Made by a program: the position numbers and the translations under genes
Shown: in pieces, positions 1 through 64,000 of the stretch
How the letters are laid out: every line of letters starts with the position of its first letter
Position numbering within the stretch: the first letter of the stretch is position 1
NCBI GenBank assembly: GCA_964492195.1
Contig: CAZBJL010000002.1
Coordinates: 25,472 to 89,471, forward strand
From: an uncultured Candidatus Saccharibacteria bacterium
GTDB lineage: Bacteria > Patescibacteriota > Minisyncoccia > Phycocordibacterales > DATGWK01
Length of the DNA: 64,000 nucleotides
Direction: 5' to 3'
The notes under the pieces: generated by a model
Told to the model about the DNA's origin: nothing
The model's database searches: none
The model's input: only the letters and a program-made list of their open reading frames with translations

Positions 1-570
1 GACAGCAAAGGCGCACGACTCGACCCTGAAAAACTTGTCTATAAATGGAAGCAAGATGACACGGTGAATGGGGCACTTTCAGGATTTGGTAAAAAAACCT
101 TCAAAATTACGCCATCCATCCTTCCTAAACCAATCGATATTGAAGTTGAAGTGTCTTCTTCCGACAATTCCTACCACGCTGTGTCTTCAATCAGCATTCC
201 AAACACGAATCCACAAGTAATTTTTTATGAAAATAAACCACTCTATGGAATTGATTTTGCTCACGCATTAAATAATTCTGCTTTTGAAATTACAGAAAAC
301 GAAGCGCGCATCACCGCAGTTCCATTCTTTTTCTCAAATCAACAAAATCAATTTAATTTACTTTCGTACAACTGGACGCTTAACAGCAACAAGGTAGACC
401 AAGAGGGGAATGAGGTTATTTTGAGGAAGCCGGAAAATGGAACGAGCGGCCAGTCATCGATCAATCTCAATGTTAAAAACTTGGAGAGGTTCATGCAGGC
501 AGCAAGTGCCAGCTTTACTGCAAAATTTAACAATCAAGCCTCAACGCAAAATAGCCAAACCATTTTCTAA
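1..570 (+). CDS. hypothetical protein, 3' portion (ORF open from window start)
   Basis: Frame of the 64..570 ORF has no stop back to position 1; N/S/T-rich, no recognised motif. Confidence 0.35.
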   Translation, partial: DSKGARLDPEKLVYKWKQDDTVNGALSGFGKKTFKITPSILPKPIDIEVEVSSSDNSYHAVSSISIPNTNPQVIFYENKPLYGIDFAHALNNSAFEITENEARITAVPFFFSNQQNQFNLLSYNWTLNSNKVDQEGNEVILRKPENGTSGQSSINLNVKNLERFMQAASASFTAKFNNQASTQNSQTIF

Positions 571-573
571 CAC

Positions 574-1506
574 ATGAAAATCTCCACAAAAAAAATTACA
601 CGAAGTCTCTTGATTGGCTTTTGTGCGTTTGTAATCCTCTCACTCCCTCTCGCTTTTACATTTGCACAAGAAATTAACTACGTCCCACTCGCACCATTGC
701 CGGGAATAGGTGACACAGGGCCCGTCACGAGCTTGTCTTCATACCTTGTCTCGGCATTCCGCCTCATTATTGGTCTTGCGGCATTGCTCGCTGTCGTCAT
801 GATCACGCTCGGAGGCATACAGTACATGTCTACTGACGCCATCAGCGGAAAAAGCGAAGGAAAGGAGAAAATAACAAATGCATTAATTGGTCTATTTCTC
901 GCCATCGGTTCTTGGCTCATTTTGTACACTGTGAACCCACGAACACTCGATTTCAACTTAAACATTTCACCGATTCAAACAGTTACCACCAACCCAACAA
1001 ACTCGGGAGTGATGCGAAAGTTTATTAAAGAAAGATTTTGTTTTCCTGAAGGCACAACGTCGATTGCTGAAGCACACGCAACACAATTTACAGAATTTCC
1101 TTATAGGGTATCTTCAGCTACAGAAAAAAATGAGGCTCGTGTTGCGTGTGCACAATCTTTCCCAGCCAACATGAGTCAAGGCCCGGCAACAAGTAATTGT
1201 CCTGGGGCCTCACAAGAAGCGGTGTACTGCACTGATGTAGAAATCACCGCGAATAGTTCCGGCCCCACAATACAACACGCATGGGTAAAGAAACTTATCT
1301 GCCACCCTACAGCAGGCAACACAGAAACCACAACAGAAGTCAGCGGGGGACGTTTTCCGTACGAAACAGGGAATGCAAACGCGAGAACTGACGCTATGGA
1401 CATGTGTACAGCTGCAAACCCAACCGTTCGCTCTGACACACCGCCCGATCACTGTGGCAACACCGCACGATCAGAAACAATCCAATGTTTTGATGAAACT
1501 ATTTAG
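574..1506 (+). CDS. TrbC/VirB2-like pilin-like membrane protein with Cys-rich C-terminal domain
   Basis: Signal-like N-terminus, two hydrophobic helices separated by a short loop (LIIGLAALLAVVMITLGG...LIGLFLAIGSWLILY), then a 180-aa Cys-rich extracellular region; architecture typical of T4SS pilin-like proteins in small-genome bacteria. Confidence 0.4.
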   Translation: MKISTKKITRSLLIGFCAFVILSLPLAFTFAQEINYVPLAPLPGIGDTGPVTSLSSYLVSAFRLIIGLAALLAVVMITLGGIQYMSTDAISGKSEGKEKITNALIGLFLAIGSWLILYTVNPRTLDFNLNISPIQTVTTNPTNSGVMRKFIKERFCFPEGTTSIAEAHATQFTEFPYRVSSATEKNEARVACAQSFPANMSQGPATSNCPGASQEAVYCTDVEITANSSGPTIQHAWVKKLICHPTAGNTETTTEVSGGRFPYETGNANARTDAMDMCTAANPTVRSDTPPDHCGNTARSETIQCFDETI

Positions 1507-1517
1507 CTCACACACTC

Positions 1518-2789
1518 ATGCTCAAGAAAATTTTTAAAATCTTACTCGTTCTCATAGTTCTCACCGCTCTTGCCTTGGGAGCGTTTTGGTTTTTCAATCA
1601 TCGGAACAATGCCACGAGTGATTCATTTCTTTCCAACATTAGCGTTGGCAACTTCTTTCCGTTTGGACAGGGGACAGTTGAAACACCCGTAACCCCAATC
1701 GAAACAAACAACCCCACAAACCCCGACACAACCTCGTCTCCAGGCATCCCCGTACTTCCACCAGCATTGTGGCAGATTTCAAACCAACCACAGTCAGGGG
1801 CAATTGCTTTTAACGCTTCAGGAACTCCCACTGTTCGCTACATAGACAAAGCAACAGGCAATACATTTGAAGGTGCTTTGAGAATTTTAGGTGTAAAAAG
1901 AATTACAAACACAACGATTCCAAAAGTGTACGAAGCACTCTGGCAGCCAAACGGAAATGCACTCGTTCTTCGTTTTCTCATAAATAAAGACGAAACAATC
2001 CGAAGCACATTCGGCAAATTATCAACGAAATCTGCGAGCTCAACACCAGCAGGGGAGGAAACTTTTCGAGAACTTGCTGTTTCATTTCTCGCAGACAACA
2101 TCACAAGCCTTTCTGTTGATCCATCGAGTGGCGCAATTGCATATGTTTCTAAAAATCCGACTGGTTCAAGAATCTATGTCGCAAGTTCCAACGCCACTAA
2201 TCCAAAACAGATTTTTGAATCTCAAATAAACGATCTCTCGATTTCTTGGGTAAACAGCACGACTTTGGCGGTCCTTAGCAAACCAAGCAAAGACACTATT
2301 GGTCAATTCTATTTCCTTAAAACAGATTCAGGAAAACTTGAAAGGGTGCTTGGTGGTCAAAACGGCCTCATGGCGTTAGCCCAAGCCGATGCCAACACGG
2401 TTGTATACTCATGGACATCGGGCACTTCAATACAATCTGCACTATTTAACAAAAAAACAGGGGAGAGAAACGCACTCCGCTTTGCCGTCATCCCAGAAAA
2501 ATGCGTTTTCTCAAACAAATCTACAAACCTCTACTGTGCTGCACCAAAAGCAATGCAGTCCAACAACCTTCCAGACGATTGGTATCAAGGCCGTATCACA
2601 TTTAACGATTCATTCTGGAGAATTAACACAACAACAGGTGCCGCTGACCTCATTACAGACCCTAAAGTTGCCGCTGGAACAGAAGTTGATGCAACAAACC
2701 TCATGCTCGATCCAAACGAAGAGCATCTTATATTTACAAATAAAAAAGACTCCGCTCTCTGGGGTCTACGAATCGGGGCAGGGAATTAA
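1518..2789 (+). CDS. hypothetical membrane-anchored protein
   Basis: N-terminal TM helix (ILLVLIVLTALALGAFWFF), beta-rich body, no catalytic motif recognised. Confidence 0.45.
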   Translation: MLKKIFKILLVLIVLTALALGAFWFFNHRNNATSDSFLSNISVGNFFPFGQGTVETPVTPIETNNPTNPDTTSSPGIPVLPPALWQISNQPQSGAIAFNASGTPTVRYIDKATGNTFEGALRILGVKRITNTTIPKVYEALWQPNGNALVLRFLINKDETIRSTFGKLSTKSASSTPAGEETFRELAVSFLADNITSLSVDPSSGAIAYVSKNPTGSRIYVASSNATNPKQIFESQINDLSISWVNSTTLAVLSKPSKDTIGQFYFLKTDSGKLERVLGGQNGLMALAQADANTVVYSWTSGTSIQSALFNKKTGERNALRFAVIPEKCVFSNKSTNLYCAAPKAMQSNNLPDDWYQGRITFNDSFWRINTTTGAADLITDPKVAAGTEVDATNLMLDPNEEHLIFTNKKDSALWGLRIGAGN

Positions 2790-2910
2790 TTTTGTTTAGC
2801 ACACCATCTCGCAGCGAGGAAGGATCATGTGTTGAGCGAAGCCTGCGACGCGAAACACATGTCCGAACGCAAGCTGCGTTGGCGAAAGCCAGTACAACAG
2901 CCTAGATCTT

Positions 2911-3696
2911 CTACTTATCTGAAACCAACGCAACTGCAGGGTTTGGAGATGCCGTGGTATCACTCGTTTTTGCAACGGATCGTCGAATTACCAACTCCTG
3001 ACCAATCGTAAAGAGGTTGCTTGTGATCCAGTACACAGCAATCGCACCAGAAACCGTCCACGAAACGATAAATGCGAGAACAGGGAGCATGTATCTCATC
3101 TGTGTGCCCATACTTCGGGTCAAATCGTGCTTAAATTTTTCTTCTTTGGTCATATTTTCCTTCGCAGGCTTACTTGAAACTGGGGGAATAGAAAATCTGA
3201 TCTGAATAAAAGACGTCACACCTGCAAGAATAGCGAGAATCAAACTCTTTCCAGAAATATCGAAAAGGCCTAGGAACATTGTATTGATTACGTGCGGCAC
3301 TGAAACGAAAGAGTAGAGAATCGAAGTGTTTATTTGGTCAAAACCAACAATGAACACTCGGTAGAGAGCAAAAATGATCGGCAACTGAATGAGAATGAGC
3401 ACAACGCTTGCGAATGGATTGATTTTATTATTCTTATAGAGCTCCATCGTCTTGCGAGCGTATTCTTGTTTGTCGTTTTTGTATTTTTCTTTGAGGTTAG
3501 CGAGTTCTGGCTCAACTTTTTTCATTTTGAGCTGGGTGGTGACGGCCTTTTTGGAAATAGGGAAGAGAACAAGCTTTACAATGATGGTAAAAATAACGAT
3601 TGCGACGCCGGCATCAACCCACGGCAATACATCCATTAAAAAAATCAGACCGTTATAAAGCGGGTTAAAAACAATCGTGTGGTAGAGAAATGACAT
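2911..3696 (-). CDS. yidC: membrane protein insertase YidC (short form)
   Basis: YidC/Oxa1 core helices (LFPISKKAVTTQLKMKKVEPELANLKEKYKNDKQ...NPFASVVLILIQLPIIFALY); canonical position next to rnpA-rpmH. Confidence 0.8.
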   Translation of the reverse strand: MSFLYHTIVFNPLYNGLIFLMDVLPWVDAGVAIVIFTIIVKLVLFPISKKAVTTQLKMKKVEPELANLKEKYKNDKQEYARKTMELYKNNKINPFASVVLILIQLPIIFALYRVFIVGFDQINTSILYSFVSVPHVINTMFLGLFDISGKSLILAILAGVTSFIQIRFSIPPVSSKPAKENMTKEEKFKHDLTRSMGTQMRYMLPVLAFIVSWTVSGAIAVYWITSNLFTIGQELVIRRSVAKTSDTTASPNPAVALVSDK

Positions 3697-3727
3697 TCGG
3701 TTATCTTACGCGAAAATAACTTGTTTT

Positions 3728-4069
3728 TCAAACAGAAAGAATGCGGGCACGAGTGAGAAGTTCTTTTATTTCTTGAGCAATGTCTTCATACGCACGCTTT
3801 TCACCACCCTTTTTTACAGACACACCAACAAGGAAGCCAGTAGCTACGCGGGGGAGGAGAGGTCGGATAGCGCTATACACCCTCCGACGAGTTCGATTTC
3901 GCATTACAGCTGTTGGTGCCACCTTTTTAGAAACAGAAACAGCAAAACGCGTATCTCCGTCGGTAGACTTTAGAATTTTGAGTAAGAAAAAGGGTGAAGA
4001 TGTAGAACCACCCCGTATAAACACCTCTCGGGCGAGCGCCTTGGGGATTCGTTGCTCTCGAGAAAGCAT
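3728..4069 (-). CDS. rnpA: ribonuclease P protein component
   Basis: 113 aa, basic, RNR-TRRR motif (AVMRNRTRRRV); located between rpmH and yidC. Confidence 0.8.
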   Translation of the reverse strand: MLSREQRIPKALAREVFIRGGSTSSPFFLLKILKSTDGDTRFAVSVSKKVAPTAVMRNRTRRRVYSAIRPLLPRVATGFLVGVSVKKGGEKRAYEDIAQEIKELLTRARILSV

Positions 4070-4078
4070 GAGGAGTAA

Positions 4079-4219
4079 TTAGACCGTAACTCGCTTACGA
4101 CCCTTTGTACGACGACGGGAAACAGTTCTTTTACCGCCGGCAGACTTCATTCTCTTCAAAAAACCGTGGCTTTTTGAGCGTTTTCTCTTTTTGGGTCTGT
4201 AGGTTAAACCTTGTTTCAT
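4079..4219 (-). CDS. rpmH: 50S ribosomal protein L34
   Basis: Hand-translated 46 aa [46 protein letters not shown]; not in the ORF track (<60 aa). Confidence 0.85.
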
Positions 4220-4289
4220 ATATGAGTGAGATATTACAATGTATTCAAAATTAAATCAATATTCGATCAAGAAAATTCCAAAAAATACA

Positions 4290-4385
4290 AAACTCACACC
4301 CTATCCACAATTTGTGAACATACAACTTGAACTTAAACAAGTATTATAATTCCACATCAAGGATATAATCTACTGCTAACGGACA
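4290..4385 (+). promoter_or_regulatory. dnaA upstream region with DnaA-box-like sites
   Basis: ctatccaca at 4301..4309 (8/9 to TTATCCACA); AT-rich with -10-like tataat. Confidence 0.35.
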
Positions 4386-5771
4386 ATGTCTACTGAAAAC
4401 AAAAAAATTTGGGATAACGTTCTGGTTGAAATGGAACTTTCTGTTTCAAAGCCCAATTTTACGACCTGGTTTCGAGACACTTCTATTTTTAAAGTCGAAG
4501 ATGGGGTAGCGTTCATCAGCGTTCCCAATAATTTCGTCAAAGACTGGCTCTACAAAAAATACCACTCAACAATTCTCAAGATTTTACGCACTGCGGCACC
4601 CACCGTTCGCTCTCTTGAGTATTCCGTAAGCCGAAGTGATGCCAAAAAGCGCAGCCCAGCCGAAGATCGTCCTTCTACAACCTCGTTAATCAACAACGAG
4701 CTTCCTCTAAGCGATTTTTACATAAACAAAGAGGACAATCTCAACCCTCGCTATGGTTTTGACTCATTTATCGTCGGGCCGTTCAACGAACTTGCATACG
4801 CAGCTGCCCAAGCTGTCGTAAAAAAGCCAGGTATCGTCTACAATCCGCTCTTTATATACGGAAACACTGGCCACGGCAAAACCCATCTCATCCAAGCAGT
4901 AGGGAATTACCTCAAACACATGTACCCAGAGATGCGAATTCACTACGTCACATCCGAAAAATTCGCGAGTGACTACGTGAGCTCCGTTCAATCCGCCCAA
5001 AGCAACCCAAACCACTCCAATAAAATAAGCAATTTTAAAGAAAAATACCGAAAATACGACGTTTTGATCATGGATGACATCCAATTCCTCTCAAAAACCG
5101 AGAAAACCCAAGAGGAATTGTTCCACCTGTTCAATCATCTCTACGACAACAACAAACAAATCGTCTTTTCATCCGACAAACACCCAAATTACATTCCCAA
5201 TCTCGAGGATCGCCTTCGTTCTCGCTTCGCGGCCGGCATGATTGTCGATATTCCTGCCCCAGACCACGAGTCGAGAATTGCAATTCTCAAAGCAAAGCTC
5301 CGAAACCAGGAATTAATCCTTTCAGATGAGATCATAGACTTCGTTGCAGCGTCAGTTTCTACAAACATCCGCGAACTTGAAGGAGTTTTGAACGCTGTCA
5401 TCTGCCAGGCACAGCTTAAAGGAAGAGAACTAACCCTCCAGGAAACAAAACTTCTCCTCAAAAACAGTGCGCGACCAGCAAAAAGAACCCTTTCTACCAA
5501 AGAAGTCATTAAAATCGTCGCTGATTTCTACAACATTGAAGAATCAAGTATTTATGAAAAAACCCGAAAGAAAGAAGTTATCCGTCCTCGCCAAATGACG
5601 ATGTATATCCTCCGAGAAGATTTCAAAATCTCATACCCGTCGATCGGGGAGAGACTTGGCGGACGCGACCACACCACTGTTATTCACTCATGCGAGAAGG
5701 TAAAAGGCGACCTCAAGGTCGACCCAACTCTTGGTCAGGAATTGAATCAGATTCGAGCTCTTATCACATAA
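4386..5771 (+). CDS. dnaA: chromosomal replication initiator DnaA
   Basis: Walker A GNTGHGKTHL, AAA+ box, C-terminal DnaA-box-binding HTH (HTTVIHSCEKV). Confidence 0.95.
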   Translation: MSTENKKIWDNVLVEMELSVSKPNFTTWFRDTSIFKVEDGVAFISVPNNFVKDWLYKKYHSTILKILRTAAPTVRSLEYSVSRSDAKKRSPAEDRPSTTSLINNELPLSDFYINKEDNLNPRYGFDSFIVGPFNELAYAAAQAVVKKPGIVYNPLFIYGNTGHGKTHLIQAVGNYLKHMYPEMRIHYVTSEKFASDYVSSVQSAQSNPNHSNKISNFKEKYRKYDVLIMDDIQFLSKTEKTQEELFHLFNHLYDNNKQIVFSSDKHPNYIPNLEDRLRSRFAAGMIVDIPAPDHESRIAILKAKLRNQELILSDEIIDFVAASVSTNIRELEGVLNAVICQAQLKGRELTLQETKLLLKNSARPAKRTLSTKEVIKIVADFYNIEESSIYEKTRKKEVIRPRQMTMYILREDFKISYPSIGERLGGRDHTTVIHSCEKVKGDLKVDPTLGQELNQIRALIT

Positions 5772-6024
5772 GCTGGGGATAAGGTATTGATAAGCTTTGG
5801 AATAGTTGTGAGAAAGCCTGTAGATATCTGGAAATTTCTCTAAACAAGGTGTGGATAAAAAAGCATCGAATCCCCAGATTTCAAATTCACCCACATACAG
5901 TTATATTTAATTCACACACGATGGGGACAAGAATTCACAAAAAACCCTTGAATTTAAAGAGAATTAAGCACTTATCAAGATATCCCCAGTCATAGTAATA
6001 GTAGTAGTATTTATATATAGATAT
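5762..6024. promoter_or_regulatory. putative oriC (DnaA boxes + AT-rich unwinding element) in the dnaA-dnaN intergenic region
   Basis: Perfect DnaA box tgtggataa at 5850..5858, 8/9 box tggggataa at about 5764, further degenerate boxes, AT-rich run 5988..6024 (atagtaatagtagtagtatttatatatagatat). Confidence 0.6.
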
Positions 6025-7128
6025 ATGAAGACCGAATGTGTAAAAGAAAAGTTAACAGCGGCGGTAGCACAAGCTGAAAAAATTACCGGGAAGAATTTAT
6101 CTCTTGCTGTTCTTGGTTGTGTATTTCTTGAAGCAGGAAAAAATACACTTTCGATTAAATCTACAAATCTCGATCTTGGTATTGAAATAACAATTCCAAC
6201 TAAAACCGAAAAGGAAGGGAAGGTGGCAGTGCCCGGGAATATTTTATCTGGTTTCCTTAACAACTCTCCGTACGAAAAAAATATAACCCTTGAAACCACA
6301 GACACAGGTCTTCTTAAAATCACTACAGAAAAAACTTCCACAACTATTAAATCCGTAAGTCCTGATGATTTTCCTTCTATTCCACAGGTTTCAGACGAAC
6401 AATCTTTTAAAATTAAAGGATCAGACTTTGTACGCGGTTTAAAGTCGGTCTGGTATAGCTCTTCGGTCTCAAGTATCAAACCCGAACTATCGAGCGTCCT
6501 GGTGCGTTGTGACGACGATACGCTTGTGTGTGCGGCCACAGACTCCTTCCGTCTTGCCGAGAAGAAAGTAAAACTTAAAGATCAAAAACCTTTCGACAGT
6601 ATTTTGATTCCCTTTAAAAACGTTCAAGAAATCATTCGAGTACTCGATGCTTCAGAGGAGGATGTTCTCTTTTGTGTGACTAAAAACCAAATTTCTATTT
6701 CTTACGACGGTGTGTATCTCACATCTCGCGTTATCGACGGTGTTTTTCCCGATTATCACCAGATTATTCCAAAGGAAAACCAAACAGAAGTTATTGTTCT
6801 TAAAGACGATCTCATTCAAGCCTTCAAAATCGCTAATATTTTCTCCGATAAATTTAATCAGGTGAATATGAAAGCTGAACCGTCAAAGAAAACATTTGAA
6901 ATTAAAACAAATAATGCAGATTTGGGTGAAAGTGTGAATAAAATCGATGCAACATTTAAAGGTGATGACGTTGCGGTGAATTTTAATCACAAATACGTTA
7001 CTGATTGTTTTGGTTCGTTGAGCGGCGACAGTCTTTCTTTGTCTTTTAACGGTTTAAGTCGTCCGCTTGTGATTCGTGGAGTAGGTGATCCATCATTCTT
7101 ATACCTCGTGATGCCAATGAATCGATAA
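6025..7128 (+). CDS. dnaN: DNA polymerase III beta sliding clamp
   Basis: 367 aa, three-domain clamp pattern; directly downstream of dnaA/oriC. Confidence 0.9.
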   Translation: MKTECVKEKLTAAVAQAEKITGKNLSLAVLGCVFLEAGKNTLSIKSTNLDLGIEITIPTKTEKEGKVAVPGNILSGFLNNSPYEKNITLETTDTGLLKITTEKTSTTIKSVSPDDFPSIPQVSDEQSFKIKGSDFVRGLKSVWYSSSVSSIKPELSSVLVRCDDDTLVCAATDSFRLAEKKVKLKDQKPFDSILIPFKNVQEIIRVLDASEEDVLFCVTKNQISISYDGVYLTSRVIDGVFPDYHQIIPKENQTEVIVLKDDLIQAFKIANIFSDKFNQVNMKAEPSKKTFEIKTNNADLGESVNKIDATFKGDDVAVNFNHKYVTDCFGSLSGDSLSLSFNGLSRPLVIRGVGDPSFLYLVMPMNR

Positions 7129-7131
7129 TAT

Positions 7132-7386
7132 ATGAATCATATCGACGGTTTTTTTAGTAAATTCAAAAGTGCTTTCGCCAACATGGCGAACAAAAAGGAA
7201 ATCGTTGCCGCTGTCTGTCTTGCTCACAGCAAAACCACAATTCCTTTGTCTGGTATTGAAATCCAAGGTCCTGTGCTCAGGCTTAACATTAGTCCTGCAG
7301 CAAAAAGTGCTATCTTTATGAAAAAAACAGAAATTTTAGCTGAACTTAATCAAAAAATTAAACCCGCTTTGTTTGATATTCGCTAA
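7132..7386 (+). CDS. DUF721 / DciA-like small protein
   Basis: 84 aa immediately after dnaN; C-terminal segment VLRLNISPAAKSAIFMKKTEILAELNQ resembles the DUF721 consensus (..v.v.ssawaqEl...k..il.kln). Confidence 0.45.
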   Translation: MNHIDGFFSKFKSAFANMANKKEIVAAVCLAHSKTTIPLSGIEIQGPVLRLNISPAAKSAIFMKKTEILAELNQKIKPALFDIR

Positions 7387-7397
7387 GGGTGAGCGTT

Positions 7398-9659
7398 CTA
7401 CCTATTAGAATTGTTTGAAATTCCATTTGCTGTAGCCCATGCTTGGACGCCGTATTCCCAATATTTAAACTGTGGATCATCAGAAGGGTTTGAAGGAATC
7501 GGACCCCGAGGATCGTTTTTATCTACCCAGTAGAGGATAGAGTGAACTCCACCAGAAAGAATTTCACCCAGGTCTTCGACCGGAGTAGAGTCTCGAGCAG
7601 CTCTGTTGGTGTCTGTATCGACGACTGAAGAAATGCCACCTTCCCATCTTCCTCGAAGGACAGGTTTTAGATCCAAACCATTTTCTACGACGGGTCTTTG
7701 GAATTTTGTATCAGGAACTTTTTTGAGTGCTTCTGCCATGACGTTGTGCCAGTACGGAGCAATAATAAAGGCCGCAACCTTTCTTTCCATCGAACTGTTG
7801 TCATTGTTTCCGGCCCAGGCGGCGATAGCGATGTCTGGGGTGTATCCGACAGTAATCGCGTCTTTGTAGTCGTTTGTGGTACCGGTTTTCACCGCAACGT
7901 CACGTCCTGCAAAATGAAGAGGGGAATTATATCCAAAGGCTGGAGCGCGAGCTTGTTCGTCTGACAATACGTCAGAAATTTGTTCGGCAATTTTTGCATC
8001 GAGGACACGAGTTGGGTTTGTTGTTGATTTTTCCAAAGTGTTTCCGTTTTTATCTTTTACTTCAAGAATCATGCGGGGTGCATTTCGTACACCTTCGTTC
8101 GCAAAGACGCTGTATGCACTTGTGAGGTCGAGGAGAGAGACTTCGCCACCTCCAAGGACGAGTGTGAGGCCGTACTGGCCGATGTTTGTGAGGCTTTGGA
8201 TTCCCATACTCTGTGCAAGTTTGAGTGTGTCAGTCATACCTGAAAGATAAAAGGTTTTGATCGATGCAATGTTGATCGACTGGGCCAACGCATCTCGCAT
8301 GCTCATCGGGCCGTGATACTTTCCGTCGTAGTTTACAGGCATGTAGCAGTGTGACGATGAGTTGATTGGTTTTCCGTCGACAGTACATGTTGTTGAAAAT
8401 TCTGTTGGAACGTCGAAAACAACAGTTTCTGGAGTAAAACCTTTTATGAATGCTTCGGCATACGCAAATGGTTTGAAGGCAGAACCCGGCTGACGATGAG
8501 CGGTGGTGATGTTGAAGTTACCGCTGATTTCTTTGTCGAAATAATTTCTTGAACCAACCATAGCGAGAACGTCGCCAGTTTTGGGTTCAATTGCGACGAG
8601 GCCAATGTTTTCTGCGTTAAAATTCTTTTTATTTTCTGTTGCTTGTTTCAGAGCGAGTTCCTCGGCTTTTTTCTCGAGGTCGTAGTCGAGTGTGGTGATG
8701 ACGCGGAGTCCTCCTTGTTCGAGAACTTGTTCGCCATATTTTTGGACAAGTTGGTTTCGAACTTCCATGACGAAGTGTGGCGCTTTTATACCGAACGCTT
8801 CTTGTGGTTGGAAGGTTACGACTTCAGCTTTTGCTTGGTCATATGCATCTTTTTTAATGAAACCGTTTCGAAGCATTTCACTCAAGACAAGATTTTTGCG
8901 GGCGTCGAGTTCTGCTTTGTGTGAACCGTACGGCGAATAGTATGTCGGTGCTTTTGGAAGTGCGGCGAGGTATGCAGACTCGGCGAGGGTAAGGTCTTTT
9001 GACGATGTCGCAAAAAATGCTTGGCTCGCTTCTTCAACGCCGTACAAATTTCCGCCGAAGGGGATTTCGTTGAGATAAATGTTGAAAATCTCATCTTTTG
9101 TGAGGATTTTTTCGAGTTTCGGGGCGAGTACCCATTCTTTTATCTTTCGTGAAATCTGCTTTTCGTCAGTCAAAAGAGCGTTTTTGATGACTTGTTGTGT
9201 GATCGTTGAACCACCTTGGTTGTAGCCAAGGCCTGTGATGTTGGCAAACACAGCGCGAAGGATTGAGGAAATTCTAATGCCGTTATGTTGGTAGAAGTTA
9301 ATGTCTTCGATAGCCAACACAGCTCTTTTGGCGTTTGGTGAAATATCTTCAAACGGAACCACGGTGCGTTTTACGTTTTGAAATACGTCGTAGAGGAGCA
9401 CTTCGCCGGTGCGATCATAGATTTTTGTGGATTGGGTAACCGCACGATCCTGGAAAGATTCGAGGTTTGGAATTCTCCAGCTCGAAATCCAGAGCAAAAA
9501 GAGAGCGGCGACAAAGACAAATACACCAGCTCCTACTGTTGCGGTTCGGAGCGCAAAAGGCTTATTTATTTTGGGGATTTTGATTTTTTTCACAGTTTTT
9601 CTATTTACCCGCGCGACACACAACAGAAGTAATAATAAAATCAATATTATCACAATCAC
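7398..9659 (-). CDS. class A penicillin-binding protein (transglycosylase + transpeptidase), PBP1A-like
   Basis: N-terminal TM, GT51 motifs (EDINFYQHNGI, RISSILRAV), transpeptidase SxxK (SAFKPF), SxN and KTG (KTGTT). Confidence 0.85.
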   Translation of the reverse strand: MIVIILILLLLLLCVARVNRKTVKKIKIPKINKPFALRTATVGAGVFVFVAALFLLWISSWRIPNLESFQDRAVTQSTKIYDRTGEVLLYDVFQNVKRTVVPFEDISPNAKRAVLAIEDINFYQHNGIRISSILRAVFANITGLGYNQGGSTITQQVIKNALLTDEKQISRKIKEWVLAPKLEKILTKDEIFNIYLNEIPFGGNLYGVEEASQAFFATSSKDLTLAESAYLAALPKAPTYYSPYGSHKAELDARKNLVLSEMLRNGFIKKDAYDQAKAEVVTFQPQEAFGIKAPHFVMEVRNQLVQKYGEQVLEQGGLRVITTLDYDLEKKAEELALKQATENKKNFNAENIGLVAIEPKTGDVLAMVGSRNYFDKEISGNFNITTAHRQPGSAFKPFAYAEAFIKGFTPETVVFDVPTEFSTTCTVDGKPINSSSHCYMPVNYDGKYHGPMSMRDALAQSINIASIKTFYLSGMTDTLKLAQSMGIQSLTNIGQYGLTLVLGGGEVSLLDLTSAYSVFANEGVRNAPRMILEVKDKNGNTLEKSTTNPTRVLDAKIAEQISDVLSDEQARAPAFGYNSPLHFAGRDVAVKTGTTNDYKDAITVGYTPDIAIAAWAGNNDNSSMERKVAAFIIAPYWHNVMAEALKKVPDTKFQRPVVENGLDLKPVLRGRWEGGISSVVDTDTNRAARDSTPVEDLGEILSGGVHSILYWVDKNDPRGPIPSNPSDDPQFKYWEYGVQAWATANGISNNSNR

Positions 9660-9693
9660 TTAAAACATATTTCAAATATGCTAAAGTAGAGCC

Positions 9694-10920
9694 ATGTTTA
9701 AGAATTTTTTCTCAAGTTCCGCTTCTGGTGCTTCGACGGATGCCGGTATGATACACGAAATCCTCACTCGTGGCGTGGAGGAGATTTTTGTTAAGGAAAA
9801 TCTGGAAAAGCGTCTCCGATCAGGCAAAAAGCTCCGAATTAAGTTTGGAATTGATCCAACAGGCAAAAATATTCACCTCGGTAATGCAATTCCTCTTTTA
9901 AAACTCCGCGCATTTCAGAATCTTGGACACAAAGTTGTGTTGGTGGTGGGAGATTTTACAGCACAAATCGGCGACCCGTCCGACAAACTCGAAAAACGCC
10001 CAATGCTTACTGACGCGGATATTGCCCAAAACCTTATCGGATACAAAAAACAACTCGGAAAAATTATTGATTTGAAAAAAGCTGAAATCGTTCATAACAG
10101 TTCATGGCTTTCAAAACTTACATTTGAAGAAATTTGTCGCTTGGCGGAAAGTTTTTCTGTGCAACAGATGACAAATCGACGTAATTTTAAAGAGAGAATC
10201 GAAAATGGCACCGAAGTTTCGCTTCGAGAATTTCTATATCCGCTCATGCAGGGCTATGACTCCGTGATGACTCGGGCGGATGTTGAACTTGGTGGTTTCG
10301 ATCAATTGTTTAATCTAAAAGCAGGCCGAACGATTCAGAAACATTATGGAATGGTTGAGCAGGATATTGTCGCAGGCAAAATGCTTCTCGGTACTGACGG
10401 CAGAAAAATGTCGAAATCGTGGGGAAATACGATCAATGTCACCGACGAACCAAACCAAATGTTCGGCAAGGTGATGGCGATTCGAGATGAATTAATGCAG
10501 GATTATTTTTTGCTTTGCACAGATATGCCGCACGCTGATGCAGAAAAAATCGGTGCGCGAATCGAAACAGGGGAAAATCCTCGAGATCTCAAACTTGATC
10601 TCGCAGAACGAATCGTAACGTTGTACTGGGGTGTAAACGCTGCAAAAAAAGCTCGAACGGATTTCATTGAAACATTTAGTGAAAAGAAAATTCCAACAGA
10701 CATCAAAACGGTCCACGTAAATCCTGGCACGAAGCTTGTCGATGTCATTCTTTCCGAAAAACTTATTGAATCAAAAACAGAATGGCGAAGGTTGGTGGGT
10801 GAGGGAGCGGTGACTGATGCCGAAGCAGGGGTTGCTGTCACAGACGCAAACGGTGTCGCTGAAGGAAAAACATATCGGATCGGAAAGAGACGCTGGATAA
10901 AAATTGAAATAAAGAGTTAA
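9694..10920 (+). CDS. tyrS: tyrosyl-tRNA synthetase
   Basis: Class I HIGH (GIDPTGKNIHLGN), VVGDFTAQIGDPSDK, KMSKS; C-terminal S4-like domain; pattern matches TyrRS rather than TrpRS. Confidence 0.75.
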   Translation: MFKNFFSSSASGASTDAGMIHEILTRGVEEIFVKENLEKRLRSGKKLRIKFGIDPTGKNIHLGNAIPLLKLRAFQNLGHKVVLVVGDFTAQIGDPSDKLEKRPMLTDADIAQNLIGYKKQLGKIIDLKKAEIVHNSSWLSKLTFEEICRLAESFSVQQMTNRRNFKERIENGTEVSLREFLYPLMQGYDSVMTRADVELGGFDQLFNLKAGRTIQKHYGMVEQDIVAGKMLLGTDGRKMSKSWGNTINVTDEPNQMFGKVMAIRDELMQDYFLLCTDMPHADAEKIGARIETGENPRDLKLDLAERIVTLYWGVNAAKKARTDFIETFSEKKIPTDIKTVHVNPGTKLVDVILSEKLIESKTEWRRLVGEGAVTDAEAGVAVTDANGVAEGKTYRIGKRRWIKIEIKS

Positions 10921-10926
10921 TAAAAA

Positions 10927-10948
10927 CCCCGCACTCTGCGGGGTTTTT
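10927..10948. terminator. bidirectional rho-independent terminator
   Basis: ccccgcactctgcgggg hairpin flanked by A-run and T-run, between convergent tyrS and small acidic ORF. Confidence 0.6.
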
Positions 10949-10950
10949 AA

Positions 10951-11085
10951 CTACATATCTTTTTCCTCTTCTTCTACGGGGAGATCTTCTCCTTCGACGT
11001 GCATACCACTTGCAGTGAGTTCGTCCTCACCGTCGTTGTCTAAGCCGTCGTCGTAGACTTCCATTGCATCACGCGTATCCTCCAT
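10951..11085 (-). CDS. small acidic protein (44 aa), hypothetical
   Basis: Hand-translated MEDTRDAMEVYDDGLDNDGEDELTASGMHVEGEDLPVEEEEKDM; may be co-transcribed downstream of ruvC. Confidence 0.25.
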   Translation of the reverse strand: MEDTRDAMEVYDDGLDNDGEDELTASGMHVEGEDLPVEEEEKDM

Positions 11086-11189
11086 GTTTATTTTGAAAAA
11101 ATTTACTTTTATAATTTACAAACTATGTTGCCCCCATGTTGTATCAAATTTAAAAAAACTTGGCAAGAAAAAACACATGTTTTTGTCGA

Positions 11190-11693
11190 TTATTGCTTTG
11201 CAAATTTGCTGTGACGACACGCAAGGTGAGTGAGTCCGACGGCGATTGCATCGTACTCGTCGTCTAGCTTTGGTTTTTTCTCCATCTTGATGAGCCGGGA
11301 AACCATGTCGGTGACGTGAGTTTTGTCGCTTCGGCCGTAGCCTGTGACCGCAACTTTTACTTCTATTGGTTTGTAGTAAAAAACTTCTACGGCAGAGCGC
11401 GTGGCTTCATAAATAATGACCCCGAGAGCTTGGGAAACGAGGAGGGCGGTCGTTTGGTTTTTACTAAAGAAAAGCTCTTCGATAGCGAGGGAATGAGGCG
11501 ACCATTCTTGTATGAGCTTTGAAATCGTTTCGCCTACAATACCAAGTCGTTTTTCGTGCACATTTTTTCGGTCGGTGGTGATGCAGTCAGAAAAAAGGAG
11601 AGTTGATTTGCCGTTTTCTTCTTTTATCACTGCAACGCCAAGTCTGTCATAGCCCGGGTCGATAGCGAGAACAATATGCTCGGAATGTTTCAT
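11190..11693 (-). CDS. ruvC: crossover junction endodeoxyribonuclease RuvC
   Basis: IVLAIDPGYDRLGVAV start, RNase H-like fold, catalytic D/E positions; 4-nt overlap with upstream yebC. Confidence 0.85.
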   Translation of the reverse strand: MKHSEHIVLAIDPGYDRLGVAVIKEENGKSTLLFSDCITTDRKNVHEKRLGIVGETISKLIQEWSPHSLAIEELFFSKNQTTALLVSQALGVIIYEATRSAVEVFYYKPIEVKVAVTGYGRSDKTHVTDMVSRLIKMEKKPKLDDEYDAIAVGLTHLACRHSKFAKQ

Positions 11694-12217
11694 TCGGCAT
11701 TAGTATACACCGCTTGAACATCGTCATTTTCTTCGAGTTCGGTGATGAGTTGGTCGAGTTTTGCTACGTCTTCGTCCGCAAGTTCCATTGTTGTGTTTGG
11801 TTTCCAGCCTTCAGCGGATTTTTCAAATGCCCACGATGCTGCGCCCATGCCGGCGAGTTCGTAGCCGTTTCGAGAAAGAATGTGTTTTATTTCTTGCACC
11901 GCTTTATTTTTGTTGTCGGTAAGTGTGTCGATGATGAGCGCGCATCCGCCGGGGCCGTAGGCTTCGTACATTGCGGACTCCATGACTGTGGAATTGTCTG
12001 TTGATTTTTTTACTGCGCGGTCGATGCTGTCGTTTGGCATATTGATAGCTCGCGCACGGTCGATGATTGCTTTGAGCGTGGGGCTATTTTTGTCGCCTCC
12101 AACTTTTTTCGCTTCGACGGTAATGAGTCGAGAAAATTTTGAAAAGGCTTTGCTTTTTTGAGCATCTGTTTTTCCTTTCTGTCTTTTGATTTGCGCCCAT
12201 TTATTATGTCCGGCCAT
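11690..12217 (-). CDS. YebC/PmpR-family regulator, shortened (internal domain missing)
   Basis: MAGHNKWAQIKRQKG... N-terminus and DDVQAVYTNAE C-terminus match YebC, but 175 aa versus about 245 aa. Confidence 0.75.
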   Translation of the reverse strand: MAGHNKWAQIKRQKGKTDAQKSKAFSKFSRLITVEAKKVGGDKNSPTLKAIIDRARAINMPNDSIDRAVKKSTDNSTVMESAMYEAYGPGGCALIIDTLTDNKNKAVQEIKHILSRNGYELAGMGAASWAFEKSAEGWKPNTTMELADEDVAKLDQLITELEENDDVQAVYTNAE

Positions 12218-12340
12218 AGTGGTTTATATAGTAATGGAAGGAAAAATCGAGGGCAAGCGCGAGGAAAATATGTTGACACTGCCATGCCAATAACCGATAC
12301 TTTCCGCAGATCATCGTACACATTCAAAAAGGAGGTAAAA

Positions 12341-12808
12341 ATGTCACACACCGATTTCCCGTCAATTTGCACTGCCTCTACCCATGTGGCAGTTGTCGTG
12401 TGTGTCACGACATTTTTTGAGAGAGTGCTCAACAACGAAACGACGAGTTCAGTACCCGAAGCGGCACTTTTTGCCCTCAAGGAGCGGTTTTTCAATCCCG
12501 TCCTCGATGGAGTTCTGATCGGCCGTGGTCATGTGAAGAAGGGTGCAGATCACGGGTTTGCAATTCAAAATTACGGAATTGCGTTCCGCGTGTTCCAGGC
12601 TCTCACCCCATGTAGATCGCAGGCCCAGATCGAGAAGGACATTGAGCCGAAGATCGAGCTGTATTCGAGCCTTACCGAGAAAGCCCGCAAAGGACTGCTG
12701 AACCTGAAGGATGCGTGCACTCTCAAAGATCTCAATGAAATGCGTTTGTTTTTGCGAGAGCTCGCAAAGCAAGGAGGAGCACATCGGCTTTCGTGTGGAG
12801 GATCCTAG
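12341..12808 (+). CDS. hypothetical protein (GC-rich insert)
   Basis: Strong SD aaaaggaggtaaaaATG; local GC about 52% versus about 40% in neighbours; followed by terminator. Confidence 0.45.
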   Translation: MSHTDFPSICTASTHVAVVVCVTTFFERVLNNETTSSVPEAALFALKERFFNPVLDGVLIGRGHVKKGADHGFAIQNYGIAFRVFQALTPCRSQAQIEKDIEPKIELYSSLTEKARKGLLNLKDACTLKDLNEMRLFLRELAKQGGAHRLSCGGS

Positions 12809-12815
12809 AAAACAA

Positions 12816-12846
12816 AGACCGTTCGAGTGGACGGTCTTTTATTTTG
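12816..12846 (+). terminator. rho-independent terminator
   Basis: agaccgttcgagtggacggtct hairpin + tttatttt. Confidence 0.5.
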
Positions 12847-12927
12847 CTTCAATACTTTACAAACATGTTTTAATGTGATATTTATATTGCAGATCATAGA
12901 GGCAACACACAACACAGGAGGTGAATT

Positions 12928-13404
12928 TTGGAAGATCTGCTTACCAGAGAAGATCGGCACGAGAGGGAGAGGTCGATAAGTGGAGAGATGAAGGTATTCT
13001 TGGATCGCTTGAAAAATAGGGCCTTGCTTCAACACGGAGAGAGTTTGCAGATAAAGGTTGTTCCGCAGCAAGGCCCTGATATGTTTGTGTACACAACAAT
13101 TACTCCTCCGGGTCCGCTGTTAAGGACTGAAAATCCTAATTCTTACTCAAAATTTACAGGGAAGGTTCTTACCGAGGAGGACTGGACCATAATCCTCAAC
13201 CTGCCATGGCGAAAACAAGCGACGTTGGTGAGGGAACTGAAAGACAGAAAGAACAACCCACCAAAAAAGAGAGAAATTACCCTTGCTGTGGTTGGAAGCA
13301 TCAACCGCACTTTTAGGAATAATAAATCTCCCTATCGCCTCCGAGTGTCTCAACGCAGTAGGGATTCAGAAGAAGGTCACTACGCAATCGTTCATGTTTC
13401 GTGA
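12928..13404 (+). CDS. hypothetical protein (TTG start; GC-rich insert)
   Basis: SD aggaggtg 4 nt before TTG; 158 aa; own terminator. Confidence 0.4.
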   Translation: MEDLLTREDRHERERSISGEMKVFLDRLKNRALLQHGESLQIKVVPQQGPDMFVYTTITPPGPLLRTENPNSYSKFTGKVLTEEDWTIILNLPWRKQATLVRELKDRKNNPPKKREITLAVVGSINRTFRNNKSPYRLRVSQRSRDSEEGHYAIVHVS

Positions 13405-13410
13405 TTCCCA

Positions 13411-13439
13411 AGCCCGTCCGAAAGGTCGGGCTTTTTTTA
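13411..13439. terminator. bidirectional terminator (hairpin with GAAA loop + T7)
   Basis: gcccgtccgaaaggtcgggc + ttttttt; overlaps the ruvB stop codon on the other strand. Confidence 0.5.
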
Positions 13440-14465
13440 TAGCAACGCCCCTCGTTCGTGTGGTGGAGAATCGATATGTTTGTACGCAGCGTCAGTTGCA
13501 ATGCGGCCGCGGGGAGTGCGTTCGATGAAACCAATCTGTAAAAGGTACGGTTCGTTAAATTCTTCGACGGTTGCTTCTTCTTCGGAAAGGGAAGCGGAAA
13601 GGGTGTTGAGCCCAACGGGGCCGCCTTTGAATTTTTTAATAATTGTTTCGAGAATTGATCGGTCAGATTGAGTGAGACCCATTTCATCGACTCCGAGGAG
13701 ACGAAGAGCTTCGTCGACAGATTTTTTGTCGAGTGGACGTTTGTGGATCTGGGCATAGTCACGGCATCGCTTCAAAAGATAATTCGCTGTACGTGGTGTG
13801 AATCGGCTTCGTTTTGCAATTTCTTTTATTGCGCCGTCATCACTTTCTACGCCAAGAATTTTCGCCGAGCGACGAACAATTTTTTCAATTTCGGCGTCAG
13901 TGTAAAATTCGAGTCGGAAAATACCGCCAGAGAAACGACTTCGAAGCGGAGCAGAAATCATGGCGATGCGTGTTGTTGCAGCGACGAGTGTAAACGGCGC
14001 GAGCTCAAGTTGAATCGTGCGCGCTGAAGGCCCTTTACCAATAACGATATCGAGTTGGCCAGTTTCCATTGCAGGGTAGAGGACTTCCTCGATCGCTTTG
14101 TTGAGGCGATGGATTTCGTCGATGAAAAGTAGATCTCCGGGTGCGAGGTTTGTAAGGATAGATGCAAGATCGCCAACTTTTTCTATTGCAGGGCCAGACG
14201 TAACTTTTATTTGCGTGTTGGACTCTTTGGCGATGAGGTGGGCGAGCGTCGTCTTACCGAGGCCTGGCGGGCCGTAAAAAAGAATGTGTTCTGGTGGATG
14301 GTTTCGACCCTTTGCAGCAGACAGAAGAATTTTTAAATTTTCTTTTATAGAATGCTGACCAATGTATTCATCAAAATTCTGCGGACGCAGTGTGAGATCA
14401 AGAAAAGAAGTTTCTTTTTTTGTTTCTTCGGTAATCTCGTTTTCTTCGTTCTGAATTTTTGACAT
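13437..14465 (-). CDS. ruvB: Holliday junction branch migration helicase RuvB
   Basis: Walker A GPPGLGKTTLAHLIA, Walker B DEIHRL, sensor 2 and winged-helix C-terminus. Confidence 0.9.
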   Translation of the reverse strand: MSKIQNEENEITEETKKETSFLDLTLRPQNFDEYIGQHSIKENLKILLSAAKGRNHPPEHILFYGPPGLGKTTLAHLIAKESNTQIKVTSGPAIEKVGDLASILTNLAPGDLLFIDEIHRLNKAIEEVLYPAMETGQLDIVIGKGPSARTIQLELAPFTLVAATTRIAMISAPLRSRFSGGIFRLEFYTDAEIEKIVRRSAKILGVESDDGAIKEIAKRSRFTPRTANYLLKRCRDYAQIHKRPLDKKSVDEALRLLGVDEMGLTQSDRSILETIIKKFKGGPVGLNTLSASLSEEEATVEEFNEPYLLQIGFIERTPRGRIATDAAYKHIDSPPHERGALL

Positions 14466-14476
14466 ATTGTTTGAGT

Positions 14477-16159
14477 TTAGAAAACCGGGAGATCAAGCAC
14501 TCGCACAAGTTCTTCTATCGTCGTGACTCCGGTGAGGACTTTGAGTATTCCGTCTTGATTCATGTCGAGGATATTTTGCGCAGCTGAAGCTTTTTTTACT
14601 TCGCGTTCGCTTGGGCTATTTTCCACAACTTCTTCGATGACTGCATCGCTCAATATCGCTTCAAAGATTCCGATTCGGCCTTTGTAGCCGGTATTATGGC
14701 ATTTGTCACAGCCGGCAGCTACCCACATATTTTTTGTTTGAACTCCGTCGGTGTATGTTTTGTCAGTAATTGTTCCTAACACCATATCGACAAGCTTTCT
14801 GTCGGTGTTTTTTATTTCCGTTTCCTTTTTACAGATCGGGCAGAGCTTTCGGACGAGTCGTTGAGCCATCGCAATGCTCAAAGACGACGTAATAACTTTG
14901 GGATTTACACCGAGGTCGATGAGGCGGGGGAACGTGCCGGCTGCGTTGTTAGTGTGAAGTGTTGAAAAGACCAAATGGCCAGTGAGTGCGGCGTTAATCG
15001 CGATCTCGGCAGTTTCATTGTCGCGAATTTCACCAACCATGATGACATCAGGGTCTTGGCGGAGCGCTGAACGCAATCCTTCGAGGAAGGTGTAGCCTTT
15101 TTCGGAATCAGTTTGGGTTTGGACGATGCCGGGCAAATGATATTCGATCGGATTTTCTATGGTGATTATTTTTATTTCCGGCGAATGAATTTTTTTCATG
15201 AACGCGTAGAGTGTTGTTGTTTTTCCGGAACCTGTTGGGCCGGTATTCAAAATCATGCCGTTTGGTTTTTTGATTTCGTGTTCGAGGATTTTGAGAAGGC
15301 GCGGATGAATGCCGAGTTCTTCGAGAGGAACTGCAATGGAATCGGGGTTCAAAATTCGAAGTACAATTGTGTCGTTGTAGGCACCTGGCAAAAGGGACGT
15401 TCGGATTTCAACTTCGCTGTCTTCGTACTTGATGCTGAAGCGTCCGTCTTGCGCTTTGCCTTTTGTGTTTAGTTTTAAATTAGAAAGGAGTTTGATGCGC
15501 GACAAAAGAAGGTTGTACGTGTCTGGGTCGAGACCAATGATGTTGGTGAGGATACCGTCGAGACGATAGCGCAAACCAACGTGCATTTCTTCTGGTTCAA
15601 AATGAATGTCTGATGCTCCAGTTGAAAGTGCTCCGGCAATAATGATTTCAAAAAGGCGAGAAATTCTGTAAATCTTTTTTGAAGCCAAAATTTCTTTAAT
15701 GAGTGCGGTGATGTCTGGGATACTTTGGACTTTTTTTGTGAAATCAACAATTTCTTCGTTGGAAATAGTGAGCGCGCCGCCTTTTGTTTCAAAAGAATAT
15801 GAAAGATCTTTGTAGCGTTCCCAGACTTTTTTCAAACTTTCCATTGAAACGAGAAATAGTATCGGCTCGTAATTTCGATTTTTCAAATCCTCAATGACGT
15901 CGATTGTTGCGGGGTTTTTTGGTGACAAAATGCCGAGTCGAACTTTTTTGTCGACCATGTGAAATGGTGCCACGTTCGCAGCTCGAGCCACGTCTTCTTT
16001 AATAATACGAAGCGCATCAATGTTTACCGGATAAATCGTGAGGTCGAGGTAGGGTAGGGCGTATTTTGCCGAAAGGATTTTGGTGAGATTTTCAGCTTCG
16101 AGTTTTTTGAGCTCGTCGATCCGATCATTTTGTTTTTGCTCATCAAATTCAAGGGCCAT
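14477..16159 (-). CDS. pilB: type II secretion / type IV pilus assembly ATPase (GspE/PilB family)
   Basis: Walker A TGPTGSGKTTTLYA, Asp/His boxes, C-terminal tetracysteine (CPICKK...CDKCHNTGYKGRIGIFE). Confidence 0.85.
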   Translation of the reverse strand: MALEFDEQKQNDRIDELKKLEAENLTKILSAKYALPYLDLTIYPVNIDALRIIKEDVARAANVAPFHMVDKKVRLGILSPKNPATIDVIEDLKNRNYEPILFLVSMESLKKVWERYKDLSYSFETKGGALTISNEEIVDFTKKVQSIPDITALIKEILASKKIYRISRLFEIIIAGALSTGASDIHFEPEEMHVGLRYRLDGILTNIIGLDPDTYNLLLSRIKLLSNLKLNTKGKAQDGRFSIKYEDSEVEIRTSLLPGAYNDTIVLRILNPDSIAVPLEELGIHPRLLKILEHEIKKPNGMILNTGPTGSGKTTTLYAFMKKIHSPEIKIITIENPIEYHLPGIVQTQTDSEKGYTFLEGLRSALRQDPDVIMVGEIRDNETAEIAINAALTGHLVFSTLHTNNAAGTFPRLIDLGVNPKVITSSLSIAMAQRLVRKLCPICKKETEIKNTDRKLVDMVLGTITDKTYTDGVQTKNMWVAAGCDKCHNTGYKGRIGIFEAILSDAVIEEVVENSPSEREVKKASAAQNILDMNQDGILKVLTGVTTIEELVRVLDLPVF

Positions 16160-16303
16160 ATGACATAAGTATATTGTCGGAAGCCTGTTTTCACAATGAA
16201 TTGCTGGTCTGTTTTTGGCTGTTCAAGCATTTGACTAATCACTTTATTTATGATAATATAAATAGAGAGTTCCATACACAAAATTTCACTAGGGAGAATT
16301 GAT

Positions 16304-16771
16304 ATGAAGTGCCTTGCCGTATTGTTTTGTCTGATTGTTTTCTCTGTTACTGGTTGTGGCCCAAGTCATGGCTACGTCCGTACAGGGAATCATGTGCTCG
16401 TGAGCTACGACGATTCCAATACGGTTGTTGTGAAGAACAACATCGGTGGTGCGGTTCTCACAAACCTCTCCGTTGGAGGCAACACAGTTGCTTTCGAAGG
16501 TAGCGGGGGTACAATCAAGCAAATCGAGCTTACTACTGGCCAGGAAATTTCAGTCGGCCTTGGGTATACCGGTCAGTATTCAAACTGGTATATCGAGGTT
16601 AAGGCCGACGTCTACGACCTTTCCGGACAGTACCTCGGTTTGGCTGTGAAGGAGATTCCGCTCCGACACAGCTGGAATGGAAATGGCTACGGATACACCG
16701 AGCTCGTCTCGAAGCTCTGCGTCATCGACGCCTTCAAGCCGGTGCGAAGTATCGAGAAGTCAAAATATTAG
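16304..16771 (+). CDS. putative lipoprotein, hypothetical (GC-rich)
   Basis: Lipobox FSVTGC after signal peptide; -35/-10-like ttgact-17-taatat upstream; followed by hairpin + T-run. Confidence 0.5.
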   Translation: MKCLAVLFCLIVFSVTGCGPSHGYVRTGNHVLVSYDDSNTVVVKNNIGGAVLTNLSVGGNTVAFEGSGGTIKQIELTTGQEISVGLGYTGQYSNWYIEVKADVYDLSGQYLGLAVKEIPLRHSWNGNGYGYTELVSKLCVIDAFKPVRSIEKSKY

Positions 16772-16859
16772 CTCCTTTGTGAAGCCCGTCTGGTCTCTGC
16801 TTATGTAAATGGCAGAACCAGGCGGGTTTTTTATTTGTGTCGCATGTTACAATCACCCC

Positions 16860-17303
16860 ATGAATTCCGCTCCGCTTAAAATTTCCGAGACTCAAAATAT
16901 GGCCCAAAACCTACTCCAGCGCGTGGCTAACGTTTCTCGGGCGGGAGCGCTCGTGGTCGGCCTTTTTGGCGATTTGGGTGCTGGCAAGACTACATTTATG
17001 CAGTTTTTCGGTGCTTCTCTGGGCGTAAAAGAAAAAATACTAAGCCCAACGTTTGTTATTGAAAAAATCTACAAAATTGATCATGCGGATTTTGATCACC
17101 TCATTCACATCGACGCGTATCGTCTCGAAAATTCAAAAGAATTGCTTAATTTAGGTTGGGAAGAAATCGTTGCAAATCCGCGCAATATCATTTGTGTTGA
17201 ATGGGCAGATAAAATTGCTGATTTACTTCCGCGTGGTTACGTTTCACTTCGTTTCAGCCATCACGACGAAGAAAGTCGTCGCATAACTCTCGACAATGTC
17301 TGA
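16860..17303 (+). CDS. tsaE: tRNA threonylcarbamoyladenosine biosynthesis ATPase TsaE
   Basis: P-loop GDLGAGKTTFMQ, about 150 aa; start placed at MNSAPLK because the longer ORF would overlap the upstream terminator. Confidence 0.65.
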   Translation: MNSAPLKISETQNMAQNLLQRVANVSRAGALVVGLFGDLGAGKTTFMQFFGASLGVKEKILSPTFVIEKIYKIDHADFDHLIHIDAYRLENSKELLNLGWEEIVANPRNIICVEWADKIADLLPRGYVSLRFSHHDEESRRITLDNV

Positions 17304-19734
17304 AAAAACAAAAAAAAGACTCGTTTTGCTCGACTCGCACGCGATCATTCATCGGGCGTATCATGCGTTGCCAGAGTTTGCGTCTTCGAAAGGGGAGCCA
17401 ACGGGAGCGATCTACGGTCTCGTTTCGATGCTCATAAAAATAATCACGGATCTTTCTCCGGATTACATTGTTGCGGCGTACGATGTCCCATCACCGACAC
17501 ATCGACACGACGTGTACGAAGGATACAAAGCAACGCGAAAGAAAATCGACGATGCACTTATTGCTCAACTCATTCGTTCGAAAGATGTCTTTACGGCTTT
17601 GAATATTCCGATGTATGAAATCAAAGGTTTCGAAGCCGACGATATTTTGGGTACGATTGTTGAAAAACTAAAAACTGACAAAGACACTGAAATCATCATT
17701 GCCTCTGGTGACATGGACACGTTCCAACTTATTTCTGGAAAAAAAGTTCGCGTGTACACATTGCGCAAAGGTTTGACTGACACGATTACATATGACGAAG
17801 ATGCTGTGAAAGCACGTTTTGGTTTTGGTCCGGAACTTTTGCCTGACTACAAAGGTCTTCGTGGTGATCCTTCCGACAACATCATTGGTGTTCCAGGAAT
17901 TGGCGAAAAGACAGCGACAGTGTTGATTCAAAAATTCGGCACGATCGAACACATGTACGAAAAAATAAAAGCTGGTGAAAATATTGTTGACGGAGCGATT
18001 AAAGAAAGAACCGTTGAACTTCTAAAAACCAACGAAGACGAAGCTCGATTTTCCAAAATGCTCGCAACCATTCGTCTCGACGCACCGGTTGAATTTGTAT
18101 TGCCGGAAAAACACTGGCGCGAGGCGATCGAAATAGAAAAAGTAAAAAAACTTTTTAGCGAACTCGAATTCAGGTCTCTTCTTGATCGTTTGCAGAGTGT
18201 AATGAACGGTGCAGGTAAAAAAGAAACCCAACAACCAACCGAGCATAAAAAAATACCAACGAGTAAAAAAACCACTGATGCAGGGAAGGGGACGCTTACG
18301 CTTGGTGGTGAGGTTGCGGATTTACCCGCCGGTGTTACCCAGGAAGACGTCGACACCGTTGCGCTCGCACTCTGGGTTGTCGATTCTAATATTTCAAATC
18401 CTGGCATTGCGGAGATTTTAAACTACGCGAACACAGATTCTTTTGAAATTGCTAAAGAAAAAATTTATACAAAGCTGAAAGAAGGAAGAACAGAAGAGGT
18501 CTATGAAAAAATCGAATTGCCACTTCGTCCGATTGTTAAAAAGATGGAAGTGCGTGGTGTAAAAATTGATACCGACTATTTAAAAAAGCTTTCTGTTGAA
18601 TATCACACCGAGCTCGACAAGCTCCAGAAAAAAATCTGGGAATATGCTGGCGAGGAATTCAACATCAATTCACCAAAACAGATGGGCGAAATTCTTTTCG
18701 GAAAAATCCTCCTTCAAACAAAAGGTAAAAAAACAGCAAGTGGAAACCGATCTACAAAAGAATCTGAACTCGAAAAAGTTCGCGACGCTCACCCAATCGT
18801 GCCGCTTATCCTCGAATACCGCGAACTCCAAAAGCTTCTTTCAACATACATAGACAGCATTCCGGAAAAAGTTGCACCAGACGGCAGGCTCCATGCAAAA
18901 TTTATTCAGACGGGGGCAGTAACTGGTCGACTTTCTTCTCAAGATCCAAACCTTCAAAACATTCCGATCAAAAGTGAACTCGGTCAGCGAATTCGCAACG
19001 CGTTTACATCTGAAAAAGGGTTCGAGCTTGTTGCGTTTGATTATTCGCAGATCGAGCTTCGCATTGCCGCATTCATGTCTGGCGAACAAAAGCTTATCGA
19101 TATTTTCAAAAGCGGGGGAGATGTTCACACAGGTGTCGCATCTTTTGTGTTTAACGTACCGCCAGAAAAAGTCGACAAAGAAATGCGCCGCCGAGCAAAG
19201 GTTATTAATTTCGGAATTCTCTACGGTATGGGCGTGAACGCACTTCGAACAAACCTCGGAACAGACAAAGACGAAGCAAAACGTTTCCACGAAGAATATT
19301 TTAAAAATTTCAACACGTTGGCGGCATATCTCGAGCAAACTAAATACGAAGCGGGAAAAACTGGCTTCACAGAAACATTTTTTGGCCGACGACGACATTT
19401 TCCAGGTCTTCGTTCCAAACTTCCGTTTATTCGTGCATCGAGCGAACGCATGGCGATAAACGCGCCACTTCAAGGAACAAGTGCCGATATCATCAAGCTT
19501 GCGATGATCAGAGTGAATGAATATATTGAAAAAGAAAAACTCGAAGACAGTGTTTCTCTTATCCTCACAATTCACGATGAATTGGTCTATGAAATTAAAA
19601 AAGAAATCGTTGCAGACGTTCGCCAGAAAATAGTTGAAACTATGGAAAGCATCATTTTGCCTGCAGAAATAAAAGGTGTGCCGCTCGTTGTTTCAAGCGC
19701 CGTTGGAAAAAACTGGGGCGAGATGAAGAAATAA
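17296..19734 (+). CDS. polA: DNA polymerase I (5'-3' exonuclease + polymerase; no obvious 3'-5' exo domain)
   Basis: FEN-like N-terminus (LLDSHAIIHRAYHA), pol motif A (DYSQIELRI), motif B (RRRAKVINFGILYG), motif C (HDELVYE); 812 aa. Confidence 0.9.
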   Translation: MSEKTKKRLVLLDSHAIIHRAYHALPEFASSKGEPTGAIYGLVSMLIKIITDLSPDYIVAAYDVPSPTHRHDVYEGYKATRKKIDDALIAQLIRSKDVFTALNIPMYEIKGFEADDILGTIVEKLKTDKDTEIIIASGDMDTFQLISGKKVRVYTLRKGLTDTITYDEDAVKARFGFGPELLPDYKGLRGDPSDNIIGVPGIGEKTATVLIQKFGTIEHMYEKIKAGENIVDGAIKERTVELLKTNEDEARFSKMLATIRLDAPVEFVLPEKHWREAIEIEKVKKLFSELEFRSLLDRLQSVMNGAGKKETQQPTEHKKIPTSKKTTDAGKGTLTLGGEVADLPAGVTQEDVDTVALALWVVDSNISNPGIAEILNYANTDSFEIAKEKIYTKLKEGRTEEVYEKIELPLRPIVKKMEVRGVKIDTDYLKKLSVEYHTELDKLQKKIWEYAGEEFNINSPKQMGEILFGKILLQTKGKKTASGNRSTKESELEKVRDAHPIVPLILEYRELQKLLSTYIDSIPEKVAPDGRLHAKFIQTGAVTGRLSSQDPNLQNIPIKSELGQRIRNAFTSEKGFELVAFDYSQIELRIAAFMSGEQKLIDIFKSGGDVHTGVASFVFNVPPEKVDKEMRRRAKVINFGILYGMGVNALRTNLGTDKDEAKRFHEEYFKNFNTLAAYLEQTKYEAGKTGFTETFFGRRRHFPGLRSKLPFIRASSERMAINAPLQGTSADIIKLAMIRVNEYIEKEKLEDSVSLILTIHDELVYEIKKEIVADVRQKIVETMESIILPAEIKGVPLVVSSAVGKNWGEMKK

Positions 19735-19735
19735 T

Positions 19736-20452
19736 ATGATTTATTTTGTTACAGGCGATGGTCGCGAAAAAGTCCAAAAAACTACACATGGACTTGTTGA
19801 AGCATTGCAGAAAAAGCGTCCCGACGCGCTCGTCTTTCGAATTGGGGAAGGTGAATGGGACAAAGACACCTTCAACGGTATCGCATCTGGGCAGGGCCTT
19901 TTTGAGAAAAAATATATTATCGTTCTTGATTCTGTTTTTCAAAACGAAGACGCGGCAGAGTACCTAAAAAGTATTCTTGGAGATTTACGTTCGGCTGAAC
20001 ACGCATTTGTAATTTCCGAACACGCACCAAAAGCTCCGATCAAAAATGCAATAAAGAAATTTTCAGAAAAAGTATGGGAAGTTGCAGAAGCCGAAAAAAT
20101 TTCCAAAAAAGAATTTAATATTTTTTCATTAACAGACGCATTGGGCGAGCGAAACAAAAGCCGACTCTGGACGCTTTACCAGAAGGCGATTATGGATGGA
20201 TCCGAACCAGAAGAAATTCACGGCATTTTATTTTGGCAGGTAAAAAGTCTCCTTGCTGCGGCACAAAGCAAGGATGCAGCGGAAGCTGGGCTTAAGCCAT
20301 TTGTGTGGGGGAAAGCGCGAGGATTTTTAAATAATTATTCGCTCGATGAACTCAAAAAGATATCGAGTAACATGGTGAGTTTGTATCACAACTCGAGACT
20401 CGAAAGTGTGCCACTCGAAGTTTCACTCGAGGAGTTTGTGTTAAGTATTTAA
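19736..20452 (+). CDS. DNA polymerase III delta subunit-like (HolA-like)
   Basis: Translationally coupled to polA; N-terminal Rossmann-like segment (KYIIVLD) and helical middle (FSLTDALGERNKSRLWTLYQ) resemble HolA; weak. Confidence 0.4.
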   Translation: MIYFVTGDGREKVQKTTHGLVEALQKKRPDALVFRIGEGEWDKDTFNGIASGQGLFEKKYIIVLDSVFQNEDAAEYLKSILGDLRSAEHAFVISEHAPKAPIKNAIKKFSEKVWEVAEAEKISKKEFNIFSLTDALGERNKSRLWTLYQKAIMDGSEPEEIHGILFWQVKSLLAAAQSKDAAEAGLKPFVWGKARGFLNNYSLDELKKISSNMVSLYHNSRLESVPLEVSLEEFVLSI

Positions 20453-20470
20453 AATCTGAACTTCTTAGAT

Positions 20471-20499
20471 TTGTAAGTTTATTTCTAATCCGTTACAAT
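20471..20499 (+). promoter_or_regulatory. sigma70-like promoter TTGTAA-17-TACAAT
   Basis: Near-consensus hexamers with 17-nt spacer upstream of the GC-rich orphan locus. Confidence 0.45.
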
Positions 20500-20575
20500 T
20501 TCGCAGGAAATAGGGTGTCTGGCGCGTGCCGGGTATTTCCTTACATGGCTCTTTAAAAGAAGGATGAGGTGAACA

Positions 20576-21121
20576 GTGAGTGCAATCTCTACTGTGGAGT
20601 CTGGGCCAAGAGCCGTTCAGTCACTCGGTTGTTTGAGGCAGGTCACGGGTGCAGAGAGGGTGGTCATTCCAGCTTTTCGGAGCACACGAACAATCGCAAG
20701 TGCGTTTCCGGAAGTTTTCAGTTTTGTGGCGAATGATTTTTTGCGTCCTGACGTGAACATTCCGCTCGAGGTGAATTCTCTCGACACGTCTGTTCGGGTC
20801 TGTGAACCATTTCGTGAGTGCTCGTTCGAAGAGATGTTCGGTGATTTCAACCCCGCGAGATACGATGAACTCTGCCTTTCGCAGGCGCACATCGTCAATT
20901 TTTTCCTTATTCCTGGTGTCGAACAGTTGTTGGCCAAGGTGGAGCCCATCACGTTGTTCCTTTTGAAGGTGGAAGACAGCTTCTCGGTTGTGAAGGTGTG
21001 TACACTTCCGAGTCGCAAACAGGAGGCGTCGATGTATCCACTCTCGCTTCTTCGCAACTGGAAGAGGATCACACAGATTCGAGTCGTCGTTCCGTGCTCG
21101 TTGTCGCCAGTTCCGACTTGA
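20576..21121 (+). CDS. hypothetical protein (GTG start), GC-rich orphan; coding status uncertain
   Basis: 181-codon ORF with gaggtg SD-like 5 nt upstream of GTG, bounded by promoter and terminator on + strand; local GC about 52%; a 206-aa antisense ORF also open. Confidence 0.35.
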   Translation: MSAISTVESGPRAVQSLGCLRQVTGAERVVIPAFRSTRTIASAFPEVFSFVANDFLRPDVNIPLEVNSLDTSVRVCEPFRECSFEEMFGDFNPARYDELCLSQAHIVNFFLIPGVEQLLAKVEPITLFLLKVEDSFSVVKVCTLPSRKQEASMYPLSLLRNWKRITQIRVVVPCSLSPVPT

Positions 21122-21130
21122 TCGTTTAAA

Positions 21131-21158
21131 CCCCCAGACATGTTCTGGGGGTTTTTGT
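21131..21158 (+). terminator. rho-independent terminator
   Basis: cccccagacatgttctggggg + ttttt. Confidence 0.55.
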
Positions 21159-21247
21159 TATGCCGGATTCTATTTTTAGAGTAATATGGCCTAGGAAAAA
21201 TGAATAGCTGTGTGCTGTTCGTGTCGATCTTTAACAAGGAGAATGAG

Positions 21248-22336
21248 ATGCGTTTTCTACTATCGCTGTTTGTTGTTTTGTCTTTCGTTATTCAACCAGC
21301 TTCAGCTCAAAGGTATACGGTGACCGATTTGGGAACACTCGGGGGTGGTTCTAGTCGAGCTACTGGAATCAATAATTATGGGCAGGTTGTTGGGTGGGCG
21401 AATACACCCAATGGATTTCAGCGGGCGTTTTTGTACACGAACGGTTCAATGCAGAATCTTTCACTCGGCGGCGCATCCAGTGTTGCTAATGGAATTAATG
21501 ATAATGGACAAGTTGTCGGACAGTCCGAATATGTTAATGGTTTTGGTATTAAACACGCTTTCCTGTACTCTTCCTCAAATGGTGCAATGCTTGATTTATT
21601 TGCTTCATCTGGCAATTTAATTAACGGTTACAGTAGTGCTGAAGCGATCAATAATAATGGGGAAATAGTCGGGTGGCATTTTCGAGGTGTTGAAGTTCAT
21701 CAAGCCTTCAAATATTCGGCTGGGGTTTTGCATGACCTAGTAACTCTTACGGGCTCTGGTCCAGGTTTTAATGGAAGTAAGGGGATCAACGATGTTGGTG
21801 AGGTTGTGGGCTATAGCTGGGCCAGTGTCGATCCAATTGTCAGCCACGCATTTCTTCATGTTGATGGAGCGGCGCGTGATTTGGGAACCCTCGGTGGTTC
21901 CTTTAGTATTGCTGTAGGAATTAATCTCACCCGACAAATAGTTGGGTGGTCTAACACTACAAATAACGTCTCTACTCATGCGACGCTCTGGCAAAATGAT
22001 ATGGTACGAGATCTGGGAACTCTTGGAGGGGATTATAGTTACGCAAACTCAATTAATGTAGGTGGGCAGGTGGTAGGTAGTTCTTCAAGAGCTGATGCGA
22101 CCTATCGAGCTTTTGTGTATCTAGATGATCAAATACAAGACCTGAATGATCTGATTGACCCTAATCTGGGTTGGACTCTGCTCGATGCAACTTCTATAAA
22201 CAACTCCGGTCAAATTGTTGGTTATGGAACAAATTCATTGGGTCAAGAACATGCGTTTCTACTCAATCCTGTTCCGGAACCAGCGACCTTGTTGTTCGTT
22301 ACGTTCCCTCTTCTTATTTTTCGGCGTCAACGATAA
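21248..22336 (+). CDS. HAF-repeat extracellular protein with PEP-CTERM-like sorting tail
   Basis: Signal peptide; at least 6 repeats of G.N..GQVVG.......HAFL..G.M.DLGTLGG; C-terminal VPEPATLLFVTFPLLIFRRQR (PEP motif, TM, Arg cluster); SD aaggaga before ATG. Confidence 0.6.
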   Translation: MRFLLSLFVVLSFVIQPASAQRYTVTDLGTLGGGSSRATGINNYGQVVGWANTPNGFQRAFLYTNGSMQNLSLGGASSVANGINDNGQVVGQSEYVNGFGIKHAFLYSSSNGAMLDLFASSGNLINGYSSAEAINNNGEIVGWHFRGVEVHQAFKYSAGVLHDLVTLTGSGPGFNGSKGINDVGEVVGYSWASVDPIVSHAFLHVDGAARDLGTLGGSFSIAVGINLTRQIVGWSNTTNNVSTHATLWQNDMVRDLGTLGGDYSYANSINVGGQVVGSSSRADATYRAFVYLDDQIQDLNDLIDPNLGWTLLDATSINNSGQIVGYGTNSLGQEHAFLLNPVPEPATLLFVTFPLLIFRRQR

Positions 22337-22362
22337 TTGTTCTGTGTGTAAAAATAAACTAA

Positions 22363-22392
22363 CCCGGCGATTACATCGCCGGGTTTTTTTCT
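22363..22392 (+). terminator. rho-independent terminator
   Basis: cccggcgattacatcgccggg + ttttttt. Confidence 0.5.
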
Positions 22393-22473
22393 TTACTAAA
22401 TTTTTAATAGTAGTTTTTACCTCGTGTCGTCACGGATAATTTCCTCGCCGACGCCCTGGATTTTTCTTGCTTG

Positions 22474-22546
22474 TCCGCCCAGCAGGATTCGAACCTGCGA
22501 CCAAGTGCTTAAAAGGCACCTGCTCTACCAACTGAGCTATAGGCGG
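22474..22546 (-). tRNA. tRNA-Lys (anticodon TTT)
   Basis: Hand-folded cloverleaf: acceptor CCGCCTA/TGGGCGG, D arm GCTCAGTTGGTAGAGC, anticodon loop CTTTTAA, T arm GCAGGTTCGAATCCTGC. Confidence 0.75.
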
Positions 22547-22580
22547 ATATTTTGTGGTTTTGTGCGCAATTCCTCCTGTA

Positions 22581-22605
22581 ACTACCAAAACAGCTATAGG
22601 CGGAT
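22581..22605 (-). pseudogene. partial tRNA copy (5' acceptor + D-arm-like fragment)
   Basis: aactaccaaaacagctataggcggat matches 21/24 nt to the tRNA-Lys 5' third located 35 nt away; no T arm follows. Confidence 0.4.
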
Positions 22606-22687
22606 TGTTCATGTCTACACCTTGTAGACGCTCCGAAAATATAACGGAATAAAGGCGAAAAGTAAAACGCTACTCACTGCGGTCGAT

Positions 22688-23092
22688 TTACAACGGCAAA
22701 TCAATTGCGAGCGAACCTGCTCCGAGGAAAAGGAGAGAAAGTCCGATTACTGTTACCAAAACAGCAAGCCAAAGTTCCTGAAAGGGAATTGTGGTGCCGT
22801 TCGTGCGTTTTTTAAACCATTCGACCCACACAAAAAGGAGAGCGAGAATGCCTGCGACTTGGGTAAAAAGACCAACAAATAAAAGTACGCCGATTATAAT
22901 CTGAATTTTTGCGAGAATGGCAGCGACGGTGTACGTGCCGAGTTTTTTATTTACCCAGAGCGCATTCCATCCCATGCTGTCTTCTTTGTGACGGCGGATG
23001 CCCTGCAAAACAAAAAAACTACCGAGCGCTATTCGTAAAACGAAAGGGGCGATGAGGGAATAGGTGAATAAATCTGGAAAAATTGAAAGCAT
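22688..23092 (-). CDS. DoxX-family membrane protein
   Basis: 134 aa, four TM helices, DoxX-like N-terminus (LIAPFVLRIALGSFFVLQG). Confidence 0.55.
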   Translation of the reverse strand: MLSIFPDLFTYSLIAPFVLRIALGSFFVLQGIRRHKEDSMGWNALWVNKKLGTYTVAAILAKIQIIIGVLLFVGLFTQVAGILALLFVWVEWFKKRTNGTTIPFQELWLAVLVTVIGLSLLFLGAGSLAIDLPL

Positions 23093-23135
23093 GGAAAGAG
23101 TATATCATTTTCCTTTAAGAGTGTACTATGCCCGT

Positions 23136-23615
23136 ATGAAAAAGAGTCAGCCAGCGAGAATAATCCTCCACGACATCCGAAGTTCCCACAATGTGGGGTC
23201 TATTTTCCGTACGGCGGATGCGTTAGGCATTGAGAAAGCATACCTCACTGGTTTTACGCCGGCGCCACAGGATCAGTTTGGTCGGGACAATAAAGAGATC
23301 ATAAAAGTTGCACTGGGCGGAGAAAAGTCAGTTGCATGGGAAGCAGTAAAAAATATTGGCACAGTTATTAAAAAATTAAAAGCAGAAGGGTTTAGAATTG
23401 TCGCAGTTGAACAGCATGCGCGGTCAGTGGATTATAAAAAGTACAAAATATCTAAACCGACTGTATTTATTTTTGGAAATGAAGTTAATGGCGTGCCAGA
23501 AAAAGTTATTTCACTTTGTGACGATGTGCTTTGTATTGATATGAAAGGGAAGAAGGAGTCGCTTAATGTTTCGGTGGCGTTTGGAATTGCTCTCTCGAGA
23601 ATTTTGAATTTATAA
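23136..23615 (+). CDS. SpoU/TrmH-family RNA 2'-O-methyltransferase
   Basis: SPOUT motifs (NVGSIFRTADALG; FIFGNEVNGV; LNVSVAFGIAL); start placed at MKKSQPA to avoid overlap with the doxX ORF. Confidence 0.7.
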   Translation: MKKSQPARIILHDIRSSHNVGSIFRTADALGIEKAYLTGFTPAPQDQFGRDNKEIIKVALGGEKSVAWEAVKNIGTVIKKLKAEGFRIVAVEQHARSVDYKKYKISKPTVFIFGNEVNGVPEKVISLCDDVLCIDMKGKKESLNVSVAFGIALSRILNL

Positions 23616-23617
23616 TT

Positions 23618-24562
23618 TTAATATGTGTACGTATCAACCACTAACCCTGCATTGTCGAGGAGTTGGATGTTGTCTCTTTTGCTAAGCCAGAGAAGTTTTG
23701 TGTGGCCTGCATAAAATCTCCATTCGTGGGTCAAAAAATCTCTGTCGTATTGATGATTCGCAACACAGCTTCCGTAATTTACTTGGGTTTCGAGAAAATC
23801 TTCACACGAACGACTTAAATCTTCAGGAAAATCGTTGTCATCGGGAATTTTGCATCGAGGAAGATTGTCGATGTAATCGAGGCATTCATTATCTATTGTA
23901 TTTGAAAGTGCGGGAGCGTCTTCACTCACTTCTGGACAAGAACTTTGTAGCGCAGGACGAAAGTTTCGTATTTCTTGGAGATAGCCAGCGCATTTATTTA
24001 TTCGAAATGAAATACCAATTGGAGAACGACCTTGCTGAACGATTATCTGTGAATTTCCCGCGACAACGATCGATCTTTCTATTTGAGAATTTACACCAGG
24101 AATATTTACTGCATTACCGATCACAATCTCACTTCCTGTAACGGTGCTTCGCAATCTCCAGCCAGAAAGCAAAAGTTCTTCGCCATCGTTGAAGTTTGTG
24201 TCTAAAACAATGTATTCATTCAACGAACCAGCCTCATTTACTTCAGAAATTGCTACTTTGTATTTGTACGGCGAATCATATCGATTTTCTACATATTTTT
24301 GAACGTCTCTTGAGAGAATAGAAACCTGCTGTGAAATGTCTTCGACTTGCTGTGCGGTGTCGGCTCTGCTTTGGCTGGAAGAATTGTCGTTGATCGGCAC
24401 AATGAAGCCGTTTTCGTCTGTGTAGTGACCGAGGCCACTGTTTGTTTGATACACCGCAGTACTCGTCGCATAATATCCGGTGCCAAAAATCTTGCCGCCG
24501 GTGATGACACCGAGAACAATGAAAAAAATAATTATTAAAATTCCGAGAGTGTCGCTACTCAT
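23618..24562 (-). CDS. membrane-anchored protein with lamin-tail-domain (LTD)-like segment
   Basis: N-terminal TM; ISEVNEAGSLNEYIVLDTNFNDGEELLLSGWRLRS resembles the LTD core; Cys-rich C-terminus. Confidence 0.45.
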   Translation of the reverse strand: MSSDTLGILIIIFFIVLGVITGGKIFGTGYYATSTAVYQTNSGLGHYTDENGFIVPINDNSSSQSRADTAQQVEDISQQVSILSRDVQKYVENRYDSPYKYKVAISEVNEAGSLNEYIVLDTNFNDGEELLLSGWRLRSTVTGSEIVIGNAVNIPGVNSQIERSIVVAGNSQIIVQQGRSPIGISFRINKCAGYLQEIRNFRPALQSSCPEVSEDAPALSNTIDNECLDYIDNLPRCKIPDDNDFPEDLSRSCEDFLETQVNYGSCVANHQYDRDFLTHEWRFYAGHTKLLWLSKRDNIQLLDNAGLVVDTYTY

Positions 24563-25509
24563 TTATTTTTGCGAGATTTTTTAACAGCATCTGTTTTGAA
24601 AAGTGTTTGATGCTTTGGGCAAAAATGGGCACTTCTGCCGCCGATCTTCGCTCTTGCAATTATGCCTCCACAGCTCTTCCGAAAGCAAATCTCGCCAGTG
24701 TGTCTGTATGCATGATGTTTGTTTTGAAATTCGCCAGGAGTTCCTTCGATGTTTCTGTAATCAGAATCCGAATCACCGCCAAAATTTATTCCTTTTTCTA
24801 AAACTAATTTCATTTCTTTAAAAAGTGATTTCAGAAATGGTTCCGGAACATCAGCCGGAGCCGAAAGGGGATGAATGCCTGCTGTCCAGAGCATTTCATC
24901 GGAATAAATATTACCGATGCCGGCGATCACGTGTTGGTCCATGAGAACTGATTTTATCGGAGCGTGAGGTCTCTCAAGGATTCGCACTTTAAATTTTTCA
25001 AATGAGAAATCTTTTTCTAATGGTTCTGGGCCAAGAACAGAAATATCTGGCAACATGCTAAGTTCTTTTGTCGGAAAAATAAAAACTTTCCCGAACTTTC
25101 TTAAATCCGAAAAAACTAAATGTTTTTTATCCGACAGTGTAAATACAAGCCTGATGTATTGGTTAAACGGATCTCGAAGCGGACCATCGTTCTTCGCATG
25201 CCATTCATTTTTATGTGTATCGAATGTGTAAGAACCGTAGAGCAAATGCCCGGTCATCTTCATGTGAACGAGAATAGTGTGATGGTTTGAAAGATGAATG
25301 AGAATGTTTTTGCCTCGACGTTTGGCCTCAAGGAACTTCGCACCAGAAACCGCTTCGCGAAAATTTTTAAAATAATGAACGTTTTTTATATTTGATTTTC
25401 CTTTATGAAATGGACTGTTGTAGCTCGACCATACATCAGTGATGGTTTTGTTTTTGAGTTTTTGGTTGAGGCCCGTGACAGTTGTGTGGACTTCTGGGAG
25501 TTCTGGCAT
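24559..25509 (-). CDS. mutM: formamidopyrimidine-DNA glycosylase / Nei-family (Fpg/MutM)
   Basis: N-terminal MPELPEV, H2TH region, C-terminal zinc finger CFRKSCGG...CPKHQ. Confidence 0.85.
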   Translation of the reverse strand: MPELPEVHTTVTGLNQKLKNKTITDVWSSYNSPFHKGKSNIKNVHYFKNFREAVSGAKFLEAKRRGKNILIHLSNHHTILVHMKMTGHLLYGSYTFDTHKNEWHAKNDGPLRDPFNQYIRLVFTLSDKKHLVFSDLRKFGKVFIFPTKELSMLPDISVLGPEPLEKDFSFEKFKVRILERPHAPIKSVLMDQHVIAGIGNIYSDEMLWTAGIHPLSAPADVPEPFLKSLFKEMKLVLEKGINFGGDSDSDYRNIEGTPGEFQNKHHAYRHTGEICFRKSCGGIIARAKIGGRSAHFCPKHQTLFKTDAVKKSRKNK

Positions 25510-25629
25510 GCGGTAAATGTAGCTTCAAGTAGATATAAAGTAAATATTCAGATAATTCATTGACCTTCCTGGCTCCGCATGACAGTCTTAAAAGAGAAAC
25601 GTGTAAAAATATTTTTGAGAGGAACCACA

Positions 25630-25740
25630 ATGAATGAACGCTATTGGTATAACGGTCGAGTCGCTGGGATCATGTACGGCTTCGTCGTTTTCGGAAGTAT
25701 TATCGCTCTCGTTATCCTTTGTATTGTAAAAGCAACATGA
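25630..25740 (+). CDS. small membrane protein (36 aa), hypothetical
   Basis: Hand-translated MNERYWYNGRVAGIMYGFVVFGSIIALVILCIVKAT; gagagg SD-like; own terminator. Confidence 0.3.
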   Translation: MNERYWYNGRVAGIMYGFVVFGSIIALVILCIVKAT

Positions 25741-25746
25741 CCTCGT

Positions 25747-25779
25747 ACCGCTATGCATCTGTGTAGCGGTTTTTATTTT
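25747..25779. terminator. bidirectional terminator
   Basis: accgctatgcatctgtgtagcggt + tttttatttt; overlaps stop of convergent murE-like gene. Confidence 0.5.
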
Positions 25780-27029
25780 CCAAATTGCTTTTCGAGTTCT
25801 TCGCGTGCAACTGTCGCATCACTCCACGGAGTTTTTTTGCCATGAGCTTCCATAATGTATGGGTCAGTACCTTTGCCGGAAATGAGGACAACGTCGCCAG
25901 CGTGTGCGAGCGAGATCGCTTTTGCAATTGCTTCACGACGATCCATGATTATTTCGCAGGGCTTTTTTGTAATCGCTACGCGCATTTCCTGGATGATTTT
26001 TTGTGGATCTTCGTCGTACGGATCCTCGTTGGTGAGAATGATGTGGTCACAATACGTGTCAGCAATTTTTGCCATTTCTGGACGTTTCCACGTGTCTCGG
26101 CCGCCGCCTGTATTGCCGAGCACACCAATCTTTTTTTGATTCGGAAAGGCTTTGTAGAGTTTTTCGAGTGAGTCTGCGGTGTGAGCATAGTCGACATACA
26201 CACCAAAATTTTGACCAACGTCAATTTTTTCAACACGTCCGTCGATACCCTTTATATTTTCAATTCCTCTTTTGATTACCTCGTTTGAAATTCCTAATGC
26301 TTTGGCGAGTGTTGCAGCAGCGAGCGCATTATATATATTGAAAACACCGATGAGTTTCGGTTCCATTTTTGTGTTATTGAAAGTGAAGAAACTATTTTTC
26401 TCGTCGGTGGCGTATGGCTCGGCATGTGTAAGAGAGTATAAAATTTTTGTAGGAACTTTGAGGTTGAGAAAGAGGGAAGCGTTCGGATCGTCACCGTTTA
26501 CCACCATTACTTTATTCGGTTTTTTAGATGATTCGATGAGTGTGCCGATCGAAACTTTTGCTTTTTTATAATTTTCATACGAACCATGAGACTCGATGTG
26601 TTCTGGTGAAAGGTTCGTAAATACAAATGCGTCGAGATCGATCCATTTGTGTCTGAATTGCCGCGCGCCTTCAGAAGTCATTTCAACAATTGCATGAGTG
26701 CATCCAGCTTTTTTTGCTTCAGAAAGAAAATGTTGAATGAAAAAGCGTCCCGGCATCGACATTTTGTAGAGATTTTTTTGTGAATTGTCACCGATTTTAA
26801 ATCGAATCGTATTCGACACAGCTGTTTTGTGACCGGCTGCTTCGAGAATGCTGTTGATGATTTCTGTCGTACTCGATTTTCCTTTTGTGCCTGTAACGCC
26901 GATCACATAAAGTTTGCGGGAAGGGAAGCCATACACGACTGCGCCGAGAAGAGCGATGCTGTAGTGGTACATTGGTTGGAAAAATCTAAATACTCGTCTA
27001 GGAATAATTTTTTTGAGAAATTCAGTCAT
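25773..27029 (-). CDS. murE: Mur ligase, MurE-like (UDP-MurNAc-tripeptide synthetase), N-terminally short
   Basis: P-loop GVTGTKGKSST, DYAHTADSLEKL, GNTGGGRD...ILTNEDP resembling MurE DNPR; 418 aa, lacks most of the N-terminal domain. Confidence 0.6.
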   Translation of the reverse strand: MTEFLKKIIPRRVFRFFQPMYHYSIALLGAVVYGFPSRKLYVIGVTGTKGKSSTTEIINSILEAAGHKTAVSNTIRFKIGDNSQKNLYKMSMPGRFFIQHFLSEAKKAGCTHAIVEMTSEGARQFRHKWIDLDAFVFTNLSPEHIESHGSYENYKKAKVSIGTLIESSKKPNKVMVVNGDDPNASLFLNLKVPTKILYSLTHAEPYATDEKNSFFTFNNTKMEPKLIGVFNIYNALAAATLAKALGISNEVIKRGIENIKGIDGRVEKIDVGQNFGVYVDYAHTADSLEKLYKAFPNQKKIGVLGNTGGGRDTWKRPEMAKIADTYCDHIILTNEDPYDEDPQKIIQEMRVAITKKPCEIIMDRREAIAKAISLAHAGDVVLISGKGTDPYIMEAHGKKTPWSDATVAREELEKQFGK

Positions 27030-27031
27030 TT

Positions 27032-27607
27032 TTATTTATTACTACCCAAAGATTTGAGCGCCTTTTTAACTTTGTCTCCAGCAGAAATATTTTCTCCAGA
27101 AAGTTTTTTGAGGGCTTCGCGAGCTTCGCGTTCAGAATATCCGAGCGATTTGAGTGCCTCGAGAGCGTCTGTCTCGCCACGGAGATCTTCTTGTTCGGTT
27201 TCGCCGTATACAGAAAGTTTTTCTTTGAGTTCGAGGATTATTTTTTCAGCGAGTTTGCGGCCGATACCAGAGACTTTGGTGAGGTAGGCGAGGTCGCCAG
27301 AAGACACTGCTCGGCGGAGTGTTTGTGGGCTTGCGACGTTTACGATACCGATTGCAGTTTTGGGCCCAATACCCGAAATATTTATCAAAAGTTCAAAAAG
27401 ACTTAATGAATCTTTGTCAGGAAAGCCATATAAATCAAGGGCATTTTCGCGTACGGCCAGGTGAGTCCAAAACGAGGCCGTGGCGCCTTCTGTGGCACTG
27501 TGGAGCGCTTCATCGGTGGTAAAAACCTTGTATCCAACGCCTCCAACGTCCAAAACACAGAATCTAAGGGCTTTATCGATAACCTTTCCGTGGAGGTGTG
27601 AAATCAT
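27032..27607 (-). CDS. ruvA: Holliday junction DNA helicase RuvA
   Basis: MISHLHGKV...VLDVGGVGYKV OB domain, two HhH (LINISGIGPKTAIGI, LTKVSGIGRKLAEKI), C-terminal domain III; start at internal M (ORF extends upstream without support). Confidence 0.85.
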   Translation of the reverse strand: MISHLHGKVIDKALRFCVLDVGGVGYKVFTTDEALHSATEGATASFWTHLAVRENALDLYGFPDKDSLSLFELLINISGIGPKTAIGIVNVASPQTLRRAVSSGDLAYLTKVSGIGRKLAEKIILELKEKLSVYGETEQEDLRGETDALEALKSLGYSEREAREALKKLSGENISAGDKVKKALKSLGSNK

Positions 27608-27668
27608 TGGGGAATCATAACAAAATTTGTCACTAACCGCGACATGTGTTAAAGTACCCGACACAAAT

Positions 27669-27947
27669 ATGCCGATCACAGAATCAGCCAAAAAAGCCTT
27701 AAGAAATTCTCGCCGAAAGCGAGGTTTTAACATGGCTCGAAAAACAGCACTTTCATCTTCTATTAAGAAATTTAGAAAGCTTGTTGTTGCAGGCAAAATC
27801 GAAGAAGCCAAGAAAATGGTTCCAGAAGTTGAACAAGCAATAGACAAGGCAGCAAAAACTAACCTCATTAAGGGAAACAATGCGAGCCGAAAGAAGGCCC
27901 GACTTGCTGCGTATCTCACGAAAAGCGCAAAAGCAAAAACTAAGTAA
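27669..27947 (+). CDS. rpsT: 30S ribosomal protein S20
   Basis: MPITESAKKALRNSRRKR...ASRKKARLAAYL basic helical protein matching S20; divergent from ruvA. Confidence 0.8.
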   Translation: MPITESAKKALRNSRRKRGFNMARKTALSSSIKKFRKLVVAGKIEEAKKMVPEVEQAIDKAAKTNLIKGNNASRKKARLAAYLTKSAKAKTK

Positions 27948-27954
27948 TAAAAAA

Positions 27955-27978
27955 CTCCCTAGTCAGGGAGTTTTTTTG
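27955..27978 (+). terminator. rho-independent terminator
   Basis: ctccctagtcagggag + ttttttt. Confidence 0.55.
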
Positions 27979-28002
27979 ATTCAAAAAGGAGAGTGAAAAA
28001 AT

Positions 28003-28169
28003 TAGCGTCCAATGAGATCGAGCATTTGTCCGGCCATGGTGACCCAGATGATGTGGGCTGCAGCTGCACCAACGATAAAGCCAGTTAATGAAGAGGCGAC
28101 AGTTCGGCCGATTTTCATCGGATACTCTCTCTGTTCTGTGGAAACGAAATCTCTAAAAATTTTTTTCAT
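28003..28169 (-). CDS. small hydrophobic protein (55 aa), hypothetical
   Basis: Hand-translated MKKIFRDFVSTEQREYPMKIGRTVASSLTGFIVGAAAAHIIWVTMAGQMLDLIGR; not in ORF track. Confidence 0.2.
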
Positions 28170-28226
28170 ATGTTATGTATAGCTGATAAATACTTTAGGT
28201 ATTATACATCATAACATTTAGCTACT

Positions 28227-28241
28227 ATATGCCCTCGGTAG
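28227..28241 (-). repeat. 14/15-nt copy of tRNA-Arg 3' end (atgccctcggtaggc)
   Basis: Matches atgccctcggcagga at the 3' end of tRNA-Arg 55 nt away; intervening segment holds two short palindromes. Confidence 0.4.
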
Positions 28242-28297
28242 GCCGCGAGTACGCGGTCGACCCTTACAGGGTCAGTACCCATGTCTCTCACAATCTA

Positions 28298-28369
28298 TGC
28301 CCTCGGCAGGAATCGAACCTGCATTTTGAGTTCCGCAAACTCATGTTCTATCCATTGAACTACGAGGAC
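28298..28369 (-). tRNA. tRNA-Arg (anticodon read as GCG)
   Basis: Hand-folded: acceptor GTCCTCG/CGAGGGC, D arm GTTCAATGGATAGAAC, perfect anticodon stem TGAGT/ACTCA with loop TTGCGGA, T arm CAGGTTCGATTCCTG; anticodon assignment not software-checked. Confidence 0.6.
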
Positions 28370-28429
28370 GATAAAAACTACACACGAATGAACTTCGACA
28401 ATGTACTACAAAAGACGCCCCTAATCCAA

Positions 28430-28891
28430 TCAAAAACCAAGATGTTCCATGATGAGCTCGAGAAGTGGCTCGCTTTGCTCGTATTCTGTTATTTTGGTTT
28501 TGAGGAATACACGAAGCTCTTCTTTCTCAATTTCTGAAAGACCGTCGACAGGAATAATGACGTGCGGCATGAAAAATCGCTTTGTTTTGATGAGAAGGCG
28601 AGGGTGTTCGTGGTGTTCGAGCCAAAAAGATTCAAGGTTTGCGTACGAAAAAAGATATTTGCTGATTTTAATTCCGGCGTCACTGATTTCAATATCGTTT
28701 TCGTCTGGCAAACGAGCGGCGTACATCAAAAGAGAGAAGGAGGCGAGGAGAATAAGGATCGCAAGGAGAATGTTGCCAAAAATTATCGCTGTGGCTGCTG
28801 ATGCAATCGTAATGATGCCGACAGTCCAGTACCAATCAGCACTTTTATGTCGATGATGATACTCGACAGCTTTAAAACGGAACGAAGTCAT
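28430..28891 (-). CDS. hypothetical membrane protein
   Basis: Two TM helices then soluble domain; start chosen at MTSFRF. Confidence 0.4.
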   Translation of the reverse strand: MTSFRFKAVEYHHRHKSADWYWTVGIITIASAATAIIFGNILLAILILLASFSLLMYAARLPDENDIEISDAGIKISKYLFSYANLESFWLEHHEHPRLLIKTKRFFMPHVIIPVDGLSEIEKEELRVFLKTKITEYEQSEPLLELIMEHLGF

Positions 28892-28954
28892 TCGTAAATT
28901 GTAGCACACGAGAAAAAAGCGAAAGATGTCTCACTAACACACCGTACGATTTAA

Positions 28955-29356
28955 TTATTTTGCGTTCTTGTCTGCCTGATGAATGCCAAATGTATTGCCT
29001 TCGGTGTCGAGGAAATATCCTTGCCACGCCATACCGACGAGAGCAAACTTCGGCATCGCAACGATACCGCCATTTTCCAAAATCTTTTTTGCTGTTTCGT
29101 CGTAATTATCAACCTGCATGGTGCAGACAAATGCATTCGTACCACATTCTTTTTCGGCGGTTTTTGCGGGACGTTGGAGCATACCGCCGTTAATTCCTAA
29201 TTCCTTGCTGTCTTTGTCTGCGGTCATAATCATCCAGTATTCTGTTCCTGGGTTTTCCCATTTTTGAAAATTCCAATCAAAGGCGTTCTTGTAGAAATTA
29301 ATCGCGCGTTCCGGGTTGTCTACTTGAATTTCAAAATGTACTGGTCTGTTGCTCAT
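28955..29356 (-). CDS. glyoxalase/VOC-family protein
   Basis: VHFEIQVDN...GGM...FGI beta-alpha-beta-beta-beta pattern typical of VOC fold; start at MSNRPVHF. Confidence 0.55.
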   Translation of the reverse strand: MSNRPVHFEIQVDNPERAINFYKNAFDWNFQKWENPGTEYWMIMTADKDSKELGINGGMLQRPAKTAEKECGTNAFVCTMQVDNYDETAKKILENGGIVAMPKFALVGMAWQGYFLDTEGNTFGIHQADKNAK

Positions 29357-29474
29357 GATTTTAAATTTAAGAATAATCTTGCCTGCATTATAGTCTACCT
29401 TCTGAAATAACATCAAATGTTTGAAAAAGCATAACGTTGTATTTTTTTATTTTAAATTTATCTATAATGAATAC

Positions 29475-29939
29475 ATGTCACTACAAACATTTGAAAGAGC
29501 ATTTGATATTCGACTCATTCATTTTTTCCGAAGAATTTTTATTCCTGTCGCTCGGTTTGCATTATTCGCGGTTTTTTTCTGGTTCGGACTTTTGAAAGTG
29601 CTTGGACTAAGCCCGGCAAGTGGGCTCGTCCAGCGTTTGTTTGAACAGACTATCCCATTTATGTCGTTCGGTACGTTTCTTATTTTGTTCGGGCTCTTTG
29701 AATGTATTATAGGCGTTCTGTTTCTTATACGAGGAGCGGAACGGATCGTCATTCCACTTCTTTTTGTTCATATGATCACAACGTTTGGTCCGCTCTTTTT
29801 ATTGCCTGAAGAAACGTGGTCTGGGTTTTTGGTACCAACACTCGAAGGTCAGTACATCATTAAAAATCTTGTGATTATTGCGACAGGAATAGGTATTGCT
29901 TCCCATATGCATCCGATGCATATCAGCACGAAAAGGTAA
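29475..29939 (+). CDS. hypothetical 4-TM membrane protein
   Basis: Four hydrophobic helices; start at MSLQTF. Confidence 0.4.
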   Translation: MSLQTFERAFDIRLIHFFRRIFIPVARFALFAVFFWFGLLKVLGLSPASGLVQRLFEQTIPFMSFGTFLILFGLFECIIGVLFLIRGAERIVIPLLFVHMITTFGPLFLLPEETWSGFLVPTLEGQYIIKNLVIIATGIGIASHMHPMHISTKR

Positions 29940-30000
29940 GTTCTTAATTTTTATAAAAGAAAAGGCCCGAACTTTTTGTTCGAGCCAATGTTGTGTGAGG

Positions 30001-30267
30001 TTATTCGCCCACGTAAGCAGCGGTGAGGCCGCTTTTGTCGCGAACAAAATCCTCAGCTTCTTTTTCGTGAAAGGTGGCCCAGCGTCTGACCGCCATATCA
30101 AATTCTCCTCGTTTTGTGCTGTCCTCCGTGAGCTCCATGCATTGTTCGGGTTTGAGGTTCGCGATTTTCTTGACACCTTCGACCAAGCTTGCTGGCCAGT
30201 GGGATGGGTTGGTTGCAAGCAAGTGGGGAATGAGCATTCCTTGTCGGTCTGTGTAATCACGAGGCAT
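30001..30267 (-). CDS. hypothetical small protein (GC-rich), downstream member of overlapping pair
   Basis: 88 aa, local GC above 50%, 11-nt overlap with upstream ORF. Confidence 0.4.
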   Translation of the reverse strand: MPRDYTDRQGMLIPHLLATNPSHWPASLVEGVKKIANLKPEQCMELTEDSTKRGEFDMAVRRWATFHEKEAEDFVRDKSGLTAAYVGE

Positions 30268-30508
30268 TGGTAACTCCTTCTGTGGTTTTCAGGTGTGCGG
30301 CGGCTTTTTCGACCACCGTGCGAGTGATCCGGGGATTTTCTATGGCCGTATTGCCATACGCAAAACTCTGCCGTTGTTCTTCCATCTCGGTCGGGGTCAT
30401 TACGTGCCCTCGAGCCTTTGCAACAAGCATGTCTAATCTGGTCTCCACAACTACCTCCTTTTTAAAAGATTCCATATTCAATAGTAAAGATTTGTGAAAA
30501 AATGACAA
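30257..30508 (-). CDS. hypothetical small protein, upstream member of overlapping pair
   Basis: 83 aa; may start at internal MESFKKE. Confidence 0.35.
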   Translation of the reverse strand: MSFFHKSLLLNMESFKKEVVVETRLDMLVAKARGHVMTPTEMEEQRQSFAYGNTAIENPRITRTVVEKAAAHLKTTEGVTNAS

Positions 30509-30612
30509 GAAAATACCGACCTTGTCGGTATTTTTATGTTAACAGGGGATTGTTGATGTTGTTAAAACTTATTATCTGAATAATGCAAAGGCGGAAACTG
30601 TGGTACGGGAAA

Positions 30613-30987
30613 TTATCCCTGAACCAAAACTTTAAAACCACCATATGCCATCTTTTTCATATCAAAGGGCATTTCCATCTTCTTGCTGTCTGCATCCTGT
30701 GTTTTCATATTTTTCATTACTTTTGCGTTTACTTGATCTCGATGAGCGCGAGACTTGAACGTAATGAAAGAAAAGAATACGACCTCATTTTTCTTCGCTT
30801 TCGTTAATTGGGGAAAGGGAAGCGCCCACTTGGCACTCATATCGTCGGCGATACATTCTTTGTAGTCTAATGCACCATATTCTTTCCACATGCGAGCGCC
30901 CTCAAGGGCCATTTTTTTATACACTGCGAGTTTGCTTTTCGGAACTACGAGTACAAAACCATCTACGTATTTTTCTTGTGTAGTCAT
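30613..30987 (-). CDS. DUF1428-family protein
   Basis: KYVDGFVLVVPKSKLAVYKKMA...WKEYGALDYKECIADD resembles the DUF1428 consensus. Confidence 0.55.
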   Translation of the reverse strand: MTTQEKYVDGFVLVVPKSKLAVYKKMALEGARMWKEYGALDYKECIADDMSAKWALPFPQLTKAKKNEVVFFSFITFKSRAHRDQVNAKVMKNMKTQDADSKKMEMPFDMKKMAYGGFKVLVQG

Positions 30988-31077
30988 GTGTGTATCTGAT
31001 TAGTAATGATTAATTATACCCATTGCCAGAATTAAAATAGCCCGGAAAACCGGCTATTTTAAATTGGCGGAGGACCG

Positions 31078-32373
31078 TTGAGGCCGTTAGAACTCATTGG
31101 TATACTTCCTAGCATGTTCACATATCTTATTTTTGAAATATTGTCAGGGGTTTTTGGAGTCATTGCCCTTATTGTCTTAGTTATCCATTTAATAAAAAAA
31201 CCTGCAATTCGCGATATTGTAAAAAAACCCGGCATTTACGTCCCTTTCGTTTTGTTCGTGATCGCTCTTTTCACCGGCCTTATCTCCAACCGCACATACG
31301 CACCAGATTTTGCCATGCCGGCGTTCATGCACTCTCATGCTCCTGGCGGTTTACCACCGTCGATTCCTTTTTCTAAAATTTTTGATTTCTTTCAGCACGG
31401 AAAAGATTTTGCGAGGGTCGCTGATATTGGCGCCGATCCAAACGCCGTTCCGAGTGAACCGCAACAGTCAGACGTCGATGGAATTGTGAGAATAAAATTA
31501 CGAGCGCAAGAAGTGATTTCAGAAATTGCCCCAGGAATATATTTTAATTATTGGACGTACAACAATCAGGTTCCAGGACCGATGCTTCGGGTACGTGAGG
31601 GTGACACTGTTGAGGTCGAACTCACCAATGACTCAACAAGCCTGCATGATCATAATATTGACCTGCATGCGGTTACTGGTCCCGGTGGGGGCGCAACCCT
31701 TACTCACGTCGCGCCGGGGGAAACCAAGACTTTCCGGTTTAAGGCGCTCAATCCTGGTTTGTACATTTATCACTGTGCAATGCCAAACGTCAGCACCCAC
31801 AATTCACATGGGCAGTATGGGCTAATCATGGTGGATCCGTTGGATCCAACTTTAGCGCTGTCTCCGGTCGATAAAGAGTTTTATGTTTCCCAGGGTGAGC
31901 TTTATACCGAAGGTCAGCTCGGCAAAAAAGGACTTGTGCCCTTCGATAGCAATGCTTTGCTTGCGGGTGTGCCAAACTACGTCGTGTTTAATGGAAAGGT
32001 CGAAGGTGTGCCAAGAATGCAGGCAAAAGTAGGGGATAAGATAAGAATGTATGTCGGCAACGGCGGGGTGAATTTAATTTCTTCATTTCACGTCATCGGA
32101 GAAATTTTTGACACGGTGTATCCAAATGCAAGTATCGGCGGAGCGCTTGAGCACAATACTCAGGCGACAGGTGTGCTTCCTGGCGGGGCTGCTATTGTTG
32201 AGTTCACCACAGACGTGCCAGGTAAGTATTTGTTGGTTGACCACGCGCTTGCGAGAATGAACAAGGGCGCCTGGGCGGTGCTCGAGGTGTCTGGTCCGGA
32301 AAATCCAGAGATTTTTAGTCAGGTGAACGGCGGGTCTAAAGACGCCCACGTCGGAAGTATGGAGGCGAACTAG
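31078..32373 (+). CDS. copper-containing nitrite reductase-like two-domain cupredoxin (NirK-like), membrane anchored
   Basis: Two N-terminal TM helices; type-2 Cu motif HNIDLHAVTGPGGGA (cf. NirK HN.DFHAATGalGGG); type-1 site YIYHCAMPNVSTH; GC about 50%. Confidence 0.6.
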   Translation: MRPLELIGILPSMFTYLIFEILSGVFGVIALIVLVIHLIKKPAIRDIVKKPGIYVPFVLFVIALFTGLISNRTYAPDFAMPAFMHSHAPGGLPPSIPFSKIFDFFQHGKDFARVADIGADPNAVPSEPQQSDVDGIVRIKLRAQEVISEIAPGIYFNYWTYNNQVPGPMLRVREGDTVEVELTNDSTSLHDHNIDLHAVTGPGGGATLTHVAPGETKTFRFKALNPGLYIYHCAMPNVSTHNSHGQYGLIMVDPLDPTLALSPVDKEFYVSQGELYTEGQLGKKGLVPFDSNALLAGVPNYVVFNGKVEGVPRMQAKVGDKIRMYVGNGGVNLISSFHVIGEIFDTVYPNASIGGALEHNTQATGVLPGGAAIVEFTTDVPGKYLLVDHALARMNKGAWAVLEVSGPENPEIFSQVNGGSKDAHVGSMEAN

Positions 32374-32376
32374 TTA

Positions 32377-32405
32377 TAAAAAGAGCGACCGTCGTCGCTC
32401 TTTTA
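32377..32405 (+). terminator. rho-independent terminator after nirK-like gene
   Basis: aaaaagagcgaccgtcgtcgctcttttaaa. Confidence 0.5.
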
Positions 32406-32582
32406 AATGTGCGGGAGTGGTTAGATGCGTTTAGAACTGTTAATTGGAAGGAAATAAGGCATGAACTCCAGTTTAGTGGAATTTTGGGTTTTATACCATT
32501 ACTCCCAGATGTCGCAGTCTAATTTTCCGAAGCAGGGACTTTTCTTTTATTCTAGAAGTTAAATCCAAAAAAATGTAAGCTG

Positions 32583-33320
32583 TTGCCTATGCTAGCTTTT
32601 ATCGACGAAACCGGAGACCACAACTTAACTGTAATTGATACACAGTATCCTATATTTGGACTCGGAGTCCTTCTGATTTCTGAAAATGAATATTTGAAAA
32701 TGGATGCTGAAGTAAATTCTCTCAAAAAAAAGTTTTTTGCAGACGACGGAACCTTTATTCTGCATTCATCAGAGCTCAAGCGACCAGTTGATAAAAGGTC
32801 AGATGAACGGAACCTTTGTATGTTAAAGCCAGAAACTCGTACCTTGTTCTATAACGAGTTTGATGAACGAATCATAAAATCCTTAGATTTCAAAATTGTC
32901 ACCTGTTTTATTTTGAAAAAAAGAATGGTTGATAGATACGTGTATCCGGTAGACCCGTACTATCTTTCGTATGAAAACTTGCTTAACAGAATTATAAGAC
33001 ACGGTGGTCAAATGAACACGATGTATGTAGAAAAAAGGGGGCCTGAGCTTGATACTGAGTTGTTGTCGGAACACGAAAGATTAACAAAAACAGGCATCCA
33101 CTCTTTCTCAGCCGAGTCTGTATCTACCAAAACCAGTCTTAACCTGGTGAGTAAAAATAAAAACATGAACGGATTACAGGTTATCGACCTCGTCCTTTCT
33201 TCTTTAACTCGCGCTGGGTTGGGGAAAAAAGACAAAATGATTGGCAATGACCTTAATCCTGAATTTCTTAAAATAAAATACGCTTGCCCTGCGACAGTTT
33301 TCCCCAAAAAACGCATGTGA
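32583..33320 (+). CDS. DUF3800-family protein
   Basis: N-terminal LAFIDETGDHN (DUF3800 ..iDESG.. signature) and HSSELKR (cf. E.HAsE motif); 245 aa. Confidence 0.5.
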   Translation: MPMLAFIDETGDHNLTVIDTQYPIFGLGVLLISENEYLKMDAEVNSLKKKFFADDGTFILHSSELKRPVDKRSDERNLCMLKPETRTLFYNEFDERIIKSLDFKIVTCFILKKRMVDRYVYPVDPYYLSYENLLNRIIRHGGQMNTMYVEKRGPELDTELLSEHERLTKTGIHSFSAESVSTKTSLNLVSKNKNMNGLQVIDLVLSSLTRAGLGKKDKMIGNDLNPEFLKIKYACPATVFPKKRM

Positions 33321-33533
33321 TTTAGTACAAAAGCAAAGGGACCCCCCGCTAGGCAGTGAGTCCCTTATGCGCTCTCAGTCTACTCTATTTAGGGTCATTT
33401 TTCAACAAAAAAGACATTTCGAAACTGGGTATCAAAGCTTAGAAAATAAGTACCATTTCAAGTCTATTTTAAGCCATTTTCTACTGAGTTATTGCGAAGG
33501 AGGTTTTATTCTCACTGTAAACTAATGTAAGGT

Positions 33534-34733
33534 GTGGGAGAAAATATGACCGAGCGCAATAAACGAAAACAGGACTATTTACCGGAGGCAGATTTGTACA
33601 TACTCTGGCTTTTGTGCGATGCGAATAAAATGTTCAGAAAATCAAGAATAGTTTTCGGCGACCTCACAGCTCTTGGCTCAAGCGAAATGCTTTCGGTCGT
33701 TATCACCAAGAATCTTTCTCGTGCCTTCGGCTTTGAACTTAAAGATTTTGAACTCGTGCGAGGTAAGTACGCTTTCGATGGTTTTTGTGCTGACAAATAT
33801 GAGAAAAATAAAGAATTTTGCGAAAAGCATCCCGACAGCACAATGGCAAAAGCGTTAGCCAAAATACATGAAGGCGATTTTGATTTTGAAGATGTGGAGA
33901 AGGCGAATTTTCGTCTGAATGGATACTTGGAGTTCATTGAATTTTCTCCTCAGATTTCAAAAAAATCTAAAAAAACAATTTTGGACTTCATGTCGCGTTA
34001 CCTTACTGACTATGTGAACGACGGGCTCAGGCCAGAGAAAGAAAATTTCTACGAGTTCAACAAACAACTCCTTTTTACATACGGATTACTGAAGAAATAC
34101 ATCGACCAGTACGGGAATAGTTTTGTTTTTGAAATAGCCCAACTCACGGTGAAACCGAACGAGTTTCCCGAGCAAAAAGAAAGCCCTTACCTGCCGGTTC
34201 ACAACCTGCTTGCCCTGGAAGCAATGAAGTTTATCGAGATAGACCAGGTTTGGATTTCTGATTGGGAAGTGAATCCTGAAGAAGAGCGGGGTACTTACAA
34301 GGTACGAGTGAAAATAAATCAGGCAATGATTGATTTCTTTGGCGATTTTGACCCAAAAATCACTTACGATTTTGGTGAAAAAACGAAAGACGACTCTGCT
34401 GTAAAAACTGATGATGCTGATGCGAAACTAGAATTTGACGGTGTCACTAGAACGCTGTTTTTTGCCAACACGTCAATTCTTATCTCGAAGCAGTCAGAGA
34501 GTGACCCGTGCAAGCTAATGAAAACTCTTTTCAAGGATAAAAATAAGGTTTGGGCTAATGATGAAATATTGGAAGACTGGGGCTACTCTTTTGACGATGA
34601 AACATCGAAAAACAAGGTCTATCAGGCAGGCAAGGCCGTCAACCGGATTGTGGCTCAGGATACGAAAATAAAAGATTTCCTTGATGTTAGTACAAAATCA
34701 GTATCGATAAACAAAAAATATTTGAAGACCTAA
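33534..34733 (+). CDS. hypothetical protein (399 aa)
   Basis: SD-like aaggaggt upstream; acidic, no recognised motif; followed by hairpin + T7. Confidence 0.4.
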   Translation: MGENMTERNKRKQDYLPEADLYILWLLCDANKMFRKSRIVFGDLTALGSSEMLSVVITKNLSRAFGFELKDFELVRGKYAFDGFCADKYEKNKEFCEKHPDSTMAKALAKIHEGDFDFEDVEKANFRLNGYLEFIEFSPQISKKSKKTILDFMSRYLTDYVNDGLRPEKENFYEFNKQLLFTYGLLKKYIDQYGNSFVFEIAQLTVKPNEFPEQKESPYLPVHNLLALEAMKFIEIDQVWISDWEVNPEEERGTYKVRVKINQAMIDFFGDFDPKITYDFGEKTKDDSAVKTDDADAKLEFDGVTRTLFFANTSILISKQSESDPCKLMKTLFKDKNKVWANDEILEDWGYSFDDETSKNKVYQAGKAVNRIVAQDTKIKDFLDVSTKSVSINKKYLKT

Positions 34734-34769
34734 AAAGTTTACAAACTTTTGTAAACGAGCATACGAATA

Positions 34770-34798
34770 ACCTGAGGGCACACCCTAACAGGTTTTTT
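34770..34798 (+). terminator. rho-independent terminator
   Basis: cctgagggcacaccctaacagg + ttttttt. Confidence 0.45.
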
Positions 34799-34984
34799 TA
34801 TGTCCGACGAAAATATTATCAACGAAGAATCAAAACCGGACTGGTCGTTAAAAGAACTTGGCGAAACAGAGCGAAATAATTTACTCGGTTTTTTCGCTCT
34901 GGGTTTTAAGGTCGATAGAAGGGTAAATCCACATTTGTACAAAAAAACAGATGAGCGCTACGGAAGCTTAGAGTAAAAATAGCC

Positions 34985-36100
34985 ATGTTGGACACTGTCG
35001 TTCTAAACGTGCCGAGAGGGTCGTATAAGCTCAGACCCGAAGCGTTTACGCCAAACGCAATCATTCTCAGGATGTCTGGGAATTATCTAGTGAAGTGCGT
35101 CAATAATCCGAGTGCCGCCGACAAGAAAGCCGGAATCTATAGGCCACGTTTGACCTTAATGAAAAGGATGACACGAAACGGTAGCGAAATACCGCTTAAA
35201 ATCGAGTTCTCTGTGGCAAAGATGCTTTATGGAAATAATGTTGACGAGGTGGAAGAAATCGACTTTGAAAAAGTTATTTCGGCACTACATGAAGCAATGA
35301 TTGAAATGCAGGTCTATGTGTCGCACGAGAATTTAAGAAATGCCAAAGTGTCGGCTTTTCATCCGTCAAAAAACGTTAGGCTTACAGACGGGTACACTTC
35401 AAGCTTCGTGATTACTGAACTCCGTAAGGTTGATGTCAGTAAGAAAATGGACATTAACCGTGACAGCTTCAGGAATAGTGGACATTCGCTCCAGTTCTAC
35501 ACAAACTCCCATTCGCTTGTTGTGTACGACAAAGTTTACGACCTTAAAAAACCCGAGAAACGAGCTATGGATAAAAACCAGAACTCACTTCAACTTTCTC
35601 TCTTCGACACACTAACGAAGAAGAAAAAGACAGAGGTCTTGCGTATTGAAGCTCGACTCGCAAAAAAAGTTAAAATGAATGCGATTTTGAGAGGGCTGGG
35701 ACTCAAGGAAAATCCAACTTTTGCAGATGTTTTTAAGAAGAATGTTTGTCAGAAAATACTTCTCAATTACTGGGATGAAATCATTGTGGGTAAAAATCTT
35801 TTCTTGTTCGATGTTGAGAGCAATCCGAAGAAAACCCTTGATTCCATTTTCAAAAATAAGCCCAAAATAAAACCAAAAGACGCTCTGTACCTCGTGGGTC
35901 TCAGGGTTCTCAGTAAGGGTGGAATCAGAGACACGAGGTCGGTTGTCGAGCGGTATTCGACACCTCGAACTTGGTATCGGATAGCAAAAGATTTGAAGTT
36001 TCTCGACGACATTTCAAGTAAGACCTACCACGGTTGGGTAAGACAAATAAAAGATGCGCTCGATGATTTCGTACCATTCCGAATATCCACGGCCGAATGA
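34985..36100 (+). CDS. hypothetical protein (371 aa), possible replication/mobilisation function
   Basis: Basic, Lys-rich; located in recombinase-associated cluster; no catalytic motif securely recognised. Confidence 0.4.
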   Translation: MLDTVVLNVPRGSYKLRPEAFTPNAIILRMSGNYLVKCVNNPSAADKKAGIYRPRLTLMKRMTRNGSEIPLKIEFSVAKMLYGNNVDEVEEIDFEKVISALHEAMIEMQVYVSHENLRNAKVSAFHPSKNVRLTDGYTSSFVITELRKVDVSKKMDINRDSFRNSGHSLQFYTNSHSLVVYDKVYDLKKPEKRAMDKNQNSLQLSLFDTLTKKKKTEVLRIEARLAKKVKMNAILRGLGLKENPTFADVFKKNVCQKILLNYWDEIIVGKNLFLFDVESNPKKTLDSIFKNKPKIKPKDALYLVGLRVLSKGGIRDTRSVVERYSTPRTWYRIAKDLKFLDDISSKTYHGWVRQIKDALDDFVPFRISTAE

Positions 36101-36131
36101 TTGGCTTGTAAAGAATTGTAAAGTATAATTA

Positions 36132-36329
36132 TTGACATCAAAACATAAAACCATGAAAGAAAAAGACTTTTACACAGCAAAAGATTTAGCGGAAAAACTG
36201 GGACTGAACGTGATGACCATTTATCGTTACATCGACTCCAAGAAACTTGGAGCATATAAAATCGGCAAGGAATATCGGATAGAGAAAGTCGAGTTTGAGG
36301 CGTTTTTGAAAAAGGTAAGCACTAAATAA
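36132..36329 (+). CDS. excisionase-family helix-turn-helix DNA-binding protein
   Basis: 65 aa; FYTAKDLAEKLGLNVMTIYRYIDSKKLGAYKIGKEYRI matches the excisionase/MerR-like HTH_17 pattern. Confidence 0.6.
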   Translation: MTSKHKTMKEKDFYTAKDLAEKLGLNVMTIYRYIDSKKLGAYKIGKEYRIEKVEFEAFLKKVSTK

Positions 36330-36330
36330 A

Positions 36331-39300
36331 ATGGCCGGATTATTCAAAAATAAAATCATAAAAGGAAAGATTGAACGGTTTGAAATACCCGATTTTGACC
36401 AGAAGCTCTCGGTAGTTAAATCCTGGTCTGATGCCTACAATGCAGGGGAACTTCAAAAGAAAAATGAGACCCAGTGCGAGCAGGCTTTCAATCAAGATTT
36501 TTTCATAAACATCCTTGGCTACTCGGCTTTTCCAAAAGAAAACTACACTATTCAGCCTAAAGACAATGTGGAAAGTGGAGGCGGTCAGATGCCTGACGCA
36601 ACGCTCGGCTATTTCGGCAAAGAGGGAAAGCGTGTTGTGGCCGTCGTTGAAATAAAAGACGCCAATACATCTCTTGATAAGTCGCAGTATCGGGAAGGTA
36701 GCCTGAGTCCAATCCAGCAGGCTTTCAAATACAAACCTCAATTCAAGGAGTGTGGTTTTGTTATAGCTACGAACTTTTTTGAACTCCGATTATTCCGAGA
36801 TAATCAACTCGATTACGAAAAATTTACACTCACGGAGCTAATCGACCCAAAAGATAATTATTACAATTTTCGCAAATTCTTTTTTCTCCTGAATGTTCAG
36901 AATTTTGTAACGGAAAAGGGGCAGACAGAAACCGAAATGCTTCTTTCGGCTATTCGTGTTGAGCAAGAAAAAATTACGAACCGGTTTTATGCGCAGTATA
37001 AGGAACTCCGTGAAAGTCTAATTACCGACATCGTAGAAAACAATAAAGACATTAAGCGGCCGGACTTTTATGGTTATATCGTTGAAAAGGCGCAGAAAAT
37101 TGTAGACCGAATAGTGTTCATATGTTTCTTCGAGGACTCCGGATTGTTGCCAGAGAATAAATTGGTCGAGGTTGTTGAGTATTCGCAAAAAAGCCAGTTG
37201 AGCGAACCGATTTGGGAAACCCTAAAAAAGTTCTTTAAGGCTGTAGATGAGGGAAGTGACCGGTTGGGAGTGCCGAACGGATATAACGGTGAACTTTTTA
37301 AGCAGGACAATGACCTTGATAGGCTGAAGGTAAGCGACTCAATTTGCAAACGCTTCATCGAACTTACGAATTTTGATTTTCAGGAAGACCTCTCGGTTAA
37401 CATTCTTGGTCACATTTTTGAGCAATCTATTACCGACCTTGAGAGACTGAAACAGTATTCAGAAGCAAGCACAATCACTGTCAGTAAAAAGGACACAAAG
37501 CGTAAAAAGGATGGAATTTTTTATACACCGGAGTATGTTGTTGATTACATTGTTAAAAACTCGTTGGGTAAATTCTTGTTTGAAAAAGAGACCGAAATTT
37601 TACAGAAGTTTAATCTTGACGACAAAAGGGTAAAAGAAGCTGGCTACAATAAAAAATTGGCACAAGCGTACTCGGAGTACAGTCAGTTTTTGAGAGGCGT
37701 GAAAATTCTTGACCCCGCTTGTGGCTCCGGAGCTTTTTTGGTAAAAGTGTTCGATTACTTACTTGCCGAACATAAAAGAGTTTTCAAGGTCGTTAATGAA
37801 GCGGAGGGACTAGACGGCAATAGCGCGTTACTTTCTGAAGAGAGTTACATAAAGCCGATTTTGGAAAACAATATTTTCGGTGTAGACCTTAACCCTGAGA
37901 GCGTCGAAATAACCAAGCTTTCGCTATGGCTCAAGTCGGCTCAAAAAGGTCAGAAGCTTATTACGCTCAAAGGAAATATAAAATGTGGCAACAGTTTGAT
38001 TGATGATTCGCAGATTGCAGGTGAACGAGCTTTCAATTGGTCTGCCGAGTTTCCATCAGTTATGAATGAAGGGGGCTTTGATGTTGTCGTTGGTAATCCT
38101 CCATATGTATTTGCCCGCGGTGGTAATTTCAATGAAAAAGAAAAGGAATACTATTACGGAAAATATAAGCTCGCAAACTATCAGATAAATACCTTCCTTC
38201 TTTTTATCGAGTTATCCAGGGGTTTGTTAAAGAAAAATGGTGAACTCGGTTTCATTATCCCGAACAACTGGCTCACGATAAGTTCCTTCGCGCCATTGAG
38301 AGAATTTATCATCAAAGAAAATGGCGATGTTCACATCTACAATGCGGTAGATAAAATATTCAACCAAGCCAGTGTAGATACTTGTTTGTTGTTTTTGAAA
38401 AAAGCTGAACCAACTACTGTCGTTCTTGGCGAACTTACAGCAGAAGAGGTAACGGTCGTGTCTGAGTCAAAACCCGAAGCATTTTTTGGCAACGATTTTA
38501 TATTGAGAATTGCTCACAAAGACAAGGTAGCAATAAAGTTTAAAAATTGTATTTCTTTGAAAGAAATTGCAACCGTAAAATCAGGGCTGAAAGCTTACGA
38601 GGTTGGAAAAGGTATCCCACAGCAGACGAAAGAAATGAAAGACACTCGAGTTTATCATTCGACGACATCTAATGGCGTGGATTGGCTTAAATACCTAGAG
38701 GGAGCAGATGTTGTCCGTTATCATCTTGGTTGGTCTGGCGAATATATCAAATATGGTCATAACCTAGCGGCTCAAAGGAGTTTGGAGCTATTTAATAGCC
38801 CAAGAATTGTGGTTCGCCAGATACCCTCGCGGCCGCCTTACTGCATAAATGCAATTTATTCAAAAGACATATATATAAACGACATCAATAGCCACAATAT
38901 TCTAAATATAAAAAGTGATTACCCTTATTTATACGTTCTTGGTGTTATCAATTCGGCGTTGCTGTCTCACTGGTTTGTAAATACCTTTGATAAATTCCAG
39001 AGAAAGATTTTTCCTCAATTTAAGGTTAATGAGCTTGAGCAATTTCCAATCGCAGAGGCGACGGATAAGGACAAAAATTCACTAGAGGTTCTTGTTGGAA
39101 ATACAATTTTGGCTAATGACGAGTTCTACTCAAAACTTAACAAGAGCAAAGAGCTTTTACGCATTGAGCTTAGTCTTGAAAAATTACCGACAAAACTCAA
39201 TCATTTCTATGAATTTTCATTTGACGAAGTGCTCAAGATTTCAAAAGCATCATTGAGTTTGGATAAAAAATCAGAACTCATGGATTTCTTCACAAAACAA

Positions 39301-39432
39301 AAAGACGAACTAAAAAATCTTAACGGTCGAATCGTTGCTTTAGACCAAGAGATTGACGAGCTTGTCTATAAGGTCTATGGGCTTTTAGCCGACGAAATCA
39401 AGGTTGTAGAAGACTTCAAAAAGAACAAATGA
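36331..39432 (+). CDS. Type IIG restriction-modification enzyme (MmeI-like fused endonuclease / N6-adenine methyltransferase)
   Basis: N-terminal PD-ExK (PDATLGYF...VVAVVEIKD), gamma-class MTase motif I LDPACGSGAFL and motif IV VVGNPPYV, long C-terminal TRD; 1033 aa. Confidence 0.65.
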   Translation: MAGLFKNKIIKGKIERFEIPDFDQKLSVVKSWSDAYNAGELQKKNETQCEQAFNQDFFINILGYSAFPKENYTIQPKDNVESGGGQMPDATLGYFGKEGKRVVAVVEIKDANTSLDKSQYREGSLSPIQQAFKYKPQFKECGFVIATNFFELRLFRDNQLDYEKFTLTELIDPKDNYYNFRKFFFLLNVQNFVTEKGQTETEMLLSAIRVEQEKITNRFYAQYKELRESLITDIVENNKDIKRPDFYGYIVEKAQKIVDRIVFICFFEDSGLLPENKLVEVVEYSQKSQLSEPIWETLKKFFKAVDEGSDRLGVPNGYNGELFKQDNDLDRLKVSDSICKRFIELTNFDFQEDLSVNILGHIFEQSITDLERLKQYSEASTITVSKKDTKRKKDGIFYTPEYVVDYIVKNSLGKFLFEKETEILQKFNLDDKRVKEAGYNKKLAQAYSEYSQFLRGVKILDPACGSGAFLVKVFDYLLAEHKRVFKVVNEAEGLDGNSALLSEESYIKPILENNIFGVDLNPESVEITKLSLWLKSAQKGQKLITLKGNIKCGNSLIDDSQIAGERAFNWSAEFPSVMNEGGFDVVVGNPPYVFARGGNFNEKEKEYYYGKYKLANYQINTFLLFIELSRGLLKKNGELGFIIPNNWLTISSFAPLREFIIKENGDVHIYNAVDKIFNQASVDTCLLFLKKAEPTTVVLGELTAEEVTVVSESKPEAFFGNDFILRIAHKDKVAIKFKNCISLKEIATVKSGLKAYEVGKGIPQQTKEMKDTRVYHSTTSNGVDWLKYLEGADVVRYHLGWSGEYIKYGHNLAAQRSLELFNSPRIVVRQIPSRPPYCINAIYSKDIYINDINSHNILNIKSDYPYLYVLGVINSALLSHWFVNTFDKFQRKIFPQFKVNELEQFPIAEATDKDKNSLEVLVGNTILANDEFYSKLNKSKELLRIELSLEKLPTKLNHFYEFSFDEVLKISKASLSLDKKSELMDFFTKQKDELKNLNGRIVALDQEIDELVYKVYGLLADEIKVVEDFKKNK

Positions 39433-40901
39433 AAGCCATAATCCTCGCCAGAGTTTCGGATAAAAAACAGGACTCAAACGAGGCTCAACTTTCACGAATA
39501 CTTTCGTATGCCAAGAGTAAGAATTTAGAAAAATGGAAAGTTTTTGAGCTAGAGGAGTCGTCCACTAAAGGTGTTAGAAAAAAGTTTCAGGAAATAATCG
39601 ACATCATCCGAGCATCCAAAGAGATAATCGCGCTTGTTGTTGATACGGTAGACCGACTGCAAAGGAGTTTTCAGGAATCGGTTGTTTTCGACGAACTTCG
39701 CAGAGAAGGAAAGGTAGAAATACATTTTTTTAGAGAAAATTTAATCATCAACAAAAAATCGAATAGCGCAGACATTCTTCGTTGGGATATGGGCGTCATG
39801 TTCGCCAAAAGCTACGTGTTGCAACTCAGCGACAACGTCAAAAGGAAGCAGGACAAAATGCGAGAAGATGGAGATATAACCGGAGCGCCGCCAATCGGCT
39901 ACGAGAGTGTATATAACGAAGCAGAAAAGAAGAGAAGAATCGATGTTATTCCAGACGAAAAAGCACACTACATCGTTAAAATTTTTGAAGAATACGCAAA
40001 GGGTGACGTGTCAGTAAAAACACTTTCAGAACGGATGTATAACGTCGGCTTGAGGAGCAAGACTGGCGTGAAGGTTAATCACGCAATGATTTTCAAAATT
40101 TTGAACGACACTTTCTATCACGGTGAAGCTTATTCGCGTACGCACAAACTCAGGTATCGTCACAAGTTCAAGTCAATAATCACAAAGGAACTTTTTGATA
40201 GATGTCAGGCTGTGATGGCGAAACACAATAAAGTACCGACAAAATATGCCTCGATGCCCTTTATGTTCGGAGGAGGCTCTGTTACGTGCGCACATTGTGG
40301 CGGTACTGTCGGGGGACAACTTAAAAAGGGTAAATACGTCTATTACAGTTGTTCTGGGTACAAGAAGTGTAAGAGGGTATACGTAACCGAAGAAGAGCTT
40401 GTGGGGCAGGTATACGGCGTTCTAGACAACCTGGAGCTACCTGATGACAGGATTGAAGAAATCACTGCCGGTCTAAAGGAAATCGGCGAGAACGAGAACA
40501 AATTTTATCGAACCAATATAACCGGCCTCAGGGCGGAATATGACAAGTACGATGCAAGAATAAAGAAAATGTACGAAGACCGGCTCGACGGACGTATTAC
40601 GGAAGATTTGTATGACAGTTATTTAAGAGAGTACAAAGAAAAACAGGCTGAACTCTTGAGTCAGATGCAAGACCACTCGAGCGCTGACGAACAATTCTAT
40701 ATAACCGCGAATATGACTTTGAATATAGCCCAAAGAGCCAAAGAGATATTCTTGAGTTCTGAACCCGAGGAGAAAAGGCAATTTTTGGGTTTTCTACTTC
40801 AGAACTGTACCCTAGACGAGAAAAAGCTATATTTCTCCCTACGTTCACCCTTTAATTTCATATCGGATTACACCGATAATACTACGTTGCGGAGGAGGTG
40901 A
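39429..40901 (+). CDS. large serine recombinase (integrase)
   Basis: Resolvase catalytic domain with Ser in AIILARVSDKKQ, recombinase domain, Cys4 zinc ribbon (CAHCGG...YYSCSGYKKCK), coiled-coil tail; last 12 nt overlap tRNA-Ser 3' end. Confidence 0.8.
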   Translation: MKAIILARVSDKKQDSNEAQLSRILSYAKSKNLEKWKVFELEESSTKGVRKKFQEIIDIIRASKEIIALVVDTVDRLQRSFQESVVFDELRREGKVEIHFFRENLIINKKSNSADILRWDMGVMFAKSYVLQLSDNVKRKQDKMREDGDITGAPPIGYESVYNEAEKKRRIDVIPDEKAHYIVKIFEEYAKGDVSVKTLSERMYNVGLRSKTGVKVNHAMIFKILNDTFYHGEAYSRTHKLRYRHKFKSIITKELFDRCQAVMAKHNKVPTKYASMPFMFGGGSVTCAHCGGTVGGQLKKGKYVYYSCSGYKKCKRVYVTEEELVGQVYGVLDNLELPDDRIEEITAGLKEIGENENKFYRTNITGLRAEYDKYDARIKKMYEDRLDGRITEDLYDSYLREYKEKQAELLSQMQDHSSADEQFYITANMTLNIAQRAKEIFLSSEPEEKRQFLGFLLQNCTLDEKKLYFSLRSPFNFISDYTDNTTLRRR

Positions 40902-40975
40902 GATTCGAACTCACGGTCCCTTGCGAGACTCTCGTTTTCAAGACGAGCGCGTTAGACCACTCTGCCACTCCTCCA
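40890..40975 (-). tRNA. tRNA-Ser (anticodon TGA)
   Basis: Hand-folded: acceptor GGAGGAG/CTCCTCC, anticodon stem CTCGT/ACGAG loop CTTGAAA, long variable arm, T arm GTGAGTTCGAATCTCAC. Confidence 0.8.
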
Positions 40976-40979
40976 TATA

Positions 40980-41249
40980 TTATTTTGTTTCACTCACAAC
41001 CTCTTCTTCTACTGTGTACTTTCTCGCAATGAAATAAATGTAAATTATTTCTAAAATTCCCACGGTGTTGGCGATCATGATTACGATAAACCACCACTTG
41101 TGCGAAAGGCGAGCTGCTTTCCAGAGCGCGACGCCTTTCCACGCGAGGGTCCAGACAAGAATCGCTATCAAGGCAATTGGATTTGCTTGAAGAAATCCAA
41201 GAATTCCTGAATCTTCGCCTGAAGCGAACTGTGTAAGTACATCCATCAT
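40980..41249 (-). CDS. small 2-TM membrane protein, hypothetical
   Basis: 89 aa, two hydrophobic helices. Confidence 0.4.
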   Translation of the reverse strand: MMDVLTQFASGEDSGILGFLQANPIALIAILVWTLAWKGVALWKAARLSHKWWFIVIMIANTVGILEIIYIYFIARKYTVEEEVVSETK

Positions 41250-41361
41250 ATTTTTGCTTGAAACTGCCGAAGTGCTCTGGCGTTACTGCCGGAGAACACA
41301 GGCGAGTGTCCTTTACTATACCGAAATTTTGCCTGTTCGCAATCAGATGTACAATGGTCGC

Positions 41362-41745
41362 ATGACACGATTAATGGGAATTGATTACGGTTCGAAAAGG
41401 GTTGGCATCTCTCTTTCTGACGAAAGTCACACGATTGCGATGCCAAAAGCGACATTTCCCAATGATCGAAATCTTTTTGGTTCAATAAAAACGCTCTGCA
41501 AGGGCCATGATGTGGAAGCGATTGTTATTGGAGAATCAAAAGACTATAAAGGAAATGACAATCCAATCATGAAAGACATTACTTTTTTTAAAGGCGAACT
41601 CGAGCGCGAATTACATCTTCCGGTTTACCTTCAACCTGAATACATGACGAGTCATGAAGCGGCTCGAACACAAGACGACAAAACACTTCTCGATGTATCT
41701 GCCGCAGCACTTATTTTGCAAAGTTACCTCGATAAGAAAAAATAG
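41362..41745 (+). CDS. ruvX: RuvX/YqgF pre-16S rRNA nuclease (Holliday junction resolvase-like)
   Basis: MTRLMGIDYGSKRVGISLSD start, RNase H-like; about 127 aa from internal M. Confidence 0.75.
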   Translation: MTRLMGIDYGSKRVGISLSDESHTIAMPKATFPNDRNLFGSIKTLCKGHDVEAIVIGESKDYKGNDNPIMKDITFFKGELERELHLPVYLQPEYMTSHEAARTQDDKTLLDVSAAALILQSYLDKKK

Positions 41746-41765
41746 GTTTGTTTGTATTTGTATTT

Positions 41766-41818
41766 CTACCCCAATAAACTCCGCCGGGGCGGGGCCCGCT
41801 CCGGCGGAGTTTATTGAA
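41766..41818. repeat. 15-bp-arm GC-rich inverted repeat
   Basis: aataaactccgccgg-ggcggggcccgct-ccggcggagtttatt between ruvX and pilM; no flanking T-run. Confidence 0.4.
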
Positions 41819-41843
41819 AAAAACACATGTTATAATTTTTTGA

Positions 41844-42860
41844 ATGAAGAGTTTACGTTTCTTTGATTTTTTTCCGCCGCCGAAATTCCTTGTCATGCCT
41901 GCTGTCGGCATTTCAGTTGAGAGTACTGCTCTCCGCGTTGTTTCATTTGAAAAAAAACACAACGCACTTACGTTGAAAAGTATCGATGAAATTAAACTCG
42001 AACCCGGAGTAATCGTCGCTGGTGATATTGCCAAACCCGACAAACTCGTAAGTGTGCTCAAAGATATTCGAAGCACATACGGCGCTCATTTTGCCCGCCT
42101 CGCATTGCCAGAAGAAAAAGCCTACGTGTACGAAACCGTTATTCCATTACCAGAAGAAGGGGATTTGCAGGATGCGGTTGAATTTTCTCTCGACCAAAAT
42201 ATTCCACTCAAAGCAACAGACGTTGTGTTTGATTTTGAAATTATCGAAGGACCATTTGCAGTAAATAATGTGCAGTCTGTCCGCGTTGTGGTTTCGGCGT
42301 ATTCAAAAGGTGTTGCTGAAACATGGGTTGAACTTTTAAAACAGGCGAGGATCACACCTCTTTCTTTTGCTACAGAATCGCAGGCAGTGGCTCGGGCTGT
42401 AGTGCCGCACGGCGACACAGAGGCGTCTCTCCTTGTTCACTTTTTGAAAGACAAAACAATTATTGCGATTTCTTCTGGAGGTCTTGTGCGGTTTACAACA
42501 ACGGTTTCTTCTTCGCTTGAAAATTCCGACAAAATTCTCAAATCTCACGAAGGTGAAAAAATTGCCGAATCTGTTGAGCTTCTTTCTGTGTCTGACGAAG
42601 TAAAAAAAGTGTATTCATATTGGATTTCGAGGTCTGGAGTGAAATCAAAAAATGATTCAGGAAAAATTAAAGCATTGGTAGTGAGTGGCCACGTCGGAGA
42701 CATGACTGACGTTGCGGATTATCTTGGTAAAAATATCGGAATCCCCGCACGACGTGGGAATGTCTGGGTAAATGCATTTTCTCTCGATGCTGTCGTACCA
42801 TCGATACCGTTCGAAGAGTCTTTGCTTTTTTCTGCTGCGATCGGCGCGGCATTGTCATAA
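41844..42860 (+). CDS. pilM: type IV pilus assembly protein PilM (actin-like ATPase)
   Basis: Actin-like fold pattern (AVGISVESTALRVV...); precedes PilN/PilO-like genes; start may be internal M at 41895. Confidence 0.65.
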   Translation: MKSLRFFDFFPPPKFLVMPAVGISVESTALRVVSFEKKHNALTLKSIDEIKLEPGVIVAGDIAKPDKLVSVLKDIRSTYGAHFARLALPEEKAYVYETVIPLPEEGDLQDAVEFSLDQNIPLKATDVVFDFEIIEGPFAVNNVQSVRVVVSAYSKGVAETWVELLKQARITPLSFATESQAVARAVVPHGDTEASLLVHFLKDKTIIAISSGGLVRFTTTVSSSLENSDKILKSHEGEKIAESVELLSVSDEVKKVYSYWISRSGVKSKNDSGKIKALVVSGHVGDMTDVADYLGKNIGIPARRGNVWVNAFSLDAVVPSIPFEESLLFSAAIGAALS

Positions 42861-42864
42861 ATAT

Positions 42865-43401
42865 ATGCTCAATATTCTTCCGAGAGAACAAAAAATAATT
42901 TTGAGAAAAGAGTATCGACTCCGACGCATTGCAGTGTGGCTTGGACTCGTACTTGTTTCACTCGCAGTTTCACTCGTGCTTTTAGTGCCCTCGTATTTCA
43001 TATATAGAGTCAAAGCAGGGGACGTTCGAGGTGAGCTCGAACGTTCGCGAAAAGTGTTGGAGGCCGATCTTCAAACAGGGGAATCGGCTGCAGAAGTTGC
43101 GGAGGCGCTAAAAAATGTGGAGGAATTAAAACCGTTTACTCCTCGCACGTCTGTTTATTCTTTGATGCGAATTTTTGAAGGGAAGCCACAAACGATTCGA
43201 ATTCTCGACATCACATTTCTTGCAAAAGCTGTCGACAAGCCAACTATTGTGCTCCGTGGTATTGCCGCTGACCGTGAAAGCCTCACCACGTTTAGCCGAG
43301 CACTTGAAAGTCGTTCAGAGTTCGGTTCTATCGACTTGCCCGTTTCGAATTTTGCCAAAGAGCGAAATATCGATTTTTCTATGACTATCACCGTAAAATA
43401 A
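42865..43401 (+). CDS. pilN: PilN-like bitopic membrane protein
   Basis: Basic N-terminus, single TM, periplasmic coiled-coil; translationally coupled after pilM. Confidence 0.5.
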   Translation: MLNILPREQKIILRKEYRLRRIAVWLGLVLVSLAVSLVLLVPSYFIYRVKAGDVRGELERSRKVLEADLQTGESAAEVAEALKNVEELKPFTPRTSVYSLMRIFEGKPQTIRILDITFLAKAVDKPTIVLRGIAADRESLTTFSRALESRSEFGSIDLPVSNFAKERNIDFSMTITVK

Positions 43402-43947
43402 ATGAAAACGCTTTCAACAAAAAAAATCATTATCATTTCCGCAATTCTGATTGTGGTATTAATCGCAGGACACTTTGTGGTGTTTGGATTTATAAAAAAT
43501 TCTGCAACGACCGTTTCTACATTGGAGCGCGATATTAATTCACTGCAAGCTCAAGCAGTTGAGTTTTCAAAATACAGTCCAGAAGATCTCAAAAAACTCG
43601 CCGAGTCTGTGAACAGTCGAATTATTTCGCACACAGATTTTGTTAGTTTTATCGAAAAAATTGAGGCCACTGGTCGGGTACAGAATGTTCCCGTCATCGT
43701 TCGGTCTGTTAACGTTGAACCACGAAACATTGAAGACACCGCTGATGATAAAGAAATCATGCGTCTCAAACTTGAAACAACAGGAACATGGGAAAATACC
43801 CAGCGCTATATTAATTATCTCGAACATTTGCCGTACAAAATCGCTATCACCAACCTCGGCCTTTCAATACTCAAAACAGAAGGGAAGGCGAGCAGTACGC
43901 CGACCTGGCGTGGGCAAATTGAATTAACTGCACTGAAATTCAAATGA
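43402..43947 (+). CDS. pilO: PilO-like bitopic membrane protein
   Basis: Start 1 nt after pilN stop; TM + coiled-coil + alpha/beta region. Confidence 0.45.
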   Translation: MKTLSTKKIIIISAILIVVLIAGHFVVFGFIKNSATTVSTLERDINSLQAQAVEFSKYSPEDLKKLAESVNSRIISHTDFVSFIEKIEATGRVQNVPVIVRSVNVEPRNIEDTADDKEIMRLKLETTGTWENTQRYINYLEHLPYKIAITNLGLSILKTEGKASSTPTWRGQIELTALKFK

Positions 43948-44267
43948 AACTTTTCAATAAAGAAAAAAAACCAAGTAAAAATATCGTAAAGCCAAAGTCG
44001 ACTATGGCGGAAGTTACGATGCGCGATTGGAAGTTAATGCTCATCGTGTTTACCGTGCTCATTGTGTGCGCCGTTGGGATAGACGGATATCTTTCAGTAC
44101 GGGTGAATAGGGGCGACTTTTTTGTGGTGGAGCCGGAGTCTACAGTTAACCCAGCTACTGCGGGAAGGAAGAGTCTTCTCGATGCTGACAACTTTTTTGT
44201 GAATCGGGAGAAGGAGTACGAAAACTTCAAAGCCTCTGCCGTGCCCGAAATTGACCCCTCTATATAG
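43944..44267 (+). CDS. small bitopic membrane protein, pilus-operon associated
   Basis: 4-nt overlap with pilO-like gene; one TM helix. Confidence 0.35.
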   Translation: MKLFNKEKKPSKNIVKPKSTMAEVTMRDWKLMLIVFTVLIVCAVGIDGYLSVRVNRGDFFVVEPESTVNPATAGRKSLLDADNFFVNREKEYENFKASAVPEIDPSI

Positions 44268-44287
44268 CCCTGGTATATTTCGACAAG

Positions 44288-44359
44288 GTCCTCGTAGCTC
44301 AACGGATAGAGCAGTGCTCTTCTAAGGCATTGATGTAGGTTCGATTCCTACCGAGGGCA
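44288..44359 (+). tRNA. tRNA-Arg (anticodon TCT)
   Basis: Hand-folded: acceptor GTCCTCG/CGAGGGC, D arm GCTCAACGGATAGAGC, anticodon loop CTTCTAA (stem has two G-U pairs), T arm GTAGGTTCGATTCCTAC. Confidence 0.65.
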
Positions 44360-44365
44360 GAGAAT

Positions 44366-45157
44366 TTGCGTATAAATTGTTATGAGATGGAATTAGACGG
44401 CCCTATTTTAGACAAAATTAAAATCTCTTTTTCAGATAACGTGGATTTTTCGGAGTATCCATTTTCTCTGGACATCGTTAGAAATTTGAAAGATATCGTT
44501 TTTTCGTCACAAGTTACTTTTTTTATTGGTGAAAACGGAACGGGTAAATCAACCATTTTGGAAGCAATAGCGAGTAAGTCGGGATTTGGCAGAGAAGGAG
44601 GAAGTAAGAACATAAATTTTAACACCGCAGATAATTCCTTTTATTCCGAAATTCAAAAGTTGTCGGATTGCATGACGTTGTCCTGGAGGAAGAAAACAAA
44701 AGACGGGTATTTTTTTAGAGCAGAAAGTTTTTTTAATCTCGCAAATCACATCGATCATCTTGAGAAAGAAGGAGGTCAGCGCGCCGGGGTCGCATATTCT
44801 CCCTATGGTGGGAAGTCGTTACATAAACAATCTCACGGCGAGAGTTTTTTCTCTTTTTTCAAAAATAGGTTAGGTGGCGGAGGGTTTTATATTCTTGATG
44901 AACCAGAAGCAGCTCTTTCTCCGCAACGTCAACTTGCTCTACTGATCATAATAAATGATTTGTGTAAAAATCCTGAAACACAATTTCTTATAGCTACTCA
45001 TTCTCCGATATTGCTTGCGTTTCCGAATTCAACTATTTATTCATGTGATGGAAGTGCATTAGAGAAAATCGACTATAAAAAAACTGATCATTACGAAATA
45101 ACCAAAGGGTTTCTCAATAATCCGGAGCAATACTTAAAACGTTTATTGCGGGATTAG
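44366..45157 (+). CDS. AAA/ABC-type ATPase (AAA_21-like), orphan
   Basis: Walker A GENGTGKSTIL, Walker B FYILDEPEAALS, H-loop LIATHSP; 263 aa; no nuclease partner in cis. Confidence 0.6.
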   Translation: MRINCYEMELDGPILDKIKISFSDNVDFSEYPFSLDIVRNLKDIVFSSQVTFFIGENGTGKSTILEAIASKSGFGREGGSKNINFNTADNSFYSEIQKLSDCMTLSWRKKTKDGYFFRAESFFNLANHIDHLEKEGGQRAGVAYSPYGGKSLHKQSHGESFFSFFKNRLGGGGFYILDEPEAALSPQRQLALLIIINDLCKNPETQFLIATHSPILLAFPNSTIYSCDGSALEKIDYKKTDHYEITKGFLNNPEQYLKRLLRD

Positions 45158-45164
45158 AGTATTT

Positions 45165-45206
45165 CAGGATAATTAAAACAACCAAACTTTAACGTTTGGT
45201 TGTTTT
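45165..45206. repeat. perfect 17-bp-arm palindrome
   Basis: aattaaaacaaccaaac-tttaac-gtttggttgttttaatt between the ATPase gene and tRNA-Val. Confidence 0.45.
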
Positions 45207-45213
45207 AATTAAT

Positions 45214-45286
45214 GTGCGGGCTGAGGGACTTGAACCCCCGACCTTCTCAGTGTAAATGAGTTGCTCTACCAACTGAGCTAAGCCCG
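45214..45286 (-). tRNA. tRNA-Val (anticodon TAC)
   Basis: Hand-folded: acceptor GCGGGCT/AGCCCGC, D arm GCTCAGTTGGTAGAGC, anticodon loop TTTACAC, T arm GGGGGTTCAAGTCCCTC. Confidence 0.7.
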
Positions 45287-45339
45287 CATGACGTACCTTC
45301 GATTTTCAAGAAAGCTGATTACCACTGTCTAGTTCAACG

Positions 45340-45367
45340 ACCTACCAAGACAGCTAAGCCCACATTC
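45340..45367 (-). pseudogene. partial tRNA-Val-like copy (5' acceptor + D-arm-like)
   Basis: cctaccaagacagctaagcccacat versus tRNA-Val ctaccaactgagctaagcccgcat; shares ctaccaaRacagcta core with the tRNA-Lys-adjacent fragment. Confidence 0.35.
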
Positions 45368-45453
45368 TTTTAGTCCGCATTGTGTTGCGGTCCTGTGAGA
45401 ATACTAGACAAAGCCGATTTTTTCAACTGGAGCAGGCGTGCTAGTATCAAAAA

Positions 45454-46173
45454 ATGAAAATCCTGGTTCTCTATGAAGACGACAATTACATAATTTTCAA
45501 CAAACCGGCTGGATTGGTCGTGCATGCTGACGGACGAACAACTGAACCCACGCTTGTGGATTGGCTTATGGAAAATCGCCCAGAAATGAAAGATGTAGGC
45601 GAACCAATACTCCTTAAAACAGGGGAGACAATCGTGCGTCCTGGCATTGTTCACCGTCTCGACAAAGATACCTCTGGTGCAATCGTTGTTGCAAAAAATC
45701 CTGCTGCGTTTGCTGACCTCAAAAAGAAATTCCAAGACAGAGAAGTCGAAAAAAAATATCACGCATTTGTGTACGGAAATGTAAAAGAAGACGATGGAAT
45801 TATTGATCGACCAATCGGCCGGAGCAAAAGCGACTTCCGAATGTGGTCTGCCCAGCGTGGCGCCCGTGGCGAAATGAGGGAAGCGATCACTCATTACAAA
45901 GTGATTACTCGGAGCGAACAGGCAGCACTTGTAGAAATTGAATTAAAAACTGGCCGAACACATCAGATCCGTGTCCATTTTAAGGCAATTCATCATCCAG
46001 TCGTTGCAGATACTCTGTACGCACCAAACCAAGCTCCACTTTTTGGCTTTGAACGTCAGGCGCTCCATGCGTTTTCGATCTCTTTTACAGGAATTGATGG
46101 TAAAAAAATCTCGGCAGAGGCTCCGTACCCGACGGACTTTAAAAAGGCTGTAAAGCTCATTCAAAACGACTAA
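45454..46173 (+). CDS. RluA-family pseudouridine synthase
   Basis: Catalytic motif HRLDKDTSGAIVVAKN and downstream R.HQIRVH. Confidence 0.8.
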   Translation: MKILVLYEDDNYIIFNKPAGLVVHADGRTTEPTLVDWLMENRPEMKDVGEPILLKTGETIVRPGIVHRLDKDTSGAIVVAKNPAAFADLKKKFQDREVEKKYHAFVYGNVKEDDGIIDRPIGRSKSDFRMWSAQRGARGEMREAITHYKVITRSEQAALVEIELKTGRTHQIRVHFKAIHHPVVADTLYAPNQAPLFGFERQALHAFSISFTGIDGKKISAEAPYPTDFKKAVKLIQND

Positions 46174-46215
46174 GATTTGCCCTCAAGTGGCTATCATGTT
46201 ACATTATTGACCTAT

Positions 46216-46638
46216 ATGAATCCGACGGAAATCAAATTTTCAACAGTCAATATGGCCGAGCGAAAGAAGCTCGGTATTCGTTCTGGAGACACCGTGAAGG
46301 TCTGGCAGAAAATCCAGGAGAAAGACAAGACTCGCGTTCAGGCTTTTGACGGCCTTGTTCTTGCGGTAAAGCACGGTCTTGAAGCTGGTTCTACTTTCAC
46401 TGTTCGTAAAGTTGCGAGCGGTGTTGGTGTTGAGAAAATTTTTCCTCTCTATTCTCCTATGATCGACAAGATCGAAATCGTAAAACGTTCAAAAGTTCGC
46501 CGTGCAAAGCTCTACCACGTTCGTGACAAAGCCGCTAAAGAAGTTCGCCGCCAAATGCGCCATACTCGCGCAGAAAAGGGTGGTGATGTTTCTGCTGAAG
46601 AAGCTCCTGTTGAGAAAACAGAAGTCGAAGCAAAATAA
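46216..46638 (+). CDS. rplS: 50S ribosomal protein L19 with C-terminal basic/acidic extension
   Basis: GDTVKVWQKIQEKDKTRVQAFDGLVLAVKHGLEAGSTFTVRKVASGVGVEKIFPLYSP matches L19. Confidence 0.85.
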   Translation: MNPTEIKFSTVNMAERKKLGIRSGDTVKVWQKIQEKDKTRVQAFDGLVLAVKHGLEAGSTFTVRKVASGVGVEKIFPLYSPMIDKIEIVKRSKVRRAKLYHVRDKAAKEVRRQMRHTRAEKGGDVSAEEAPVEKTEVEAK

Positions 46639-46702
46639 GTAAATTAGGCGAGGTCTCTGCCTTGCTTGTGTAAGCTCTCGTTTTTACATATCATTTGTCT
46701 AC

Positions 46703-46785
46703 GCGCAGGTGGCGAAATTGGTAGACGCACTACCTTGAGGTGGTAACGCCCATCGGGCATGGAGGTTCAAGTCCTCTCCTGCGCA
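46703..46785 (+). tRNA. tRNA-Leu (anticodon GAG)
   Basis: 83 nt, acceptor GCGCAGG/CCTGCGC, anticodon loop TTGAGGT, long variable arm, T arm GGAGGTTCAAGTCCTCT. Confidence 0.75.
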
Positions 46786-46797
46786 CTGGTTTTTTAT

Positions 46798-46869
46798 GGT
46801 GGCTATAGTTTAGTGGTAAAACCCAAGTTTGTGGAACTTGAGTCGAGGGTTCGATTCCCTCTAGTCACC
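46798..46869 (+). tRNA. tRNA-His (anticodon GTG) with encoded G-1
   Basis: G-1 + GTGGCTA acceptor pairing TAGTCAC with C73 discriminator; anticodon stem CAAGT/ACTTG loop TTGTGGA; T arm GAGGGTTCGATTCCCTC. Confidence 0.8.
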
Positions 46870-46951
46870 CTAGTTGGGATTTTCTTAAAATAGCTTTATT
46901 TGGTAAGGGCTTTTTAGTTCTAGCCGCTTCATATACAAGATTGATTTATTA

Positions 46952-47632
46952 TTGTACCCTTGTCTTATCATGAAAAACTTACAAAGAGGATTTATTGTCC
47001 CACTTTTAATAGTTATTGCTGTTTTGGTGATTGGTGGAGGAATTTATTTTTATTCAAAAAATAAGGCCAAAGATATCACCATTGATACACAAAATTGGAA
47101 AATCTATACAAACACAAAGTATGGATTTAGTTTTAAATATCCTGAGACTTGGTTTATACGAGAGACGCCAGACAAAACAAATGTAGATTTCTCCAAATCC
47201 GAACTGACAGCAAACGACCCACAGGGAGCGACAAAGGTTTTTGCAAAATTTTACATAAGTACCCCTCTGTATTCAAATAAAGAAGGATCTGCGCCGACAT
47301 ACTTTACTGCACAGGGATACTTTAAATCGTATTATCCAGAACCTGATCCTTTTTCATTCAGTCCAGAGAATAAGATAGTAAGGGGATGGGACAACATATC
47401 AGGCATTCCAGTGTTTCATCATTGGGTTGCCAGCGATTCACATTTTCCATTTGATAACAGATATATGTTTTTTACGGATAATACTCTGTACGATTTTGTT
47501 TTGTATGCTGGAACTAGTCATCAACCTACTACGTATGAGCAGAGTGATGATGCGCTCATCAAGGAAATTATCGGTACTTTTTCCTTGAACGATAAGACAA
47601 AAGCATTTGTTAGGGCTGACCAATCAAACTAA
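46952..47632 (+). CDS. hypothetical membrane-anchored protein
   Basis: N-terminal TM (IVPLLIVIAVLVIGGGIYFY), beta-rich body; true start may be 46970. Confidence 0.4.
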   Translation: MYPCLIMKNLQRGFIVPLLIVIAVLVIGGGIYFYSKNKAKDITIDTQNWKIYTNTKYGFSFKYPETWFIRETPDKTNVDFSKSELTANDPQGATKVFAKFYISTPLYSNKEGSAPTYFTAQGYFKSYYPEPDPFSFSPENKIVRGWDNISGIPVFHHWVASDSHFPFDNRYMFFTDNTLYDFVLYAGTSHQPTTYEQSDDALIKEIIGTFSLNDKTKAFVRADQSN

Positions 47633-47711
47633 AACGTCTTAAGAGTTGGAATATAAATCGTCGCATCATTCCTCCTCTCAAACCCAGTTCTAACGTCCTC
47701 TAGTCACACCA

Positions 47712-48329
47712 ATGAAGAAAACACAAAAAATTTTTATTGTATTCTCGGTAGCCATTGTCCTTATTGGCGTGGTCGGGTGCTTTTCCTTTATCTCCTTTAT
47801 CGGAAAATCAAAAAACAATGATGTGGTAGCATCGTGGAAGTCGTACACATACGGTTCAAAAGAATCTGGAATTTTGCCTGATATAACCTTTAAACTCCCT
47901 TCTTCAACATTTGGGGGTGATCCATTTATCTCCTCTCGAAGCACAAATCGTCCTGAAAATATTTCCCAAGATTGGGGAGGATTTATTGGATTCGGCCCTG
48001 ATGGAGATATTAGCGACGATGTGTTACGTATAGAATTCTTTAAACGACAAAATTCTGAAAATACTTTTGAAAGTTATGTTTCGAAGTCGTCTTCGGGTGG
48101 TTGGGATTCAATAAAATATTTTGAAGTAGATGGTCGTAATGCTGCTCGTGTGAGGTTTTTATCTCCATCACATCGTGACGCTGATATAGGCTGGTATTTT
48201 ATAGAACTGTCTGATAAAAGCATCCTAGCAATCTCAACAGGTGGTGATAAAAAACTTTTATACGATGATGATCGAAATGGTAATTCCACAAGAGATAGAA
48301 TTATCTCCACGATTGTTATCAGTCACTGA
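47712..48329 (+). CDS. hypothetical membrane-anchored protein
   Basis: N-terminal TM, no motif. Confidence 0.4.
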   Translation: MKKTQKIFIVFSVAIVLIGVVGCFSFISFIGKSKNNDVVASWKSYTYGSKESGILPDITFKLPSSTFGGDPFISSRSTNRPENISQDWGGFIGFGPDGDISDDVLRIEFFKRQNSENTFESYVSKSSSGGWDSIKYFEVDGRNAARVRFLSPSHRDADIGWYFIELSDKSILAISTGGDKKLLYDDDRNGNSTRDRIISTIVISH

Positions 48330-48502
48330 TATGAAACAATTGAATCAAGGTTCTAAACCCATCTAACCACCGACCCATGTTAAAATAGTTTACTTGTGCC
48401 TACCAAAGAACGTTCCTGCGGGCGACCGTACGTAAATTATTTCGGTAGAGGATTCGAGAACTCTTATAACATTAATCTGTTATTCATCTAATAAATAAAA
48501 AT

Positions 48503-49120
48503 ATGCAAACAAAATCAGTTGTAATTGGTTTGGTGGCAGGGCTGGTTCTAGGTTTACTGGTTTATCCTACGGTTTTTCAAGGTAGAGGAATGATGAATGG
48601 CAGATTTTCGTCAAATGGCACGAACAACCAAATGATGGGCAATATCGATCGTCATTTTATTGAGCAAATGATTCCACACCATGAAGGGGCGATCGAAATG
48701 GCAAAACTTGCGTTAGAAAAATCAAAACGTCCAGAAATGATTTCTCTTGCGAAGGGAATTATCGAGGCTCAACAGCGTGAAATTACGGACATGAAGAAGT
48801 GGTATAAGGATTGGTTCGGTGCAGACGTGCCTGTGACAAGTCAGCACATGATGGGCGGTAACATAATGAGTGGCAGTAACTCGCACATGAGTAGCATGAG
48901 TGGAGACCTCGACAATCTCAAGGCCGCAAAAGATTTTGACCTAGAGTTTATCAACCAAATGATTCCACATCACGAAATGGCAGTAATGATGGCAACGATG
49001 CTTAAGGGTTCAACCGATCGACCTGAAATGAAAGAACTGGCTGATAATATTATTTCATCTCAAACCAGTGAAGTTGAGATGATGCGTTCTTGGGCGAAGG
49101 TCTGGAGTAAGCAGTTATAA
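48503..49120 (+). CDS. DUF305-family protein
   Basis: Duplicated FIEQMIPHHEGAIEMA / FINQMIPHHEMAVMMA motif typical of DUF305; N-terminal TM/signal. Confidence 0.6.
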   Translation: MQTKSVVIGLVAGLVLGLLVYPTVFQGRGMMNGRFSSNGTNNQMMGNIDRHFIEQMIPHHEGAIEMAKLALEKSKRPEMISLAKGIIEAQQREITDMKKWYKDWFGADVPVTSQHMMGGNIMSGSNSHMSSMSGDLDNLKAAKDFDLEFINQMIPHHEMAVMMATMLKGSTDRPEMKELADNIISSQTSEVEMMRSWAKVWSKQL

Positions 49121-49183
49121 TAGTTCGCAACTTATCCACCTAGGCGCAAGATTTTTGAAATTGCCATTGTTACAATTATTGGT

Positions 49184-49546
49184 ATGACAAACGATAAAAA
49201 AATAGAGTGGATTTTGAGGATTGGTGTTGCGGGGGAGTTCTTGGGTCATGGCGTTTTCGCTTTACAAGGTAAGGCAGATTGGATTACCTGGACAGAGAAA
49301 TTGACTGGCATGGGTCACTCTGCCGCCGCAACCTTTATCTTAGTCGTCGGGATTGTTGATGTTCTCCTAGCTTTGTTAGTTTTAGTAAAACCAATGCGTC
49401 CGCTGTTGCTTTGGATGGCATTTTGGGGTTTGTGGACCGCGCTCGTACGTCCACTTGTTGGTTTGCCTGTATGGGATTTTATTGAGAGACTTGCAAATTG
49501 TGCCGCTCCTCTTGCTCTATTTTACTTTTATAAATCTAAAAAATAA
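49184..49546 (+). CDS. small 4-TM membrane protein, hypothetical
   Basis: Hydrophobicity pattern only. Confidence 0.4.
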   Translation: MTNDKKIEWILRIGVAGEFLGHGVFALQGKADWITWTEKLTGMGHSAAATFILVVGIVDVLLALLVLVKPMRPLLLWMAFWGLWTALVRPLVGLPVWDFIERLANCAAPLALFYFYKSKK

Positions 49547-49657
49547 AAGCAGGAATGTAGATGGTTGCGTCGTTTTTCTGCTCAAATTTAGTCCTAACTA
49601 AGTGCTTCGCCTTATCCACGACGGCATCCCAAGGAGAGAATGTGATATTCTCAGAGC

Positions 49658-50746
49658 GTGCGTTCTCATTTTAAAAAAGTAAAAAATTGGATTGGTAGGC
49701 ATGAACGTAAACTTGCCTCGCTCGCTCTTTTTTTGGGCTTTATTCTTGACGCTTTAACATTGCGTCGCATTGATAACCTCTACGAGAACGCGGTCTTTGC
49801 CTTTTATTTTCTTATTGTTGGATTTTCTATTTTTGCCATAAATTATATTGAAGCTGGGAAATACGAGAGGGAATGGGTGGGTCGAACACATCCTTTCTTA
49901 CTCCTTCTTACGCAGTTTGCCTTCGGTGGTCTTTTCAGTGCTTTTTCAGTTTTTTATTTTCGCAGCGGGTCTCTGTTGTCGAGCTGGCCGTTCATCTTGA
50001 TTCTTTTCGCATTGCTTGTCGGAAACGACCACCTTCGTAAACAGTATGAACGTTTAATTTTTCAAATTTCGCTCCTGTTCGTCTCGGTGTTCTTTTTTGC
50101 AATCTTTGCGGTACCTGTGGTGTTAAATCGTATGGGCCCAATTATTTTTGTCATGAGTGGAGTCATTGCGCTCGCTTTCGTTATTGTCTTTGTGTATGTG
50201 CTCGGCCGTTTTGTGCCGGAGCGAGTTATGCAAAGCAAACGTTCGCTTATGTATTCTGTTAGTTTTATTTTTCTATTTATCAATGTACTTTATTTCACCA
50301 ATCTCATTCCACCGATCCCACTTTCTTTGAAAAATGTCGGTGTCTATCACTCTATTCAATACACCGGGAGTAAATATATTGTTGAAGAAGAGCAGACGGC
50401 TGGCCTTCTGGCTTTGCGGATTTTCAAAAACATACATATTAAAAAAGGTGAGCCCGTGTATGTATACAGCGCGGTTTTTGCACCGGACAACATCAGTACT
50501 ACCGTGGTTCACAATTGGCGATATTTTGATTCTAAAACAGATAGTTGGATTTCGGTGAGTCGGATTCCTTACACAGTCATCGGTGGTGTGGATCGAGGGT
50601 ATCGCGGGTACACCAAGAAGTCGAACCTTGCAGAAGGTCTGTGGAGGGTCAATATTGAAACTAGCCGTGGTCAGGTCCTCGGTCGAGTGACCTTTGAAGT
50701 GGTTTACGACACCTCGTCTCCTCAACTTGTGGAGAAGGTTATATAG
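49658..50746 (+). CDS. polytopic membrane protein with C-terminal beta-rich extracytoplasmic domain, hypothetical
   Basis: About 7 TM helices in first 230 aa. Confidence 0.45.
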   Translation: MRSHFKKVKNWIGRHERKLASLALFLGFILDALTLRRIDNLYENAVFAFYFLIVGFSIFAINYIEAGKYEREWVGRTHPFLLLLTQFAFGGLFSAFSVFYFRSGSLLSSWPFILILFALLVGNDHLRKQYERLIFQISLLFVSVFFFAIFAVPVVLNRMGPIIFVMSGVIALAFVIVFVYVLGRFVPERVMQSKRSLMYSVSFIFLFINVLYFTNLIPPIPLSLKNVGVYHSIQYTGSKYIVEEEQTAGLLALRIFKNIHIKKGEPVYVYSAVFAPDNISTTVVHNWRYFDSKTDSWISVSRIPYTVIGGVDRGYRGYTKKSNLAEGLWRVNIETSRGQVLGRVTFEVVYDTSSPQLVEKVI

Positions 50747-50791
50747 ATTGATTCTCACATTCTTCACCTTGGACGCACGAGATGATTGATT

Positions 50792-51184
50792 TTATTCCGT
50801 TGTTTCTCCGTCAAAATGTTCTTTGTCGGCTTCTGCTTCAGCTTTTGTTTTGTGAATTACGCCGTCACGGTGATGGGGTGGCATGTAGAGAGTATAAAGT
50901 TTCATCGGGGCGGAATCTGAGTTACGTATGTTGTGTGTGGCGCCGGCAGGAACAAGGATAACGCTCCCGTCAGAAATATCATGAGAGTTGCCATCAAGAA
51001 TCGCTTTGCCGACACCCTTTTCAACACGCAAGAATTGATCCACGTCGTGGACTTCTTCACCAATTTCTTCTCCTGGAAGAAGTGACATCAAAACGAGCTG
51101 ACTATTTTTGTCCGTGTAAAGAACCTCTCTGAAATTGTTGTTTTCCAGAGAAAGCGTTTCGATGTTTGAGACGTAGCCTTTCAT
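50792..51184 (-). CDS. cupin-domain protein
   Basis: Cupin motifs G(X)5HXH-like (GEEIGEEVHDVDQ) and G.....PAGATHNIRN. Confidence 0.55.
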   Translation of the reverse strand: MKGYVSNIETLSLENNNFREVLYTDKNSQLVLMSLLPGEEIGEEVHDVDQFLRVEKGVGKAILDGNSHDISDGSVILVPAGATHNIRNSDSAPMKLYTLYMPPHHRDGVIHKTKAEAEADKEHFDGETTE

Positions 51185-51304
51185 GAAATCTATAATATCA
51201 CATTAGTTAATTAGCGACTTCATGATAAGGGGTGGAAGATAGTTTTTACCTTGCGCACAAAATATAGATAACCGATAATTAAATTACGTTTCACGTAGTT
51301 TTTT

Positions 51305-51916
51305 ATGCTTACTAAAAATAATTCTTTTCGATTAGTAAAAGGAGATTCTTTGAAAGAAAAGGAAAAAATTCCTACCGCGGTTATTTCTTCGTCGACTGAG
51401 AAAAAACATGTTCCAGATGAAAATAAAAGAATTTTTCTAAAAGCGCTTGGTGTTGCAGGAGTTGGAATTGCTGCATCTCAACTTTTACCAAGGAAAGCAG
51501 AAGCACTTGTGATGGGTAGTACGCCTTCGTCGAGTGTCGTTGGTCTCAAAAATGCAAGCAATACTCGGATCAATCCTGCGACCGAAGAAACCCTCGTCTC
51601 ACTATTGTCAGGTCAGAGTGTTGAAAAATTGTCCATCAACTTGTCTGCGTCGGGTAACGTGTTGGTGCCTGGGTCAGGTAATAAAATTAGAGTGTACGCT
51701 TCGAGATTTTCATTAACTGCAGACGCAACGTCAGTTTCATTTCGTTTTACTGCTGGTGGAACTGATCATGAAAAATATGTAACACCAAAAACCGGTGGAC
51801 TCTATGGTGCAAATAATCACCCCAACTATATTGAAGGGGGAGTGGACGAAGTTTTGTATTGTGTAATTTCTGGCACAACAACAGTGCAAATTAATGTTGA
51901 TTATTTAGAAGTTTAA
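51305..51916 (+). CDS. secreted hypothetical protein with Tat-like (KR-FLK) signal
   Basis: NKRIFLKALGVAGVGIAASQLLPRKAEA resembles an RR-x-FLK twin-arginine signal with KR variant. Confidence 0.4.
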   Translation: MLTKNNSFRLVKGDSLKEKEKIPTAVISSSTEKKHVPDENKRIFLKALGVAGVGIAASQLLPRKAEALVMGSTPSSSVVGLKNASNTRINPATEETLVSLLSGQSVEKLSINLSASGNVLVPGSGNKIRVYASRFSLTADATSVSFRFTAGGTDHEKYVTPKTGGLYGANNHPNYIEGGVDEVLYCVISGTTTVQINVDYLEV

Positions 51917-51941
51917 TTTTTTTGTACCTTATACTATAGTC

Positions 51942-54608
51942 ATGGCAAAGCGCGCAATTGAACATATTTTTACAGGAGCAACGGTACCGTACGAAAATTA
52001 CGATGCTGATAAAACGATGTTGGGAGATTTGATCGAGCAGTACACCGGTGCTCTTGCGACAGACAATTTTGCTGGACCTGCAAAAATTGGCGTCGCTCGT
52101 CCTTTCGAAACAGGAACATCGATCCCGGGAATCTTTCCACATGTTATTTCGTGGGGAAACAAAGAGGGCTTTTATTCTACTGGCACAGTTTCAGTTGCGG
52201 CCACAGCGGTTACCGGATCGGGGACTGGTTGGCTTGCCAACGGAGTTCCGATTGGTGCCCGTATCGGCTTCGGTTCAACAGATCCCGCTAGCATAACTAC
52301 CTGGTATACGATAACGGCAGTAGCTTCAGCTACGGCTCTAACAATAGGTAGTTCTGCGGGGACGATCGCCGGAGGTACCGCTTTTGTTATAAATAAGGAA
52401 ATTAAAAAAGACTGGGTATTTTTGGCTGACGGTATCGCTGCATCTGCAATTCGTCGCATTACATGTTTTGAATACGACAGACTCACATCGCTTTTTTCGT
52501 GGAGAGGTTTCATCACTATCACATACGCTGCCGGTGGAGGTAACCAAACGATTCGTGGAATGCGAGCGGTGTATGAGACGTACACTACAGGAACAATAGG
52601 TGTTTCAGGTGCCACGGTTACTGGTTCCAGCACAACGTGGTCAGCAGATCGAATTGCTATTGGTTCACGTATTGGTTTCGGTAGCACGGATCCAACACAA
52701 ATATCTACGTGGTACTACATCAACGCTGTTGGTTCTGATACCTCTATTACTATTCAAACAAACATAACCGCGAGCGGTACTGGTGGAACCGCGGCAAATA
52801 TTTCAGTATCGTCGAGTACCGCCTATGTCATTGAGGATTTGAAAATTTTAACTGCCACTACCACTGCTACGAATATAAACGCAGGTGGTCTTACAATGGT
52901 GAACGGTCTTTCGTATGACGATTTTGCTGTTGGAGGTACTACCATTGCTGCGGCAACAACGGTGGATAAAACAAAAGCCGCATATTCTCTTGTTGATCTC
53001 GATTCGGTGTATTCAACGGGAACAATAAACACAGTTACCAATTCAACAACAGTTACCGGTTCTGGAACAACGTGGGTGTCAGCCTCTCACGTGGGTTGTA
53101 TGATCGGTTTTGGTTCAACAAGTCCCGCCTCGATTACAGAATGGTTCACTATTACTGCGTTTACGTCGGGTACCTCCATAACTATTTCCTCCGCCACCAC
53201 TGTCACCAACGGTTCAGCGTATGTGATCGTTGGTGGAAACGGTATATCCTGCGGTTTGGCGATGGATGATCGTGATAGTTGGACACAACAATATGCATAC
53301 ATCATTGAGCTTCAGGGAGGAACGACACCACAGGTGTATAAATATAATTTCCGAGTGAACCTCAGTACCCTCGGAAACGTAGAAGCGGGAAAAGCTGCAG
53401 CTGCGTGGGTGCTCACAACCGGTACCCAGACGCTTACTGGAACCGTGACACAAACAAATAATGGGCGAATTGGAACGCTCGCTCATGGTCCTGGTTCTGG
53501 TACGAAGTGTTTGTATTTCGCAGCAACAACAAGGATTCATCGTGCTCCACTCGCTAGTATCACCCAAGGAAGTATTACGTGGGTCGCGGATTCGATGACA
53601 GAAGTACCAACAGGAGGATCGGGAACGTATACCTTAACGAGCTTGATGACATCAGTAGAAATTGCCGATCAGATCGATCGACTTATTATTACTTCAACAG
53701 GAGCAGGCGCGACCGTTGCCCATCATCGTGCCTACATTACAAAATACGACGCCTCTGGTTCGTACCAATTTGACCATATGTTTTTGGCAGATACTGCACA
53801 ACAAGACCAATCTACTGCAGACTCGACCTCTACACCCCACCCGAGTTACCAGGGAGCCGCTTTGTCTGTGTGGTCACAGGCTGGTCTTGTATATATTGTT
53901 CGTACCGGACTTACAGCAACGACGAATATTATGTACGCTGTTCCGCTCGGTGCTGATTGGCAGTACGCGGATGGTACGGTAAATCAAAGACTCATCACAC
54001 CTTCACTTCCTACAACAAATGCAGAAAAACTATCCAGGGTGTTTGTAAATAATGCTGATTATCTTGGATCAGGTGGACTTACGTTGCCGACAGAACCTTT
54101 AAGAATTTATTATCGAACAGCGGATATTACTGATGATTCTGGTTCCTGGACACTCGTAGACACTACAGGAGATTTGTCTGCTGCGAACGTCACGACCGAG
54201 ATACAGTTTGCAATAGAATTTCGAATGATCGGAGCATTGTGTATTCCAAACCGTGTCTACAATCTTTGCTGCACGTACGAAGACAACACAACTGATAGTC
54301 ACTATCAGCCGTCTGTGGGCCAGTCATCTACAACTGGAAAGATTTTTGCATGGAGATTTTCAACTGCATTCGGTGGTACAGTACCGACATTGCGTATCAG
54401 GCTCTACAATGCTGAAACAGATGCGGAATTGCTCGATGACACAACAACGGCTTCTGCTGATGGAACGTGGGGAAAATCAACAAACGATGGGGCAGGGTGG
54501 GGTTTATACGACGCAACGGACAAGGGAAATGAAACGACGTACATTCGGTATACCCCAACGGTCCTTGCTGACAATATAAAAGTAAGAGCGCTTCTCACTC
54601 AAGCATAA
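51942..54608 (+). CDS. large repeat protein (888 aa) with about 45-aa GSGT.W...IGFGST.P..IT.WYTI repeats
   Basis: At least 4 copies of the repeat in the N-terminal 450 aa; Thr/Ser/Gly-rich; no signal peptide seen. Confidence 0.5.
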   Translation: MAKRAIEHIFTGATVPYENYDADKTMLGDLIEQYTGALATDNFAGPAKIGVARPFETGTSIPGIFPHVISWGNKEGFYSTGTVSVAATAVTGSGTGWLANGVPIGARIGFGSTDPASITTWYTITAVASATALTIGSSAGTIAGGTAFVINKEIKKDWVFLADGIAASAIRRITCFEYDRLTSLFSWRGFITITYAAGGGNQTIRGMRAVYETYTTGTIGVSGATVTGSSTTWSADRIAIGSRIGFGSTDPTQISTWYYINAVGSDTSITIQTNITASGTGGTAANISVSSSTAYVIEDLKILTATTTATNINAGGLTMVNGLSYDDFAVGGTTIAAATTVDKTKAAYSLVDLDSVYSTGTINTVTNSTTVTGSGTTWVSASHVGCMIGFGSTSPASITEWFTITAFTSGTSITISSATTVTNGSAYVIVGGNGISCGLAMDDRDSWTQQYAYIIELQGGTTPQVYKYNFRVNLSTLGNVEAGKAAAAWVLTTGTQTLTGTVTQTNNGRIGTLAHGPGSGTKCLYFAATTRIHRAPLASITQGSITWVADSMTEVPTGGSGTYTLTSLMTSVEIADQIDRLIITSTGAGATVAHHRAYITKYDASGSYQFDHMFLADTAQQDQSTADSTSTPHPSYQGAALSVWSQAGLVYIVRTGLTATTNIMYAVPLGADWQYADGTVNQRLITPSLPTTNAEKLSRVFVNNADYLGSGGLTLPTEPLRIYYRTADITDDSGSWTLVDTTGDLSAANVTTEIQFAIEFRMIGALCIPNRVYNLCCTYEDNTTDSHYQPSVGQSSTTGKIFAWRFSTAFGGTVPTLRIRLYNAETDAELLDDTTTASADGTWGKSTNDGAGWGLYDATDKGNETTYIRYTPTVLADNIKVRALLTQA

Positions 54609-54611
54609 TTT

Positions 54612-55301
54612 ATGATCCACATAGAAAAAGGAGAATTCGTAGCAGAAAATCCGTCACTAAAAGTAGTGACTAATACTGGTGACTACGAAGATACAGCTCT
54701 CATTGAATTTAAGGATGTGAACTCCGAAGACGAACTTGTGGCAGGTGCGTACCAGGCGCAGTTTGTGAAATACGGAAGCCTGGTCTACAAGTTCAATGAT
54801 CCAAAAAGTTTAGGAACGGAAATTTTAAGAATTGATCCAGAGTCGACTCACACAGCGGCGTCTTTTGTGAGAATGAGTAATGAACTTTTGGATCAGATGA
54901 ACGGGGGAACTCTGGAGTCGGATTCTTTGGATAAAATGATTCCACAAGAACCGGTAAAACCAAAAGAACCCGTTGTCGAACCAGAGGTGGTTGAAGAAGA
55001 AGATGATGAAGATGAGGAGACAGAACCAACGGACACTGAAACGCGTACCACTCCGCCCGTTGTGATAATTCCAGATACGATTCCTGCAACGACGACCGTT
55101 CCAATCATCGATACTTCTACTACAACACCTGCTCTTCCTGATATTTATACACCAACGTCAACTTCCACAATAAAGTCAGACGCAGTCGAGGAATTACTAA
55201 GAGAAGAAGGATCGGATACTCCATCGGTAGCAAATGAGATTGTTGCGTATGCAAAAAAGAAAGTTAAGAAAAACATTAGGAAAAAGTTAGGCCTTAATTA
55301 A
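54612..55301 (+). CDS. acidic Thr/Pro-rich protein, hypothetical
   Basis: Start 4 nt after previous stop; poly-acidic EEEDDEDEE and TTTPxxP low complexity. Confidence 0.4.
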   Translation: MIHIEKGEFVAENPSLKVVTNTGDYEDTALIEFKDVNSEDELVAGAYQAQFVKYGSLVYKFNDPKSLGTEILRIDPESTHTAASFVRMSNELLDQMNGGTLESDSLDKMIPQEPVKPKEPVVEPEVVEEEDDEDEETEPTDTETRTTPPVVIIPDTIPATTTVPIIDTSTTTPALPDIYTPTSTSTIKSDAVEELLREEGSDTPSVANEIVAYAKKKVKKNIRKKLGLN

Positions 55302-55444
55302 TATGGCTATCACAGATGTAATTTTTCAATCAGGTGATAAGCAGGATTTTGTTGTGGAACTACCAAGTGCCACGTACAGCGGCACACTCAAAGATGTCGC
55401 TGTAGAGTCAGGAAGTACGCAGTACCTTTTGCTCGAAGTCCCTC

Positions 55445-56236
55445 TTGCTTCAAGTAGTATCTTCATCATGTCAGAATAGGCGTGATATTCTAGGGTTTGT
55501 GGAAAGGTTCAAAAATTTCATACACAAATTTACTCCGTATCTCGAAGACATACGAAAGCGTCTGTATTTTACTGCGGTTTTCTTTGCAGCATTTTTCGTA
55601 ATAGGATTTTTAGCTACCAGTAGGATTTTAAGAGCGCTGGTTTCAATTTTTGATATTCAGGATGTTGCCATTGCAACCACGTCTCCTTTTCAATTTGCTG
55701 ATCTTTCTATCGACATTGGCCTTTTCAGTGCGTTTCTAGTATCTCTGCCAATTTTCATTTACAACATTTTTGCCTTCTTGCGACCAGCTCTTAGTAAAAA
55801 GGAAAGGGGAATATTTTTTCTTATGATCCCGCTTTCAATTTTTCTTTTTGCTTTAGGGTTTATGTACGGTTTTTTAATTTTGTACTACGCACTTATGATT
55901 TTGGCTCAAGTTAACGTACGCATAGGAATTCAAAATATTTGGGATATTGGAATGTTTTTGACACAAATCGTCCTTACTTCGGCGTTGCTCGGGGTGTTGT
56001 TTCAGTTTCCGCTTGTCATGACGGGTCTCATCCGTGCCGGCTTTCTAGATGTGTCTTTTTTAAAGAAAAAAAGACGAGTGGCGGTGTTCATTATCTTCAT
56101 TTTTACAACTTTACTTCCCCCAACTGATGGTCTATCATTAATGGCAATGGCGTTACCGCTTATCTTACTTTACGAAATTGCAATTCTTGTAAATTCGGGT
56201 GTGAGAAGGCAAAAAGTGGGAGAAGTTTCGATATAA
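55445..56236 (+). CDS. tatC: twin-arginine translocase subunit TatC
   Basis: FIHKFTPYLEDIRKRLY (TatC HLxELRxRL-like), six TM helices. Confidence 0.75.
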   Translation: MLQVVSSSCQNRRDILGFVERFKNFIHKFTPYLEDIRKRLYFTAVFFAAFFVIGFLATSRILRALVSIFDIQDVAIATTSPFQFADLSIDIGLFSAFLVSLPIFIYNIFAFLRPALSKKERGIFFLMIPLSIFLFALGFMYGFLILYYALMILAQVNVRIGIQNIWDIGMFLTQIVLTSALLGVLFQFPLVMTGLIRAGFLDVSFLKKKRRVAVFIIFIFTTLLPPTDGLSLMAMALPLILLYEIAILVNSGVRRQKVGEVSI

Positions 56237-56264
56237 TCGTTGATTATTAATTTAAATAAATAAA

Positions 56265-56432
56265 ATGCTCGGAAACATTGGCACAAAGGAAATAATAATC
56301 ATCGCGATTATTTTCATCATTCTGTTCGGTGCAAAGAAAATCCCGGAACTTTCTAAAAGTCTTGTAGAATCAATCCGACATCTTCGAGGTGCGTTCAAAG
56401 ATCTTCCTGAAGATGCTAACAAGAAGAAATAG
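56265..56432 (+). CDS. tatA: twin-arginine translocase subunit TatA/E
   Basis: Hand-translated 55 aa MLGNIGTKEIIIIAIIFIILFGAKKIPELSKSLVESIRHLRGAFKD...: TM + amphipathic helix with conserved FG and KLP-like signature. Confidence 0.7.
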   Translation: MLGNIGTKEIIIIAIIFIILFGAKKIPELSKSLVESIRHLRGAFKDLPEDANKKK

Positions 56433-56466
56433 TTTTCGTTTGCTCTTTCGTATTTTTAAAATTTAA

Positions 56467-59400
56467 ATGTCTGTTCGTGCCCCTTCTATTTCCAATGGAT
56501 TGCGTAGAGTGTCCATATTCACTTGGGCATTAATTATTTTTTTATCTGGGGTTCCAGCAGTTGTAAATGCAGCGTATGAGCGATACGGAACCGGGGAAAC
56601 GGCCGTTGTCGGCGAATTTGTGTATGACGATGATTTTGTGGCGACGACGACCCCTTGTACTGTTTCAATATATGACCCATCGGGATCTTTGATTGTAAAC
56701 GCGGCCTCCATGACTGCTGATGCAAATGGTTGGCATCATTACGACTATTCAGTTCCGTCTTCGGGTCCAGAGGGTACGTGGCCTTCATCAATGACGTGTG
56801 GCAGTGTGCCGACAGGTGATCTGGTAAAGCTAGATAAGACGTTTGTGGTTGGAGCGACTTTTGTATCAACTTCCACGTTGGCGACTTCTGTATGGACGAG
56901 CACAGCTCGAACTTTGACATCGTTCGGTACGCTTGTGGCAGATGTGTGGAGCAATACAAGTCGAACATTGACTGGTGCAGGGCTAAATTCAGGATCACTT
57001 GCAACACAGCTTGACGTTAACAACGCGTCGTCTTCACTTGCGGCAACCTTACCTGCATCTATTTGGGCAAATCCAACTCGTTCACTTACAACGTTCGGAA
57101 CATTGGCTGCAGATGTGTGGGCAAATAGCACACGCACATTATCTTCCGGCGGCGTAACAGCAGTTTCAACTGACGTATGGTCATTTGCAACCCGTAGACT
57201 TTCAGACGCCACGCTTGATTCTGGTTCGCTCGCAACGGTTTCAAATCTTACAACAGCAAGCTCATCTCTTGCCGCTGTCGTAAACGGAACTATTTCAACT
57301 GCCTCAACTTCTTTGGCAGCTGTAATAAACGCGAATACAGATACTCAAGCGTCGACAATAACTTCAGGAGTTAATTCAAATACAAATGCTGCAATTCTTA
57401 GCGCAACTTCATCTCTTGCCGCTGTCGTAAACGGAACTATTTCAACTGCCTCAACTTCTTTGGCAGCTGTAATAAACGCGAATACCAATTCTCAAATTTC
57501 AAGTGCGGTTGTGACTATCAACAACAATACAAATTCAACTGTCCTCACGGCATCTTCTTCTCTTGTTGCAACTATTCCTACCGCGGTATGGTCAAACAAC
57601 ACAAGATCACTTACAACGTTCGGAACATTGGCTGCAGATGTGTGGAACGTAGCTACGTCATCTTTTGTGACGGCAGGGTCAGTGGGTCTCCAGTTGGTAA
57701 CAAATCTTGATGTGCCTGTTTCAACAGCAGTGGGCAGTGCAGCACCAACCGCTTCGGACATTTGGAGTTTTGCGAGTCGAACACTTACAGACTCAACGCT
57801 TACTTCTGGTTCACTCGCAACATTGGCGAACGTAACGAGCGCGTCGTCTTCGCTGGCGTCAGCGGTTAGTGCAGGAACCGCAAGTGTCAATTCAAATACA
57901 AATGCCGCTGTGCTTGTAGCGTCAACTTCTCTCGCAACAGTTATTAATGCAAACACGAATTCACAAATATCGAGCGCAATCGCTACGATAAACAGCAACA
58001 CAGATTCTCAAGTTCTTACGGCCTCGACATCGTTGGTCGCCACTATCCCTACGGCTGTCTGGTCGAGTACGTCACGTTCATTAACAACATTCGGAACATT
58101 GATTGCAGATATTTGGACTAATCCAACTCGTACGCTCACATCCGGGGGTTCTCTAACGGCAGCAGACGTCTGGTCGTTTGCAACTCGTCGTCTTTCAGAC
58201 GCTTCGCTTGATTCTGGTTCGCTCGCAACGGTTTCAAATCTTACAACAGCAAGTACATCTCTCGCTGCGGTAATAAATGCGAATACAGATACTCAGACAT
58301 CAGGAATAGCTTCATCGGTTAATTCAAATACAAATTCAGCAATACTTAATGCGTCTACGTCGATTGCGTCAGGCGTAAATGCAAATACAAATGCCGCAAT
58401 TCTTGGCGCAACTTCATCTCTTGCCGCTGTCGTAAACGGAACTATTTCAACTGCCTCAAGCTCTTTGGCATCTGTAATAAACGCGAATACAAACTCTGTG
58501 GTTCTCGGTGCGTCCACATCGGTTGCTGCGGTTGTGAATACTAATACTAATTCCCAAACATCTGGAATCGCATCAGCAGTTAACTCAAACACGAATTCCA
58601 TTGTTGGTAGCGCTTCTACATCTCTCGGAGTATCTCTCACCTCGCTTCCAGCTTCCGTGTGGGCATATAGCTCACGTTCACTTACAACCTTTGGAACGCT
58701 CGTTGCGGATATTTGGGCAAACGTAACAAGAACACTCACGTCATCAACGGGCGCTACATGGTCTATGACAGTTTCTGATTTTGGAACTATTACAGCAGGA
58801 AGTAATTATCTCGCGACACTCCACACAGTTTTTGACGGTACTCTTACTGATGCCGACACTGTTCCGACAGTTACTCTCTATGATCCTAGTCGAAACGTGG
58901 TCGTGAGTGGGGTATCTATGACTCGTGTTTCTGCGGGTACTTATACATATTCATACACGACGTCAGGGTCTGCAGAAGCAGGAACGTGGGAAACAGTATT
59001 TTCTGCGACCGTAGAAACAGGAAAGACGTTGGGTGGTAACGATTACTGGGAGGTTTCTTCAAGTCCGGCGCAAGTAATTATTAATAGTATTTCAGACAAC
59101 ACAGTGCCGTCCATCGAAGCAAACGTTACGATAACAAACGAAGGTTTGACTGGATATGAATATCAATACGAGTGGTGCGTGGTTTCAGATATAAATAATT
59201 CTTGTGGAGGCGGAGATGACATTTTCCACGCAACTGCAGCAAAATTTATTAACCCTGGTGAAGATTTCAACACAACGCTTACCTCGACTGTTTCTTCTGT
59301 TGGGGATTACTACTTTAAAGCCGTGGTCTATTTCGGGACTGAAAGTTCCGGTGCTTCAAGGTCTTTTTCCGCAATATCAGACTCAACGTCACCGCCAACT

Positions 59401-59640
59401 ACTCCTAGAGGAGGTGGTGGAGGGGGCGGTGGTTCGTCCGGTTCTGGGGTTGTCCAAACACAGGGATGTCCGAACGCTGATTTCAACTGTGACAACAGAG
59501 TAAACTCAATTGATTTCTCGATATTGTTGTACTACTGGAAGGCAACTCCACCGTTTGGAAATGCAAGCACGGATATGAATCATGATGGTAAAATAGACTC
59601 AGTTGATTTCTCGATATTGTTGTATTGGTGGGGTAATTAA
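56467..59640 (+). CDS. giant secreted Ser/Thr/Ala-rich repeat protein with poly-Gly linker and C-terminal dockerin-like duplicated Ca-binding segment
   Basis: Signal peptide; dozens of about 25-aa repeats; PRGGGGGGGGSSGSG; C-terminus DFNCDNRVNSIDFSILLYYW ... DMNHDGKIDSVDFSILLYWW (two dockerin-like repeats). Confidence 0.55.
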   Translation: MSVRAPSISNGLRRVSIFTWALIIFLSGVPAVVNAAYERYGTGETAVVGEFVYDDDFVATTTPCTVSIYDPSGSLIVNAASMTADANGWHHYDYSVPSSGPEGTWPSSMTCGSVPTGDLVKLDKTFVVGATFVSTSTLATSVWTSTARTLTSFGTLVADVWSNTSRTLTGAGLNSGSLATQLDVNNASSSLAATLPASIWANPTRSLTTFGTLAADVWANSTRTLSSGGVTAVSTDVWSFATRRLSDATLDSGSLATVSNLTTASSSLAAVVNGTISTASTSLAAVINANTDTQASTITSGVNSNTNAAILSATSSLAAVVNGTISTASTSLAAVINANTNSQISSAVVTINNNTNSTVLTASSSLVATIPTAVWSNNTRSLTTFGTLAADVWNVATSSFVTAGSVGLQLVTNLDVPVSTAVGSAAPTASDIWSFASRTLTDSTLTSGSLATLANVTSASSSLASAVSAGTASVNSNTNAAVLVASTSLATVINANTNSQISSAIATINSNTDSQVLTASTSLVATIPTAVWSSTSRSLTTFGTLIADIWTNPTRTLTSGGSLTAADVWSFATRRLSDASLDSGSLATVSNLTTASTSLAAVINANTDTQTSGIASSVNSNTNSAILNASTSIASGVNANTNAAILGATSSLAAVVNGTISTASSSLASVINANTNSVVLGASTSVAAVVNTNTNSQTSGIASAVNSNTNSIVGSASTSLGVSLTSLPASVWAYSSRSLTTFGTLVADIWANVTRTLTSSTGATWSMTVSDFGTITAGSNYLATLHTVFDGTLTDADTVPTVTLYDPSRNVVVSGVSMTRVSAGTYTYSYTTSGSAEAGTWETVFSATVETGKTLGGNDYWEVSSSPAQVIINSISDNTVPSIEANVTITNEGLTGYEYQYEWCVVSDINNSCGGGDDIFHATAAKFINPGEDFNTTLTSTVSSVGDYYFKAVVYFGTESSGASRSFSAISDSTSPPTTPRGGGGGGGGSSGSGVVQTQGCPNADFNCDNRVNSIDFSILLYYWKATPPFGNASTDMNHDGKIDSVDFSILLYWWGN
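57190..58500 (+). repeat. near-identical intragenic nucleotide repeats (about 77-85 nt units)
   Basis: Unit gcaacttcatctcttgccgctgtcgtaaacggaactatttcaactgcctcaa...ctgtaataaacgcgaatac occurs at about 57262, 57402 and 58408 with 1-3 mismatches; a second unit at about 57196 and 58184. Confidence 0.6.
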
Positions 59641-59647
59641 TTAAAAA

Positions 59648-60550
59648 ATGAAAAATATATTCAATATAAAATTTATAATCTTTGCGGTTTTGTTCAGTGT
59701 ATTACCTGCGAGCGTTTCTGCGGCGACTGTGTATCTGGAATCTTCTCGAAACACCATATCCGTCGGTGACACTGCTGTTGTTGCTGTAAAAATAAACGCA
59801 GAAGGGGGAGTGCTTAACACTGTGGACGGCGAAATAGGTATGAAGTCTCTCTTGAACAATGTTGTTGTGCAGGAGTTCAGTTTATCTAATTCCTCTTTTG
59901 GTTTGTGGCCGCGAACTCCTTCACTTTCTACCGACGGTAAAACAGTTTCTTTCGTTGGTGGTGTACCGGGAGGATTCAGTATTGAAGGAGCAACCCTTTT
60001 TAAAATGATAATTGAAGCGAGAAAAGAAGGTACTGTAATTATTAGTCCGCAAAATATTTCTGTCTTTGCTAATGATGGTGCGGGCACAAAAATGCCCGTT
60101 ACTATGAAAAACTTGGCAATTCGGGTTGTGCCAAAAAATCCCAACACTCCTGTACAAAATGACTGGGCTGGAATTGTGGCACAAGACGCCGTTGCTCCGG
60201 AGTCATTTATTATTGTTCTTGGACAAGACAACTCACTTTTTCAGGGTAAAAAGTTCGCATTTTTCAGCTCTGTCGACAATCAGTCGGGGATAGACTATTA
60301 CGAGGTCTCTGAAAATGGCAGACCCGCAGTCCGAAGCGGCAGTACATACGTCCTCCAAGATCAAAGTGAAAACGTAACTCTTGATGTTGTTGCGGTTGAT
60401 AAGGCTGGAAACAAAAAAACGGCATCGCTTCGTTCCGGAAAAGACGGCATCGCGTGGCCTTTCGTTATTGTTGTGGTGATCCTGGGAGTTATTGGTAAAT
60501 GGTTGTACAGAAGATGGAAAAATAAGAGAAATGCTTCACGCGTTCTTTAA
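59648..60550 (+). CDS. secreted beta-sandwich (cohesin-like) protein with C-terminal TM anchor
   Basis: Signal peptide, SSRNTISVGDTAVVAVKINAEG... pattern, C-terminal TM WPFVIVVVILGVIGKWLY + basic tail. Confidence 0.45.
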   Translation: MKNIFNIKFIIFAVLFSVLPASVSAATVYLESSRNTISVGDTAVVAVKINAEGGVLNTVDGEIGMKSLLNNVVVQEFSLSNSSFGLWPRTPSLSTDGKTVSFVGGVPGGFSIEGATLFKMIIEARKEGTVIISPQNISVFANDGAGTKMPVTMKNLAIRVVPKNPNTPVQNDWAGIVAQDAVAPESFIIVLGQDNSLFQGKKFAFFSSVDNQSGIDYYEVSENGRPAVRSGSTYVLQDQSENVTLDVVAVDKAGNKKTASLRSGKDGIAWPFVIVVVILGVIGKWLYRRWKNKRNASRVL

Positions 60551-62243
60551 AAAAAATACGGGCGGTTTTGTTCTTCTGTTCGCTGTATTGTTAAGCTGTT
60601 CTTTTCTGTGGGCAGATGTTGCTCACGCCGCAACTATTTCTTTTTCTCCCTCTGTTTCAACGGTGTCTGTCGGTAATATTGTTACCGTAAAAGCGTTGGT
60701 GAACACGGCTGGAAAAGCTATCAATAATGCCGACAGCATTATTCAGTTTCCTTCAGATCTACTCGAAGTTATTTCTGTAAGTAAGGGCGGATCCGTTTTT
60801 TCTCTTTGGGTAGAAGAACCTTCATTTTCTAACCCATTAGGTCGGGTAACTTTCAATGGAGGTCTTCCAAATCCTGGCTTCAATGGTGTAAGCGGTGAAA
60901 TGGTTTCAGTTGTATTTAAGGCGAAAAAAACTGGTGTAGCGACGATTGCTTTCTCTGATTCCGCCGTGCGTGAAAACGATGGTCTCGGAACAGACATTCT
61001 TACTGCAAAGCAATCAACAACACTCCAGATTGGTGCGAGTGTTCCAGTTGTTCCTTCATTGGCAGGCGTCCCCGTAAAACCAACAGTTACTTCTTCAACT
61101 CATTCAGAGCAGGAATCTTGGTACACAGAAACAACCGCAATATTAAGCTGGGTTATTCCGAGCGGGGTCTCATCTATTCAAACTCTTCTCACCAAGAATC
61201 CAAATGAAACACCAACACTTACGTACGACAGTTCTGTATCACAGCGTACCGTTACTGATATTGCTAATGGTGTTTCATATTTCCATTTGCGCTACATGAA
61301 TGCCGCTGGTTGGGGACCAACAGCTCATTACAAAATCCAAATCGACAATGTGTCACCTGACGCCTTTCTACCCCGTGTCCGTATAGAAAATAGCAAAAAT
61401 ATTGTGGTACTCGATGCCACTGACGCTACGTCTGGGATAGATTCATATTCATTACAGATCGATAATTACCCTGCACTTACTGTGCGGAAGGATTCTATTA
61501 AAAATGGTGAATATGAACTCCCGGTTCAAACTGTAGGAGATCATAGCTTGCAGGTTGTTGCTTACGATAAGGCGGGGAACAAAACCGAAGCGCATACATC
61601 ATTTTTAAGTCCACAGATAACCGCTCCGAAAATAGTTCTTTCATCGGAGACAGTTCAACGTGGTGAAAGCGTGATAGTAAATGGAACGTCTGCGTATGCA
61701 CGAGTACCGGTTGAAGTATTTACTCAAATAAATGACAAGAAGATAAAAGTTTACAGCGCCACAACTGGTGACGATGGATCGTTCACGATTACTTCAGAAA
61801 AATTAAATACGAGCGGATCGCTTCATGTGTGGGCACAACTTGTATTTTCAGAAAGCGTACAGAGTCCACTTTCTGAAAAAGTAGAAATGCAGGTTGATGA
61901 TTCTCTTGTAGTTCAAACAAGTCTGTCGCTTATTTACACTCTTGCGTTTGTGATTCCAACAATAATTCTGATAATAATACTTACATTTATCATGTATCTC
62001 GGTTGGCACAAGTTCTTTGGTTTGCGACGAAAACTTCAGGATGATTTAGATGAAACGGTAAAAGAAACACACAAAGCATTCACTCTTTTCAAAGAAGAAC
62101 TTGGTTTGCAGTTAGAAAAACTAGAGAAGATAAAAGAGGATCGAGATCTGAATAAAAAAGAAGAGAAGATATTCAAACAACTTCAGTCAAATATTGATGA
62201 TATTGATGAGTTTATACACAAACGCCTTCGAAAAATCACATAG
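60531..62243 (+). CDS. paralogous secreted cohesin-like/Ig-like multi-domain protein with C-terminal TM anchor and coiled-coil tail
   Basis: N-terminal domain ATISFSPSVSTVSVGNIVTVKALVNTAGKAINNADS parallels previous gene; TM near residue 480; start at MLHAFFKK. Confidence 0.45.
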   Translation: MLHAFFKKNTGGFVLLFAVLLSCSFLWADVAHAATISFSPSVSTVSVGNIVTVKALVNTAGKAINNADSIIQFPSDLLEVISVSKGGSVFSLWVEEPSFSNPLGRVTFNGGLPNPGFNGVSGEMVSVVFKAKKTGVATIAFSDSAVRENDGLGTDILTAKQSTTLQIGASVPVVPSLAGVPVKPTVTSSTHSEQESWYTETTAILSWVIPSGVSSIQTLLTKNPNETPTLTYDSSVSQRTVTDIANGVSYFHLRYMNAAGWGPTAHYKIQIDNVSPDAFLPRVRIENSKNIVVLDATDATSGIDSYSLQIDNYPALTVRKDSIKNGEYELPVQTVGDHSLQVVAYDKAGNKTEAHTSFLSPQITAPKIVLSSETVQRGESVIVNGTSAYARVPVEVFTQINDKKIKVYSATTGDDGSFTITSEKLNTSGSLHVWAQLVFSESVQSPLSEKVEMQVDDSLVVQTSLSLIYTLAFVIPTIILIIILTFIMYLGWHKFFGLRRKLQDDLDETVKETHKAFTLFKEELGLQLEKLEKIKEDRDLNKKEEKIFKQLQSNIDDIDEFIHKRLRKIT

Positions 62244-62946
62244 ATTCTTTGTCGATCCTTTGTAAAACGCCGCCAGTTACGTGCGCTTGGATAATTTCCA
62301 ACTCTTTGGTGGCAGTAATTGAGTATTCGATTGTTATTATATTGTCTGTGATATAAATATTTTTTGGAACCACTTCATCTCCTAGAAAAATAAGATTTGT
62401 GCCTGTGTAGCCGGTCTCACCATTCAGAGCAGCGGCGAGATAGTAGAGCATTCCTCTGGAATCATCATTTCTATTTATTATAAAAGCAACATCCTCTTTT
62501 CCGTCACCGTCCAAATCACCCCTTGCTTCGGTGCCGAAATATTGTTTCGGAGTTTTATTTGTTGCTTGCAAGACGGTTGCTGTGTGTGCAAAAACATCAT
62601 CTACAATGACATGCTTTTTAGAGCCGGCATTTTGTTCTGCAAAAATTAAGCCTCCAACAAGGAGAATGATTGGAATAATAACGTAAGCGGCGCGAGTTAA
62701 TTTTTTAATGATTAAACCAACAATAGCTCCATATAAAGTGAAGACTGTGACGAAGAAGGCAAAGGATGTTATCAAAACTTGATTTTCTGGAATGTGAAAT
62801 TGTACAAGAAGGGGACGAAGCGATATCCAGTGCAGCGCATGACCAACAAAGCCACCGTTGCTTATGAGAAAGGTTGTGTATGCGGCCACAACAACCCCAA
62901 TAAAAAACCCAATAATACTTGTTTCAAGAACCGTGAGTCTTTTCAT
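62236..62946 (-). CDS. hypothetical membrane protein (N-terminal TM helices + C-terminal soluble domain)
   Basis: Hydropathy only. Confidence 0.4.
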   Translation of the reverse strand: MKRLTVLETSIIGFFIGVVVAAYTTFLISNGGFVGHALHWISLRPLLVQFHIPENQVLITSFAFFVTVFTLYGAIVGLIIKKLTRAAYVIIPIILLVGGLIFAEQNAGSKKHVIVDDVFAHTATVLQATNKTPKQYFGTEARGDLDGDGKEDVAFIINRNDDSRGMLYYLAAALNGETGYTGTNLIFLGDEVVPKNIYITDNIITIEYSITATKELEIIQAHVTGGVLQRIDKESM

Positions 62947-63028
62947 TTCAATTATTCTACCTCATTAAAAACTAGTCCGCGAGATCGGTTTTGTAATGTG
63001 TTTATGGCCGTGTCCAGAAATTTTATTT

Positions 63029-63817
63029 TCAATAACTTTTCTTCAAAACGTCTTTTTTAAAATGTTTGAGATATGCAACTAAAATAAAACTTATTATTAC
63101 CATGAGAAACCACGAGGTAATTTTATTTGTCGAAACGACATTCCACACATGGACCTGATCCGGATATTGCCAGGCACCAAAAAAGGTAGAAATATTTTCG
63201 GCAATCCAGATGAAAAAGGCAATCAAAATAAATCCAAGATTTAGCGGCATCCATCGTCTTTTGTCTGTAACAGTAAAGTACACTCGCGTTTTCCAAAAGA
63301 AAATAAAAACAGCAGCGATAAGAAGAAGGCGAAAATCATACACGTAATGGTTCGTGAAAAAATTGATGTATATGAGTGCGCAGAGAACGACGCTCCACAC
63401 GTAATGAGTGTAGTGCGTCAGTTCGAGCTTCATCACTTTCCACGACTGGCTTATGTAGCTCCCAACAGCGGCGTACATGAAGCCGCTATACAGTGGCACG
63501 GTCCCGATCTTAAAAAAGGCTGCTTCTGGATAACCCCACGAACCGATCGCTGGATTTGTTTTATAGAGTTCAAGCATGAGCCCGATAATATGAAAAAGAA
63601 AAATAACCTTAACTTCATCTTTTGTTTCAAGGCCGAAAAAATACAAAGCGATTTGAATTAATATTGCGGATACAAATAAAAAGTCGTATCTCGCAACGCC
63701 AAAGGGGGGAAGCGTCGTTGAGAGAAATAAAAGAACGAAAAAAGACCCAGCAAAACATGCAGCGCGAGCTTGTTTGATTCCGAATATAAAAAATTCTCCG
63801 ACGAAAGATGTGAACAT
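63029..63817 (-). CDS. polytopic membrane protein, possibly DUF817-like
   Basis: About 8 TM helices, 262 aa; family assignment from recollection only. Confidence 0.35.
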   Translation of the reverse strand: MFTSFVGEFFIFGIKQARAACFAGSFFVLLFLSTTLPPFGVARYDFLFVSAILIQIALYFFGLETKDEVKVIFLFHIIGLMLELYKTNPAIGSWGYPEAAFFKIGTVPLYSGFMYAAVGSYISQSWKVMKLELTHYTHYVWSVVLCALIYINFFTNHYVYDFRLLLIAAVFIFFWKTRVYFTVTDKRRWMPLNLGFILIAFFIWIAENISTFFGAWQYPDQVHVWNVVSTNKITSWFLMVIISFILVAYLKHFKKDVLKKSY

Positions 63818-64000
63818 ATCGACATCGTATATCTCTCGAGGTTAATTGCAATAGTTTCAAAACCGCACCCGATAATGCAGACGTTTGACACTCCCAATTT
63901 TTATTGTAATTATGTGCGTGCACGTTCTTTCACATACACACAGTAATTCACTCAATATATAAGGAGATTCGCATGACAACCTCTGGGCATGTTGGAAGCT

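Follow-up and report, generated by a model that had tools for sequence, protein, structure and literature searches.

Cohesins that serve outside plant-cell-wall degradation are known from the GH84/GH33 toxin complex of Clostridium perfringens (2vo8, 2w1n, 2o4e) and from Archaeoglobus fulgidus (2xdh). These proteins each carry a single cohesin, and in C. perfringens the modules link secreted glycoside hydrolases to one another. In cellulosomes, the anchoring scaffoldins OlpA, OlpC and SdbA of C. thermocellum (3ul4, 4dh2, 5k39) and ScaE of R. flavefaciens (2zf9) attach by SLH modules or sortase, and their cargo is an enzyme-loaded scaffoldin. In the Saccharibacterium Southlakia epibionticum, PMC10633639 describes SEML1_0315 as an essential envelope protein with a dockerin domain, a finding presented there as unexpected and possibly related to host interaction.

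Here we describe three adjacent genes, A, B and C, of an ultra-small CPR bacterium, in a stretch of 64 kb that we analyzed as a whole (the window). Like the C. perfringens and A. fulgidus proteins, the trio uses cohesin-type modules outside plant-cell-wall degradation, with one such module in each of B and C. Within the whole window there is a single dockerin and a pair of cohesin modules, all of them in the trio. We consider it probable that A, B and C constitute a surface-display module of Paceibacteria (CPR/Patescibacteria) based on a non-cellulosomal cohesin-dockerin pair, in which a fibre of variable length is plugged onto the cytoplasmic membrane.

Table 1. Features of the A-B-C locus and its immediate neighbours; positions are those of the window.
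Feature	Residues	Position	Strand	Basis or remark
TatC and TatA		55445-56432 (TatC 55445-56236; TatA 56265-56432)	+	34 nt upstream of A; Pfam TatC, E 1.8e-37; TatA ORF; synteny
Gene A, secreted dockerin-bearing fibre protein	1057 aa	56467-59640	+	ORF; Pfam MG2 and Dockerin_1; AF2 model; same-architecture homologues
A, signal peptide (...VPAVVNA/AYERY)	1-35	56467-56571	+	read from sequence; AF2 helix 4-27
A, N-terminal MG2-like beta-sandwich	40-130	56584-56856	+	Pfam MG2, E 2.1e-9 (residues 41-106); AF2 strands, pLDDT ~94
A, repeat stalk	131-762	56857-58752	+	motif map; composition; DNA repeats; AF2 helices
A, C-terminal tandem beta-sandwiches (second MG2-like domain and a further beta-sandwich)	763-972	58753-59382	+	AF2, pLDDT ~95
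A, flexible linker including Gly8	973-1002	59383-59472	+	read from sequence; pLDDT <50 at 974-997
A, dockerin module (two F-hand Ca loops and helices)	1003-1057	59473-59637	+	PF00404; family HMM; column conservation
Gene B, short membrane-anchored cohesin-type protein	300 aa	59648-60550	+	
B, signal peptide	1-25			
B, cohesin	26-161	59723-60130		
B, Ig-like domain	189-261	60212-60430		
B, TM helix	268-294	60449-60529		followed by short Lys/Arg tail
Gene C, long membrane-anchored cohesin-type protein	570 aa	60531-62243	+	
C, cohesin		60624-61055		
C, Ig-like domains		about 61056-61925		
C, TM helix	466-493	61926-62009		
C, tail	73 aa	62022-62240		after TM helix; charged, helical, cytoplasmic
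Membrane protein	236 aa	62236-62946	-	3 TM helices; extracytoplasmic domain with DLDGDGKED loop

The three genes are tightly packed: B starts 7 nt after A ends and overlaps C by 20 nt (Table 1). For C we used the ATG at 60531, the start of the product on record; the mechanical ORF begins at a TTG at 60492. A scan for promoters and terminators gave no signal exceeding background. The 236-aa membrane protein is a conserved neighbour of C that lies on either strand in other genomes, while TatC and TatA are frequent but separable neighbours of the trio and are probably not needed for A.

The first-pass annotation had proposed that A ends in a poly-Gly linker and two 22-aa segments resembling a dockerin. 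The C terminus indeed reads GGGGGGGG-SSGSG...DFNCDNRVNSIDFSILLYYW (residues 1005-1024)...DMNHDGKIDSVDFSILLYWW (residues 1036-1055): eight glycines, a run kept across the A family, precede a canonical duplicated dockerin in which each segment of ~22 residues comprises a 12-residue Ca-binding loop and then a helix. The profile search suggested as a check, with Pfam Dockerin_1 (PF00404), matched residues 1004-1051 with an E value of 4.9e-9 and 36.7 bits, above the gathering score of 22.9 bits. PF00404 was also a precomputed match on nearly all relatives of the A C-terminal region, among the matches listed. Our dockerin family HMM scored 102 bits on A, the sole dockerin within the window. The Ca loop of the first half has D1005, N1007, D1009, N1013 and D1016, and that of the second has D1036, N1038, D1040, D1044 and D1047. 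Across 107 family members, conservation at loop positions 1, 3, 5, 9 and 12 (D, N, D, N/D, D) is at least 95% for both halves, and the helix FSILLxxW is nearly invariant in both. Structure prediction, likewise proposed as a check, agreed: AF2 placed helices at 1014-1024 and 1045-1054 (pLDDT 86-94) in a confident module that follows the disordered Gly linker.

B and C are annotated merely as hypothetical proteins. As had been noted from the ORFs, both begin with signal peptides, which are Sec-type and end in AxA, and both have similar N-domains (32% identity over 163 aa, E 3e-15) and one C-terminal hydrophobic helix each (residues 268-286 by hydrophobicity in B, 466-493 in C). A second, Ig-like domain is also common to the two proteins (37% identity). 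The AF2 model of B shows a beta-sandwich, then an Ig-like domain and then a TM helix; weak matches in C were to Big_13, DUF7743 and OmpL47-type domains.

The proposal that the N-domains are cohesins fared less simply. The Pfam cohesin profile (PF00963) did not match B or C even at E<=1, nor any of 34 B-family members, and searches of B and C with NCBIfam, PHROGs and PDB sequences did not find a cohesin. However, a profile built from the B/C N-domains found P0347 with an E value of 6.6e-29. P0347 is orthologous to C along its full length (35% identity, E 2e-107), and its residues 34-144, which correspond to the same N-domain, score 33.1 bits with PF00963, against a cut-off of 24.1. Fifteen of the 114 strong family members match PF00963, and at E<=1e-3 the cohesin-like N-domain family numbers 6,040 representative clusters. 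The predicted fold is also that of a cohesin, a nine-stranded beta-sandwich of jelly-roll type, as the earlier annotation anticipated. Thus, judged from the orthologues together with the predicted fold, the N-domains of B and C are homologous to bona fide cohesins by way of intermediates. The first-pass annotation had named two outcomes that would count against its docking proposal, a lack of profile matches and a lack of the expected folds, and neither came about.

Upstream of the dockerin, A consists of an MG2-like domain, presumed to be the distal tip, a stalk rich in Ser, Thr, Ala and Asn, and tandem beta-sandwiches that are the best-conserved part of the protein. We considered A as a Tat substrate, a possibility prompted by the adjacent tatC-tatA genes and by the arginine pair of the sequence GLRRVSIF in the window copy. 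We rejected it on finding that the family does not keep this arginine pair: a pattern search of 51 aligned A-family sequences returned a single match (P0401), and N-termini in the family are Sec-type. A had been called a giant protein; its 1057-aa reading frame stands, but the size is relative, as homologues in different genomes measure about 411 to about 2,015 aa, with both ends conserved.

The stalk contains 13 VWxxxxRxLT motifs interleaved with runs of 15- or 19-residue NxNT[ND] units. Ser, Thr and Ala make up 52% of it, and Lys, Glu, His and Cys are absent. AF2 predicted helices of 53-111 residues (259-369, 453-532, 589-659 and 667-719), although the full-length model is poor overall (pLDDT 66, pTM 0.31) and leaves the VWxxxxRxLT segments unmodelled. 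The hydrophobic period is 3.75-3.79. Right-handed coiled-coil stalks of the YadA-like pentadecad type have a period of ~3.75 (15/4), which the A stalk matches, and the stalk is probably an oligomeric coiled coil.

At the DNA level, the body of A carries the near-identical repeats reported by the first-pass annotation. Positions 57256-57348 and 57403-57495 are 94.6% identical over 93 nt, 57256-57339 and 58408-58491 are 94.0% identical over 84 nt, and 57082-57120 and 57607-57645 are 100% identical over 39 nt; a longer pair, 57172-57492 and 58165-58497, is 80.7% identical over 336 nt. Tandem Repeats Finder detected no array in A. The repeats are dispersed modules without a head-to-tail arrangement. 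Metagenome contigs therefore frequently break within gene A.

The trio is chromosomal and syntenic in at least 46 genomes, where it adjoins genes for a tRNA synthetase, RecO, SecE/NusG and TatC. We scored linkage at 46 loci from Paceibacteria-type genomes, counting testable cases only. The dockerin lay directly upstream of B at 45 of 45 loci, and C lay directly downstream of B at 42 of 42. A single dockerin goes with two cohesin modules at every locus apart from one with four. B and C occur as natural in-frame fusions (P0241 and P0245). The A-B-C linkage also outlasts rearrangement of all other neighbours, as at loci L004 and L028.

A model that accommodates these data is as follows. B and C would be exported by Sec, lose their signal peptides and be held in the cytoplasmic membrane by the lone C-terminal TM helix, with their N-terminal cohesins facing the outside of the cell. 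The B cohesin would be carried by one Ig-like domain and the C cohesin by a longer Ig-like stem, while C would additionally extend its helical tail into the cytoplasm. A, secreted by Sec, would plug its Ca2+-dependent C-terminal dockerin, tethered by the flexible Gly-rich linker, into the B cohesin, the C cohesin or both; from the module identities and gene linkage, we infer that this binding is physical. The tandem beta-sandwiches of A would then sit near the membrane, with the stalk directed outward and the MG2-like domain at the tip. The stalk may act as a modular spacer whose length shifts by recombination between near-identical repeats. Such an appendage would most likely contact other cells or surfaces, and, by analogy, the role of A-B-C may be adhesion or host attachment.

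The docking could be the same but the role structural. In this alternative, which we regard as possible but doubtful, A, B and C form an envelope scaffold, such as an S-layer-like coat, a cross-wall spacer or an RbmA-like biofilm-matrix fibre, rather than a host-attachment organelle. In Foldseek searches, the best matches to the C-terminal beta-sandwiches of A were RbmA, a scaffolding protein of biofilms, and pairs of MG domains from alpha2-macroglobulin, C3 and TEP1. Nearly all of these genomes have the module, which lies amid housekeeping genes, and the stalk is uncharged and Ser/Thr/Ala-rich, as in many envelope proteins. However, five-fold variation in stalk length between relatives is unlike a lattice-forming S-layer protein, and fibrillar adhesins usually carry one globular domain at the far end of a long stalk, a design that also argues against a scaffold.

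We find it unlikely that the dockerin and cohesin modules are real but not partners. The A dockerin would then have another target, such as a cohesin from some other locus, a ligand of host-cell or glycan type, or the cell wall, B and C would bind other ligands, and the linkage would reflect envelope proteins that are made together. Surveys by the Bayer group reportedly show that non-cellulosomal dockerin-like and cohesin-like modules often lack an identified partner, which counts for this alternative. So does PMC10633639, where a dockerin-domain protein of a Saccharibacterium is read as possibly glycan-directed. Covariation between dockerin and cohesin was flat: mean normalised mutual information over 40-41 loci was 0.259 with cohesin B and 0.251 with cohesin C, against 0.227-0.341 for control domains, in a test of low power in which sequences are few and phylogeny confounds. 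Against a lack of partnership stand the strict adjacency of one dockerin to two cohesins, its persistence where other neighbours are rearranged, and the high conservation of both the dockerin helices and the cohesin core.

Very improbable is a prophage or mobile-element remnant in which A is a tail-fibre-like receptor-binding protein, and we reject it. Phages commonly have repeat-rich fibrous proteins, and a neighbouring protein of 888 aa weakly matches PHROG tail fibres (E 1.7e-5). However, A, B and C lack significant PHROG matches (B is marginal to a family of unknown function, E 0.089), the region shows no compositional anomaly, B and C are cellular membrane proteins, and the trio keeps its chromosomal synteny. 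We give still less credence to a minimal cellulosome that would break down polysaccharides as an enzyme complex: the cohesin-dockerin pair is a hallmark of cellulosomes, but the trio has neither dockerins on carbohydrate-active enzymes nor a multi-cohesin scaffoldin with a CBM, as searches of Pfam, NCBIfam, PHROG and Foldseek found no enzyme or catalytic domain in A, the only dockerin-bearing protein of the window has no glycoside hydrolase or CBM, and B and C, with one cohesin each, lack CBM, SLH and sortase signals. The earlier suggestion that this is not a cellulosome is borne out by A, which combines MG2-like beta-sandwiches with a repeat stalk and no catalytic module.

CPR/Patescibacteria represent a large share of bacterial diversity, and attachment to other cells is the presumed lifestyle of most of them. 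To our knowledge, almost nothing is known of their surface structures beyond a few cultivated Saccharibacteria. Our literature searches for dockerins and cohesins in Patescibacteria, Parcubacteria, CPR and Saccharibacteria did not find the trio, returning only the remark on SEML1_0315 and unrelated rumen and biogas papers. The surface-display module that we favour is thus a defined three-gene candidate for a CPR surface or attachment appendage and, if the reading is correct, widens cohesin-dockerin biology to include a non-enzymatic fibre displayed from membrane anchors. More tentatively, and with well under even confidence, we suggest that the trio is an undescribed surface organelle with a wide distribution in Paceibacteria: an oligomeric coiled-coil fibre of evolvable length, whose symmetric dockerin engages B and C as two distinct membrane receptors, holding the fibre without covalent bonds, and in which the conserved helical tail of C reaches the cytoplasm. 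The fibre would perhaps serve these episymbiont-like bacteria both in attachment to a host or partner and as a link from contact to the cell interior.

Compared with known systems, the trio departs from each in how the modules are deployed. Unlike in C. perfringens, the fibre that bears the dockerin is free of enzymes and the cohesins belong to integral membrane proteins, and sequence identity to the non-cellulosomal cohesin-dockerin pairs is just 12-18%. Whereas cellulosome anchors use SLH modules or sortase, B and C use a C-terminal TM helix, and the cargo is a repeat fibre; no X-module adjoins the A dockerin, and the host is a CPR bacterium rather than a Firmicute. SEML1_0315 resembles A by description, as a dockerin-bearing envelope protein of a Patescibacterium; the bacterium that carries it belongs to a CPR class different from the Paceibacteria, and PMC10633639 uses the word cohesin 0 times, its passage on the protein making no mention of a cohesin partner or conserved trio. 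Fibrillar adhesins and stalks of the trimeric-autotransporter type share with A the design of a repetitive, length-variable stalk with a globular domain at its distal end. A differs from them in having no autotransporter barrel, LPXTG motif or isopeptide domains, and its anchoring is predicted to be non-covalent, through the dockerin.

The genes for the dockerin-bearing protein A and the short and long membrane-anchored proteins B and C run in the same direction and are tightly packed, in a region of unremarkable base composition. For C, the product on record starts at the ATG at 60531, whereas the mechanical ORF starts at the TTG at 60492. Rfam searches of the window detected seven tRNA genes spread over 22474-46869 and no rRNA, consistent with ordinary chromosomal DNA from a small genome.

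Features of the A-B-C locus and its surroundings (window coordinates)
Feature	Coordinates	Strand	Remarks
203-aa protein gene	51305-51916	+	Tat-type signal at residues about 40-68
Conserved upstream block	51942-55479	+	888-aa protein, then 229-aa protein, then 58-aa ORF
tatC	55445-56236	+	upstream of A; Pfam E 1.8e-37
tatA	56265-56432	+	55 aa; between tatC and A; below default ORF-listing size
Gene A	56467-59640	+	1057 aa, ORF
A signal peptide	56467-56571	+	window copy with 'GLRRVSIF'; just after tatA
Gene B	59648-60550	+	300 aa; start 7 nt past A stop
Gene C	60531-62243	+	570 aa; 20-nt overlap with B
236-aa membrane protein gene	62236-62946	-	downstream of C, convergent with it

Protein A ends in a poly-Gly tract (GGGGGGGG-SSGSG) followed by DFNCDNRVNSIDFSILLYYW (residues 1005-1024) and DMNHDGKIDSVDFSILLYWW (1036-1055). 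Pfam Dockerin_1 matched at 36.7 bits (gathering score 22.9; E 4.9e-9), bearing out the duplicated dockerin proposed in the first-pass annotation, and some A homologues carry the NCBI label 'dockerin type I domain-containing protein'. Alignment of 107 C-terminal tails from relatives revealed that Ca-loop positions 1, 3, 5, 9, and 12 are D, N, D, N/D, and D in at least 95% of tails in both halves, with the helix FSILLxxW after each loop equally fixed. In the AF2 model, a disordered Gly linker leads into a confidently predicted module (pLDDT 86-94) whose helices span 1014-1024 and 1045-1054. This module is close to symmetrical between its halves. Near-symmetrical halves accompany dual binding modes in known dockerins, and by analogy the A dockerin may share that property.

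B and C are paralogues with two domains in common: N-domains 32% identical over 163 aa (E 3e-15) and Ig-like domains at 37% identity. Both are currently annotated 'hypothetical', and neither matched a cohesin in any sequence library searched. B falls in a tight family of ~300-aa proteins with 430 matches; among the best 120 of these (54-73% identity), Pfam annotation was absent except for three weak BatD matches. The AF2 model of B (pLDDT 84, from a 34-sequence alignment) consists of a signal helix, a beta-sandwich (26-161), a short helix, a beta domain (189-261), and a TM helix (270-294), and its predicted fold is that of a cohesin. A profile of the B/C N-domains detected 6,040 representative proteins at E<=1e-3, and 15 of 114 top family members matched Pfam Cohesin. 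P0347, a full-length orthologue of C (35% identity, E 2e-107), matched Pfam Cohesin at 33.1 bits (cut-off 24.1) over residues 34-144, the domain that the N-domain profile matched at E 6.6e-29. Together with the predicted fold, these matches argue that B and C carry genuine, divergent cohesin modules. The earlier cohesin assignment stood through structure prediction and an orthologue, not through a direct library match.

Sec-type signal peptides with AxA sites were read from the sequences of A, B, and C, and B and C each have a single C-terminal hydrophobic helix, as first described. Once their signal peptides are cleaved, B and C are expected to be type-I membrane proteins that expose the cohesin outside the cell. 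The TM helix is followed by a short Lys/Arg tail in B and by a charged, helical tail of 73 aa in C. Between cohesin and membrane lie one Ig-like domain in B and ~290 residues of such domains in C, with weak Big_13, DUF7743, and OmpL47-type matches.

The same arrangement recurs in related genomes. The complete, 811-kb Campbellbacteria genome CP064977.1 encodes TatC, two TatA copies, a 1344-aa A homologue, B, and C in the same order; its A combines a stalk of several long, near-identical repeats (five or six as read from the translation) with a poly-Gly run and a dockerin. In two more contigs with A-B-C, A is 450-517 aa and nearly lacks a stalk. A scan of one genome per species added a further 42 loci, for a total of 46. 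B was immediately preceded by a dockerin in 45 of 45 loci where this could be tested, and immediately followed by C in 42 of 42. By dockerin and cohesin HMMs, each complete locus has exactly one dockerin and two cohesins, L043 excepted, and our 64-kb window has no others. At L043 (Giovannonibacteria MFIM01000014.1, 10070-12915), four consecutive cohesin-like modules follow the dockerin gene; thus, the cohesin side is expanded in some lineages. B and C are naturally fused in frame in P0241 (872 aa) and P0245 (728 aa), where the B TM helix and the former signal peptide of C form a topologically consistent membrane hairpin, which argues that B and C act together. About 20 other representatives with two cohesin stretches are fusions of the same kind.

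Judged by record titles, the trio belongs to Paceibacteria/Parcubacteria lineages (Taylor-, Campbell-, Adler-, and Giovannonibacteria, and 'Paceibacterota'). The title 'uncultured Candidatus Saccharibacteria', which we regard as unreliable naming, is given to many third-party assemblies whose loci are clearly Paceibacteria-like. One dockerin-cohesin fragment (JBBTAG010000083.1, 1257 bp) lies under a 'Nanoarchaeota archaeon' MAG, probably a binning error.

A varies from ~411 to ~2,015 aa among loci with both ends present; lengths under 300 aa, artefacts of truncated contigs, were left out. About 20 of the 46 loci, by reading of locus tables, are on contigs that end inside the A stalk, a pattern that assembly-breaking repeats would produce. 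In the window copy, the near-identical DNA repeats noticed initially were recovered (94.6% over 93 nt, 94.0% over 84 nt, and 100% over 39 nt) and are dispersed, not tandem. The stalk (131-762) is 52% Ser+Thr+Ala, contains no Lys, Glu, His, or Cys, and interleaves 13 'VWxxxxRxLT' motifs with runs of 15/19-residue 'NxNT[ND]' units. For the NxNT runs, AF2 predicted helices 53-111 residues long with moderate confidence; it left the VW segments unmodelled. The best hydrophobic period of all four helices was 3.75-3.79 (15/4 and 19/5), ~2.6 sd over the mean shuffle maximum for helix 259-369 and within ~1 sd for the other three. From this period, the modelled stalk is probably a right-handed coiled coil, and hence A would be an oligomeric fibre. 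These Ser/Thr/Ala/Asn repeats also occur in large proteins (P0442, P0454, P0476-P0490) with C-terminal SH3_3 (PF08239) or DUF1080 (PF06439) domains. The stalk seems to be a module that can be reused.

The stalk is flanked by an N-terminal beta-sandwich (40-130, pLDDT ~94, Pfam MG2 E 2.1e-9) and two C-terminal beta-sandwiches (765-970, pLDDT ~95). Their best Foldseek matches were RbmA and MG-domain pairs of alpha2-macroglobulin, C3, and TEP1. No enzyme domain was found in A by Pfam, AF2 modelling, or Foldseek.

Related genomes carry one to four tandem tatA copies (L001, L004, L035). We considered A as a Tat substrate through 'GLRRVSIF', but the A family does not conserve the twin arginine, which is probably a coincidence in this copy. 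The likely client of the adjacent TatC/TatA is instead the 203-aa protein, whose signal, D-x-N-K-R-x-F-L-K-A-x-G-[VI]-A-G...AEA|LV, has Lys-Arg where the usual motif has two arginines and is kept in the window and nine other loci. About a dozen loci have the upstream block ahead of tatC-tatA-A-B-C, but it is separable (L004, L028). Its 888-aa protein lacks a signal peptide, contains the motif 'GxRIGFGSTDPxxIxxWYxI' three times, and weakly matches a PHROG tail fibre (E 1.7e-5); its 229-aa protein is acidic and Pro/Thr-rich. The block may be a Tat-exported 'hitch-hiker' complex. One related contig, L003, carries at 252-1425, ~8 kb upstream of the trio, a reverse transcriptase and a bAvd-like gene, a combination typical of diversity-generating retroelements. 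The 236-aa protein combines three TM helices with an extracytoplasmic domain that contains the FG-GAP/EF-hand-like loop DLDGDGKED. In about half of the loci a homologue lies 3′ of C, on either strand, and the protein may be a fourth component of the system.

A model that we consider moderately likely is that the dockerin of secreted A is captured, in a Ca-dependent manner, by the membrane-anchored cohesins of B and C. The single dockerin could be held by B, C, or both, and docked A would be a displayed fibre with an MG2-like tip and a length that differs by lineage, which may serve adhesion or partner contact, or act as an envelope scaffold. The modules, their stoichiometry, the topology signals, and the gene linkage are shown here; docking, the oligomeric state of the fibre, and its function are proposed. 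In a covariation test, mean normalised MI was 0.25-0.26 between dockerin and cohesins versus 0.23-0.34 between dockerin and control domains, in a sample of ~41 loci that does not discriminate. The cell-surface docking proposed at first pass is supported.

We found no description of the trio in the literature searched; the nearest mention is of an essential dockerin-domain envelope protein of a Saccharibacterium (PMC10633639). The trio, which is conserved and abundant, is unannotated and lends itself to direct testing. It would work like cellulosome-anchoring pairs and the non-cellulosomal pairs of C. perfringens. As initially suggested, it is not a cellulosome, as it has no enzymes, multi-cohesin scaffoldin, or CBM. 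While cellulosome anchors use SLH or sortase attachment, the trio uses a TM helix; its cargo is a repeat fibre and its host a CPR bacterium.
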